This document shows positions 1 through 64,000 of a stretch of 64,000 nucleotides of DNA, piece by piece. This DNA comes from Phallusia mammillata. Taxonomy: Eukaryota. The notes under the pieces were generated by a model. The model did no database searches, had not been told where the DNA came from, and saw only the letters and a list, made by a program, of their open reading frames with translations. The stretch covers positions 12,958,001 through 13,022,000 of the forward strand of contig OZ281495.1 in the NCBI GenBank assembly GCA_965637545.1, given 5' to 3'. Both the position numbers and the translations under genes were made by a program. The first letter of the stretch is position 1; each line of letters starts with the position of its first letter.

Positions 1-3
1 CAG

Positions 4-439
4 GTGGATCTTGCTTTGCTTTAAGCGCGAGTTCACAGAATCTGAAGCACTTATGATCTGGGAGTCATGCTGGGCTCATTACCAGACCAACTATTTTCAC
101 TTGTTTATATGTGTCGCAATTATATCTCTCTATGGCGCTGATGTTGCTGATCTAAAATTAGCCTCAGATGAGATGTTACTGCACTTTTCTCATCTTTCAA
201 TGCAAATGAATGGTTCCCTCGTTTTGAGAAAAGCCAGAGGACTTTTGCATTCCATGTTATCATCTAATTCCATTCCTTGCACTTTACATGACCTCTTTTG
301 CCTGCCTGTAACACATGATAGCACTCAGATTCCCAAAGTCAAATGCAATGGGGGAAATGAGTGCGCGGGAAGTTGTGTTCATGGTGGTGAAGTACACAGA
401 AATCCAATGAAAAAGTTTAATCTTGGACGCTTTTTTTAA
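4..439 (+). CDS. TBC1D16: TBC1 domain family member 16, last coding exon (gene starts upstream of the window)
   Basis: AG acceptor at 2-3, then (R)WILLCFKREFTESEALMIWESCWAHYQTNYFHLFICVAI...LVLRKAR...IPCTLHDL, closely matching the TBC1D16 C-terminus as I recall it; stop at 437-439. Confidence 0.85.
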
Positions 440-1312
440 TTTGTGTTTTCAATAACTAATTTCTTTCGCAAGGGTTAAGAATCTTTGGAGATCTTATTGT
501 GTTTTCCTAAATTTATATCATTGTTCCCTCCTGTTTACTTGTGCATGGTGGTACTGGTGCATCATTGCCTAAAGAGTTACCTTGTTCACATCAGTCAAAA
601 CACCATCAAAAAAAGTCTGTTAACAGTAAAAATCTTCTTCAGATTTACTATTTATTTTTCTGAAGCACATCATCAGCAGATTGCACATACTTTGTTTCTG
701 TAGAAGGATACTGTATACCTAGTTGTTATTTGCACAACCCATAGTAATATGGAGCAATTTGAAAAACTACCTAGTTATATAATTATCGCACCTTTTTTCT
801 GCCTGAAAGTAGTACAATAAGAAGCATTTAGATGTTTTAGCTATTGATCATTTGCAATTTTCTCTTAAATAGTGTATCATTAAAAATTAGTAAATAGTGT
901 GTGTTTTTGTTTATTTAATTTTGATGCATCTCTGATTGCTTTAGTGTTTTAAATTTAGAGTGTTGAAGCTAAAATTATTTTGAAACCATCATTTTTGTGA
1001 TAAATTTAGCCACACATACTTTTGAAATACATTTCGCTTATTTGAAAAAAAAACACTGTAAAACTGTAGTTTGTCATGTGTGCAATGTTTTTGTGATATT
1101 TTTTAATTTCATATAGTTATTGATGCATACCTAAATATTTCTTCACTTGGTGTTGTTTTTTTATTTGCCAGAACTTGCACATTTGTTTTATTTCAATTTT
1201 GTTAAAGATACATAGTTTATGTTTAAGTTTTTTGTCTATTCTGTAATAATTAGTCTGTAATCTGTCGATTGTTTCCTGTAGGTTCAACAATCATAGACTT
1301 TTTACCATCAGT

Positions 1313-2469
1313 ATGAGACTTGTTATTTTGGATGATGTTGACAAGGTCAGCACATGGGCTGCCAAGTACATCAGAAACAAGATTCTTGCCTTCAACCCTG
1401 GACCAGACAAGTACTTTGTACTCGGCTTGCCCACAGGCAGCACACCAATGGGAACATATAAAAAATTAATAGAGTTCTACAAATCAGGTGTTCTGTCATT
1501 CAAGTACGTCAAGACCTTTAACATGGATGAGTATGTGGGTTTACCAAGAGATCACCCAGAGAGCTATCACTCCTTCATGTTTGACTATTTGTTTAAGCAC
1601 ATTGACATTGACCCAAAGAATGTCCATATTCTTGATGGAAATGCAGAAAATCTGGTTGCTGAGTGCAATGCTTTTGAAAAGAAAATTTCTGAAGCTGGTG
1701 GTGTGAATCTTTTTGTTGGAGGCATTGGTCCAGATGGGCACATAGCTTTCAATGAACCAGGATCAAGTCTGGTTTCCAGGACCAGGGTCAAAACTTTAGC
1801 TCAGGATACCATTTTAGCAAATGCACGATTTTTTGATAATGATTTGTCAAAGGTACCAACCCAAGCACTCACTGTAGGTGTTGGAACTGTTATGGACGCT
1901 CAAGAGGTAAATATAATTTTCAGCTACTTTAACTGGCTGTTAAGTCATGCAAAATTTTAAAATTATAAGCAATTATGAGTCATGAATTGTGCATGAGATG
2001 ATTTACTAAGCTGCATTGGTGGAATCATGTACATTTTTTTGTATTCGTTCAAATAACCTTAACATCCTGCCATCTACTTTAATACATATGTTTCTTACTT
2101 GGAGACATACTAGATTGTAGGCTATGTGGGGTTTACTAGAATCCTCAGTGACAGCAGAATCTTAACACATTAACTTCAAGAGTGAAAAATGTTTTTCTTT
2201 TGCAGGTCATGATTTTGATTACCGGAGCACACAAAGCATATGCATTGCACAAGGCGATCGAGGGTGGAGTAAGTCACATGTGGACAGTGTCTGCATTCCA
2301 GCAGCATCCAAAGTCAATTTTTATATGTGACGAAAATGCAACACTGGAACTGAAGGTAAAAACAGTGAAGTATTTCAAGGGATTGATGGAACTCCACAAT
2401 AAACTGGTTGAAGACACTGACCCCGGTGCAGAAGAGAGAAAGAGAAATAAATTACAATCAAGTACTTGA
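1313..2469 (+). CDS. GNPDA1: Glucosamine-6-phosphate deaminase, 2 exons (1313-1906, 2206-2469), about 285 aa
   Basis: [35 protein letters not shown] and [11 protein letters not shown] motifs; phase-0 GT-AG intron 1907-2205. Confidence 0.95.
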
Positions 2470-2964
2470 AGTGTGTTGTTGCTTGTTGGCATCATTTAAA
2501 ACATATCAGTGCTTTTTTATTCATTTAGTTGTGCTGCGATGGCATTAGCAATCCAATTTTCATACACATATACTTGTTTAAGCATTTTCTTTCTTTGTGC
2601 TACAAAATACTTGTTTTGGGACCTTTCTATAAAGTGGGCAGGCCTCTTTTTCACTGTTTGTTTTGCTTTCATGCCACAACACTTAACTCTTTGTTTGAAA
2701 AAAGTACAGTGCATTTATACATATTTTTGAAAAAGGACAATAGCTTGTGTGAAATACCAGTATGATATAATGTGTAGTTCCCCCTAAAAAATAGCTTACT
2801 AATCAGTTTCCTTTATGTTCCACATGTCAATGCTCTATAATGTATTATGTCAGACTTCGAATTCATTAGGACAAGAAATGAAATTATTGATTTCTGAAAG
2901 GTCAGTTGAACTGCCAATACTTAAAATCTAAATCAATAAAATGATTTGGACACTTGGTTAACAT

Positions 2965-3143
2965 CAGTGGTGGGATTCAAATTTTTTGTCAGCCGGACTA
3001 TCACAAAAGTCGTATTTTTCAGTCAGTTTTGTTACAAAAAGTTCATTGACAGTAACCAGTAATGCTAACCAGTTCCCTGATCTAATAAAACTTTGTAAGA
3101 CGGTTCTATAGAACCGGTGCGAACTGGCTGAATCCCACCACTG
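2965..3143. mobile_element. hAT-type MITE
   Basis: 15-bp TIR CAGTGGTGGGATTCA / TGAATCCCACCACTG; flanking 8-mers gttaacat / gttgaaat (6/8 match). Confidence 0.75.
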
Positions 3144-4012
3144 GTTGAAATGTAATAAGTTATAACATTATGTCCACATTTTTGTTTATTTAATATATTA
3201 GTCAACGGCAATGTTTTATTTACCTGTACAGTTCCTTGTGCATTTTCAGAAACAAGTTCATTTATTGTGTGATATAAATGTGTTTGTCTTATATTCAGTA
3301 CAACCTCAACTGTCACTAGTATGCCCATTGCTTGTGCACTTAGACCTTAGCACAAAGGTACTTTTTTGCAAGTCATCCCAATTATCTGTGTAAAATCATT
3401 CACAAAAGTTGTAGGAATTTAAATTGCATGTCTTGTCACAGTGACTAAGGTTTTTTAGGAAAAGTTTAATCTGCTGCTGTTTTCTTTCTGCTGAATTTTT
3501 GTTGCAAATTTGAAAGTACACTTTCTTGTGTTGTTTCCATTAACAGGTTTATCCTGTTTAAATTTGAGGAGTATCACCATTTATTGCCTGTCAATTTATA
3601 AACGTTTGGTGCAATTTACTTTAAACTTGAGACAAGATAATAAAATGTACATACTACATGGTGTTTGATTTCAAACGAAAAAACACATATAACTTATATA
3701 CAGTATATTGTATTTACACTTGAAAGATATCATTTTATTGGGAGGTAGTCGTGTACTTTTAGGAAAAATTTATTTTGCTGAGTAAAAGACACATCATACC
3801 AGCTTAATTGTGCTAAATATTTACGAAGCGTGAAGACGAAGGCTAATAATCGAAGGAAATGTGCAGGTTGAACTTAAAATAACAGGCAACACCCATTTGG
3901 GTCAGCTACTAAAAAATAGTGGCACAGCACGTTTTGTGTGGTTTAGAAGCATAGATATCACGACATTCTAAAAAAACACAATCGTATCAACGACGTCTGT
4001 CTTGATATTTTA

Positions 4013-6921
4013 TTACGGGGTCATAAGCGAAACGCTAAACTGTATCACGAATGCGTGGTCTGTGTAATGACATGCAGGGCTTGTCGCTTTCGTCGAATAA
4101 ACCGTCGCTCTTGCAATACACGGTGGTGCCATGAGCATTGAATAAATCGATTGTCCGACCTGCGCACGGCTTCGCACGCGCTCGACAGATTGCTGAAAGC
4201 ATATATTACACTGACGTGTGAACAATTGGTTGGTCGTCGTCTGTCACAGCAGATGGACGGCGCATTTCCCTGTGACGATTTCCTTCCCTTGCGTTATCGT
4301 GACGCAGAATAATAAATGTCTATATCCTTTGAACGAGGGAGATTTACAGGTCAATAGGTAAATAACTGACACGCACAAAACACCCAGCGCTGGGTTTTTT
4401 CATACTCAAAACGACGGAGTTACCATCCGTGTAACTAACCAAGGGACATATGTTAGCCAGATCAAAAATGTTCCAAAATCTATCAATGATATAACCCGGG
4501 GCACAAGGAAGTTCGACATTTTACCCTGGAATGCCACAAAGAAACAACCGGCACATACCCAAAACGCTCTAGTCAAGGAAATTTCACTTTGGCAACCGAT
4601 TTACCTTTGTTCTAAACGTACATTTTAGCGTTTTAAAGCAGTAGTTCTCAACCAGTAATACGCGTACGGTACTACAGTGGTACGCCGGAATTTTTCATGT
4701 GGTACATGAGTAGCTTTCTGTCATAGTTAATTCAAGTCAGATCATGAAATGCAACTTAACTAACCCAATCAGCCTGGTTTAGCGAAACTTAAACATTTCG
4801 TTAGAATTGCTGGTGTCAGAAACATATGTGCTAGCTTAGTAAAGAAGAATCCGCCTAGCTCTTGGTCTATAGCAGTGGTTCTCAACCAGGGCCCATGTCT
4901 ATAGATTCACCATTAAACACTACTAAAACCCTTTTTCTTTTTTAATGCGCATGATTAAGTGTGTGTTGCAAATAACTTTATTCCCTAATTTATTTAACTA
5001 TTTCACACACTATTTGTCTATATTGAGGTTTTTCATGTCAACGGATACATATTCTTGTATACTCTATTCGACCCGTTCAAAGCCAAATTTAGTACCGAAT
5101 TCCAACACAGGTTGCCATTTTAATTTGTAAGGGGGCCACATGACTTACAGGGTTATTTGAAGGGGGCCATGAGGCTAAAAAGTTACTTTTAAGGGGCCAC
5201 CAAAAGTTGAGAACCACTGGTCTACACCCAAACAGGGTTTATGCGTTACGCAACGACAGAAAAGGTCGTCATGTGGTACGCGATTAGTATAAGGTTGAGA
5301 ACCACTGATTTAAAGGTATTGGAACTACCTGTAAATAACTTGGTACGAGCGTATGCCCTGTTGGGTGACATTTTCGATTTCACCGAAACTACGAAGATAT
5401 TCTATGGCTTGACGGAGGGAAATCATTTTGCTGATAAAGACGCGGACAGCTGATAAAGGAACTTGGATGCAGCGACTTCGTGTTCTTTGTTGCTCGACTT
5501 CGTCCAATAATTTCAGTTCTTTAAAAACGTGTGTATTTCGGCTGTAGTCTGTGTTCATCAACTTTCAATGCCATGTTTAACCTTTATACACTAAGTCTTG
5601 GGAAAACGCTGTGAGGCCTAAACAGCAAACTAAGCGTAACAACTAACAAATTACAGTGAACTTTGCGACCACACCAAGCTAATACATGATATAAAAGCAA
5701 CTACTATTTTTTGTTTTTTTGTTTCGCACCCGTTCGTTTGCAGTGTCGCGTCGCTAAATCAACAGATTTCATACACACCTCTTCGAGTGTGAAAAATCTG
5801 ACTTGGCTTCGGGGTTATATACATCATAGACTGTTGACCTTGGTGTTGTTCGAGGTCACGTTTACCAAGTATTTTCAGACGACCGGTGGGAAGAGAGTTC
5901 TAAACAAAAGAGAATTAAGCGCATTTTAAGAAATTTAAATTGAGGGTGTGTCATGTGGAAACATAGGACTCGAAATTGCCAGTTCGAAGGCAAAGTAATT
6001 TCCACGCATATTTGTTTCGCGTTCTGTGGAAATCTTATGAAACGCAGATTGTGTTAAACACAGGGAACATTGTTTGGGGCAGCACTACTTCGTGCGATCA
6101 TCAGGGCAAACTGGGTTTCCAAGGATAGGAAGTTGCTCTTAATAAACGTCGTTTACGACAAAAATTACAACACCGAAAATGTGTTCATTTGATTTGACAC
6201 TAACCCTCTACTTCCACCATGCGACTGATGAAAATTAGAGATGTACCAAAGTTTAAATAGGTCCATTTTTGTAAATACTGATCTGGCTTTTACTATTCGT
6301 TATTAGTCCATACTTATTTTACCATACAAGACAAAGGCGTTTCAGAGTTTCACTTTAGGAATTAACTTGACTTTTTTAAGTCGCGCCTTTACGTTCGAGC
6401 CAGTTTATGTCTGTATGTGGGTCAGACGTGCCGAACATTCGGTCAAATTGGTGAATAACTAACAAAAGATATCCCATCTAAGCAATTCTCGCCCCTGGCG
6501 ATCAATGTTTCTACTAGATAAGGAAAATCAAGGCCTGTGTTTTTCCCATCTTTAGACCTACCTTTGATGATTGAACTTTGTCTTCCGCTTCAAGAGCTTT
6601 GGAAACGGGATCAGGCAAGAACTTCGCCACCCGACAAAGTTTATTAAACTCATACCGAAAACCAGCAAACTTTCCAGATCTACACTTGGTCTGGAAATTG
6701 TCAGCTGTTATGCCTTGTTCTAGTCCGTACGCTTGAAACTGGAGATTGTCAAATGCTTTCGAGGTTGGACTATTTGTACGTTGCAGGCAGTATTCTGGAG
6801 AGTAGTTTCGTTTGTGCATCCATTGCTCTTGCTGGGACGAAGAAATCAATTGGTCTTGCTTGCTTCGTTCAAAGCCGTACGGTGTCACAACATTAATTAT
6901 GTTCTGAAGATCACGAGGCAT
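4013..6921 (-). CDS. Unidentified multi-exon protein-coding gene (exon chain not fully resolved)
   Basis: ORF 6921-6514 has an acceptor just before the ATG and a GTAGGT donor after ...VQSSK. Further open, splice-bounded segments lie near 6450, 6140, 5890, 5561-5325, 4540 and 4320. No family recognised. Confidence 0.3.
4639..5307. mobile_element. hAT-type MITE (outer element of a nested pair)
   Basis: TIR CAGTAGTTCTCAACC / GGTTGAGAACCACTG; TSD ttttaaag / atttaaag (7/8). Confidence 0.8.
4873..5219. mobile_element. hAT-type MITE nested inside the previous element
   Basis: TIR CAGTGGTTCTCAAC / GTTGAGAACCACTG; TSD gtctatag / gtctacac (6/8); internal GGGGGCCAC/T-type repeats. Confidence 0.8.
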
Positions 6922-8911
6922 TTTGTCTTGCAGTTACAAGTTGGATTGAGCAATGATACAATTGTTTATTGATTGTGACGTCACCTATTCCCAACAGCAT
7001 TCATGTATCACATAACAACGATTGTCTTTTGTCATTCTGCCATTCGCACATTTAACAGTTCACAAACAGTCATAGCAGGTGAAGGATGGATGTTCTACAA
7101 AAGTTTAAAGTAAACAATTTGTAAGTTCAGCTGAAAAAATACGATTGAACTGTTTGCATTTGAGCCAGTATTGTCCGGTCGTTGACATGCAGCTGGCCAT
7201 AGCATATATTAGGGTGAAACAGTCTGCAACAGGCCAATGCATGAATTTTAGAAGAACGTTTTCGGAGCAATTGCTTCGCCAATTACGCCTGTCAGATTTA
7301 CGGGTGTGCCTCATAGAGAATAATTAAAAAATAACATATGCTTGTTAGCAATATAATGAAGGTTGACCATGGCAGGGCAGATAATACAAATTGACAGATG
7401 TCGATGTTGGTTCTTGCAGAGCACAGGTCAGCAAAATCCTTTGGGAGAAGTGGGACGTGCCGGATATAACTGCTAATTACGTAGGCGATCAATTATTTAT
7501 CAACATTGCGCAACGAAGCTGTGGCAGGCGCAGCGATGTAGCATTTCACCTTTTATTACACACCAATGTAGGACACGAAAAATAGAAAATGCTTGTGACA
7601 ATATACGACAACTGGTTCAACATCGAATGTTAAACAGAAAAAAACAAAATAATTCCGGTATGCAATGTCAAAATCTAAAAGATTTTTCCCCAACGAGCTT
7701 CAATCATTTATGCCACGTAACATGCTGCTTTCAACTTATTGCAGAAAAGCAAGTTTACTGCAACCAAAGAAAAAGTGATTTCAATGCAATATCTAACACA
7801 AAACCTCAGTGCATTTATTCTGTATAACTTTGCTTTCACAAAAAATAGAAAAAAACATATTTTGCTGTTTGGAATATTTGGTTGCTTTGGCATATACATC
7901 TGAGCACCAAATATGTTAGGTTTCACCGAAGTTAAGCCTACAGTGAAAAAGAGGCAGGATTATTTCTGGATGAAATTAGGTTAAAAATGGTACGAGCGTG
8001 CGAGGTATGGCATAAGCAAGTTGAATCCAAACTGGGCGGGGAGCAAATCAATGTCAAAAAGCTGGCTGAATTAAACGTGGGAAAACAATAGCCTACGATG
8101 ACTTATAAACATAATAGAATCTATCTAAAAGTGGAGTAGAATTTACAAAAAAAACAAACATTACAATCAACGTGGTTTTTGAAGGAAACCGCAATCTTTT
8201 TCTAGTAGAACAGAAAACAAATGTCTGTTTATATCGAACCTAATGACATGTTTTATGTAATGTTAATGCATGTGAAAGGTGCACCAAATTAGAGGAAAAG
8301 TTGATTAACCAACAAAAATGAAAAATTACTTTGTGGAACTTAAATGTGTGCGTCAAATGTAAAGGGTAGTATCTAAGAGAATGTGCGAGAAAAACAATAA
8401 ATTTTGACATTTAAAAGAACAAAACATGTTAAAAACTACAGGTGGTTAGAATAAGCCTTTGTAGAATAAAAACAGCACAGACAGTTGCTATAGCTCGATT
8501 CAACATATGCATGTAGGTAAAATAACAAAGGACGAACATCACAGCAGTGAAATGATACTTGGAAAAATACTGCATCAAAATAGGTAGTTACAGGTCTTGC
8601 TGCAAGGACACTGTGAGTGTGCTGTCTACATACTACAAAAATATGGCCTAAAACACAAAACGGAATGTGTTGAGTTATTGTTGTGTCAAAGTTAGATGGT
8701 AAAAAGGCCGACTTGAGAATGTTTTAATTTGTCTCCATTTTGTACCGTGGATTTGGGTCATAGAAATCGTACAACAACAAATCTCACGCGCACTACAAAA
8801 ACCATATTACAGCGAATGAAGAGCGATTTTTCACTCGAGGGGACTATCAATGAATGATTGACGGAACAAAGATAAGAGCAATATCAAATGCAAGATGGAC
8901 ATGGTCGATAT

Positions 8912-11900
8912 TCATTTCGAAGACTCGTCATGATATTCCTGAGGCGTATAATCCGGTGCCTGTGATTCAATATCAGGCTCTTCGTCGGTTTGAACCTCAT
9001 CATCAGCGCCATCATCAACGGTTTTTACTCTGCGTCAAAACAATAGCCTTGTAAAATCGATAGTTTTTATCGATTATGTTATTTACAGGCGAATTTCGTG
9101 CATAAACTCAGTGAAAATGAAGAGTAGGGTTTTAAAACCGCATTTTTAATTATTGATAAAAATGATCACGCACAACGTTAAATTCGTGTTTTAGATAAAT
9201 TATGAGTTCTATTTTCTCTTAGAAACCCTTTTACAAAACATTTTAGACAAATTACAATTATTTAGAAAAATTAGATTTTTTTGACTGATGGAAACATTGT
9301 GCTAAAATGAAAGTCTGCTTTTTTTCGACAAATTTTGACTTGCACCCGTTTATACATTTTAACATGTTAAACAGTGTACCAATATTGAAATCCCATTTAT
9401 GTCGAAAACATTTAACAGCTTAACCTAATCCAAATTATGTGGTTCTCAGCATATAGGCTATCATTTTAAAGTGATTTAAATGTCATAGACTAATGAATGT
9501 GAATGTGATTCATTAAAACTAAAGTTCACGTATTTCATCAAAATAAGATAAAACCGTCAGGCAACGATGGTAAATTGCACTGCCCTGACGCTAATTCGGT
9601 TTAAATGCCAAACCTTTTAAAACCCTGTTGTTCGGGATTGGACTTGTTGAAGAACTTGCCCAAGTTTAGCTTTCCTGTTCCCGGCAGAAATGCTTTGTTT
9701 GCTGCGGTTTCCGAATTACCATCTACAAGAAAATCTGTTTGAAGTTAAAGTTGGTGATAAGTGTTTAGCCCAATCGGTCGCATAAGTTTTTGGTCCAAAA
9801 GAAAAAGATTTTAAATTATAAACAAATCATTTTATGTGAAGGCAAAGCTGTTTCACGTGACAAGGCAAAAAATATTGGAAAACAATTGAAATGCGAAGAA
9901 GCAGTATATTGCGGCATATAACTGTTAAAAATCACAATACGAAATAAAAATTAAGCAATTTATCAATAACAATTTTAAATTCGCTCAAAAAAATCAGTTA
10001 TTCACCTTCATACTTTCTCAGTCGGCGTGTGCGTGACCTCACGTAGCAAAGCCCAATTCCAAAAAGTAAAATGGGAATTGCCACTAATACGACCACAACA
10101 GCCGTCGTAACATTTCTGGAGATGCCCTGTGTATAGAAAAACACATGCTACCATGTCCTAAGGCAGTAATCGACACTAAATTTAGTTTCCGAACTGTGAC
10201 ACATAAGATGACGACACTAACACAAAACGTCACAATGGTATGTGCTAAATATGGAACATACAGCGCGGGATAAACAATATGTTTGGAACACCAGTTAACC
10301 ACAAGTTTTAGAAGATTTTGTTTAGTTATTACTGTTCGCAACGTAAAGGGCAAAGCTTCTTTAAAATTCCATTACTAGTTAAAAGTGAAGCCTGATTAAA
10401 CCTACGAACATAGTAGGCTACTTGTGCTCGGTTGTTTTAAGTTTTTCAGAAAACTAGAAGGGTGGCTTAGCACATATTGCCCTTGCACATACACTATGAT
10501 CTATTTTAAAACATAAATATAATTCCTTCACTTATTTTATATTGGGTCCCATATTTGCCACCGTCTTTTAAAACGTTAGTTGTTTCTGCAGGCAGAAACT
10601 CATGGGTCCCCACACATGCAAAGTTGTAAACACTGCATTTCAAGAGATAACCATAAGAAACTTTGGTGTTGTAAAGTAAAACACTGTGATTGGTACTAGG
10701 ATTAAATAGTCATGCTATGCAAAGTTCAAACTATACAAATCGACTCAATTCAAGCATTGTTTAAAGTTTGTCTAGTTTAAAACAAAGAAGTAAAACACAA
10801 CAATCGATACCTATAAATGGCATAACATTTCCAACAATTGCCCACTGTTTAAAAACTCACCCATTTTAGGGGGCTAGCAGGGTGACTATTGGGGCTACAG
10901 GGTTTAACACAACAATCGTCATTTGTAAATGGCAAATTGTACAAGCTATCCAAATTTCAGCCAATTCCGACCCTGTTTAAAAAATTTATCCTTTTTAGGG
11001 GGCTAGTGGGGTAACTGATGGGGCTACAGGGTTTAACACAACAATCATCATTTGTAAATGGCAAATTGTACAAGCTATCCAAATTTCAGCCAAATCCAAC
11101 CCTGTTTAAAAATTCACCCATTTTAGGGGGCTAGTGGGGTAAATGCTGGGGCTACAGGTTTTAACACAACAATCATCAATTGTAAATGGCAAATTATACA
11201 AGCTATCCAAATTTCAGCCAATTCCGACCCTGTTTAAATATTCACCCATTTTAGGGGGCTAGTGGGGTAACTGATGGGGTTCTTCACCCTAATGTTGAAA
11301 ATATGAAACTGCAATGACCCAAACAACAATCCTGTAAAATTTTGTCCAAATCGGCCAATGTTTCAATTTCGACCACTAGGGGGCGTTTTAACCAACAACC
11401 GTAATAACTTATGACGTCACAAGATGACCCAAACAACAATCCTGTAAAATTTTGTCCAAATTGGCCAATGTTTCAATTTTGACCACTAGGGGGCGTTTTA
11501 ACAAACAACCTAATGACTTATGACGTCACAAGGCTGTGAACAACCCCCTTGACTGCTATCCGCAAACACGTTCACCAAGCAATCCTTAAACATGAGTACC
11601 ATATGTAGTTGTCTTTATAACATCACACAAAACTAACGTTTGTGGTGCGCACAAACCACATTTTACATTTTGGGGTCTAGCGGGGTAAATACTGGGGTTA
11701 TCATGACAAACGAAGCAGATGGCACATCTACACAACTATATCTACCATCTGTGAAAGTTTCATCCAAATCCATCAAACATTTCAGGGCAAAATGGGGTGG
11801 ACAAACTTCAGGGAAGAAAAAAAAAAAGAAGAAAAAAAAAGAAAAAAAAAAAAAAGAAATCGAGTAAAATCAAGATGTGTCCCCTTCAAGGAAGGGGACC

Positions 11901-14900
11901 CATAAAAACTATGGTTAAGTACATATAGCTGCGTATGTTTAAGTATATCGGGTACTTTTATTTCTTTAGGTCAAAGGTGGGCAACATTTTTGCATACGCG
12001 GGCCAAAAAGTAGTGATATAGTGTGGAGGCGGGCCGCAACGGTGATCATGCAATAACATAGCTGTGCTAGGCAAAGTCAAATACACAATGATTTTGTCTC
12101 TGTACGTAACAATGCCAATCTTAGTAATAAACTAACAACTATCAACGTTTAATGTAACAACTCTTTGGTACAAAAGTGGTTTAGGTCATTACAATCCAAA
12201 GATTTACACGTTTACACAAAATGCTGAATCCTCTAATCAACAAAACATAGCAACATGAACATACCTCTTTCTCTGCTTTCAAAATAAACCTTTGGTCAGC
12301 TGTGGAATCTGCAGTTTTCACCGCATTGTTATTTCCGTCATCAGCTGAAATTGCGTTTTTGACAGGAATTGCATCTTCCACGCTATTGGGGTTGACGCTT
12401 TCATTTGAAGCTCTTTCCTTCACGCTGGTGTCTTCGGCTTCGATGGCTCCTTTTCTGGCCTTAATCACTGCATTCGAAATCTCATTTTTTGGTTTGTTGT
12501 TTTCTTCCTGGATTACCTCTTGATCCGACGTAGTAATGGTGCCTGGTGACTGAACTTCGGTTTCATCGACTGGTCGCTTAATTTCTTCCAGGTTTGTGGT
12601 TTCATCCGAATTTGTGTCGAGGTCTGCACTGATTAGTGGCCGTTCTTCCCGCCCCCTGACCTCCATGGCAGGAGCAGTTACAACTGGATTTTCTTTAAGT
12701 GAGGAAACTTCGAACTGGTAAACCTTGTGTGGTGACAACTGACCAACGTACAGCTGAAAAATGCAATGTTTACTTAGTGTTAAAAATAACAAATTTGATA
12801 AGAAAAATTCGAACTAAAAACTTTTGCGGTTCTGAGAAGTCCAAACATCTGTCTGGAACCATTTGTACAACTGACGTTTTGCCGCTAGTTTTTGTCAGCA
12901 ACGGATTCCTACAAATTCAGAAATTCGAGAACAAACCGTATTGTCAAAAAATAGAAGGGTGTGAACCAAAACACAGGGCATTAGTGTAGGAGCAAACAAG
13001 TTGTTTAGTAAATCAAAATCGTTACGTCCACGGCACGAGTACCGTAAAAACCTACAAGGCCTCATCATCAATTGCCATTGTAGGCTTTGTCATTTGCAAT
13101 CAAGTCTGGTTAAACTACAGTTGGTCATTATTTACTTTGTTTCCATCAGGTGACACAGCCACATCGTGGGGCGAAGACAAGTCAATAGATTTTGACGGTT
13201 CCCAACTGTCAAGCACATCGCCCGTTTCATACCGAATGCTGAAACCAGATGTTTTTACCCCGTTGGAAGGAGGTCCGTTAACGGCAAACAATAGATCTAT
13301 AAAAAGAATAGACAAACAACATATTCATTTTATTTTCGCACTTATTTTTTAACGTTTGCAAGTTGCGTGGTAATTTACCATCAACGTCGCTATATGAGAT
13401 GGCGTAAATGCTTTGTCCAATCACTGGATGATTTTCGATGATTTTTATCAGTTGACCTTCTTTAGTAAAGCACTGGATCCGTCCATTTTCCCGGTCAGCA
13501 ACACATACATGTTGCTCGTTTTGGACGAGCGCTATACTGTGTGCGACATTAAATACTCCAGGTGGTGGGTTGACAACTGCAAAAGGGGAGTGTAATTGGT
13601 TTTGTACGTTACATGCTTCTTATGGCGTGCGTATAATCGCCTTACCTTGCCTAGACATCCTTCCCCACGATTTTAAAAATTCCCCATTTGCCGAAAATTT
13701 TACCACACGTCCGTTACAGTAACCATCCGAAACGAAAATTGTTCCTGCAAGAATTACAAAAAATGTTACAACAACAAAATGCCTACAGTAGTTGAGCTTT
13801 AGTTAGAGTTCCTTGTTGGTCATTACGGAGTCTAGCCAGTACCGATTACTATATTTGTCTTTAATTACCGTCGCGGTCCACGGCAACATCAGTTGGTTTA
13901 CAGAAATGTGAACGATCATTTCCAGGTTCCATTCTTACCCCCAGCGTCAAAAGAGGTCGGGCACCCCCGCCATACTGATATTTGAAAACCTAAACATCCA
14001 CAAAAAGTGCAGGGTTTAGTATCATTTTAAGTATTGCACCGGATTTTTAAAACACGTTTTAAATGCATGTAAACGTTTCCTGTCTTGTAGTCTTGTACTC
14101 ACAAGTCACAGATTCACATATTTTACTGACCTGGTGCATTCCAACATCAGTCAGCCAAACGTTGTTATGGTGATCTAGGCTTACACCATGAGGCATAAAA
14201 AACGTGTAATTTCCCCACTGATGAATTAATGTACCATCCAAAGGATCATATATGTACAATGTGTTTGAAGTAATTGGTTTGTTGGGCTGGGTGAAGCGAT
14301 TGTGGTAATCAAATGATGTTCCATCCCAGCTAAAATCAAACAACCATATCTGACAGTGTAATGAATAATTCAAGATTTTTTATAGCACGTCAGTCTAGGT
14401 ATCCAGTTCAGAGCATATGAGTCATATGGTCAATCAGTCCCTCGAGATCTAAAGCTTTTACTGATAGTTTTGTAATGTTGGTAAAACTTGTGTGTAACTG
14501 CCTTTTTAACAAGCCACAGCACAAAACACTTTAAATATTGTAATAATTTTACAAACATTCGCATCTTGAAATAACGACATCTATGGTGCCAGCTTATGAT
14601 ACTGTACTACAAAAAGTAACTTTGCTGTCAATATACTGTTGATTAATTATCTACATTACCTTCTGTAAGCACGATGAAAAACATGAACATATCCACTGGA
14701 ATCCACAGCTACACCACCCACTTGACCTAAAGTAGGTGTTGAAGCCTTGTCTGACCACTTTATGTTGCCAACTGTAAATTGTGTGTTTGTGGTCAATTAT
14801 ACAAGATTTATAGTTAAAGGTTACCCACAAATCCATGTATTTTAGGGTTATGATTACTGCACAGCTTTAGCAACAGATCAGACAGTTTGAAGCTGTGCAA

Positions 14901-17900
14901 AACAATGAATGTAAGAAACATACTGCCAGTATAAGGATCAAGCTTCACAAGACATTCGAAATGCAAGTTAACATGCAGAGGGTAAGCTTGTACTAAACAA
15001 AAACATGCTCAGGCAAAATAGTAACAGTGGGCAAAGAACAAGTGCAATAACCAAAGCTTGATCTTATGAAATAATATTGGATGTGCAAACAGCAACAGTT
15101 CCCACAGTACAAAAATAGTAATCTAAAAACATTGTGACATAAAAAATACTTACTGCAACTCTAAATGTTGTAAAAGTGCAAAGCCATTATCACAGAACAA
15201 AAACATGTACATGCATAACATAACAAAACACACAAGCAATATGACACAGTCATGCCCCTTGTTAGTTCATGCAAACTTTGGGTAGATGAGTTTTAAAACT
15301 GGTAAAGCACAAAAACTGCCTCAAAAAAGGTTTAAAGTCAAATTAAATATTTAACAAAAAGAAAGAAAATATGCAACTGAATCAGGACAAGATCAAAAGA
15401 CTCATTCAAAGGAAAGAATGAACAGTTAACATCTGGGCATGTGGTATATTATAAAAGGTTCATTCATAAGTTATCACAATACCCATTTTGCTGATAATTT
15501 AAAAATGTAAAAACACAACCAAATAAAGAAGTCATGAAAAAGCTTTTTGTCTAAATATTTTAGGCATACTGAACGTCATGCACCATTAATGCATTCAACA
15601 AGCCACAAAGGTCACCCAGCTAACCAAGGTGAATATCTTCGCTTGTCTTCTGTGGTGTCTCTGTTTCTTCCTCAAGTTTCTCTTGTAATTCAGCAGCAAG
15701 TGATGTTTCTGCCTGCTCCTCTTGGTGGTGGTGATGGTGTCCATGAGTGTCTGGCACCTGTGGAATGGGGACCTTGCCACTGGCTATTGCATTAATTGAA
15801 TCTGTGACAAGCAGATTAGAAAGCTTTGTTAGTCCATTTCATTCTGAAAGTTTTTAAAGGTAACATGACCTTACCCTGGCCTGCAAACCCAGGAAATGGG
15901 GCTAAATCATCTGCGCCTTCTGGAAACGCTGCTTCATGCTTATCACCCCAACAACTTAGTTCAGAGTTGGCTACCGCACTGCTTGTTGTATAGTACATCA
16001 TGTAGAAATTGCACATTTCATCATTACCACCCATTCTGTAACCAACAAAGACACTTGGCCACCAGGGTTTACTAAAAAACCAGGTGTTCACAAACTACAA
16101 CGTACTGTAACAATTTTAACAAGCTGACTTTAGAAAACCACCACACCGATTTCTGTGTATTATTAATTGTAAAATCCTTACCCAGCTGAAGTTACAGTTT
16201 CTTTGTTGCTGGAATAATCACATCGGGCCAACAGTATATCATCAATATCCAAATCAATGGTCCCACCAACTCTAGTGTAAAATGCATGGGGCCACTGGGG
16301 ATTTCCTTTTCCAATCATTTTGTATCGACCATTGCGGACCCTATACCCACTGATGACTGTGCCTGCAATTAGAACACTATGAAGAGCTACAAATGTTTCC
16401 CACAGAGCCATTTGGTAACCACATTGCAATCTAAAATCAGCAGCAAAACGACAACAGCCATTATACCCTTGGAAACCATAATGTAAATTCACAAAGAAAA
16501 CAAAATATAATACATATGTTTACAAATGGACTCACCAAGACCATGGGCATGTGTACGAAAAGCAAAAACATGCAAAGGTGTATTAACGAAGTTCACACAG
16601 CTGACATCAACTGAGGTGTTTGAGTGGGGAGGTATCTTGATGTAAGGTGCGCCAAGCAGAAAGATACCAGCAAAATATTTTTGTCTGTAAAAAGTTGCAC
16701 TCATTCTGACATCAGGTTATACTTCACAAAAAAACGGTTTGACATGCAACACCACAAAAGATTTGATACAATCTTTAAAAAAAGCTTTTTTGTTGATTTT
16801 TTATTCCCTGTTAAAGAAAACATAACTCACGCTTGAAGAGTAACTGAAGCAGTAACCCCAGAACAGTCATACTGATTTGCTGGAAGTCGATGAGCATAAT
16901 GAATTTGCACAACAAGATAATTAATATTTGCAGACTTGCCGATCCTAAAAATAAAGATTTGCTTGTATATCTGTCATGAAGTGCTGGAACATAATTTCCC
17001 AACAATGCTGCAACAGTGTGCACAACAAGCAAACTATAAGAAGTTTGAAAAAAAATACTATGATATTTAACATACTTGTAACCAATGTCAGGTGGTAGCT
17101 CCAGTGGAGGAGCATTTCTTGCCCATGCGTAGAGAGTGTGCCTTCTGCCACGACACACCTGGCCCATTCCACATTGCCTGAAGAAAAAGAAAATTGCATA
17201 AATTGTATCATAACTAACAATTTCCCACTCTAGTCAATTTGATGATCAGGGTGACAAGCATGTCAACAAAAAAACGGTCTAAATATTGTTTCTCTGAGAG
17301 TAAAAATTACTTGGGATATTACCAAAGATTACCTACAATATTATTTTTTTCTTTTTTTTAAAGATATTTGTCATTATCAATGTTGTACATTTGTCAAACT
17401 ACTAACAACAACATCCTTATTGCTTACAAATACCTTTTCAAAATTTCCCAAACACACAAATTTAGACGCCGAGACGTTTTACAAAGGTGATGTCACACAA
17501 AACCATGAATAAAAAATGCAAACGACCAACTTTTGTTTAATACTTAATAGTTTGAAAAAATAGTGTTAGTTATTAATTTCCTAAGTAACTGAACAAACCA
17601 GAAACATATTACAGGCATTGATTTCATACCAGTAGGGTTTGTCGTTAGGAAGTGATTCACATCCAAACACAAGCATATGATGAGATGAATCCATTGTAGC
17701 TTGTGGTGTAAATCCAACTGTAAGGTTAGGATAAAATATTTGTTTAATACATCGTCTCCCTAATTGACTATCAAAGTGATCATCAAGATTTTACTTACCT
17801 ACATAACTAGTTTCACCTTTGTAGGGCACAGGGAATGATGTGCACAAATAAGCATCATCCTAAAAACATAAGAAATGGAAATTTTATTTTTGAAATGATC

Positions 17901-18485
17901 CGCCTATGTGCTCTTGAACTGTTACAATAAGCTTTATGTTTCGATCTGAGTACAGGGTGAAAAGAGCTTCCTAGTGTCAGCAAATAAAAATCACACAAGT
18001 AACAAAGTTTAAACACATGTGCAGTAAAATGTTTTAAACTAGAAAAAAAGTAACTTCTTTGGATGGAATTTTAAGCATAAGGGGGTAGGTTCATCATAAG
18101 GTTTATCATGTCAGTTGTTATTACACTTTGGAGCACTGTTGGTACTTGTATATGTATGTGAGTTGTTTATGCCAAATAATAATAATAAATTATGTGCACA
18201 ATGCCCCATCCAATGTGTACTTACACTTTTAATTGATGCCTTTGGAAATCGAACATCTACAGATGCTGTGTCTGTGCCAGTGTATGTAGTTTTGCTTGCT
18301 GGACAATTCTTATCCTCCTTTTCCTGTTTGAAATTGGCTTGGCTTGCACTTCTATGAGCTCTTCGGCTCTGTTCATATTCATACAATTCCAGTTCCCTTT
18401 CTGCTGCAAGGTTAAGGTAGTCCAGTAAGGACTGACATTGTGTGGACACCAGCAATGAAATGAACACAAACACAAAAAAATGCAT
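8912..18485 (-). CDS. PAM: Peptidylglycine alpha-amidating monooxygenase, bifunctional integral-membrane form (PHM + PAL + TM + cytosolic tail), about 19 exons
   Basis: Signal peptide [17 protein letters not shown] copper ligands SSHHML, VQIHY, RTHAH, DEMCNFY. PAL motifs [36 protein letters not shown] exon 10126-10006 ([20 protein letters not shown]). Tail exon 9722-9614 (GKLNLGKFF...GFKR). Last exon 9029-8912. Exon phases are compatible where I checked them. Confidence 0.95.
10845..11280 (+). repeat. Tandem array, unit about 128 bp, about 3.3 copies
   Basis: TTTTAGGGGGCTAG recurs at 10864, 10993, 11121 and 11249 (periods 129, 128, 128). Confidence 0.95.
11314..11533 (+). repeat. Tandem repeat, 110-bp unit, 2 copies
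   Basis: ATGACCCAAACAACAATCCTGTAAAATTTTGTCCAAA at 11314 and 11424; each unit contains GACCACTAGGGGGCG and TGACGTCA. Confidence 0.95.
11972..12050. mobile_element. Truncated hAT-type MITE end
   Basis: CAAAGGTGGGCAAC...GCGGGCC...GCGGGCCGCA terminus preceded by ctttaggt; partner TIR not found. Confidence 0.4.
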
Positions 18486-18667
18486 GATGTTGCTCTCCTC
18501 ACTTTTTAGGCAACATTAACTATTTTTGCTTAAAATCTACACAAAACAAATCCTATCACATTATGAAACAAAGTCATAGTCAGAGAAATTGTGTTTACTT
18601 AATTTGACAACACACAATAATGGAGGCTCAATTTAAGATAGAATCCAAGACATAAGTAAGGCAATAT

Positions 18668-19114
18668 CTAAATATTGATTTTGTTTGCACTAAAACGTCT
18701 TTCAGGCAGTGGTTCGTGGACACCAAGAACAGTTTCAATTTCAGTTCTTTCAGCTAGTTCAACAAGCCTTTCAAATGTACGTGGCTCATACATGGACAAA
18801 ATGTTTAGCATATGTTGGTTTAAAGTGACACCAGATTTGTTGAGTCCTCGCTTGAATCTTCTATGTCCTATTTCATGTTCATCACAAGCAGCTTCCAATC
18901 TTTGGTTCCGAAGTATATTTGTTGCATACACTTTAAGTCGTCTTCCTTTCGTTTGATGGATCAATGCTCGGCGCAAATGCCTGTAAGCCACTCCACAACG
19001 ATTTCTCAGTGAGCGCTTTAGATAGTGTTGGCACTGCTCTTTCAATCGCATGACTTTCCACCATCGGTCACCATGAAATCTTCCACGTGCCATGTTAAGC
19101 ACAGTCAAAAACAT
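18668..19114 (-). CDS. MRPL20: Mitochondrial ribosomal protein bL20m, intronless
   Basis: MFLT...DRWWKV...RNRC...A...RRAL...KGRRLK...AACDEH...LNQHMLNILSMYEPRTFERLVELA fits the L20 family pattern; AG acceptor at 19121-19122. Confidence 0.85.
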   Translation of the reverse strand: MFLTVLNMARGRFHGDRWWKVMRLKEQCQHYLKRSLRNRCGVAYRHLRRALIHQTKGRRLKVYATNILRNQRLEAACDEHEIGHRRFKRGLNKSGVTLNQHMLNILSMYEPRTFERLVELAERTEIETVLGVHEPLPERRFSANKINI

Positions 19115-20573
19115 GTTGCTCTAGTAAACTCTATTTGGCCTACATATACTCACAACTACCTTCAAAAAGTATTCAGATTTGTAAATTACAATCTAATATG
19201 GCTTTTGGTGCAAAAATGGTTTGAGCTGTCAGCTGATTGTTGTGTTGGCATTTTAGTGAAATGATTTCTTGCCGTGACAGTTTAAATAAAATTCATGTCA
19301 CTCAATATCTGCAAATTTATTCTTTCTTCAGTTGCCTTTGTTAATGCTTCCTTATATACTTGTTTCCAACAAACTATTCCCTGAAAATGTATGTCCTAAT
19401 TTTGGTTGCTTTTTTAAGCAAATACGGTACATGGGATAACTGTTATCCTACTTAATTTAGTAGGTCAGATTGACAGATAATCTTTTTTTTCTTTTAATTA
19501 TTTGATAAATTTAAAAATCGCAACTTCAAACAGAACATGCATATTTGTGCTAAACTAAATCCACATGGTATCTAGAAAACAAACTAACACAGCGCCAAAC
19601 CTTTCCACTTCCTAAAGTAAAACCTAAAATGACTGTAGGGAAAACACAAGAACGTGTTTGCCGCAACGCCCGCAAGGTATATAGTACAATTTGATCGAGA
19701 TCGTGTTTCACAGTTCAGTTCAGAGTTCGGACTTCAGATCAGACCGAAACAAACCTTTTTTTCAAAACATACGTGAATGTGACGCACTCGAATACCTCAA
19801 CTGCAATAATTTGTCTTTTATATTTCATAACTTTTTTCACAACTTTCATTTCAAGCAAACTATTAGCCTATACTCACAAATAGTCTGTTTAGTTTATTAA
19901 TTGTAATCAACATTCGCCTAACACTTAGCACCGCAATGATTGGAAACATTTTTTTAAATACGGCGAACACATATTTTTGGTAATACCAGCCTAACCTATG
20001 GGCGGCTATTCGGAACCACAAGTGTGCTCATTATGACAGACCCTTAACACCGTACGAACCGTTAACGCACACTGTCATCGACCGCCTTCTATTAAAAATT
20101 CACAGCTACCCCCCACCGACGCGTGACGTCTGCCATCATCGTGTTTTTTCCCATCGACAGTCATCGATTGTAAATTATTCCCGGTGTGAATCGATCGAAA
20201 ATATGTGTTTCTCCTGTGGCTTTGGTAAAACCGCAATATTCCAAACCAGGCGACTCTATTTAACCTGCCGTGTAATATACCGTGAGCGCAATGAGTTCCG
20301 TAGCTATTAGCCGAGGCTTGTTGCAAAAAATGCGCATTGTTTTACCACGCTCCACAATGTATCCACGCTCAACAACGTAATAAAGTAAATAACAGGCGAA
20401 CTATTAGGCCATACTCAGCTCTTACAACGCTGTAAGCAAATTACGAGACATTACAGGAACAAAATGTTTAAATATTAGCAAGCAGACTTAGGCCTACTAT
20501 TACCAACAATTAGTATTCGTATTTACGATCAAAAGTTTGGCAGTCATTTGCACCACATTGTCTCGAATTAAAC

Positions 20574-21113
20574 CAGGGGTGTGCAATCTTTTTCATCGGT
20601 GGGCCATATAACCAATTTCGGACATCAAGCGAGGGCCACATTTTTTTCATGTACCGTATTTACACGTTTTTTTACCCTACTGTTAATGCGGCTTGCATTA
20701 TAATATTATGTCGATATTATTCCACACCCCTGCGTTTTGTTTTATTTTGCGTTTAAAATCAACTTTAAAATGTAAGATGCAACTAAGTTTCGTCGCAACA
20801 CTGCCTTTCACAACAAAGTAGTTGTTTACTATAGACAAAGAGGTATATTACGCCACATTCGGTATAGAAACGCGATACAGAAAAGCACCTAAGGCGAATA
20901 GAAGATCATAGGTCTGGGTGAATTAAGTAACGTGCACTGGTTTAGCTTATTCTTGTTACGTATAGCAACTTAAGAGATTTACCGAAAACTAGCGGGGATC
21001 TTTTGCTAAAATGTGCATTTTGACTTGCTCTGAATCAGAGTGTTGTTGAGGGTCACACTAAACGGCTTGGCGGGCCGGATTGTGGCCCGCGGGCCGCAGG
21101 TTGCACACCCCTG
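20574..21113. mobile_element. hAT-type MITE
   Basis: TIR CAGGGGTGTGCAA / TTGCACACCCCTG; perfect TSD aattaaac; subterminal GCGGGCC/GGCCCGC motifs. Confidence 0.9.
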
Positions 21114-21653
21114 AATTAAACCAATTGTTTTTTGAAAATGTTCAGACAAAAATTCATTATTTAAAGAATATTTTCGACATAGTTCTCCAATTACAACGTT
21201 TTTAATATTCCTTCCTCAGTCTGTTAGTAGGCCTATAGCCTACATGTTTTTTATTTATTCGTTTTCACAAAAATGAAACAACAAAATACGACATTTTCGA
21301 TCAATCACAGCATCGGTTGTAGGCTTATTTTTCGGACAGCTGGGGCTGTCAATTTTAGGCCAGCTGCACCCAAAAGCAATTAAAATTTAGTTACGCATAT
21401 TGCAGCTGTTTTTAATGGGATTTCGCCCACAACACCTATCCTTTTTAAAAATAAATTGTCTTGTTGAATCTTATGGTAAAATCGATTTCGTACCATAAAA
21501 TTGGTTAGTTGTGCAATCGAGTTGTCACAACAGGATACAGCATGGCCACATCGTGTCAAACATTGGATATAAAAAAACCTCGATGTGATCCTCTCAAGTT
21601 CATTTAATCATTTAAGTGCACATCTAAGCATTTTTAGGGAAATCAAATTTAAT

Positions 21654-22044
21654 TTAAGGAGTTGTTTTAGGTTTTGTCCGTTTTACGTCAACCGGTTCTT
21701 CTGGAGGACTGACAGGAACTTTCCTCCCAATAAAGTTTGCATACTTTTCCTTTTCCAACTTTATCTTCTTGTCCATGTTGCAGTCGCCGAGAATGCAAGG
21801 CATGACAAAATTTTCAGGCAAAATCAAACGCTGCAGATAAGCGAAACAGCTGTTCACGCACTCAATTACTTTCTCGATCGGTGTTTTTTCGCGATTTTCA
21901 AAGCGAATATCTTGCAGCAAGTCGTCATCCAAGTCGAGCTTTAAGTCAAGTTTGGGCATTTTCGTTTTTTCCGAAATTGATTTCCTATCTTTCTCTTCGC
22001 ATTGCATAACATCTTTGAACCACTTTGGTAGCACCTCAAATTTG
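21654..22044 (-). CDS. Terminal coding exon of an unidentified gene or pseudogene
   Basis: Acceptor at 22045-22046, then about 129 open codons (KFEVLPKWFKDVMQC...KPKTTP*). Upstream protein-like frames (22.1-23.5 kb) contain stops. Confidence 0.35.
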
Positions 22045-23560
22045 CTAAAAACAAACAAAGAGACTTTTGTTCAAAATTGTTTAATTATCCACGTTTAGTA
22101 GCACCTGAAACGATTAGTACCAACCAAAGTAAAACCCTATGCATCTTTACTAACAAGTGTGCTAATGATTATATGAGACCAAATTTTTTGTTTGATTTTG
22201 TGAGTGGCGACAATACTTAAGGACCTTTAATGTGATGAGTGGCATAATGACTTCGGCTGAACTTAATCTTGTCATATATATGTCACATAAGGCATTTTTC
22301 GATTTCACGATCCACCTCGTATAAAGTCGAATTTTGTTTTTTATAATATTTGAAGAGGCCTGGATAGTACGACCTCCTATATATAGTAGCCACAAACTGC
22401 TTAAAAAACATATGATACGAACTGCTTTAAAAAAATTGTCCATGTTTGCTTACCATGCATCGGACATTTTAACTTTCTTTGACATAATTCCAGCGTCAAT
22501 CATCGTGCTCTGAAGAAAGTGATTCAACTGGCCTCCGACAAGCACCAAAATCACAGCCCAAATCGAAATTTTTGCAATGACATCCATATGTCTCGATTTT
22601 GCCCCTTGTCTCTTACAGAGGTCGACTTACAGGTGCAACAAACTGTATCTAATTCGTTGTGAAAAAATAGTGGACAGGTAGCTATATATACAGATTGTGA
22701 ATATGGACACGTAACTTTGCAAATGACGAAGTACGGTGCTTCAGTGTTTTGGAGAGGCCACTTTGGTCGTCACAAGTGTACACGAATGCATGTTCAGCTG
22801 CTAAAACAAACTCTGTTGTTGGTGGATTGTTGTGATGAGAATGTTCCCGAAATCGCGCGTGATCGCATTATGCAACACTTGCGTTGTGTTCCAAATTATT
22901 GCATCACATTAATTGAGGATTCCGCCGTCGTCTGCCAGCGTATTGTTTCTGTAACTAACTGTTTTTGCAGTAAGATTCGTTGCTTTAAGTCACGAAGTTC
23001 GTTGCAAAAGTGGTTTGGTGATATTTATTGAATTTGATGCTGTATGTACAAAACTTTGAATCTACTGATCGCTTTGACTATGGTCCTATATTAGTTCGGT
23101 AAGAGTCGACTTCACTGTTAATTTCTCGTCTGTTGTCGTAACAAAAGTTTTGCATGTTTGCAGGATCAGCTTTTTCCTTTGTGCTCGTCTTGCTGCTAAA
23201 CCCTCGAGTGCCACCATCTGTCCCTATTGCCTAAATAAAGGAATTGGTAGAGCTACTAACACTGGAATTTGACTGGCGCCTGGTTAAAAATTGTTTCGAT
23301 AGGTGGCGCAGCGGAGCATAGGCGTTTATGGTGCTGACTCAGCAATCCGTTGCTCCGCCGCCACCTACCAAACCGGACGCCAGCCAAAGAAGAAATTTTT
23401 TGGCTCTTGGTGCCTTGAAGTTGTTGAACGCAAGGAAATGCGCGTCAAGAACCATTTCAGGAATTAAGCAATCGCAAATGCTGTGCTGTCTGAGCGCGCA
23501 CCCTCCATCCATTAAAAGACAGGGCAACACCAGGAGTGCACAATTTGCTACTGTTTTCCT

Positions 23561-24170
23561 CAGTGTTGCCAGGTTGCGCTTTTGTCGCCGAATTGGGCTA
23601 CTTTTGACATCAAGTTGCGGGCTTTTTTCGTGAGTTGCGGGTTGCGCCTTTTTGGGCGGGTTTGTAAATGACATTTTTTACCGTATGACGAGTAATGATT
23701 GCATTATTATTGTGACGTCAACAACGTCAATTTTGACAAAAAAACTAATGAAATCGCCCAGAGTGTCGGAGATTTAACATCCAGCTAAGCAAAAGAATGC
23801 TTTCAGTCCACGCAATGTAACGTTCATTTTTCAAACAAAGAGATTTAATAAAGGCCTTTGTTACCACGTAAGAGGAATTGTCTCTTGGCAAAAATCATTG
23901 TTTTAAAGGTCATCTTACTTTGGTATTAGTCCGAAACATTTTTGTTTTAAAGTAGAGATTAAAAAGTTTTAAAAAAACATAAAAAGTGGATAAACAGCTC
24001 AAATTTAATTTTAAAATGCACAAAAATTAAATCTAACACGGAGAAACCTGAATACTTGTCACCCCAACAGGTGAAAGTAGTAAAAATCATTTGTATTTCA
24101 GGTGTTTGTAAAATGGGCTCCTTTTGACGGGTAAAGTTGCGCTTTTCCACACTTTGACCTGGCAACACTG
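23561..24170. mobile_element. hAT-type MITE
   Basis: TIR CAGTGTTGCCAGGT / ACCTGGCAACACTG; perfect TSD gttttcct. Confidence 0.9.
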
Positions 24171-24782
24171 GTTTTCCTGAAACACTGACACTGCCTTTTA
24201 AAACGTGTTTATTTGTTCTGATAAAAAACATATTATTTGCGATTGTATGTGAGACCTTCACTAAATTGTGCTTTGTGTGGCCTTGAAGCATCCTAAAATA
24301 TGTCCCCCACTCCCAAAGGGCCGTGGCATGATTTGCTGAAAGTTTATTTTTGAAAACTAAATGCATTTGGAAGAGTTGGAAAAACATTGTTCACATTCAA
24401 AGATATAATCTATCCGTCCGACTTGTTTCCAAAGAATGCAAAATTTACAGACAAAGGACTGCATCACAATGTTAAAGCTGACGTCATAATAGATATGGAA
24501 TTACTTCTATGATACCGGATTCAGTCAAGCGAAACGCATCTAGTCTGTGTGATAGATTTCAATTTACCTACTTCACAAATTGCTATCCCTATCTTATCAA
24601 AACCTTTTTTTGGTAGATGTTTTGAAAATAATCGTGAATGAAGAATATTAAACCTTAGTGTAGACTGCAATTTTGGCAAAAAAAGTTTTGCAGTGAAGAG
24701 AGAACGAAGACTAACGATTAACGAAGTCATCGATTGTCAGCGTTTTCTGATAGGCATCCTTGGTGTTTTACGAGTTACAATC

Positions 24783-26731
24783 ATGTTACAAACCGAAGTT
24801 GGTCCAGTCGGAAAAGAAAGGCTTCGTGCTCTTTACCAGCAACAATTAAACCAGGAATACTGTGATATTGTGGTAAAGGTTGGAAAACAAAAATTTCATG
24901 CACATTCCTGTATTTTGGCTGCAGCCTCCCCAAAGCTGCATAATTTAATACAAAAAGGCTCAAAACAGACAAGAGCCAAGTCTACCAACCCAGCAAAGGA
25001 AATATGTTTAAAAATGTTTACACCAACAAGTTTTCTTCATTTGATTCCCTACTTTTATCTTGGTGCAATTGAATACAGTGGCTTATCTATGGATGACTTG
25101 CAATCCATCATGAAAAGTGCTAAATGGTGCAATTTTGATGAGGTCAGTTATTGAATCAATACACATTTAAATTATTTTTGTTTTTTGTAACACCAGAATA
25201 TGTTAATGCAAGAATTCCTTGTACTTTTGACAGATTGTTTCTGAATGCAACAACTTGATTGAAAAGGAAACTAACACGGAGTCTATTAAAGATACACCAA
25301 AACAAAGCAGTGCATCCGAAATTACTGAAATCCTGTTAAAATGTGAATTTTGCGAAAGAAAGTTCAAAATGTCGGACTTATCATTATTTACTGACCATGT
25401 TGCTTCACATAACAACAAAACGACTGCCAGTCCACAGAAAGAAATTCAACTACCAGACAAAGAGACAAGTAAAACACAGTCAACAGAGTCAAACAGTAAA
25501 ACCTCACCTCAAAACAAATCAAAGGGGATCATTCATTCCATTCTTGAAAATGCAAGTTCCGATTTGCAAACTGTAGTCTTGCAATATTCACCTACACCGT
25601 CTGATCATGGGTGTGTATATTTGTTCAAAGTTTGGCCAAAAGCAACATATTTAATGTTTTATAATACTAAGGTAATACAGGTGTTTGGAATTAATAAGAT
25701 AACATGAATTGGGAACATACAAATCTTCAAAGAGTGAATAGGTTTTGCTAGATTGACCTTCTTTTGACATACATTATAATAGTTGTAGTTTGATGGTTGT
25801 GCATAAACTGCAACCCTTTTAGGTCCGAATATTCCAATGAGGATGAAATGTCTCCTGATGACAGTTGCAGTGTTAGTGGTATTTCTATCGTGTGCGAGTT
25901 TGATGATGACAGTGTGGACGCAGATAAAATCTCTAGGCGCAAACCAAGAAAGTCAAAGCCCCAAAAACTACCACGCAAGAAAACAAAAAAAATAACCAAC
26001 ATGCAGGGCAAAACTTGGTCTTGTCTTCTATGTCCAGATGAGTTGTTTTATAGGAAGAGGGATCAGGTCCTTCATGTAAGGCAAAATCATGGAGTGATCA
26101 AGCGGTTTTCATGTGACCATTGTGGCAAAGATTTTACAGTAAGTGTCTATTTTATTAGGTACCTCGAAAACAAGTTTTTTGTTTTTCCCCCCACAAACTT
26201 TGCCTTTCCAAAAACATTCTAAACATACAACTCATTTAGGCTGCAAGTCTGCTTAAAGCACATCTTCGCACTCACAGTCAAGAAAGAACAGATGTCTGTG
26301 TTGAATGTGGAAAGTGTTTTGCTGATAAAAAGAATTTGAAAGACCATTTACGTAAACATACTGGAGAAAAACCTTACCTCTGCACAGAATGCGGAAAGTC
26401 ATTTACATTCAGGTCAATGTTCAATTTGGATCTTTGATAGTTGTTGTACTGTTGTATAAATAATGTAGTACCACTGTTTATTTCACCGAACAACAAAACA
26501 ATTTTTCCATGCAGGCAGTCATTATATCGGCACATGAAATTTCATGAAGGGGAGAAACCACACACTTGTGAAATATGTGGAAAAGCTTTTGTGCTAAAAC
26601 ATAACTTGAAAGAACACCTCGATCGACATGAAAAGCACAACACTATAACATGCAAGCAATGTCAAGTCACTTTGCCCACTAAGGAAGATGCTGTTGCTCA
26701 CTTAAAGACTTGCAGAATGTACATGCCATAA
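24783..26731 (+). CDS. BTB/POZ and C2H2 zinc-finger protein (ZBTB-like), 5 exons (24783-25142, 25234-25610, 25823-26138, 26240-26412, 26515-26731)
   Basis: BTB motif [25 protein letters not shown]; several C2H2 fingers with an HTGEKPY linker; splice phases consistent. Orthology not assignable. Confidence 0.9.
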
Positions 26732-27005
26732 TGACTTCAACCCAGCCATTTCCCTTCATGCTTTTTAATTGCCGTTTTTAGTATGTATTAAACTACAAAA
26801 ACTGCACTTTTGTTGTATCATTAGTTGATCCATAATTGGTTAGAAGTTCCTCAATAGAAGAGACTTAGTGCCTTATTCGTTTCGCTCATGCTGCATTTCC
26901 TACAACTTGATACATGAAGATATAAATGTTTAATTGGAACAATTTATTGCAAAGATACTGCTAGATTTTCATATGTAGGTAAGGGCAGTTTGACATTAAA
27001 AAAGT

Positions 27006-27761
27006 TTACAGCATTTCCTCTTTTTCTTCCACCTCTTTCAAATTCAGCACTTCAACTTTTCCTTTGCCACGAGTTTCTTTACTTACCACTTCATCAATTT
27101 GGCGATAACAGCCCGGATCCACTAAGCAAACCATTTCAAGTCCGGAGGAAAACTCTTCATTTTCTACGGTTTTAATTAAAGTCTTCAGTTTTTCTTTGGT
27201 CTTTTTTGAATCTTTGCCAGGAAGGAAAAACCTTAACCTCATTTCAGCACGATTAATGGGAATTTTTTCCTTTAACATTTTAATAACTTGCAATGCTTGC
27301 TGCTTTGCATTGCGGTTAGGGTTTACTGAGTAATGGATGTCCTCTTTCATGGTCCTTTCAATAACGGTTACCGTGTAGGGACGTTTTGTGTCTGGATTAA
27401 CACATTTATCAGCGACAATGGTGGCAATATCACGAAACATGGATTCCAACTGGTCATTTCGTTCCTTCTCGGAAACTTGCAGTTCCCCCTTAGCTAAAAT
27501 TGCCACACATACTTCAGTTTGGTTTTCCGTGCCAAATGCGCTCATCATATCCTGCTTTTTTGCCATTTGGCCTTTGGAAACATTTGTGAAAACGTTGTGC
27601 GTTTGCAAGACTTCGTCGATGTCTTTTTCGGTTTTGTTACGCCATGACATTACTTTGTTTTTGTAACATGCAATTTCAAAACGTTTACCTCCCTTTTTCA
27701 TCCGCACAATTGCGACGTTCGTCAAACGAACTTGATTAGTTGGAGTAAATATCAATGCCAT
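27006..27761 (-). CDS. SBDS: Ribosome maturation protein SBDS, intronless, 251 aa
   Basis: [37 protein letters not shown]...[13 protein letters not shown] is the SBDS signature; single uninterrupted ORF. Confidence 0.97.
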
Positions 27762-28500
27762 GTCCAGTTTTCACATTTCCAGAAACAAAACAGTCAATTC
27801 TAGCAATTGCACGCCTCGATGAAACAAAACAACGTGAGAGAATAAGTTTTTTCCTCGCCAGTACAGTTTTGTTTAGGTAAAGAATTTGGGAATCCCAAGT
27901 TTTAAATTACACAAAAATCAAGAAGCACAGCCAATATTGAAATAATCACTTCAAAGCAGTGAAATAAGACATTTTTTTGCTACGCGTGTCGGTTTATTCC
28001 GCATAATTTGCTGCGGACTGCTGAGATGATTAAATAGCTTTACAAAGTATCGTTGTTCTTGTTTTCGAATTTCGACAAAAAACTTTTTTATATCACAAGT
28101 AGTAAAATTAAGCAACGGTATTAGATACAAGTACACTTCGGTGGGCTTTAAACTTGTACCAACTTAGTAAAGATTAAGTTTCGGTACGTGACAGGACTGC
28201 GCTGCGCCGGATAAGAGGGAATTGTTGCACAACAAATAATGGTAAAAACCGGAACGACAGCTGCAGCAGTTGGAGACATTTTGGTGACAGCTAAAAAAGG
28301 GCATGTCGTGCTAATGTGATTGCGAATATACAAGCAATTTAGTCCAATTTTAATCTTGTTCAGGTTTTGTGTCTTAGTTTGAAACGGCAGGGAATATTAT
28401 ATTGGAGATGTATCAATATCAATGCCTGTTGTTTCAAACTCGATTTTTTTTTTTAGTCACAAGTAATTACATAATTGACTTATGCTGTGATTTGGTCTAG
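27762..28500. promoter_or_regulatory. Probable bidirectional promoter region of SBDS and HSF1
   Basis: About 750 bp between divergent start codons; CpG-rich compared with the CpG-poor HSF1 body. Position-based inference. Confidence 0.5.
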
Positions 28501-28508
28501 AAATTACA

Positions 28509-30028
28509 ATGTCGACTCATACTGACAAAATGGAAATGAAAGTAAGTGACTAGTTAATAATTTCTGATATTGTTAGTGTATAGTTATAGTTAAACATGTG
28601 ATTTGAATTTTACAGATACCATCAATGCCAATTGCAAACTTGTCAGGATATGCAAACATGACTCCTACATTTCTTCTGAAATTGGTCAATTTGTTACAAG
28701 AACCAGAGTTTAACAAATATGTGTCCTGGAGTGAGGATGGACAGTCATTCATAGTGCGAGATCAAGCTGGATTTTCAAAACATGTTCTCCCAAAGTATTT
28801 TAAGCACAACAAATTTGCAAGCTTTGTTAGACAACTAAACATGTATGGCTTTCGGAAAGTTACCACTATTCAACAAGGTAGCTTGGACCTTCAGCAGGAA
28901 TCAATTGAGTTTCTACATCCATTCTTTAAAAGGGATGAAGAAGGACTACTACAGTACATCAAGCGAAAGGTTACACAAACTAACAAGACTGAAGAACTGA
29001 CAACAGTGCTTGATGACATGCATGACATCAAAAGCACACAATCAAATATTTCTGTACAGCTTTCAGAGCTTAAACGCGAAAACGAGGACCTATGGAGAGA
29101 GGTTGTGGCTCTAAGACAAAAGCATGCACACCAGCAAAAGGTGGTAAACCGGCTGATCCAGTTTCTAGTCAGTCTGGTTAAGCACCATGGTGGAGTTGGT
29201 ATGAAAAGACCTTTACAGTTAATGATAGAAGCTGGAAGCGCTGATGAAGCCCCATTCCCGAAATTGTCAAGAACTGAGGAGGTTAATGATAACGCACTGG
29301 AACAAAATATTGCTTCGAATGTTGGATCAACATCTGAAGGACCTCTTATTACAGAACTTTTGTCAAACAAGCCAACAGCCTCAAAATCAGCTGGAACAGT
29401 TGAAAACTTTATCACCACTGACCAAACATATTCCACTGGTGCTGCCAGCAAACAGGACATGCCAAATTATATATCCAGTCCTGCAGATGCTTTTAGTCCA
29501 GATGCAAATGTAAACAGTGAAAACATTGACCAATTGGATACAAATTTGTCTGATAACTTTCTACCCACCAGTTCTTTTGCAACTAGTGCAGAAGACACAG
29601 ACTCTCACACCGTAGATGATTTGTTGAAAGGCATTGTAGGTCCGGATGACAACTTGCCATCCCAAGAATCACAAAACCTTTTATCGACGCCAAACTCAAA
29701 TCAGCTTGCATTATCAACTACAAGCCCACCACAAAAAATCCATTCAAACATTGATTTAATTGAGAATAATCTACACAGCATTAAGCGCAGACTTTCCAAC
29801 AATCAACAAGTGAAGCTGGACTATGATTTGATCCAGGAACTGTTTAACAACTCTGTTGATATAACACCTTCCCCAAATGTGTTTGAACCCTCAGTACCTG
29901 CTGAACCAAGTGGCAATGAGCTGGTTCAATATACAGGCAACGAGTTTCTTCCTGCTGGTAGTGCTACTAATGATGATGATATTACTGTTGAAAACCTGGA
30001 TGATTTCCTTTCTCTTTTGGAGGAGTAA
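28509..30028 (+). CDS. HSF1: Heat shock transcription factor; micro-exon 28509-28541 plus exon 28616-30028
   Basis: DNA-binding domain PTFLLKL...LPKYFKHNKFASFVRQLNMYGFRKV; HR-A/B LKRENEDLWREV...QQKVVNRLIQFL; HR-C-like IHSNIDLIENNLHSIK; in-frame phase-0 intron 28542-28615. Confidence 0.93.
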
Positions 30029-30368
30029 AGAGAGCGAGTATGAGACTTGTTTAAACAGACTTGTAGACTTAAAAACAGACTTGTTTTTTTGGATGTGTTC
30101 AGCAAGTTTCTGCACCAATTTGAGTTTGTTTCATTTTAAGTGCACAATTTATCTTTTACACTGATGTTGTTACATTTCCTTGTGCCATGATGGTCACAGT
30201 AATTGTGTGCAAAAGTAATTTTATATGTTAGTCGATTGGCAAGCGTGTTTGACCTAATGTACAGATTTCACCGTCCTAAACACGAAGTGAACTAACTTAT
30301 GTATTTTCAAAGTAACAGAAATATAGACCAAAATCAAAATAAACGTGCAACAAACCCAAGGAGAATAA

Positions 30369-31888
30369 TTACAGCTGATATACGTTCATGTATACTTCCC
30401 TAAACCGAACTTTATCGGCGTCACCACATATAAAATCGGCTTTGCCGTCGCCATTCATATCTGCGATGGTTGCAACGTCTTGGTTGACGCACGTGGGGAT
30501 TTTACCACTCCACTCCAGCTGGTTTGGAAAGCGACCATCAATCAGCAGGGTGACTTCCACAGTCCTGCAATGGACGTTTTGGTGACACATTTGCTTTGTG
30601 TGTTAGTTTACGTCGTTTTGTGCTTGTTTTTGTACAGGTTGTTACTGTTCCATAAGTGCCGCTGCGGCTACAAATTACGGTTTCGTTAAACAAGAAGAAA
30701 CTACTCGTTTCATTTCATGTGATGTTGGCTGTACACAACCTCGGTTCAAAATATGGCTGTTGCTGTTTTTTCTACTGTTTGTGCAGGTTTTTTGACTTAC
30801 ATATAACTGGCAAGTCAACGTAAAGGGCTAAATTTCAGTCTCATTGTTCAGGTCTGTAAAAACGCTACCCTTGCATTAAACTGCAATTTTGTGTGGTTGC
30901 TGTTTGACTATGTGACATATATTAAAAATAGCGTACTTACCCATCTTTTTTACGGCATATAAGATCGTCGTATCCGTCCCCATTTACATCACCAACCAAC
31001 CTTTGGCCTGGTGAGTTGACCAAAACACAAAACTGGGTTTGACCTTCCCAATCCAATCGTTTAAAGTTTCCGTCGTAGGAAGCAAGGTACAGTCGTCTGG
31101 TAAAACGTGAAACAGGTCTTACGGCGTGTGTGTCACATGTTTGGCCTTTATACTAAAATTCATATTCAACTCATCAATCAGTGTTGTCACAAAAAGTGTG
31201 AACTTTACAATGTTTTCAATAGTAATCACTTAAATGGGACATATTTTATTCGTCTTGCAAACAAACACCAGGCACAAGGGACACATCAGCTTAAACATGC
31301 TACTTTTTGAATAAATTGTGTATGCTGGCTATTTTTGGTAATCTCGGGAGCAATTAATTTGCCACAGGGGACACTGAAATAAGGCTATGTACTGTATAAC
31401 AGCGGGCAATACCTTTCAAATACAACAGTAGCTAGCTTATTACGCTTACACATAAAAAACGTGATGGACGCTGGGCCCCGGGATTTTTTTACATCGTACT
31501 GTAGTGTTTCAGGTTTCAATTGTATAGTACATAATTTATGCCTGTCGATAAGTATGTTTCAAAATTTGCACCCTCTAGCAATTTGTTTTGCCGGTTCCTG
31601 ATGGCAACTTTCTCGTAAATTTGGTTAACGTCTGCCCACTTTGAGACACCGAGTTCGTATGTACGGTGTAATCTCAATTGGCACTTACATCCAACCGTCC
31701 GGGTAAACGCATATGATGTCATCTCTTCGATCGCCGTTGAATTTTCCACTTAAGATTTCTCCGTTCATACACAACCAGTTGCTAGGGTACTTGGTGTCTC
31801 CAAACATTCCCGTGCTTCGACCCGAAACTGTGAAATCAACGATCAATGTTGAGCATTGAGCACGAAATTCTGCTAGTTTGGTCCAGCC
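30369..31888 (-). CDS. Three exons (31888-31689, 31096-30941, 30564-30369), each encoding an FG-GAP/VCBS-like repeat
   Basis: GKFNGDRRDDIIC, GDVNGDGYDDLIC and ADMNGDGKADFIC; phase-2 junctions join in frame; stop at 30369. The join to the upstream astacin-like exons is unresolved. Confidence 0.75.
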
Positions 31889-32711
31889 CTAACAGTTCGT
31901 TTTCAACATCTTATGTAAATAATTGATTTAGGGATTTTAGGCAAAAATAAGCAAGCTGTTGCTGCCTGATATATAATGTAGAAAATTTTTTTTATGATGG
32001 GTGGAAGGTCATTTCGACGTTGGTTGTTTATAATAAAACTGCTGGATGAGCAATATCTGTTTATCAATGTAAAAGTTGGTTGCAGGATCTGATGCAAAAA
32101 TAGCATGGCTAAGTATTATTTACCAAGAGTTGGATGGTGTTTTATTGGAACTTTAGTTAAGGACAACAACAAAAATCTACAAGTGTCATCCAGCTTAACA
32201 CGGAGTTTGTAAAATCTATTATCATGTGGTGTCGCCGGGTATTTTTAGGCTAAAAATAATTTTGATGTTAATGTTGCTTAAATTATTTAAGGCAAAATAA
32301 CATTAGTCGAAGACGCGCTTTGTATGTACGATCAATTATTAATTATACTCCAATTCTATAAACGATCATCCTGAGATTCCTGACAGCTACTGTATGCAAG
32401 TGCAGTTATTAAATTACAGTGAAGTGGTGTTATATAAGTCAGTGGTGAAAGTAACCTTTTTTTCCAAAACGAAGTTCCACAAGAGTTGTAAGGCGATAAC
32501 AAGTAGCCTTATACCGGATATATCACAAATCTATACATAAAATCCCTGCATCTTCTTATTCAAGTAAGTTCTATACAATATTTTGTCCCAGTAATGCTTT
32601 TTGTGTTACTTACAAGCGTTCAACTTGTTGTTTTTATACTTGTGACTTCAGGATAAATAGGATTGTTCTGGAAAGAAAATTACTCTCTTCACTGGTCATA
32701 GTTATACTGAC

Positions 32712-35700
32712 CTTTGGCACGTCCACTTGGGTCATCTGCACATTTTATGTGGGTTTCATCATATTCCATACTATCGCCAGGACATCCAACAGAGTTTCGT
32801 CCCTTGCTGTTTACACATTTGCGGTATCGTATGCATTTCTTATTGTTTTCTTTCAGCATCCATGCTCCCCACGGCGACCATGTCACATTCACTGAGCGAG
32901 GGGTAAAGATGTGCAAATTGGACCACATGAAGCAATTTGAAACTTTGTTACTCGCAACCATAGGCGTCGATTTTTTAATTGTTTGCAAATTTTTTAGGGG
33001 TCAACCGCCAATTAAAAATATTTAGGCACCTAGTTAATGTTAGAAACGGCCCAAATAGTGGTTATATGTCATTCAAAGCATTTTAGTGCAGAGTTGCAAG
33101 CGGGCCCGAAATCTGAGCCCGAACCCGGCCCGAACCCGAAAGTATAAGCCCGAAGCCCGACCCGAACCCGAAACGTTTTTGAGAAGCCCGTTTAGGCCCG
33201 AAATTTTGATTGACAGGTCTATCCACGAAAGCCTTGCAACAAAGTATGAGAAAGAAAAAAAGAGAAAAGACAACAAACACAATGAACAATAGTAGACAAT
33301 GGGGTAAACAATACGTTTTAGACCAGGGTGGGCATTCGATCAAAGCGAGAGAATTGTTACTAAAAAATGACGGAAACGGAACGTAAAGTCAGGCCCGTTT
33401 TGAGCCCGTTTTCTGACAAATACCTAAGCCCGAACCCGGCCCGAACCCGGCCCGAACCCGGCCCGAACCCGAACCCGGCCCGAAAAGCCCGGCCCGACTT
33501 GCAACTCTGTTTTAGTGATCACTTAAAAACTCAGTACCAAACAAATTCTATAATGTAGGCTAAATAGCATATAGCTTCTAGGCCAAGCACGGATCCCCTT
33601 GTTGTCGTCTGGCCCATATCCTAAAACCCAAACAATTCGCATAATTTAACACAAATCTTATTACATAAACTCACGTCCATATCCCTCGCATTGGTATCGG
33701 CGATTAATAAGAACTTTGTCAGTTTCTTGCAAACCCGTAAAGAAATCATCTGGATTTTCGCCCCTGATTTTGAGGCCGCTTTTTCCTGATATTGTTGCCA
33801 CATCTTCTTTATTTGAAAAGGCGTTAAAGGCGAAATGCATGATCGATTTGGTGTTGTATTCAACCTCTAGGTCTAAAGCCTCTGCTGGACTCAGTTTGGT
33901 AAAAGCTCCTTCATAACCTGAGAATGATAGAAAACGGTCGATGGATATTAAAGCATAGTTGCTTGGTCACACTTCCCAGTAGACATTTAAACGCTTTTTG
34001 ACCACAAAATAGCCTTAACGTTTAATATGACGTGTCAGCGGCACAAAACTTCAAGTAGGTATTTCTTGTTTTAAAAATGCGTTCGGTTAGTATCATCTTT
34101 TTATAGCTGCTTGGACCTGTACCTGTTTGGCAATGTTAAATGTAAATGTGCCATAGGAATTTTGTATTTAACAGGACTTGTGCCACATAGACTTTGGCAA
34201 ACTAATTTGCAATTGATATTATTCAACAGGTGAAAAAACACCATTTAAAATAGTTTTTTCAAGCCTATTCGGTGGCAATTATGTCAATTTCGTTGTGAAA
34301 GCTTACCGGGTTGAATGTTGTTTTCGTGGATGGTGATGTAAGTGTCCCGATCTGGTCTGGTGTGCTCGTGGTGGAATCCCAACACATGCATTACAAGATG
34401 TTGGATAGCTGGTGCTCCCGTGCAAAGTTCCTCATTAATGTTGAGTACGTTTGTATCTGGGTTGCGGCCAAACGATGCGCTAAAATACAAACGTTAGGAT
34501 TAGACGCTTCACAGCAGTGGTTCTCATCTAGCTTTAGGCAAACGTGATCCAACTGCAGGCACAATATTTTTGTTGGCCCGCGAAAGACCAACGTTTGATT
34601 GACAACAATAAATTTTGTTTTCAATGTTTTAAAATGTGAGGATGAAATGATACGAAATACTGCAAAATCTCCTATTGCGACCCATGACAAGGCATTTTAT
34701 GTGTAGTAAAGGGTTCAGTGCTAGTATATACTAGATGTCTTTACTTCCACTATGTTCAATTGAAAACTTGAAACAGTAATGTGTCGCGAACTAAGAACCG
34801 AGCATCGTCATATGGTATTCGGTGGTACTGGGTATCGACGTTTGACAAATCTGCTGAACATAACATAACGATGGACAACGTTTAAGCAACGACTAGACAA
34901 CCGTTAATAATTTCTTGTCACAACTAGCTTTTGCATTGGTCAGAATCGGTAACATTTTGACATAACCCGTTCTTAGTCATTTTGCATCCAGAGCACAAAG
35001 AAGTAGCTTTTGTACTTGTTTTTTCTGACCACACGTTTTTACATAAGCTAATGTTAAGATAGCCTTAAAATATACGAATCCCGAGAGTTATCAACCGACC
35101 TGCATTTTGATGCGTTCTGTATGAGAATATGCTGCTCCTCGAACGTAACATCCACAAAGTCTAGGCAAGTTTCACGTGAAAACTCTGCCAATGCGCTTCG
35201 TACAAGTAGTTTAGAATCGTTGCCTGTCAAATAACAACGCGTTAGTGGATTTGTCATGCAAAGTTTACAGTTTTTTTACCAAATGTTGTAGCGAAGCGGA
35301 TGGGAATTCTGTGTCTCATTCCAATCTTGTTTTGATCCCAAATCTTATGAACTTCGAGCGTCTCAAGAACTTCAATGGAGTCTGATGTTCCATCAAACAT
35401 CTATAAATATAAAGACAAGTAGCAGAAGTGCTGTAGGCTGTAATTGGGTTGAAACAGTGCAGAAAAGCGTTTTCTTGTCCCAAACCAGTGTTTCCCAAAG
35501 TAAAGTGCGTGATACAAACGGGACTAGGATATTTTTTTTCGGGAGGACTAGCTCTCAACCATTGTTGTGATTTGCCCATCTCGTTTTTCTCTTATATAGG
35601 TAGTGGGAATTTTAGACTTTTTGAGCGGAAACGAAGCCAAATTCTTTTTTTTTAAATAACGTTTTTATATTACTAGATGAGGGACAAGAAGGATTTATTA

Positions 35701-37780
35701 AGTAATTATTTAGAGCATGGACAGAGAAAATAGGTAAACTCTGCGTTAAACTATATGTAAAACACAAAACTTTACAAAAACGACTGACTATCATCCAACC
35801 TTAAGGACAGTTTCAACTTCGTCGGATTGGAACTGAACATCTCCCTGGAAAGCTCCAGTTTCCTTGCATGTGCAATCTACAGGACATTCTTTATCATCTG
35901 TGCGAAATCCAAGCGGACACTGGTTCGAACACTTTCCGACCTTGAACTTGCAGTGACGAACTTGAGAATAAATTTTGGAATTAGAGGTCTGTGCCGTTTG
36001 CTGCGACAAGCCCTTGTAGTTTAGAAAAGGTTTTCGGAGCATGTTTTGTCTGCATGGTATGGATTTGAATTTGCGTGCGAGTAACGGGGTGCAAATACTG
36101 ATATAAAATACTGGTGCATACTTAAAAACAGGAAAACTAACTGGGCTGACTTCCCTGACTTCGGCGGCAGTGTTTCACAAAATATGTTTCCTTTTTTGTC
36201 AATTGGGAAAGGGTTAGAGCAGTGGTTCCCAAACATTTTTCTTTTAAGGCGCATTTTAGAAAAAACAAAAATTATTTGGCGCACTTCGAACATTTGAATA
36301 AAAATATATTTGAATTTTTTTATTTCAGTTTAAAATGGCACAGTAAATTAGCTGACAAAGGCACTAACTATGAGGTCATAAAGCCGATGTACAGGTCACT
36401 CTCATATTTAAATAGCCTAGTTGAACATCTCAGAGACGTGGAGCATGTTGGCCTAGTAGTCTAAACATAGTTTGGGAACCACTGGGTTAGAGTCAGGGTC
36501 AGAGTTTGGGTTAGGTTTGAATGACTTCATCATTCTGTGTCCGTAATGTTTTTACATTTAAAATACCCAGCTAAGTAGCTAGTTTTTGGCGTAAACCTCG
36601 ACATATAAGGTCTCGTCAGTGGAGCTGGTGACGAGAGATGGGCAGTTTTGACCATTTCAGCGATCCAACGGCACTTTACACTAGCCAATACGGATGATCT
36701 CTCGTAACCAGTTGCACTGATGAAACCGTTTAGGTCGAAACAGTGTGCACTGGCTGCAGTATAGAATGTATCGTTGTGGTAAATTGAAGGATATACATAC
36801 GCCCACAGAAATTGACTGCGACTGGGTCAGGTGCGACCTCCAACGGTACCCCTGTTCGAGCTGATTCGCTGATGTTTTTGCAAACTCCTCCAGGTGATGG
36901 TTGGTCTGTTTTAATATAATTGACAATGTTGAAACAAAAAAAGCAACCTATATGTTTGTGCTTTGAAAAAAAAAACGCCTAAAACAAACACACGTTTACC
37001 AAAATGTTCATATTTAGCCGATACGGCCTTTGTTCTATCGCCAGCTGCACTGATGAGACCTAATAGATCGAAACAGTGTTCAGCTTACTTGTTTTCATTT
37101 GGTTTGATACAATACCAAAACGCAGTGCACATGTGCAACAAAAAATGGCATGTACCAAACGTCAGGGAAAATGTTCTCAGCCTCTGGACTTTTAAAGCAC
37201 TTTTTAATGTATAGTTTTTTGCGAAACATGGAAAAACAACTACTTTCTAAAATTAGACATGGACTGAAATAAACACCAACCTATCACACATAAATGTGCA
37301 TTGTTACGCAATTACGAAAGAACAATGCGTGCACGACTTTCAAATGTAGCCTATACATTTTTAAATGCCTAAAGTTTTTATTTCTAAAAAAATGTACAGC
37401 CTATAAACTCACTTGCAATGGCTACTCCAATCAAAACACAACCAATTATTATGAGGCTTGCTCCGAACAGAAAGATTAGGACCTTTGTAGGTGGAACTCG
37501 TACAGAAGGAAATTTTATGGATTGAACTGAGATAAAAAAGTAGTATTTTATAATAATTTGTAGCTCAATTAAGGAAACAAGACGTACTTATACGCAACTG
37601 TGAAACTCTAATCCAAATTGAGCACAGTTTTCACATGAAAACAAACTAACCTTTGTTAGGTACAGAAGTACCAGAAGGTTTAGCTTCTTCTATTTCTGGA
37701 ACTGGAATTGAAGTAGAAGGTTTAACTTCTTCTATTTCCGGAACTGGAATTGAAGTATCCATCTTTCTATTTGTACAAAA
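32712..37780 (-). CDS. Astacin-like (M12A) protein with antistasin-like and TSP1-like modules, predicted catalytically inactive
   Basis: Exons 37780-37651, about 36905-36801, about 36042-35800 (CSNQCPLGFRTDDKECPVDCTC and pro-motif FQGDV), 35400-35280, 35223-35100, 34479-34307 (HLVMHVLGFHHEHTRPDRD), 33917-33675 (Met-turn SIMHF), 32891-32712 (TWSPWGAW...RYRKC). First exon and start codon not resolved. Confidence 0.8.
33089..33509. mobile_element. hAT-type MITE with subterminal GCCCGAACCCG repeats
   Basis: TIR CAGAGTTGCAAG / CTTGCAACTCTG; perfect TSD ttttagtg; clusters of CCCGAA/GGCCCG at both ends. Confidence 0.9.
36220..36484. mobile_element. hAT-type MITE
   Basis: TIR CAGTGGTTCCCAAAC / GTTTGGGAACCACTG; perfect TSD ggttagag. 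Confidence 0.9.
36596..36639 (-). ncRNA. Degenerate hammerhead-like motif (probably inactive)
   Basis: Minus strand reads CCAGCTCCA-CTGACGA-GACC-TTATAT-GTC-GAGG, with GAAA decayed to GAGG; forms a 30-nt inverted repeat (5 mismatches) with 36697-36726. Confidence 0.45.
36708..36753 (+). ncRNA. Minimal type I hammerhead ribozyme-like motif
   Basis: CCAGTTGCA-CTGATGA-AACC-GTTTA-GGTC-GAAA-CAGTG-TGCACTGG: core boxes present, stem I and 3-bp stem II pair; G10.1 is A and the cleavage triplet is GUG. Confidence 0.55.
37043..37085 (+). ncRNA. Minimal type I hammerhead ribozyme-like motif (second copy)
   Basis: AGCTGCA-CTGATGA-GACC-TAATA-GATC-GAAA-CAGTG-TTCAGCT: core intact, stem I 6/7 pairs, stem II 3/4 pairs, GUG triplet; core lies 333 bp downstream of the first copy. 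Confidence 0.55.
37673..37756 (-). repeat. 42-bp coding tandem repeat, 2 copies (TSIPVPEIEE[V/A]KPS)
   Basis: Units 37673-37714 and 37715-37756 differ at 2 positions; in frame within exon 37780-37651 of the astacin-like gene. Confidence 0.9.
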
Positions 37781-38237
37781 CTGTATACGTAAAGTTTGTT
37801 ATACTTGGGTTCTAAAACCATACATCAAGGTCTTGGACTCAAACCAAATCACAACTAAGCGCCACCAACAACAATACTTTTACAGACACGACAATTTCAC
37901 ATTCTTATAGTTATAACGTTAAAGTCTATTATTGCAATCTTTTGAAACTTAGGACAACATTGCATGGAAAAATACTAAGAAAACTGTTGCAATCATTTAA
38001 TTACTTTTTTAGGGTACATAGAATATGATATGATTGATAGACATTAGAAAAATTAAAACTCAACCCTCGTGTCGGCTTAAATTATTTTCGTTTCCCAACG
38101 ATTGATCATGTGTTTATGTGAATGGGATTGTGTCGGTAGGCCAAGGTAATGAAACCATCAAGCAAATCTTGCATTGCGTAAATCAGACGCCTTGTTCTGA
38201 CTGCACAAGTGTACGGTGGAGTGCTTGCCAACTAAGG

Positions 38238-38611
38238 TAGGCCTACCATATTTCCATCCCCCAAAAGGAGGACATATTGTCATAAAAAACATGAAAAATG
38301 GTTCAAGGCTCGCCCCAAAATAAAAGCCTCAAAAATTAGACGTTATAGAATAGTTTGGATAAAGTTTAACGTTTATCAGATAAAATAAGCTTGTATTTTC
38401 AAAAAATGTAAAATCTATCTGTATTAAAATAAGCTGAAGATGTATATATCTGGCTGTTTTCAAAGGCATACTTGTCACATATGTATTTGGTAAATCAGAA
38501 ATTGTTGATAAAAGAGGACATTTGGGCACTTTTTCTTGTCCTCGGAGAACAAATTGTTTTTTGTTAAAAAGGAGGACATGTCCTCCAAAAAGAGGACGTA
38601 TGGTAGGCCTA
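38238..38611. mobile_element. hAT-type MITE
   Basis: TIR TAGGCCTACCATA / TATGGTAGGCCTA; perfect TSD aactaagg; internal GAGGACA repeats. Confidence 0.9.
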
Positions 38612-39986
38612 AACTAAGGCAAGTTGTTTACGACTGCGAAACAAATGTTATATTCAGTAATTTTGAAACAAAAACAGACAGACGCTTTGCGGTCGTCATA
38701 GCGAAAAGGTTGTGCACCCCTGGCCTAAACTAACAATGTGCTTTTTTGACTTTTAGGTTGTCTACCGGTATAGGCAAAAAAAGTCGGGTTTAAAGCCATG
38801 TTTGTTTGTGTTTGTTTAAGCAGGGCTAATATTAATGACACAACGGAACCATGGGCGTCCGCAGGAAAAAATACAGGGGAGGGCAATACTATCGTCACAT
38901 CGCCGTTCGATAAACGGTATTTCAGAACAAAAATCATCTGACAGTGATACTCATTCTTGCCAATCCCAATGTAGCACAGTAGTGCAATAAACACAATATT
39001 AACTATCACTGAAGTATGGGGCACACGACGTTGTCGCCAAATTATTAAAGTTTTTTGTAGCTTGTAGGTCGAAGTGTTTTAGATTGTCATAACAAGTATA
39101 TAATATAGCTTGGGCCTACTTGCAGTTATGTTGCACATTTTTAATTTTGTTTTTGACTGACAAACAGTATAGCCTATTATCGCTGTTTTTCGGTTGCTGA
39201 ATTATAACCACAAAACCTTTATCGCCACGAGCCTGTCAACATCGCCGATGATGACCATCTATTCTACTGTGTCGTTTTTTTAACTCTTATAACAAACGAA
39301 CGATGCATTTCGTTCGTTTTGAATTGTGTATATTTATAGACTGCCAACAATAGATGTTTCCCCATAGCCTACGCTTCAGTGAGATTGTCGATGCGCAGAA
39401 GAATATTGCTATTGGCTGCTGGCGTCAGCTGATGTCCCCGTAACCTGCAGGAAGTCACAAAGCAATTCAGTTTCAGTTCCCATTTTGCCTTTCCTGAAGT
39501 CTAGACTCGTGTTTAAAGGGTAGGTGTCAGATTGTTAAAAGGTATTTAGCATTTTAGTGTTATATTTTCCCGGTAGCATATAATACAAATTATAATACAT
39601 GAGGTCAAAATTACAACCTATTTGTACTTTAAATTGTTTGTTGCATAAGTTTGTTGTTGTTTAAAAGTTGTAAAAAGTGGTAATGCATATCTGTACGATC
39701 CTTGTCCACTGTTGGTTGTGACAATACAGGTGTACAATTGAGTTTTCATGTGTAGAACTGTAGTCTAACTGAAGTTGCACCGCTATTGCTGCTTGACGAT
39801 GGCAGCAGTAATAGTCAGAGCTTTATCATGGTTTATGTGTAAATTGAAAATTAGCATTTTACGTATGCTTTTAAATACATAACGTAGAGTGATTCGAACG
39901 ATTACTTCCTGGGACCCTGTTCGCTAGAAAAGCTACATGCATTTTGTAACAAAAACCATACAATATGGTCTCTTTTTTAGACTACC

Positions 39987-42900
39987 ATGGAAGGTTGCAA
40001 AGGTGAACATGACACTGAAGCTCTAGGTGCTGTTGCATCTGACCCTAGCCTAATGTCAGAACATGGTGATGTTGAACCCATCTCTAGTTCAGCCAGAGTG
40101 GGTGAAGGTCTGTCTTCTAACAGTTTTACCCTACGACGGGAAAATGATGAAGGGAATCAACGCAATTTGTCCCAGGAACAGCTTGATGTTGCGCCACAGG
40201 CTAGTTTAACCCGTGATCCAGCAGAAGATGATGTCCATCCGAACAGTCCAGCATATGGTCTGGATGATAATCCTCCAGCCAGTTCCGCCCATAACTTGGT
40301 TGACGATGTCCCTTTAACTAGTTCAACACATGATGTTGTCGCTCCAACCAGTTCATCCCATGGTTCGACGTATGTTCCCCAGCCCAATACAAGTCCTGGT
40401 GGTATGGGTGGTTTGGCAACCCAAAGCGGTTTACCCGATGGATCAACAGTTTCAAATGCCGAAATTTATAACATGGTAAGAAAACATACGCTTGTAGTTT
40501 CCAGGAGGCAGTAAAGAAATTCGATGTTATGTTTCAGGAAGGCGAATCACGATTTGGGGACACAAACGTTCATACAACTGGGCCAGTGTTTAACGCGCCA
40601 ATATACATAACATTTGAGCAACATACAACGGTGCAGCAAACACCAGAACAACCTCATTGCTCATCGACATCGGTTGTTTTCTCTCCGTGTCTTGAGGAAA
40701 CCTCGCCTAAATTACCAGCGTCGGTGGCAGCAACAACATTGCCCCCCGCTACTAGGAGTTCTTCTTCCTATGTTCCAACACAGGTCCATACTGAGCCAAA
40801 GAACTTCGGTACTACCCATGGCACACAGCAAAATGTGACGACTTCTCAAAGTACACTACCGCAGACGGCAATATCTGTCAAAACTACACCAAACGACAAA
40901 TGTAAGTTTCTTGTGGTTATAGGAATATGAGAGTCAATAGTATAGTAACTAGTTGTTGCTGGAGTTTGGAAATATTCTGAAAAGCTTGGGTTATATTTTG
41001 GTTTTCGAAATTACTGTGTAGGCCTATTCGATTTATTTTTTTTAATTTGGCCTATAGGCCTATTCGATTTAAATTTTGTTGAATGTTTTTTTTCCACGTG
41101 CAATGGGGTAAATTTATTGGTCTGCTTTGCTTACAGGCAGTCAACTTAAGGTGTTACTCAAGGAGAAGGTTAGAACTAACGCCAATGAAGAATCGACTTT
41201 GGCAGAGTTTCTACCCCAACCAATTCCACCTGTTCACCTATCCAAAGTAAGCAAGCCACAACAGGTTGAAGATGAGTTCCAAATGCAAGGACATTACCAC
41301 CGCAGAGAAGATCTTGACAAAATGTACAAACGACCAGATAGTGACATCACATCGGAAGAAATGTTTCCTTCGGCCAGAAGTAGAGCAATTCATGAGGCAA
41401 ATCGAAAGTTTGGCACCAATGAGACGAGAGCCAAACAACATTATGTCGAGAAACATGGAAACGTAATAGCCGTTGTCGGACAGGCTGGCATAGGGAAGAC
41501 AACTTCTGCAAAACAGTGGGCCTTACAAGCACTAGATCGTCAGCTTTTTGGAAGTGTATCTTTTATTTTTTACATTCCTGTCAGACTTCTTAACTTTATC
41601 GCTAAGATGACTTTTCTCCAGTTTCTCGTCTCTACTATGTTGCCCGAGTGGTCATGTACTTCAGACGAGGCAAAACACATTCTTAGTGTGATATTGGATG
41701 ATCCATGTGTTTTGCTTATTTTTGATGGTTTGGATGAAGCCAATTTCCTGTCCTTTGGCGGAGTGGTTTCTCCACCTTTGGTTTTGTTTGAGTCCAAAGC
41801 AGAAAACTATTTAAAGCATTTAGCGGGTGGTAACCTGCTCCCCCGAGCTCGAAAAATCTTTACATCACGACCAGCTCAACTGTACAAGCTTCATCCGGCA
41901 TTTCGCCCCAAGTTTATCGTTGAGATACTTGGATTAACTCCACTGTCACAAGAAGTACTTGGGCAAAAAATGTGTGGCTCCAAATACGATGAGATCAAAA
42001 GAAAACTTACTCAAAACAGTAACGTGTTTGCATACTGCTATGTCCCTGTCAATTATATTTTAACTCTCAACTACTTGATGAATTACAATGGAGATATTGA
42101 ATTTGTTTCCCTTACTCGAGTTCTTTCTTTCACGTGTGGGCAATATGCCGTAACGGACCATCTGAAGGGGCAGGAATGTGAATTCGATAAATTGTCAAAA
42201 CTGGCCTGGGTTGGGTTTCTAAATAGAACAGTGGTTTTTTATTTTAAAGACTTCAAAAATGCTCAAATCAATGACTCCACAGCTGACGCATTTTTGAAAG
42301 TATCAGTGGTCAGGAAAGTTAATCTTAAGCTGACAATTTTGGATGGCCACAAACTGCGCTATTTCTCTCATCTCATATGGCAAGAATTTTTTGCTGCCGT
42401 CTACCTGATGATGATCATGCCTTTGGATGAGTTCAAACTACACTACACGAAGCTCGCAGAAGACAGATGGGAAGTTGTTGCCAAATTTGCGTTTGGAATT
42501 TGCGATAGTTTGGTTTTCCGAGAGCTTTATTTTCTTATCCCTAATTGTTCACGTAAAGTCTGGAACGCCAAAAAGCTGCTCTTGGGAGAGTTTGTTGGAA
42601 AGCCGATGAGAAACGAAAGTAAAGTCGAAATTAAACGACTCTGCAGCTGGGCTTACGAATCAAACGACAGAAAATTAGCTGCATCTGTTTGTTCTACACT
42701 TCCAACGGAACTCGACCTCAGTTCTTCGCTTCTTCCTATCGATGTGACAAACCTTTCTTTTGTTCTTGAAACGGAAAACCTTACAATGGTAAGCAAGTTT
42801 TCTGATTGTTAGACCTACCTATCACTGTCCCAATCCCGGTAAAAATATTCTCTTGTGGACGCATAGGCCTAATTATAGGCTACGTACATATATAGGCTAT

Positions 42901-44687
42901 ACCGCATCCGTTACACAGGCCATTGTGAGTTAAAAACATTGTTGACTAAAATGCTTTTAGCTCAAGAAACTTGATCTTTCTTGGAACAACATTGGAAGCC
43001 CTGGTGCAACGACAATCGCCAATGGCATTCACAACTTATCTGAACTGGAACTTCATCATTGTGATGTTTGCAGTTGGGGAGTTGAACAAATCTCTAGCAA
43101 AACACAAGCTCTGCTAAATCCAGTAGGCATGGACTTGTTTTGTTTTTGTACTATTTTAATTTAAAATACGTGTTTGTTAGCTTAAGAAACTGGACCTTTC
43201 TGGCAACAAAATCGGAGATGTGGGAGCCACTTTGCTGGCTCTGTGCATTTACAACATTGAGGTGTTGTTAATTTACGATTGCGACATCGGATTCAGCGGA
43301 CAGGAAAAAATTACAGACAAAATATTATTTTTGCGGAAACCAGTAAGTGCACTATGGGTAGATTTCAAATTATAAACGCAACTTTGTCTAAATTTTTCAC
43401 CAATCCTGAAAAATGCCTAAACAGTCTCCCAAAATTTTGCTTTAATTTTAGATCACCCGATTCGACATTTCCTTCAACAATGTTGGGGATTTGGGATGCA
43501 GTTTACTGGGTGGTTGCATTGCCAACATCAAGGAATTGGTGCTGAAAACCTGCCAAATCAGAGCGAATGGGATGGACTGGCTTTCAAGGGGAGTACAACT
43601 TCTTGGGACACCAGTATGTTTTGTTGCAAGCCTATTTATTAGCTATTTTTTGAGCTACTCCATATAATATAATAACTATACATTAATTTAAAGTTTCTCA
43701 CACAAAAGTGCTAAATCGTTTCGGTAAAATTGGCTAATCTATTAAAACGATTATTTTTTATTTCATCACAGATAAAAGGATAAGTATTAAAAGCACCACC
43801 TTATAGATTTTTGTTTTAGCTGATGCATCTTGAGCTTTCCGGCAACAAAATAGGAGACTTGGGCGCGACATTTCTTGCAAGCTGCGTTCATAACATCCGG
43901 GTGCTCATTTTATACGACTGTGAGATCGGCAGCGATGGAATGGAAAAACTCAGTGAAAAAATAAAAGTGTTACACAAATCAGTAAGACAGTTTTGCATTT
44001 GTAGTTTGCCATTGCACTTAGAATTAAAACGGATATTTTTTTCTTACATGTAGATGAAGGAATTCGACATTTCGATGAACCAGATTGGGGACAAGGGTGC
44101 GATATCATTGGCGCATTGCGTTAACAACATCGAAGCATTAATGTTGTGTGACTGCGGAATCACGTGTGAGGGCGTGGAGGAACTTGCCCGAATGATCCGA
44201 GCCCTTCAAACTCCTGTAAGATCACAATCTTACTTTACTGTATTAGAATGATGACATAAAAAGCCTGTCCAGTCCAGTTTAAAAAAGCCCGCTGTACTCA
44301 TTACTTTACATGCTTTCCAAATGTGTAAATCATTCAAACTTCTACCATGGGTTTGAGTCCCACTGCAGGCTAAATTTTTCTAGCATGTGCCTTGTCATAT
44401 TGGATTGCTTGGTAGACCGTCTTGATTCAGTATAACGCATGCCGTGATTGCTGGTCTGCATGAGCGCTTCAGGGCTTTAAAACATATTGCTTAGAGGTAA
44501 ATTTTGTTTAAATGTGATTCAGATGAAAAAATGTGCTCTTTGCTGGAACACCCTGTCAGACGAAAATGCAGAGTCGATAGTCGCATGTTCGCAAAATATC
44601 GCGGAACTGGATATCAGTGACTGCGGCTTCACCGAGGCTGGAAAGAAATTCATTCAAGCCAATACTCAAGGAAACATTATTACATGA
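39987..44687 (+). CDS. NACHT-LRR (NLR-like) protein, about 1159 aa, 9 coding exons (39987-40475, 40538-40901, 41137-42788, 42961-43122, 43181-43342, 43452-43613, 43820-43981, 44054-44215, 44523-44687)
   Basis: Walker A GQAGIGKTT, Walker B LLIFDGLDE, IFTSRP, WD-like FSHLIWQEFFAA; RI-like LRRs (LDLSGNKIGDVG); all GT-AG introns join in frame. Confidence 0.92.
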
Positions 44688-46787
44688 TACTTCACGTTGC
44701 GCCACAAAGTATGGCAGGCACGGTATTGACTCGAGGTGATCATTTGCTACCTACCAACGATTTCATAGATGTTAATCGTGTAGCCTGATATACGTAGCTG
44801 AAAATATTGCGTTTTTTTTCCGGTGCTACAATAAAACAAATTGCCTTTCAAAATGTCTTTTTCATATAATAGCAACCCTTAAACCATAAGTAGGCTACCA
44901 TGTGTGCCTGATTAACTACTAGGCGTTACATTATTATTACGAACTTAAGTTTGAATTCTTGTTCGAAAGCTGTTTATTATTCTCAGCATGTTGAACGACA
45001 AGATTTGTGCTGGTGAAATTTTTTTTGATTTTGTTATACTTAACTTACTTATATTCTACATTAACATTGGCAAGCAAACTTCATATATTTCTGGGTTTAT
45101 TACGAGACTGTAGCCATTGGGCAAGAAACAATTCAAGCTCGTGATCGGACAACACATGGGTCAAAAATTTGTCATGCCAAATATAGCAAGAATTCTTTTC
45201 ATTACCTTTTTCCAAACCGAAAAAAATGTGGCCTCAAACAAAACACGATAGCTCAGCACAGGCTAAAGAGCCTACAACACGTTGATTGGAACTTAAAAGC
45301 AAACAAAAAAAATCTTTTAAGCGAGTTCATTCATCCACCAATCTGTGATTTGAAAAGCGCGGGTAAAACGAGATGTAAAATGCCGATAACGGTGATAAAA
45401 GCGGCGAAAACTAAATTAAAACACGATATACTGTACTATAAGATCGGCATATATGCGCAGCGTCGAGCTTACAAAAGCACTCAGAATCAGTTCACGTTAC
45501 ACGCAGTAAAAGTCCGCAGTCGTGGCGACAAACAAACAAAAATGCAAATCGTTGTGACATTTACCCCGCGCATTAAAGTACACATGCGCTTTGCGATATA
45601 ACAGCGATATATATATATAATATATGTAGGTTTCAGCGGGCGGCATTTAAATGTACAGAGGGATCAGGACAAAGCAAAAAGTAGCAAGCGCCTTTCACTT
45701 TGTTTGATTGTGTGCTGCGCATTTATTGCGAAATCGTAATAGACGCTAAAAAGGGAAAACGAAAGGGCCGAAAAAAATCAAGTGAACTTACGAGCGCAAA
45801 ACCGAAATACTGGACACTGCATTAGTATGGGCCGGCGTATGTTGCAAGTCGGCTCACATACACACCTGTGGCACCAACACCTTGTAATTTGCACAGTTTG
45901 TCTTGTAAAATTTACATGGGATTAGCTTTTCTTAGTTTGTTGATTTTTAGTCTTAGATTTTAAGCAGGACGCCAATGTAACAGTCCTAGATTATTGCAAC
46001 ATATTAATTGTCATAGCCGGAGAAAATATAAAATTTACACTGCACGATGTTCGGCGTTCTGTTTTCCAATATAACGACCAGTTTTATCGTTAATTCTTGA
46101 GTGACACGATTAAGTTGTGCGCAGGCAAGCGGTCATGGAGATTCGAAACGGTAATAGGCAAATCGCATTTGAAATTTCTGTACAGGAAACAAATTTTGAA
46201 GGCTTGGGCAATGCTGCTTAGTGGATGGCAAGCGGACGTTCTGCGTGAACGCTTATGGCAAGTCTCACGGTGTGTGTCTGTGTGGTTCGCATATGGTGAC
46301 GTCATCAACAGTTTAGGTTGGGGGTGATCTACAATTAGGGGGGTTTGCAGGTCGGAAGCTGCTGTGTGCACGAAAAGGGACAAAGAAAAGTTTTGCAACG
46401 CGTTTTTGACAGGAATAAAATGCACGATTGGTTCAAAAAGAAATCAAAACGCAAAATTTGATCTCATGAAGGTCACGAAGTCACGTGTTCGCTAGTATTA
46501 CGTGACAGACAAATGCACATAAACGTACTGCAGTCGGGAGGCGTCTTGTTTATAATACTCGGCTCGGCGGCAGGCACCGACATAAGTGCGCGGCTGTTTG
46601 GAGGCTACGACGATCACGTGACATGATCACGTGCAAAAGTGGCTCGACGATAGCTCGCCGCGTTGAAACACTTGACGCTGGTGAAAATACTGAGAGTGTG
46701 TGGTAACTGCAGTAGATCGCAATTTCGGCAGCACATTTTATGATAGCGTCGTAGCTCATGTTGAAAAATTCGCACGTGCAGCAGAAT

Positions 46788-49700
46788 TTATTCACTCCCA
46801 GATGATGAAGCTTGTGAGCACGGAACTCTGAAAAGACAGAGAATACATGACAGATTTTCACATTTTTTTACATTTAAATTTCAAATGCAGTCTCATTTAA
46901 AATCTACCAAAAGCAGCAGGACCAGTTTTTTCACTGTCGGTCTAGAAACAAAAATGTTTCAATTTTTTACTGAACGATTTATCACGACTCATTTATTTGT
47001 TTGCTTTAAATTCTTAATTAACCAGATTTCATTTCCCCTGCTTCCAACTAAAACACAGTTTTTACCTCGAACTTGCGTCCTTCATTAGTTTACTTAGGAT
47101 TCCGTTTAATCTTTTCTTCTTTTCGTTCCGGTTGTTGCCGGAGTCGGACTCTCCACCTTCATCTACTCCCATCTCCATGTCGACCTGTTGCGTGGCAACG
47201 TCAGTTGAATCGCCACAATCTTGGTCGTCATCTTCATCACTTGAACATTGCACATTCATCTCTTCAGTACCACTACTTTCATCTGCGCACAATTGCATGT
47301 AACGGTTTGTGCGTAATTCCAAAAAACTTGAATCGCGAGAAATCGGCCAAGTTTTTGCAGTTCAATCTCATGGTTTAGGTTTGAGTAACACAGTATATGT
47401 TGTTTTGCGTCGAATTTATATGGGTTGGGATAAAATAAAATTCATACATGTAAGATGTAACAACAGATTCTGAGTGTGTTGGTTTTAAAATTTGTCCGAA
47501 TTTGATCGTTGAATGAAACTCGCTATTTATAAGTGTTTATAACGATTATGTCGTCGTTGGATATTGGTCTCTTATGTCAAGCAATTTCAGCAGAATTTGG
47601 TCGACCACTGAGGATTGCTTTTCATTTCAACGCTTGGACAAATCATAAAAAAGGCGACGCTCGGTTTGAGGTACTCTGGTATTAGGTTCAACTTCTACTT
47701 ACCGCTGTCAGACTTCGTTCCATGCTGAGTCGCCTTCAGCCACTGTGTACGCCGCGCTTGTGTTTTTCTGTGCTGCTCAGGGACCTGCGGCCAGAATAAA
47801 ATGTCAATTTGTTGTTCATGTCCATCAAACAGCGTTTTAATGTAAACTCCGAGTCAGGGGCGACCAGCTAAGGTATATTTACTCACTATGAGCGAATACC
47901 ATTCACCAGTACAACAAAAAGCTACAAAACGGAAAGGGCCGAGAACCCACAGTATGTGCGGCATTGCTTATCCATTAACCTATAACAGTACATGCAGACT
48001 GCTCTTTCTGTCTATATGGGTGCAAATTACCGGTTGTCTTTATCATAGCCGCAGCGGAAGGACGTTTACCTGATAGTCCCGGGCTGCTGTGAGTTTGTCT
48101 GGGTACATGTCGAATACGTGGGGTTTCGTGTAGACGGGATACCGGGTTTTCACCACTTTGTCGACTACACGCAGAGACAAGTTGCACTTGTTTTCCAAAA
48201 CGTAAATGTCCGACTCTTTAACTCCTGAAATCGCACCAAATATTTTGACAAAAATCCAAATTGAGATGTAATTCAATTAGAAAAAGCAACAATAAGCTTG
48301 AGTAGCTGATATTATGTCATTAGCTTGTAACACATTTAAAGCTGAACTTTGTTTCCAAAGGAATCGAATAGGCACGAAAGTGAAACGAAACTGCAGGTGC
48401 AGAAAGTTTTTAGTGGATTGTTAAAGCTGTTTTTCTTTCTCTCTTAGCCAAGGATGTAGGCATGACCTTGGGTAACCTACCCCAGTGTTCGACCCAAAGT
48501 AACCTGCGCTCGCGCCACTCACCTTTGGGTTTTCCCAGACAGTAAGTCTCGACGTCCATGACGCAGCAGATACTCACTACCGCCTCAAGCGGCACTATTT
48601 CGTGGAATGGAGAAGCAATTAGTTCGTTGCTGTAAAAACGTCTGTCATCGCTATGCCTGACGTCATGAGGCCGCAGAAAATGGTGACCGTAGGCGAACTT
48701 GTCCCCGCTACAAATATGGGAAAGTACGTTTCAATACCAATGAACCACAGCGAAGATAATTTTGCTGAGTCATACTGTACGCAGATTTAAAGCGAGTTGG
48801 CGTTGTTTTGTGATGACTGTTGAAAAACATGTGGTCGCCATTTTTTTCGCGGAATTCAGTCGCCATTTTAAAACTTAGTGAAAACAAAAATTACTTTGCT
48901 TTTGAGTCTACAACAAACTTTAAAAGATTCAAAGACAGGTAAAATGGATTTTTGAACTGTTTCGCCAATGGCGCTCGGCAGGTTTTTTTTTTAAGGTTTG
49001 GTTCGGGTGACCGCTAAGTAGTTTTAAGAGACCGCAAGTGTTTCATTTAAATACCAAAAAATAGCCATATTTGCTTATTTGGGAAACCGCTGGAGAAATT
49101 TGGGGGACCGTTTCGAACACCTTAAAAAAACACTGGCGCTCGGTAAGGTACAATTCGTGCAACGCAAAAGTACGCGAACAAACAAACACAATTGCACTGC
49201 GCAATATTTTCTTTGGTAAACTTACTTGTCATCGGTCCACAGTTTTTTAATGCGAAGAAAATCCATCCTGTCAGGTGTGGAATGTGATTGGAGGCGGTAT
49301 GACGTACGTACAGGGGGATTACTTGAAGATCGCTGACGTAAGCAATGGTCGTGAATTACTCGAACACAATCACCTAAAGATAAACACAAGGCGTTAACGA
49401 AACTGAATGCTGTAGACTTAACTGCTGTACAAGATAAAAATATAGTAAAAAGTGGAGCTAAGTTAAGGATGGAATTCATGATTTAGAACAGTTACTGGTA
49501 TATAATGGACCAATGCCACCAACCTAAATCTACCTGAGTTGTTGTTTTTAACCTAGGACAAAAACGCAAAATATTAAATCTAAATAGGTTTTGGGTCCAG
49601 AGTTTTGGCGTGAAACGTTTAAATTGACAAGGCTGGTATAACGTAAGATTGTAATTTATTTTTAAGGTGCAAAAATCTCGTTACCCTTGTTCTATACCTT

Positions 49701-52700
49701 GCTTCACGACCATATTGTCTTTGGTCAGGGTCAAGTAGTAAGTATGCCCTGGCGGGGCGTTAGGGGGCTGCGGAACTACCTCGACCTCAACGGGGACGTC
49801 CCTTTCGTCACACTCCTCACACAGGTACGCCCGCTCGTCGTTGTAATCGTCAGGCAGAACTCCCATACAATCGCAATGCTGCCACACCTATATTGATTTA
49901 AAAGGAGACGTTTGCACAGATTACACTCATTGCAGTATAGTGCCTGTATTGAGCTATGATTTAAAACTTACCAAACTTACAAAGTCCTGTTTATAAGGAC
50001 ATCTAGCGGTAGCGTAATTAAATAATCAAAATAACAACTTTAGTAATAGATCAAAACCATCAACAGCATGGCTTAACCTGACGATCACTGTTTGCCTTTT
50101 TAACTAGAGTAGAGTAAAACCCATGAACGATAAAATCCTTGGAAAAACAGAATCAGTCGGTTTAATAAAGGAATATATATTTCGCCTGTGTGGCATCATC
50201 AGTTCCTGTAATCGAAATACAAATCGATAAAAATGAGTGCTAAAACAAACACGCTAAAATGAATAAAATAAAATAAAAGCAGTAAAACAGTATAACAAAG
50301 AAACACAGGGGATGCTAGTACTAATTGCCAAAGCTAACTGAACCAACCTCAAACTAAAACAAAACAAAACAAGCACAACTGTGGGCACCGGACCGAGCGA
50401 GAAAAAATAAAGATAAGACGCAAAAGGTAGAACAGGTACGCGCATGCAGAGAGATAACACCAGCGGTGAGTGCCGAGGGAGTTTTTACCGTACTCGAGGC
50501 AGGACCATTTCTTGAATATTTATTTTGGCGTCTAATATCCTTTGCCATTTGGCCTCGCACATGTCTAAATTTTCTTTTTTAGGGCTTTCCACAAAGGTAA
50601 TGCAATAACAAGTTGCGATGTCGGGTTTCCTTTTCAAAATATTAATGTGTTTGCTTGCGTAATGTCGCAGTAATGCTGCTTTGTCATTCTTTTCTGTGTA
50701 ATTAAATGTTTTCCAAGTCGCTCTGTGTCCGCGCCATCGTACAGAAAACGGGTTCTTGGTCTGGCCAACATAGCAAGCATTGCATTCATTGCAATTAGCT
50801 ACATAAATACCGTAGTCGCGACAACTGAGGTTTTGTATGAGACGGACTTCACCAGCGGGCGTGTAGATTGTGGTGGTATCGGGCACCATTGATTTAAACT
50901 TGCTGTAATGCCCACAAAGGNNNNNNNNNNNNNNNNNNNNNNNNNNNNNNNNNNNNNNNNNNNNNNNNNNNNNNNNNNNNNNNNNNNNNNNNNNNNNNNN
51001 NNNNNNNNNNNNNNNNNNNNNNNNNNNNNNNNNNNNNNNNNNNNNNNNNNNNNNNNNNNNNNNNNNNNNNNNNNNNNNNNNNNNNNNNNNNNNNNNNNNN
51101 NNNNNNNNNNNNNNNNNNNNATTTTAAGGTTGTTTGTTACAAGATTTTTCGGAAAGTGGGACCGAATACATTTCTGCTGCAGTCTTTCCAAGCTGGTATT
51201 ATAGAGCTCGTCATTTTCGTTCAGTCTTCGCAATCTCCTCGCCTCCCCAACAACAATTGACTTGAATATGTTAAGCGGATGATGTGACGTTCCGTGTAAA
51301 AAAGCCGAACAAACAATACCACAAGACTTGTTTGGCCAACTGTTTTCCCTAAGTCCCTAAAGGTGTCAGGAAAGGAAAGAAACCTGCAACCCAATGCGTG
51401 CGTGGTTTACAAACGGCCAGCTACACTTGGACGAATATTAACCAAGTACAGGCGCATTGCGTTTGAAGATAGAGACTCGAATACAGCAGGGAAGTCCCAT
51501 CCATGTAATCACTGCGGCCTTTGTGGGCATTACAGCAAGTTTAAATCAATGGTGCCCGATACCACCACAATCATCACGCCCGCTGGTGAAGTCCGTCTCA
51601 TACAAAACCTCAGTTGTCGCGACTACGGTATTTATGTAGCTAATTGCAATGAATGCAATGCTTGCTATGTTGGCCAAACCAAGAACCCGTTTTCTGTACG
51701 ATGGCGCGGACACAGAGCGACTTGGAAAACATTTAATTACACAGAAAAGAATGACAAAGCAGCATTACTGCGACATTACGCAAGCAAACACATTAATATT
51801 TTGAAAAGGAAACCCGACATCGCAACTTGTTATTGCATTACCTTTGTGGAAAGCCCTAAAAAAGAAAATTTAGACATGTGCGAGGCCAAATGGCAAAGGA
51901 TATTAGACGCCAAAATAAATATTCAAGAAATGGTCCTGCCTCGAGTACGGTAAAAACTCCCTCGGCACTCACCGCTGGTGTTATCTCCCTGCATGCGCGT
52001 ACCTGTTCTACCTTTTGCGTCTTATCTTTATTTTTTCTCCCTCGGTCCGGTGCCCACAGTTGTGCTTGTTTTGTTTTGTTTTAGTTTGAGGTTGGTTCAG
52101 TTAGCTTTGGCAATTAGTACTAGCATCCCCTGTGTTTCTTTGTTATACTGTTTTACTGCTTTTATTTTATTTTATTCATTTTAGCGTGTTTGTTTTAGCA
52201 CTCATTTTTATCGATTTGTATTTCGATTACAGGAACTGATGATGCCACACAGGCGAAATATATATTCCTTTATTAAACCGACTGATTCTGTTTTTCCAAG
52301 GATTTTATCGTTCATGGGTTTTACTCTACCGTAATTAAATAAGGTACGGTATATATTTAAAAGGTGGTTTTCCAACAAACCACTTACAAAACAACTAATC
52401 ACTTCCTGAATATAGACTGCTTGTATTTGGGACTTGACATCTACTGTATGAAGTAGGTATTCACACATATTTTCACGATACTAGCGGTGAGTTTCCTGAC
52501 TGTCAGAGGTTGCTAATTTGCATGGTATTTTACAAAGTAAAGACTTATTGGGAAAAACCCGAGTTGTGGTGGCCTCAACTTACATAGCATTTCTCGCATT
52601 GTATCATTACTCCTTCATCCTTGTAAATTCCACAGATGCAACGGATGAAGTCGCCGTTCTTCCTTCTTTCAACCATCTCGGCTCGTTCAGCCTCCTGATC

Positions 52701-55700
52701 CTAAGATAAAAGATTTTTCTGATTTGGAAAGCAGGTTTAAAACGAAATTTTGAATTTAACGGACGTGTTGAAACATGACTGTCACAAAACTATGTGTAAC
52801 ATTTGTGTTAACTGTGTTTAAAATTTGTCCTGAAACAAACGTGACCGATTATGCCATGTAAAAGTGACGCAATCTTCTGTCACGTGAATGGTCTAGTGTG
52901 CCTGGTATTATACGTGATCATGTCATTTGCTTTTGCCAAAACAAACGTGGATAACGTTATTTCATTATAACGTGACAGTGACCTTCGCCACACGTGGTGA
53001 TATTTCACAAGTTAAAGTCACGTCTCGGTTGGAGTCATTTTAGGACGTAGCTCAAAAGCACGATGTGGCCTTAAAAAATTTGTGACGTGTGCGCTTTTAA
53101 CAACGAAAAAATTTCCGAACTCAACTTATCGAAAATCGTGCTTGACAGAGGACACGTGATGAGTCATTCCCTCCGTGCGAGATAGGAGGAATTTTTATCA
53201 TTCCAGCACGCGCGATCAGGGCGGGAAAATCGGTTCAATAAACGTGATTTTATATCGTAAAAGATTTTTGTACAATAGTACGAGTCCATGATGACTCCAT
53301 TGCTTAGATTTATTTCATTTTTTTGAAATCTTGAATGAAAATCACCAGTGATTACTGATTTGACAAAACCGCTTTTAAATATTTTTAAATAAAATGCCCC
53401 ATTCTTCTTTACTTATGTAATTTTACCATGCCACAGACCCTGCGTACACAGCCGACAACGTCACGCACTCTACTAAAAGCGTCCATTTTCACACTGGTTG
53501 ACGTTGCAAAACACTGAAACTGCTGAAAGGCCAAAAACGACCCTCAGCACCGACATAAAAACTGAAAGACCAGACATAGCCAAAAATGTCAAACACAAAC
53601 AGCCGTCTCCGCGATGCATAATTCCTAATACACCGAGACGCGAAAATGCCAATCCAGACACTGACCTTCCTTTTCGTCTTCTCCCGTCCTTCTCCCAGGA
53701 TCGTTGCGGCCGCGTTTCTGGCCGCAGTAAAGGCCTTGCGGAGTCGAGCGACGTCCCGTCCGAGGGTTGACTTGCGACCGTGGTATTTCTGAAATATTAA
53801 AATGCCAGAATTAGTGAGTCACTTCGCATACAACGAATACAGGGGGGATGCACGTTGTCAGATGACACGTCGAGGGACGATGTGTAACAAAAAGCTGAAA
53901 TCAGTTGGATGTTTCCCAACATGTAAACTTGTTGCGATTAACAGGTGGAAATCACCGAGGTGTTATTTAATATTAATGTTTTTAAATTCGGGGTGGTAAA
54001 ATTTCATTACACAGTAATAAATTCTTTTGTGATGTAAGTATGTCACGAGGAGGTGATGTGGGATGCAATTTTATGACGACAGTATTGATGTTTTCGCCAC
54101 CACTTCCATTTACAGTAGTAAACTATGCGAAAAACATTGTACACAAGCACTTTAACAACATGCACATACGGTGGTGCACCTATCCCGACTTGAAAGTTGC
54201 AGACCAAAAACAAATACTTCGGGCGAATCTTGTCGATATTTAGGAAAGAACCCAGTGTTTCTTATAGATATAAAACTGTTTATGAGGCCTTGAAACACAT
54301 TTTGTGAAATACAACTTAAAAAAAAGATAATGTAAGGACAAACGGCCTGATTGCACCTTGACAGATTTTACGAAGACAAAATCTGCTCACAGCTTCTTTA
54401 ACACATCACTGAAAAAAGCTCAAAATTTTCTACTGAATAAAATTTTACCCCGTGGGAGTATAACGTTATCCCTAAGTTAGAGCCTCAGCTTAAGTGCATC
54501 ACTATTGGATATATTTGTAAAGAACGTGCAGGTCGTATCAACACCACAAGGTTCACACTTAATCTGGCATTGCATCAACGACTGGTGACCCGAAAATGAA
54601 ACGAGCAATATTTGATTACCATCTGCACGCTGTACTGCTGTGCTTTGTGCATCATTGCGCTGTTAAGTCCGGCCACAAAAACACTACGCAGTAACTGAAG
54701 GCAAAAATGCGAAACGAAAAACGATCTTTCAGATCCACTGAAAGCTTTTAACGCAGTGTTGACAAGAACCAAGGAAAAAAGGATAAACGGTTCTCTTGGT
54801 GTGATCACCACGAAGGGCACTTAGCATGGTTCACGGATTTCCAAAGCATATTGGGAAATGAATGTAAAAACAACATCACGTAGTGACGATTGCGGGATTG
54901 GGTGAAGGGTAGATAACAATTTACCATGAAGGCAAGTTTTGTGCCTCAAAAGCACCGACATGTCACCCCTATCCTGTTCTTGCTAGCAACTGGTCGATTA
55001 CAACACCAGTACATATTAGCGTAAGTACATGTATCACTTTAAAGGACGAATTGATTACAGTTATAAACTTCAAACCTAGATGGTTTTGTACGCGTGATCA
55101 CTTCAATAATGATTTTTTAACTATTGTTTTTACGGATGCTCATGTCTAGTTCATGTCATAAATAACCCCGGTGTTTTTTGCATATTTTTTCTTTTAATCT
55201 GAGTTACAGTAAAATTATTTCAATTGCGCTAAAAACGTATCCTGAAATGTGATTATAATTTAGCCAGCTTTTCGGTGGTTCAATACCCATAACAATTTAT
55301 TAAGGGCAGTAATGTCATAGGGACCTTTCGAACAGTAAAAATAAGTCGAAACCTTCACGTAGGCCTTATACCGCGGCCGGCGACACGGCATTACATGAAA
55401 AACGACATTTAAACTGATTAGACGTCAACCCCAACACGCGTCACAGCGATTCAAACCCAAAACGGTCGAAACCCAAACGTCAAAGGCAGGGGTCACTTGT
55501 GACGTCAACAGGAACATTGGAATTGAATTGTGACGTAAACTGGGCAAGTAATCTCTTCAAATCGGGGGTCAATTGAGTTTGAGTTGTTGACGGCGTATTT
55601 TACGAATAACCGAACTGGTTATATCCGAGACGTGAATTCCAATGTTCCTGTTGACGTGCGAGACGTGAATTATTAATTGATGCTCGGCGGTCGGGTTTTC

Positions 55701-58700
55701 TTCACTGATACGAATTAGTTAAATACAGTCAGCGTAAGGGTCTTTACCTTTTAGATATGATATACGAAAGACAAGAGGTTAAAAACCACTGTTTAAATCG
55801 ATAAAGTACTGTTTTCTGAAAATATATGTTTCAGGCCTAATTCAAGCTGAAAAAAAAACATCACGTTTCGTGTCGGGTTTTGGATTCGGTCGTAAAAGTT
55901 AGATCCACTTTACCTGTTTATCCTTATCGGTAGCAAAGCTTCATATTTCTTACAAATCAAACAGATTTAGGTGTCATACGGCCCAGAGCTAAATTTAAAT
56001 CTCCTGTTACAACCCATCTGGTTACGAAATGGTAGCGAAAAAGACACCCAAAGGGCAGGCGTATTTTCAACATAATCGTACTGCCGAACACTGACAGGGG
56101 TTTATTATACACAAATAGCGTGGTAATAAACAGAAATAGCCAAGCAATATACCCGGATATAGTACTCACTTCCGCGTTCCTGAAGACTCTCAAAAGATCT
56201 GAGCAAAATGCGTCAAATGTGTTGTATTGTTTCGTCACAAGCTTCTGTTCGACGTAGTTGAGATCCAACGGGTCTGTGACGTGCTGATAGTATTCCGGGT
56301 TCCTAAGATATAAGTAATCCATTTATTAGAAGGTGGTTGACTACATAACCGTTCCATACAATGCAAAACCTTTAATTGAGAGCCTGGAATATTATTATGG
56401 GTAAACTTGATGTTATGCAGGGTATTAATGGCGCATTAAGGAACGAATAGAGTGTATTTGTCTAATGTTGAAATTATTTTACCGAGAAATATCACATAAA
56501 CTCTAACTTAGTTTGCTCTCAAATGCAGTGAAAAAAGTCCTCTCCGCGTTTGATAGTACGAAGTGTAATTAACTTTGCTGTCAAAACTATTACAAAAGAA
56601 ATTTTCTACTCTTTTCTCGAGCTTAGTACACAGCAAGATAAATTGAATTCGAAAAAAAATCTAAATATTACTGCAGTTTGGATGGAAGATTGATAAACGG
56701 GATTGCCACTGATATTCCATTTTCGTCCTTGCACGTCATCACAGCGGTAAAAACGTCAGTGATGACCCGTTCGAGTAACTCGGCCTTGTTCTCAGCCTGC
56801 AACGATCAAAATAAGCAAATTTAAAATAGCAAACTCGAAAGTGAGTAATTCATACAAGGTTTGAGCATTGGTTTACTTAATTCCTCATAAACGTCATACA
56901 TTTTTATCTGAAAAAAACGACAACAACATGTTTCTCACCTCATCTTTACAGCTGGGCTCGCTTGCGGCTAAAAAAACAAAAAAACCGTTCAGTTGAAGAT
57001 ACGGAAAACAAAACAAAATATTATCTTGGACAAATAAAAATCTTAAAAACACAATTTGTGCCACAAAGATGTATTTATCAGACTATAGGTTTTCCGAGTC
57101 TTATTTAAACTACGAGATTATTTGTTTTAAAGGTAAAAAGAAAATGACAAGTTTGCGGAAACAGTAAAGCGTACAGCTTTAGGCAGATATCCAACATGAA
57201 TAAAAAATGTTATTGACTCTATCTAGGCCTGGCTAAAACAGAAAGATTAGGCCCGTGTTAAACAGAGAAACAAAGAGCCAAAATGTCCCCTTCTTAAACA
57301 TTAACAAACAGTTAACCTACTTGGAATAATCTTTACCCATAAATATTACTTACTTCACCCAGGGAAACCAATATTTTTTCGAAATAAACTATTTTTGCAC
57401 GTGGTGCAATTATGGCAACTGTGTGGGCGCGCTCCGTGCAAGTTATATACACGAAATAACATATAATTTCCGCAGCCAGTTGAGTGGCAATTTCAACTTG
57501 CGCCAATCATAATACTCAACATACATGAGATTTAAAGCTCTCCCTTCCGTGTTTAACACAGTCTAAGACGTCACAAGTGTGGTAATAAGCACTCTATATC
57601 ACAACGTGCCTTTCTAAGAATTTACGCATGTCGAAAATTGCCGGGTGTTGAAAACTCTACGAGGGCCATATTCATCCGACCGGCATTCTTTATACCATAC
57701 AGGCACTGTGATCTCGTATTGATTTATATGCGCCTAATCCGCGGCCTACTGTCACGTGGGAGACTGACCGTCGGTTGTGTGGTCGCCATATTGAAAATTA
57801 GCGCTGCTGGAAAGTAAAATGGCTTCACCGCAAAACTTGGCAAAAGCCGTGCTACTTATTTTTTATAGTCTAAGCACCATAAATAATAGGTTTGAGCATG
57901 AGTTACTGCGTATAAATAGTGAGACTTACTCCCGTTGTGCTGTGGTCGTGGCAACGGGTCTTTCTGTCTGTACTGTCGAATTTTTTGCTGCTGCTGTTTG
58001 ATCTGCAAACAAAACTGTTTTAAAAAGCAGCACACAATTAAACACATGCGGAAAAGCGGGCGCACTGAGTAAATAACAGCAAATAGATCAAAAATAAGAC
58101 ACATACAACCTGCGTTTAAACTGCATTTTATGAAAAGCTTAAAAGTTTAAATGCTTTTTCGGGATTAGTCTTAGAACTTAAATACTAATAATTGGAAATA
58201 GCACACAATTACAGATACACAAAGGGGTGTACTGAATAACCAGCAATCGATATTTAAGCTGTTTTCGCGACGAACATTTAGTAAATTTGATATTGATTGG
58301 CACCAAATGTCTTATGCGCCGGCCTATCTAAACAACTAAACTAAATAACAGGGCCATTTTTCACTTCAAATACCTGATGCAAATTACGAAGAAGGAAGAG
58401 TCGATGCGACCGCACAAAGTTTCGCTCTTGCTTGCTCAGCATCGGAGTCTGCTGCGAGTCTATTTCGCGAATTCCTAATTGCACATTATTGACCTGAAAC
58501 AGAAAAACAGCGGATGAATCGTCGTTCGGGACTAAACGACCCTAGTACCGTTTGCAAAAATCAATACAACGGTTGATCTAACGGCTAAATCATGTGTCAC
58601 TTTCAGTAACGAAAAATCAATTTTAGATTGACAGATTCAGGCAATACAATGCATTGTCGCATGAGCCATCGGGACATTGAGCTGGAAAAATCAATAAGTG

Positions 58701-61700
58701 TGATAGCAACATGTCAAGATCATGGGTTCAAATCGCGTCGCAAACTAGATGTTTTAGCCTGCAAATGTTTAAATCTAAATGTATATTTTAAACAAATTGT
58801 ACGTGTTTAACACCGTACCACGATGGTGGTGTAAAGTTGTTCGCTACTTTTATCTCCGTTCGTCTTCTTGTCCGGTTTGGTTGGAGATGTCTCAGAGGTA
58901 TTGTTCATAACTTTGCTCATTCGGTTTAAAATATTTTCCGGATAAACCCGTTGCGTTTTGCCTCCGATTACCCCACGACATTCCTTAGCACCGCACCTTT
59001 GCAGAAAAACAACAACATTAAGGTATTGTACAAAAGCGGTGAATTTAAAGAGGAACAAAGTTTAGGGTACTGTTGATATTGAACAGAATTTCATGGTTAT
59101 CAGAAAGGGTGTTTTTATTTATTGAACAACTGAAAAAAATATACCTAGCACTTAAAGAGCAGTTTGCACATAATGTATGAATCTAAATTAATGTCACCGA
59201 AATACAAATGATGGAAATTAAAAAAAACACTCTAAAATACTTCAACATCATTAAAAAGACTAAGGCGACTCTTTGTGTAGAGAGACACAACTTGCAAACG
59301 ATTTCAACATCGCAAAAGTGAAGATTTTGTCTAAAATAACGTATACGAATGACTTCGGTTGCTACATTCTACGATCGCGGTGTGCTGGAGAAGAAAGATC
59401 ATGGACTCCTGCCCAAACCCAAACATGCGAATATAATTAGCCTCGGAGCAGCCATCAATCACACCTGACAAGTCGAAGTACCTCTGCCAGAAAGCGGCCT
59501 CTGAGTTACAACGAATAGCAGCGTTCTCTTCTTAGGAACAAGGGCGTATATGGGCAGGCCTGACCACGAACGAGGACCGACGGCCCGAAATTGAAAAGGC
59601 AAACTCATGTGAGGGATGGCAACTTGATCGCAACGCGCCCACGGCGGGTTACACAAATATTTAGAGTGAAAACATGCCATGAACGCAGGCGTCAGGTTCA
59701 AGTTGATCCCCTGCTTAGGTCTCTGCCATCGAGCTTGCATGAACATCCAGTTCTTTAGATTTATTGATTTTTTCTCAAGAGAGCGAGGTTTTTGTGCGGG
59801 GATCGTGAAGCTTGGTTGGTGGGCGGTTGAAATTCGGAGCTCCGCGGAATTTATTTGCGGTAAAACCACTTTCGCTTGGATTGGTAAAAGTCTTTGCTCC
59901 GCCTAAACGCCTAACAATTAACTAAATATGCGCTACTGGAGTTTTGAGCGAAGTTTTTACCACCTCAATTTACTTTCCACACTCATTTTTGAAGTTTATA
60001 AATAATTTGATTTATTTCAGTAACGAACTTTTAGTTTAATGCATACATTTCAACGTTAAGTTGCGATATACATCAAGATAACAAATTGGCTTAAAAACCT
60101 TCTCAGGTGGAAACGGCAGTCCAATAGAAGTCAAACGAGACAAAGGTATTTTGAAACCTTTCACCCAATTACCACGTGATAAATCCTTACCTGCAAACTT
60201 GCTGACGATCAAGGTTGTAAGCGTGAAAGTTGTAATCGTACGTGAGTTCTTCGTCTGGGTTGATCTTACGTTTCGCAAAGAGTCCGATTCTATATTCGCC
60301 GTTTACAACCCATTTCTGCATCTCGCAGTTTGGCACGCAGCTGCAAGAGTAATGTTTATATTTGTATCAAACTCAGTTTCAACAGTCAGAAATTTGAAAG
60401 TGCACTGGGTATTTGGGTAAGTCTGGTTAAGGGCGTTTTATTGTCATTCGGTCTTAGCTTTGCTAATATACAAGTTAACACGCAGTTTTTGCATTAAGAA
60501 TCAAGAACGCTTTGATATATCGAAAACAGTAAAGTAATCTCAAGCTACTTTTTCGAAGAAAAACAGCTTCAGATCAAATCTACGTCACAATGTTCCATGA
60601 TTAGCACAGAACATTATGCTAACTTACACTTTGCTTACAGACAGCCACGTATACAGTGCGTATCATACTACCCACTGGTATTTTTTGCAAAAACACACCC
60701 ATTTACGATCTACCAAATGTTACAAAAGACTTCAAAAGAGATAAACTACATACGTACTGCGAAGCAATGACTTAATACGTGAGCGAGGCCACAGGTGTAG
60801 AATGGAGAAAAACATGGCACTGAATTGGTCCCACGGACAGGTTGGGCTTCACGCCCACTTAACGCTCGAATCAACAAGCTCAAGTTACCATGACGTGTAA
60901 GCAAGTAAGGCGTGCAAGGCACTGGCGACCCAAAGTAACCTTGATATATTGTCTCGCATCATTGAACGCCTAACAAAGCGTAACCTTTCACTTGGCCTAC
61001 GTCGCAAAGAATTGCGAACCGTAGTATGAACCATCAACTTTTAGGAATTTTTAGACCAGAAATGTAACAAAACAACTGCATTTTTTCCTGAAATAGGGCC
61101 CGGAACTTAAAAAAGGTGGGATTTCCTGTAACGAATCACCCCATTTTTGTTGCTAAGCGTTGCCAAACAATTTGAAACACTTCCACAAGGCAAAGTTCAT
61201 GACCCAATTTCATGACCCCGTCACGGGTTCAACAAACACGCGACCCGTCACCACTGCTTCCTTCCGTTAGAACATAACAAACAGCCACAAAAACTGAGCC
61301 AAGTTCTGTATACCTGTGGTTCACGAAGCGACCTTCGTTGGCCATCCTGTACCCGTCAATAACTTTGCCAGCTTCTAACTGGATACAGTAATGGTCGTTG
61401 TGAGCATTGTAGTTCTCGATGGTTCGACGACGGAATTCTCGATCGCTCACCACCTCGCCCACGTATTCCAGAATAAACTGGCCTGTATTTTAGACAACTG
61501 TTAGTTCGTGATATTTGGCCAGCTCAGGGCTTATACGTGTAAACGACAGCTTTCTAATTTTTATTCTTTTTATATTTAAGGAACTACATTATACTGCAAA
61601 ACGTATCGTTTTTTTGCAAAAACATCGTGTTTTATATGTTTATAAGATTTAAACAAAGTTCCGTACTGATAATGTACACATTATTTCCTGAACACCATGA

Positions 61701-62191
61701 AAATGTTCCGAAAAATTTAGCAAAGAACAACGTCAAAACGTACATTAAAAGTGAGACCCTTTAAAGCAAGAAAATCCCCCACCCGCGTGATTCTAAACCC
61801 ACTTCAAACGTAACAAGTTCCCCAAAACGATCTACACAGATCAAGATGCATACAAACATCTTTTAAATCCCACGAAAGCACTTCGCTTTACAGGCGTCCT
61901 ATCGGCTTTTCAACTATTACTTTCAAACACCGCGTTAACCCTAAGTCCAACAATAATTCACGCACCGTTGAACCGTACAGGGTAAACACTTCATAAACAT
62001 ATCACCCGAGATTTTGTTTTCAGAACGCTTGCACCCATTTTGACTGGGAACAGCCGTTACCGTTGTTTGACTTCACTCCCTCACCTTCTGGAATGGTGTC
62101 GTTCGTTTTCACGCCCCAGCCGCGGTCTTGGGTCCGGAATCGTTCAAGCTCGGTGCACCATTGCTTGTTCTGGATAGACCTGTTTCCGCAT
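46788..62191 (-). CDS. ASH1L: ASH1-like histone H3K36 methyltransferase, C-terminal part (SET, post-SET, bromo, PHD, BAH); upstream exons not located
   Basis: Exons 62191-62085 (RGWGV), 61482-61314 (FILEYVGEV...GRFVNH), 60340-60191 ([10 protein letters not shown]...ELTYDYNF), 58996-58819 ([13 protein letters not shown]), 58493-58374, bromo exons near 56.8, 56.3 and 53788-53666, PHD 52700-52584 plus 49887-49698, BAH 49373-49226, 48707-48523, 48224-48070; predicted stop at 46790-46788. Confidence 0.93.
50169..50207 (-). ncRNA. Minimal type I hammerhead ribozyme in the left Penelope arm (sense to ASH1L pre-mRNA)
   Basis: Exact reverse complement of 52231-52269. Confidence 0.85.
50485..50920 (-). 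CDS. GIY-YIG endonuclease C-terminus of the left Penelope copy (runs into the gap)
   Basis: [30 protein letters not shown]...EAKWQ; near-identical to the right copy. Confidence 0.85.
50921..51120. other. Assembly gap (200 N)
   Basis: Run of N; a round length suggests a placeholder size. Confidence 0.99.
51300..51953 (+). CDS. Linker, CxxCxxC motif and GIY-YIG endonuclease of the right Penelope copy (5'-truncated, no RT)
   Basis: The frame is open upstream of the track start ([18 protein letters not shown]...), then [10 protein letters not shown] and GIYVANC...YVGQT. Confidence 0.85.
   Translation, partial: KSRTNNTTRLVWPTVFPKSLKVSGKERNLQPNACVVYKRPATLGRILTKYRRIAFEDRDSNTAGKSHPCNHCGLCGHYSKFKSMVPDTTTIITPAGEVRLIQNLSCRDYGIYVANCNECNACYVGQTKNPFSVRWRGHRATWKTFNYTEKNDKAALLRHYASKHINILKRKPDIATCYCITFVESPKKENLDMCEAKWQRILDAKINIQEMVLPRVR
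52231..52269 (+). ncRNA. Minimal type I hammerhead ribozyme in the right Penelope arm 3' region
   Basis: AGGAA-CTGATGA-T-GCC-ACACA-GGC-GAAA-TATATA-TTCCT: 5-bp stem I, 3-bp stem II, palindromic ATATAT stem III, AUA triplet with predicted cleavage after 52264. Confidence 0.85.
55502..55657. repeat. 23-bp perfect inverted repeat with 110-bp spacer
   Basis: ACGTCAACAGGAACATTGGAATT (55502-55524) and its reverse complement (55635-55657). Confidence 0.85.
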
Positions 62192-64000
62192 CTAAAATGT
62201 AAAAAAACACATTCATTCGTTACCTAAACTATTGTTTAACCTTCACAAGCTTGTGACATTCCGCCCCTGCAGTGCAAAAAGCTTGTTTATTAAGTTTTGG
62301 TTTTAAATCACTCCATTTTCGTAGGAAAATTTTGGGTTGAAAGACTTACTAAAAATGAAAAAAAGGGGTAATTCTGTGTCGAAATACAAAAAATCAGTTG
62401 AAAAGGATTGTTTGTAATCTGGCAAAGGATATCGTTTCCGACACATCGTCCAACACTTTCGGGGTAAACAGATTTCTCAAACCACTGATAAAAAGGTCAC
62501 TTCCTCATGTAGAAAGGAAATAGGCCATAACGTCAACATCCTGAACATCTGACCGTGCGCGCATAGTCAACACCCAACCCTTATTGCGAGAACTCGCCTT
62601 TAAATGTAAACATCCACGGTTGCTATTGACACAGTAATTCACACTGCAGACGATAGTCACATTGGTTGTAATATTTTCCGGTAAATAACTGCGAATGCGA
62701 GTAAAACATAACATTTTTAAGGCAAATCGTGTAACATACTTTGATTAAATGCAAAGTGAAACATTACCATAGAAAGGCTTGGGTTGGGCGCAGTAAGTTA
62801 AGAGATAGCAAATCAATTGTCTGAATTATAATTAATGCAACGACCGCCTAAATTCTTGTGAAAAATCTGGTGAGTAGGAACCCCGGACGCAACACCACAC
62901 GTCGAATAGTTTCATCGAATTGAAACGACATTGGTCAATTTCGCGATAGCTAAGCAGTGAGAGAACTTACACACATGCTGAAAGCGGATAACAAAAGATT
63001 TGATTCGTTGATGAATGCAAATGAACTAAAGCAACAAAACACCCACCATATTAACTTCAATTAAAGTTTTGCCTATTTATTTTCGCATGCGAAGTATAGA
63101 AACTTAAAATCGCAAAAAAATCACACAAAAGCTAAAAAAATTCGTTGTGTTTTAATGGGATGTTTTTACGCGGTAATGTATAATTCAACGTTTGAAAACA
63201 ACAAAACATCAAGTAAATCACAAAATTGTTTTGCGTTTCTATACAAGAACACTGCTTGTTAAACTGCTTTATTCGCAATTCAAAACAGTGTTACTTAATG
63301 ACAAGTATTTTACCGCGTAATGTAAAATCCAACTTGACAATTGGAATCAAGTGAACGACATATTGCTAAAAGTTATTGGGTTTCGATAAAGGAAGCTTGA
63401 TTATCAAACCACTTTATTTGTAATTGAAAACGGAATTAGTTAATCACAAGTGACATGGATCTAAGTTGGGATCTGCTCGTATCAACCAGGAATCCAATAC
63501 TGTTTGAATTATAGGGCGTGTAAGGGGCGGGGCATAAAGCGGCGCTAATCTCGCTCCTCCGGAAATAATGGTGTCATTAAAATTTAATGAAACCCGAACG
63601 GTCAATCAGAATCACGTGTTGCATATTGCGCGTGAAGGCAGTCACGAATCATATCTTGAAAACGATCTCTCATAAAATGCAAATAAGGGGGGTTGTTGGG
63701 GGCATTGATATTTAGGTAAATGGCCTTCTGGGGATGTGTGGTATGCGGAAATAAGATTAGGCAGATTACTTTTTCGATCAAAAACCGCCATCGATATTCA
63801 GCACTTTCGGCGACATGAGACCTATTAAGCGGATACGAAAATCGTTAAGGCGGAACCGCGAAACGAAATGAGGAGATCGCATGGAACTTTGTTTTTGTTC
63901 TGATAAGCCTGCATTAACAGATATTTTCAGTTGCACATGTTTTAGTGCGGTTTGACAGGCCCAAGCCCAGGTCAGAGGGCTAATTGGGCATTTATGGAAC

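What the first reader, a model, noticed from the sequence alone, without database searches (positions are those of the whole stretch)
36596..37085. Trio of divergent hammerhead-like motifs with a GUG cleavage triplet in astacin-gene introns
Seen: two plus-strand motifs 333 bp apart share TAGCCRATACGG...CCAGYTGCA-CTGATGA-RACC-N5-GRTC-GAAACAGTG-T(G/T)CA, with differing stem II loops and a stem I C-G pair in copy 2 where copy 1 has an unpaired U. A third, decayed copy lies inverted 57 nt upstream of copy 1 and could pair with it over about 30 nt. They are unrelated in sequence to the Penelope hammerheads at 50-52 kb, and no RT/EN remnant is nearby. Established: minimal type I hammerheads with tiny stem III mark Penelope-like elements and retrozymes and can cleave as dimers; G at position 17 normally blocks cleavage. 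Both intact copies have G17 and a 5-nt ACAGU stem III. Inference: a second, uncharacterised non-autonomous ribozyme-bearing family, either a GUG variant or a dead lineage that still spread. A host exon (about 36905-36801) lies between the two copies.
Basis: partly seen in the sequence, partly recalled or inferred. Interest (0 to 1): 0.75.

Follow-up and report, generated by a model that had tools for sequence, protein, structure and literature searches.

The report
Decayed relics of a hammerhead retrozyme
The three hammerhead-like motifs are worn-out, shortened copies of an abundant 282-base self-cutting retroelement (a "retrozyme", a kind already described in animals) whose intact copies carry an ordinary hammerhead with the normal GUC cut site, so the odd "GUG" ribozyme is a misreading of damaged copies.

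Summary
The three motifs are real and far beyond chance, but the structural reading is wrong. They are 5'-truncated, 9-17% diverged fragments (unit positions about 189-282) of a young 282-nt repeat with more than 600 copies in this genome. The repeat occurs dispersed and in tandem arrays.

The family consensus is a textbook type I hammerhead. Stem I has 7 bp, stem II 4-5 bp, and stem III 5 bp (ACAGU/ACUGU, loop GUGC), with an A15.1-U16.1 pair and a GUC cut site.
- Copy 1 keeps the whole stem III hairpin but carries G10.1A and U16.1G.
- Copy 2 lost the 3' strand of stem III and the cut site through a 9-nt deletion that occurs nowhere else in the genome.
- Copy 3 is truncated and forms a head-to-head doublet with copy 1.

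"G17 with a tiny stem III" came from aligning only what two damaged copies still share.

Family insertions have 10-15 bp target duplications, heavy 5' truncation and head-to-head doublets. They also carry a roughly 30-nt tail at one end only. These are the published scars of Penelope-like element integration, and intact Penelope ORFs are abundant here.

Verdict: dead relics of a non-LTR retrozyme, a known kind. Other notes of this scan reported retrozyme-like hammerhead repeats on other DNA of this genome. The RNA evidence is only suggestive.

The parts
36598..36675 (-). Copy 3: a decayed arm covering unit positions 189-266. It has CUGACGA instead of CUGAUGA and lacks GAAA, stem III and the cut site. 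It is the left arm of a head-to-head doublet with copy 1.
   Evidence: BLAST to the 282-nt unit gives 83% over 78 nt, E 3e-18. Alignments. Its fold is not a hammerhead.
36677..36759 (+). Copy 1: unit positions 205-282 plus the short tail TGCAG (36755-36759). It is a full-length hammerhead with two inactivating changes, G10.1 to A (36724) and U16.1 to G (36753). C17 is at 36754.
   Evidence: BLAST gives 91% over 76 nt, E 2e-25. Alignment to the consensus. The minimum-energy fold is an alternative hairpin, not the three-way junction.
37005..37112 (+). Copy 2: a separate solo insertion covering about unit positions 196-282 plus a decayed long tail. A 9-nt deletion at about 37079/37080 removes the 3' strand of stem III, U16.1 and C17. 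Stem II has a C-A mismatch.
   Evidence: BLAST gives 83%, E 5e-15. Alignments. This junction is unique in the genome.
36997..37004 (.). Candidate target-site duplication of copy 2 (TACCAAAA), left copy. The right copy is at 37113-37120.
   Evidence: An exact 8-nt match flanks the insertion. In shuffled flank pairs, matches of 8 nt or more occur in about 3%, so support is modest.
36598..36738 (.). Inverted repeat made by the doublet: arms 36598-36650 and 36686-36738, 53 nt, 75% complementary, 35 nt apart.
   Evidence: As minus-strand RNA the region folds into a long imperfect hairpin, -58.8 kcal/mol, z -4.1.
36801..36905 (-). Context only: a putative host exon between the doublet and copy 2. 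It is unverified and not part of the element.
   Evidence: AG precedes it and GTATGT follows it on the minus strand, and two frames are open. It has no similarity to the repeat unit. The astacin catalytic-domain exons lie at 33.66-34.5 kb on the minus strand.

Best explanation
The trio consists of two old insertions of a non-autonomous, non-coding 282-nt retroelement of the animal 'non-LTR retrozyme' kind: one head-to-head doublet (copy 3 plus copy 1) and one solo copy (copy 2).

In live family members, each unit carries a canonical type I hammerhead that would cut after GUC, once per unit. By analogy with published retrozymes, transcripts of tandem copies self-cleave to 282-nt monomers. A host RNA ligase circularises these, and a reverse transcriptase supplied in trans copies them back into DNA.

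The integration scars of this family match those of Penelope-like elements, so a Penelope RT/GIY-YIG endonuclease is the most likely mobiliser:
- 10-15 bp target duplications
- strong 5' truncation
- head-to-head 5'-truncated doublets that meet at palindromes
- a roughly 30-nt tail at one end only

Inserted copies run through the cut site into a 5-10 nt or 35-45 nt tail. The template was therefore uncleaved or re-ligated (circular) RNA, not a cleaved linear monomer.

The window copies are about 85-nt 3' fragments that have since decayed. Copies 1 and 2 are antisense to the neighbouring astacin gene, and none of the three can form an active hammerhead.

Shown: family membership, the consensus structure, copy numbers and the insertion anatomy. 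Inferred: self-cleavage, circularisation and Penelope-mediated mobilisation.
For: Abundance and arrangement of the family:
- A DNA search of the own genome gives 1085 first-look candidates, many about 90% identical to copy 1, including a tandem array.
- Tandem Repeats Finder reports period 282, 4.3 copies, 98% matches.
- The array reads ...CCAGCUGCA-CUGAUGA-GACC-UUAUA-GGUC-GAAA-CAGUGUGCACUGUC/UGCAGCU.
- 470 exact canonical cores and 627 copies with an intact 3' half are present; 94 of the first 100 listed have GUC.

Structure and coding:
- The minimum-energy fold of the consensus is exactly the hammerhead three-way junction with C17 unpaired.
- Rfam gives Hammerhead_1 at 25.5 bits, E 0.0016.
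- The unit has no open frame longer than 53 aa and is 48.9% GC.

Window copies: they match only unit positions 189-282 and carry private lesions.

Insertion anatomy in 55 independent loci:
- 31 single arms, 23 head-to-head doublets and 0 tail-to-tail doublets.
- In 18 of 23 doublets one arm has a short tail and the other a long tail.
- Exact flank matches of 10 bp or more occur in 28 of 60 loci against 1 of 1178 shuffled pairs; examples are.
- Arm ends cluster at unit positions 5-10 and 35-45.

Published Penelope hallmarks match:
- 5' truncation, partial tandems, an adjacent inverted truncated copy and a 30-40 bp tail at one end (PMC8557442).
- 8-10 bp target duplications, a 31-bp tail, palindromes at the inverted junctions, and pseudo-LTRs sufficient for integration in trans (PMC3846280).

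Possible mobilisers: the Penelope endonuclease of the window has at least 150 scored relatives in this genome, in several families, with open frames up to about 980 aa.

Published class description.
Against: - No cleavage or circular RNA was shown here. The available runs were contigs only and their RNA status is a guess.
- Rfam scores stay below the gathering cut-off of 34 bits.
- The copies are too uniform for a covariation test: only 18 distinct sequences among 48 full hammerheads.
- The hammerhead is canonical, whereas Penelope pseudo-LTR hammerheads, including the one at 52.2 kb of this window, are minimal.
- No autonomous Penelope copy sharing sequence with the unit was found. None lies next to the listed copies, and further genome fetching was closed.
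- No target duplication could be found for the copy 3/copy 1 doublet, so its origin in a single event rests on analogy with the family.
Confidence: 0.85

Rival explanations
1. One reading: a distinct lineage of minimal type I hammerheads with a GUG triplet (G17) and a tiny stem III. It is either a working variant or a dead lineage that still spread.
For: Copies 1 and 2 share GAAACAGUGU, so a G17 register can be drawn. Rfam aligns copy 2 to Hammerhead_1 in that register at 16 bits, E 1.4.
Against: - The family consensus and 94% of the sampled copies have a 5-bp stem III and GUC.
- Copy 1 contains the complete stem III hairpin.
- The copy-2 junction is unique to the window.
- GUG occurs in 1 of the 100 listed copies.
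Confidence: 0.02
2. The family is a foldback or MITE-type DNA transposon whose terminal inverted repeats happen to contain a hammerhead. The doublets would be the whole element.
For: Twenty-three of 55 insertions are inverted doublets flanked by direct duplications.
Against: - The inner ends of the arms vary from unit position 1 to 262.
- The two arms are unequal and end at different tail positions.
- 31 of 55 insertions are single arms, many with their own target duplication.
- Some arms exceed one unit, and tandem arrays exist.
- Duplication length varies from 10 to 15 bp.
DNA transposons give fixed termini and a fixed duplication length.
Confidence: 0.04
3. The copies are solo pseudo-LTRs or 3' ends of an autonomous Penelope-like element family that carries this hammerhead, not an independent non-coding retrozyme.
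For: The insertion scars are Penelope-type. Most Penelope insertions are 5'-truncated to the terminal repeat. Many Penelope families exist in this genome.
Against: - None of the 98 fetched loci (216 kb) around copies holds a Penelope endonuclease.
- Arrays are pure 282-nt units with nothing between them.
- No listed Penelope endonuclease hit sits just upstream of a listed copy on the same strand.
- Known Penelope hammerheads are minimal, and this one is canonical.
Confidence: 0.09

Closest known systems
Animal non-LTR retrozymes (Cervera and de la Pena 2020, PMC7229834; Li, Clavereau and Pollet 2026, bioRxiv 10.64898/2026.07.22.740005)
   Same: - Canonical type I hammerhead once per unit
- Non-coding unit of a few hundred bp (published range 150-450; here 282)
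- Tandem arrays plus dispersed monomers
- GC below 50%
- Target duplications longer than 4 bp
- Co-occurrence with Penelope-like elements
- Hundreds to thousands of copies
   Different: - Circular RNA and cleavage were not shown here.
- The head-to-head doublets, the one-sided roughly 30-nt tail and the 10-15 bp duplications documented here do not appear in text searches of those two papers.
- I could not tell whether this particular family has been published, because the organism is coded and the supplements hold no sequences.
Penelope-like elements and their pseudo-LTRs (Arkhipova 2013, PMC3846280; Craig et al. 2021, PMC8557442)
   Same: - Frequent 5' truncation and partial tandems
- An adjacent inverted 5'-truncated copy
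- A 30-40 bp tail at one end only
- Short target duplications
- Palindromes at the inverted junction
- A hammerhead a few tens of nt upstream of the 3' end
   Different: - No RT/EN ORF.
- The hammerhead is canonical with a 5-bp stem III, not the minimal variant that acts as a dimer.
- No sequence similarity to the Penelope copy in this window.
Rfam Hammerhead_1 (RF00163), with other type I hammerhead-bearing repeats (Schistosoma Sm-alpha, newt satellite 2) recalled from general knowledge
   Same: Same core (CUGAUGA...GAAA...GUC) and the same type I topology inside a repeated element.
   Different: The consensus scores 25.5 bits against a gathering score of 34, and window copy 2 scores 16 bits. 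I made no sequence comparison with Sm-alpha or newt satellite 2, so any difference in repeat sequence is presumed, not tested.

Membership tests
Hammerhead ribozyme, type I | Conserved core: C3 U4 G5 A6 N7 G8 A9, G12 A13 A14, and the G10.1-C11.1 pair | tested here: met
   Met by the family consensus. In the window, copy 1 has A10.1 and copy 3 has CUGACGA and lacks GAAA.
Hammerhead ribozyme, type I | Three helices around the core, with stem I open and stems II and III closed by loops | tested here: met
   The minimum-energy fold of the consensus gives stem I 7 bp, stem II 5 bp and stem III 5 bp. The window copies do not fold this way.
Hammerhead ribozyme, type I | A15.1-U16.1 pair and a non-G base at position 17 | tested here: met
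   The consensus has GUC; 94 of the 100 listed copies have UC and 2 have UA. This is NOT met by the window copies. Copy 1 has G16.1, copy 2 has the site deleted, and copy 3 is truncated.
Hammerhead ribozyme, type I | Score at or above the Rfam gathering cut-off | tested here: not met
   No hit in the window at gathering. Copy 2 scores 16 bits and the consensus array 25.5 bits against 34. A whole-genome family search scored only 73 of 32475 candidates and was uninformative.
Hammerhead ribozyme, type I | Site-specific self-cleavage | not testable with these tools
   This needs in vitro transcription. The runs held only contigs, so RNA ends could not be seen.
Animal non-LTR retrozyme | Type I hammerhead inside short (150-450 bp) tandem repeats, plus dispersed copies | tested here: met
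   282-nt unit with 4.3 tandem copies, dimers and partial tandems, and more than 600 dispersed copies.
Animal non-LTR retrozyme | Non-coding, no LTRs, GC below 50%, target duplications longer than 4 bp | tested here: met
   Longest open frame 53 aa and GC 48.9%. Target duplications are 10-15 bp. PBS and PPT motifs were not searched for.
Animal non-LTR retrozyme | [quoted passage not shown] | tested here: inconclusive
   Contigs of 14 small runs guessed to be RNA hold 27-81% of the unit's words. In three of these runs that were laid (X1, X4, X6), pieces of the unit are present and the single-copy flanks are absent. Neither ends, junctions nor RNA status could be shown.
Penelope-like element (non-autonomous derivative) | Integration scars: 5' truncation, partial tandems, an adjacent inverted truncated copy, a 30-40 bp tail at one end, short target duplications | tested here: met
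   compared with the published descriptions.
Penelope-like element (non-autonomous derivative) | Sequence relationship to the pseudo-LTR or 3' end of an autonomous Penelope element in the same genome | tested here: inconclusive
   No similarity to the window's Penelope copy.
Penelope-like element (autonomous) | ORF with RT and GIY-YIG endonuclease | tested here: not met
   The unit has no ORF, and there is no endonuclease hit in any of the 98 loci or near the finding.

The most novel reading that the evidence does not exclude
The insertion scars of this family would be direct structural evidence that animal retrozymes with canonical hammerheads are integrated by Penelope RT/EN. Published support so far rests on co-occurrence and sequence similarity. 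The scars are:
- 10-15 bp target duplications
- exclusively head-to-head doublets joined at palindromes
- a roughly 30-nt tail on one arm only
- arms that run through the ribozyme cut site and sometimes exceed one unit

They would also indicate that the template is a circular or uncleaved RNA primed at two fixed positions, about 8 nt and about 39 nt downstream of the cut site.
Probability: 0.55. Interest if true: 0.55.

Novelty: new member of a known kind. Interest (0 to 1): 0.3.

Why it matters
For the window itself it matters little. The motifs are dead transposon debris near an astacin-like gene, and there is no new ribozyme chemistry such as G17 cleavage.

For the family there is more value. 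This genome offers a young, homogeneous retrozyme, with many copies 98-100% identical and clean insertion boundaries, alongside many intact Penelope ORFs. That makes it a good system for testing who mobilises animal retrozymes and from which RNA form, a question the literature still treats as a hypothesis.

Tried and rejected
- Rfam at gathering on the window gave nothing. A whole-genome RF00163 search was uninformative because only 73 of 32475 candidates were scored and the controls were silent.
- The second genomic match to the copy-2 junction (L032) is an unrelated chance 17-mer.
- The two GGC copies on C1 (L034) are one old copy inside a 4.7-kb segmental duplication, not a subfamily shared with copy 1.
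- Two pairs of copies 2-4.7 kb apart were checked as possible pseudo-LTRs around an ORF. No ORF of 120 aa or more lies between them.
- Covariation and covariance-model building were dropped. Only 18 distinct hammerhead sequences exist among 48 full copies, so a model would be a mere sequence profile. A fuzzy-regex scan timed out.
- I looked for arm starts exactly at the cut site as a footprint of in vivo cleavage. A few arms start at unit positions 1-7, but CTGCAG at the site is itself a palindrome and junction hot spot, so this is not evidence of cleavage.
I did not try to get the letters another way.
- The reads tool returned only contigs, with no RNA ends or circular junctions.
- The supplement of PMC7229834 holds no searchable sequences for comparison.
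- No target duplication was found for the copy 3/copy 1 doublet.
Full report
**1. The observation**

- Two plus-strand motifs with CTGATGA...GAAAC lie at 36717-36741 and 37050-37074, 333 bp apart.
- They sit within about 75 nt of shared sequence that begins TAGCCRATACGG.
- The joint pattern is not found in any of 100 shuffles of the window.
- A third copy lies inverted directly upstream of copy 1, at 36598-36675 on the minus strand.
- Together these two give a 53-nt inverted repeat that is 75% complementary.
- Rfam finds nothing at gathering threshold in the whole window. At a permissive threshold, only copy 2 aligns to Hammerhead_1, at 16 bits and E 1.4.

**2. What the copies belong to**

- A search of the window's own 240-Mb genome with copy 1 gave 1085 first-look candidates and dozens of hits at about 90% identity. 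These include four hits spaced exactly 282 bp apart.
- That locus is a tandem array with period 282, 4.3 copies and 98% matches.
- Read on the ribozyme strand, each unit ends ...CCAGCUGCA CUGAUGA GACC UUAUA GGUC GAAA CAGU GUGC ACUG UC, followed by UGCAGCU of the next unit.
- This is a complete, canonical type I hammerhead. It has the G10.1-C11.1 pair, a stem III of A15.1-C-A-G-U paired with A-C-U-G-U16.1 and closed by GUGC, C17, and a 7-bp stem I.
- The minimum-energy fold of this 71-nt stretch is exactly that three-way junction with C17 unpaired.
- Genome-wide, 470 copies carry the exact core through GUC.
- 627 copies carry the 3' half with any two bases at positions 16.1 and 17. Of the first 100 listed by position, 94 read UC, 2 UA, 2 GC, 1 CC and 1 UG.
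- Rfam scores the consensus at 25.5 bits (Hammerhead_1, E 0.0016) or 21.5 bits (Hammerhead_3), below the gathering scores. Membership therefore rests on the explicit core and helix check, not on Rfam.

**3.

- The window holds only the last third of the unit: copy 3 is unit positions 189-266 (83%), copy 1 is 205-280 (91%) and copy 2 is 210-277 (83%).
- Aligned to the consensus, copy 1 keeps the whole stem III hairpin and C17. It has U16.1 changed to G (36753) and G10.1 changed to A (36724).
- Copy 2 has a 9-nt deletion plus one substitution. This removes the 3' strand of stem III, U16.1 and C17, and fuses GAAACAGUGU to the remnant of stem I.
- Copy 3 ends inside stem II and its core reads CUGACGA.
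- The copy-2 junction occurs nowhere else in the genome except for one unrelated 17-mer. It is a private lesion, not a lineage.
- The sequence between copies 1 and 2 is unrelated to the unit, so 333 bp is not a repeat length.

**4. Anatomy of the family**

- The unit is 282 nt from cut site to cut site. It is 48.9% GC and has no open frame above 53 aa, even when read as a circle.
- It folds somewhat better than shuffles: -100 kcal/mol, z -2.6.
- I fetched 60 loci in chromosomal order, conditioned only on an intact 24-mer around the cut site, and annotated the arms by BLAST.

After collapsing segmental duplicates, 55 independent insertions remain.
- There are 31 single arms, 23 head-to-head doublets (5' ends facing each other), one other arrangement and no tail-to-tail doublets.
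- Arm 5' starts are spread from unit position 1 to 262 and pile up in the last 100 nt. There is an excess near a palindrome, TGGCTACACTAGCCA, at unit positions 201-215.
- Arm 3' ends fall into two sharp classes: 5-10 nt past the cut site (short tail, TGCAG...) and 35-45 nt past it (long tail, mostly ending ...TTTTACATT).
- In 18 of 23 doublets one arm has the short tail and the other the long one.
- Exact direct repeats of 10-15 bp flank the whole insertion in 28 of 60 loci, against 1 of 1178 shuffled flank pairs.
- Five of 80 arms are longer than one unit.
- Copies are very similar to each other: many are 98-100% identical and there are only 18 distinct hammerhead sequences among 48. The family is therefore young, and covariation cannot be assessed.

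**5. Mechanism**

These scars are those published for Penelope-like elements.
- Craig et al. 2021 describe frequent 5' truncation, partial tandems, an adjacent inverted 5'-truncated copy and a 30-40 bp tail at only one end (PMC8557442).
- Arkhipova et al. 2013 describe 8-10 bp target duplications, a 31-bp optional tail on one inverted pseudo-LTR, palindromes at inverted junctions (read as self-priming) and pseudo-LTRs sufficient for integration in trans (PMC3846280).
- The scars differ from L1 twin priming, as I know it from general knowledge. Here both arms carry the 3' terminal region and there is no poly(A).

Potential mobilisers are present. The genome holds many Penelope families, with at least 150 scored endonuclease matches at 44-99% identity to the window's copy and open frames up to about 980 aa.

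Because inserted arms run through the ribozyme cut site into a tail, the template was not a cleaved linear monomer. It was either an uncleaved multimer or a re-ligated circle. Arms longer than a unit fit rolling-circle copying. This is inference.

The life cycle itself is taken from the retrozyme literature (PMC7229834; bioRxiv 10.64898/2026.07.22.740005). It comprises transcription, self-cleavage, ligation to a 282-nt circle and reverse transcription in trans. It was not tested here.

RNA evidence is weak. Fourteen small runs of the same organism, guessed to be RNA, hold 27-81% of the unit's words. In three of them that were laid, contigs cover parts of the unit but not the single-copy flanks. 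Only contigs were available, so no ends, strand or junctions could be read. In a large run whose kind is not on record and which I take to be DNA from its size, summed contig depth over the hammerhead part is thousands of times that of the flank and higher than over the 5' part of the unit. This agrees with high copy number and 5' truncation, although the tool warns that this figure is not a copy number.

**6. The window copies in this light**

- Copy 3 plus copy 1 have the standard head-to-head doublet layout. The arms abut at unit positions 189 and 205, next to the palindrome, and copy 1 ends with the short tail TGCAG.
- The outer part of copy 3 is too decayed to show its tail or a target duplication.
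- Copy 2 is a separate solo insertion (about 37005-37112) with a decayed long tail and a candidate 8-bp duplication, TACCAAAA.
- At 9-17% divergence they are older than most of the family.
- The astacin-like catalytic exons lie on the minus strand at 33.66-34.5 kb. Copies 1 and 2 are therefore antisense to that gene, and only the truncated copy 3 is in sense. No ribozyme can act on the host transcript.
- In a minus-strand transcript the doublet would form a long imperfect hairpin, z -4.1.
- The proposed exon at 36801-36905 has plausible splice signals and two open frames, but I could not verify it.
- No Penelope endonuclease remnant lies near the finding.
- The Penelope doublet at 50.0-52.3 kb has an unrelated, minimal hammerhead. 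Its centre is masked with N, which I left untouched.

**7. Comparison, novelty and verdict**

The family meets the descriptive criteria of animal non-LTR retrozymes. It also carries Penelope-type integration scars, while lacking a Penelope ORF and the minimal Penelope hammerhead. The kind is known.

I could not determine whether this particular family has been published, because the organism is coded and the supplement holds no sequences.

Text searches of the two retrozyme papers found no description of inverted doublets, tails or target-site lengths for animal retrozymes. The insertion anatomy may therefore add structural support to the Penelope hypothesis.

Other notes of this scan report retrozyme-like hammerhead repeats elsewhere in this genome. 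I did not check whether they are the same family.

The finding as stated, a GUG-variant hammerhead, is not supported. What is there is ordinary: dead relics of a known kind of element.

Noticed in passing
window 50013-52342: Head-to-head Penelope-like doublet with GIY-YIG endonuclease coding remnants (51363-51953 plus strand, and mirrored at 50488-50919). Each outer end has a minimal hammerhead, for example CTGATGATGCCACACAGGCGAAATATATATTCC at about 52236-52268. The centre, 50922-51120, is masked N and was left untouched.
   Followed up: partly
window 33664-34493, minus strand: Astacin-like exons in which the zinc motif reads HLVMHVLGFHHEHTRPDRD, with Leu where the catalytic Glu is expected, and the Met-turn reads SIMHF instead of SIMHY. 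This agrees with the scan's note of a pseudo-protease.
   Followed up: no
G000:C2:6969823-7037317 (places listed): Six copies of a hammerhead variant (CTGATGATACC...) lie on the same strand, spaced 8.5-16 kb apart. This looks like a tandem segmental duplication that carried one insertion along. A Penelope endonuclease hit lies about 700 nt from the last copy, on the opposite strand.
   Followed up: no
L041, L042, L043, L088 and L049, L050, L051: Two groups of loci have identical short arms and identical flanking duplications (AGGTATAATGT and ACATTTCATGTTTA). These retrozyme fragments were copied passively inside larger repeats or segmental duplications. Two of them lie the same 29.6 kb from Penelope endonuclease hits.
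   Followed up: partly
L009:2064-2196: The inverted junction at one end of the 282-nt array gives sub-threshold Rfam microRNA hits (mir-759 at 37 bits, mir-210 at 32 bits). I read these as an artefact of the palindromic head-to-head junction rather than microRNA genes.
   Followed up: no
L009:2016-2045: One unit of the array carries a 15-nt internal duplication (CAGTGTCACAGTATC, two copies), making it 297 nt.
   Followed up: no
L014:844-1112 and L034:769-1130, 5455-5816: Older subfamily copies of the same unit, 78% and 90% identical. The L034 pair sits in a 4.7-kb segmental duplication and independently carries the U16.1-to-G change seen in window copy 1.
   Followed up: partly
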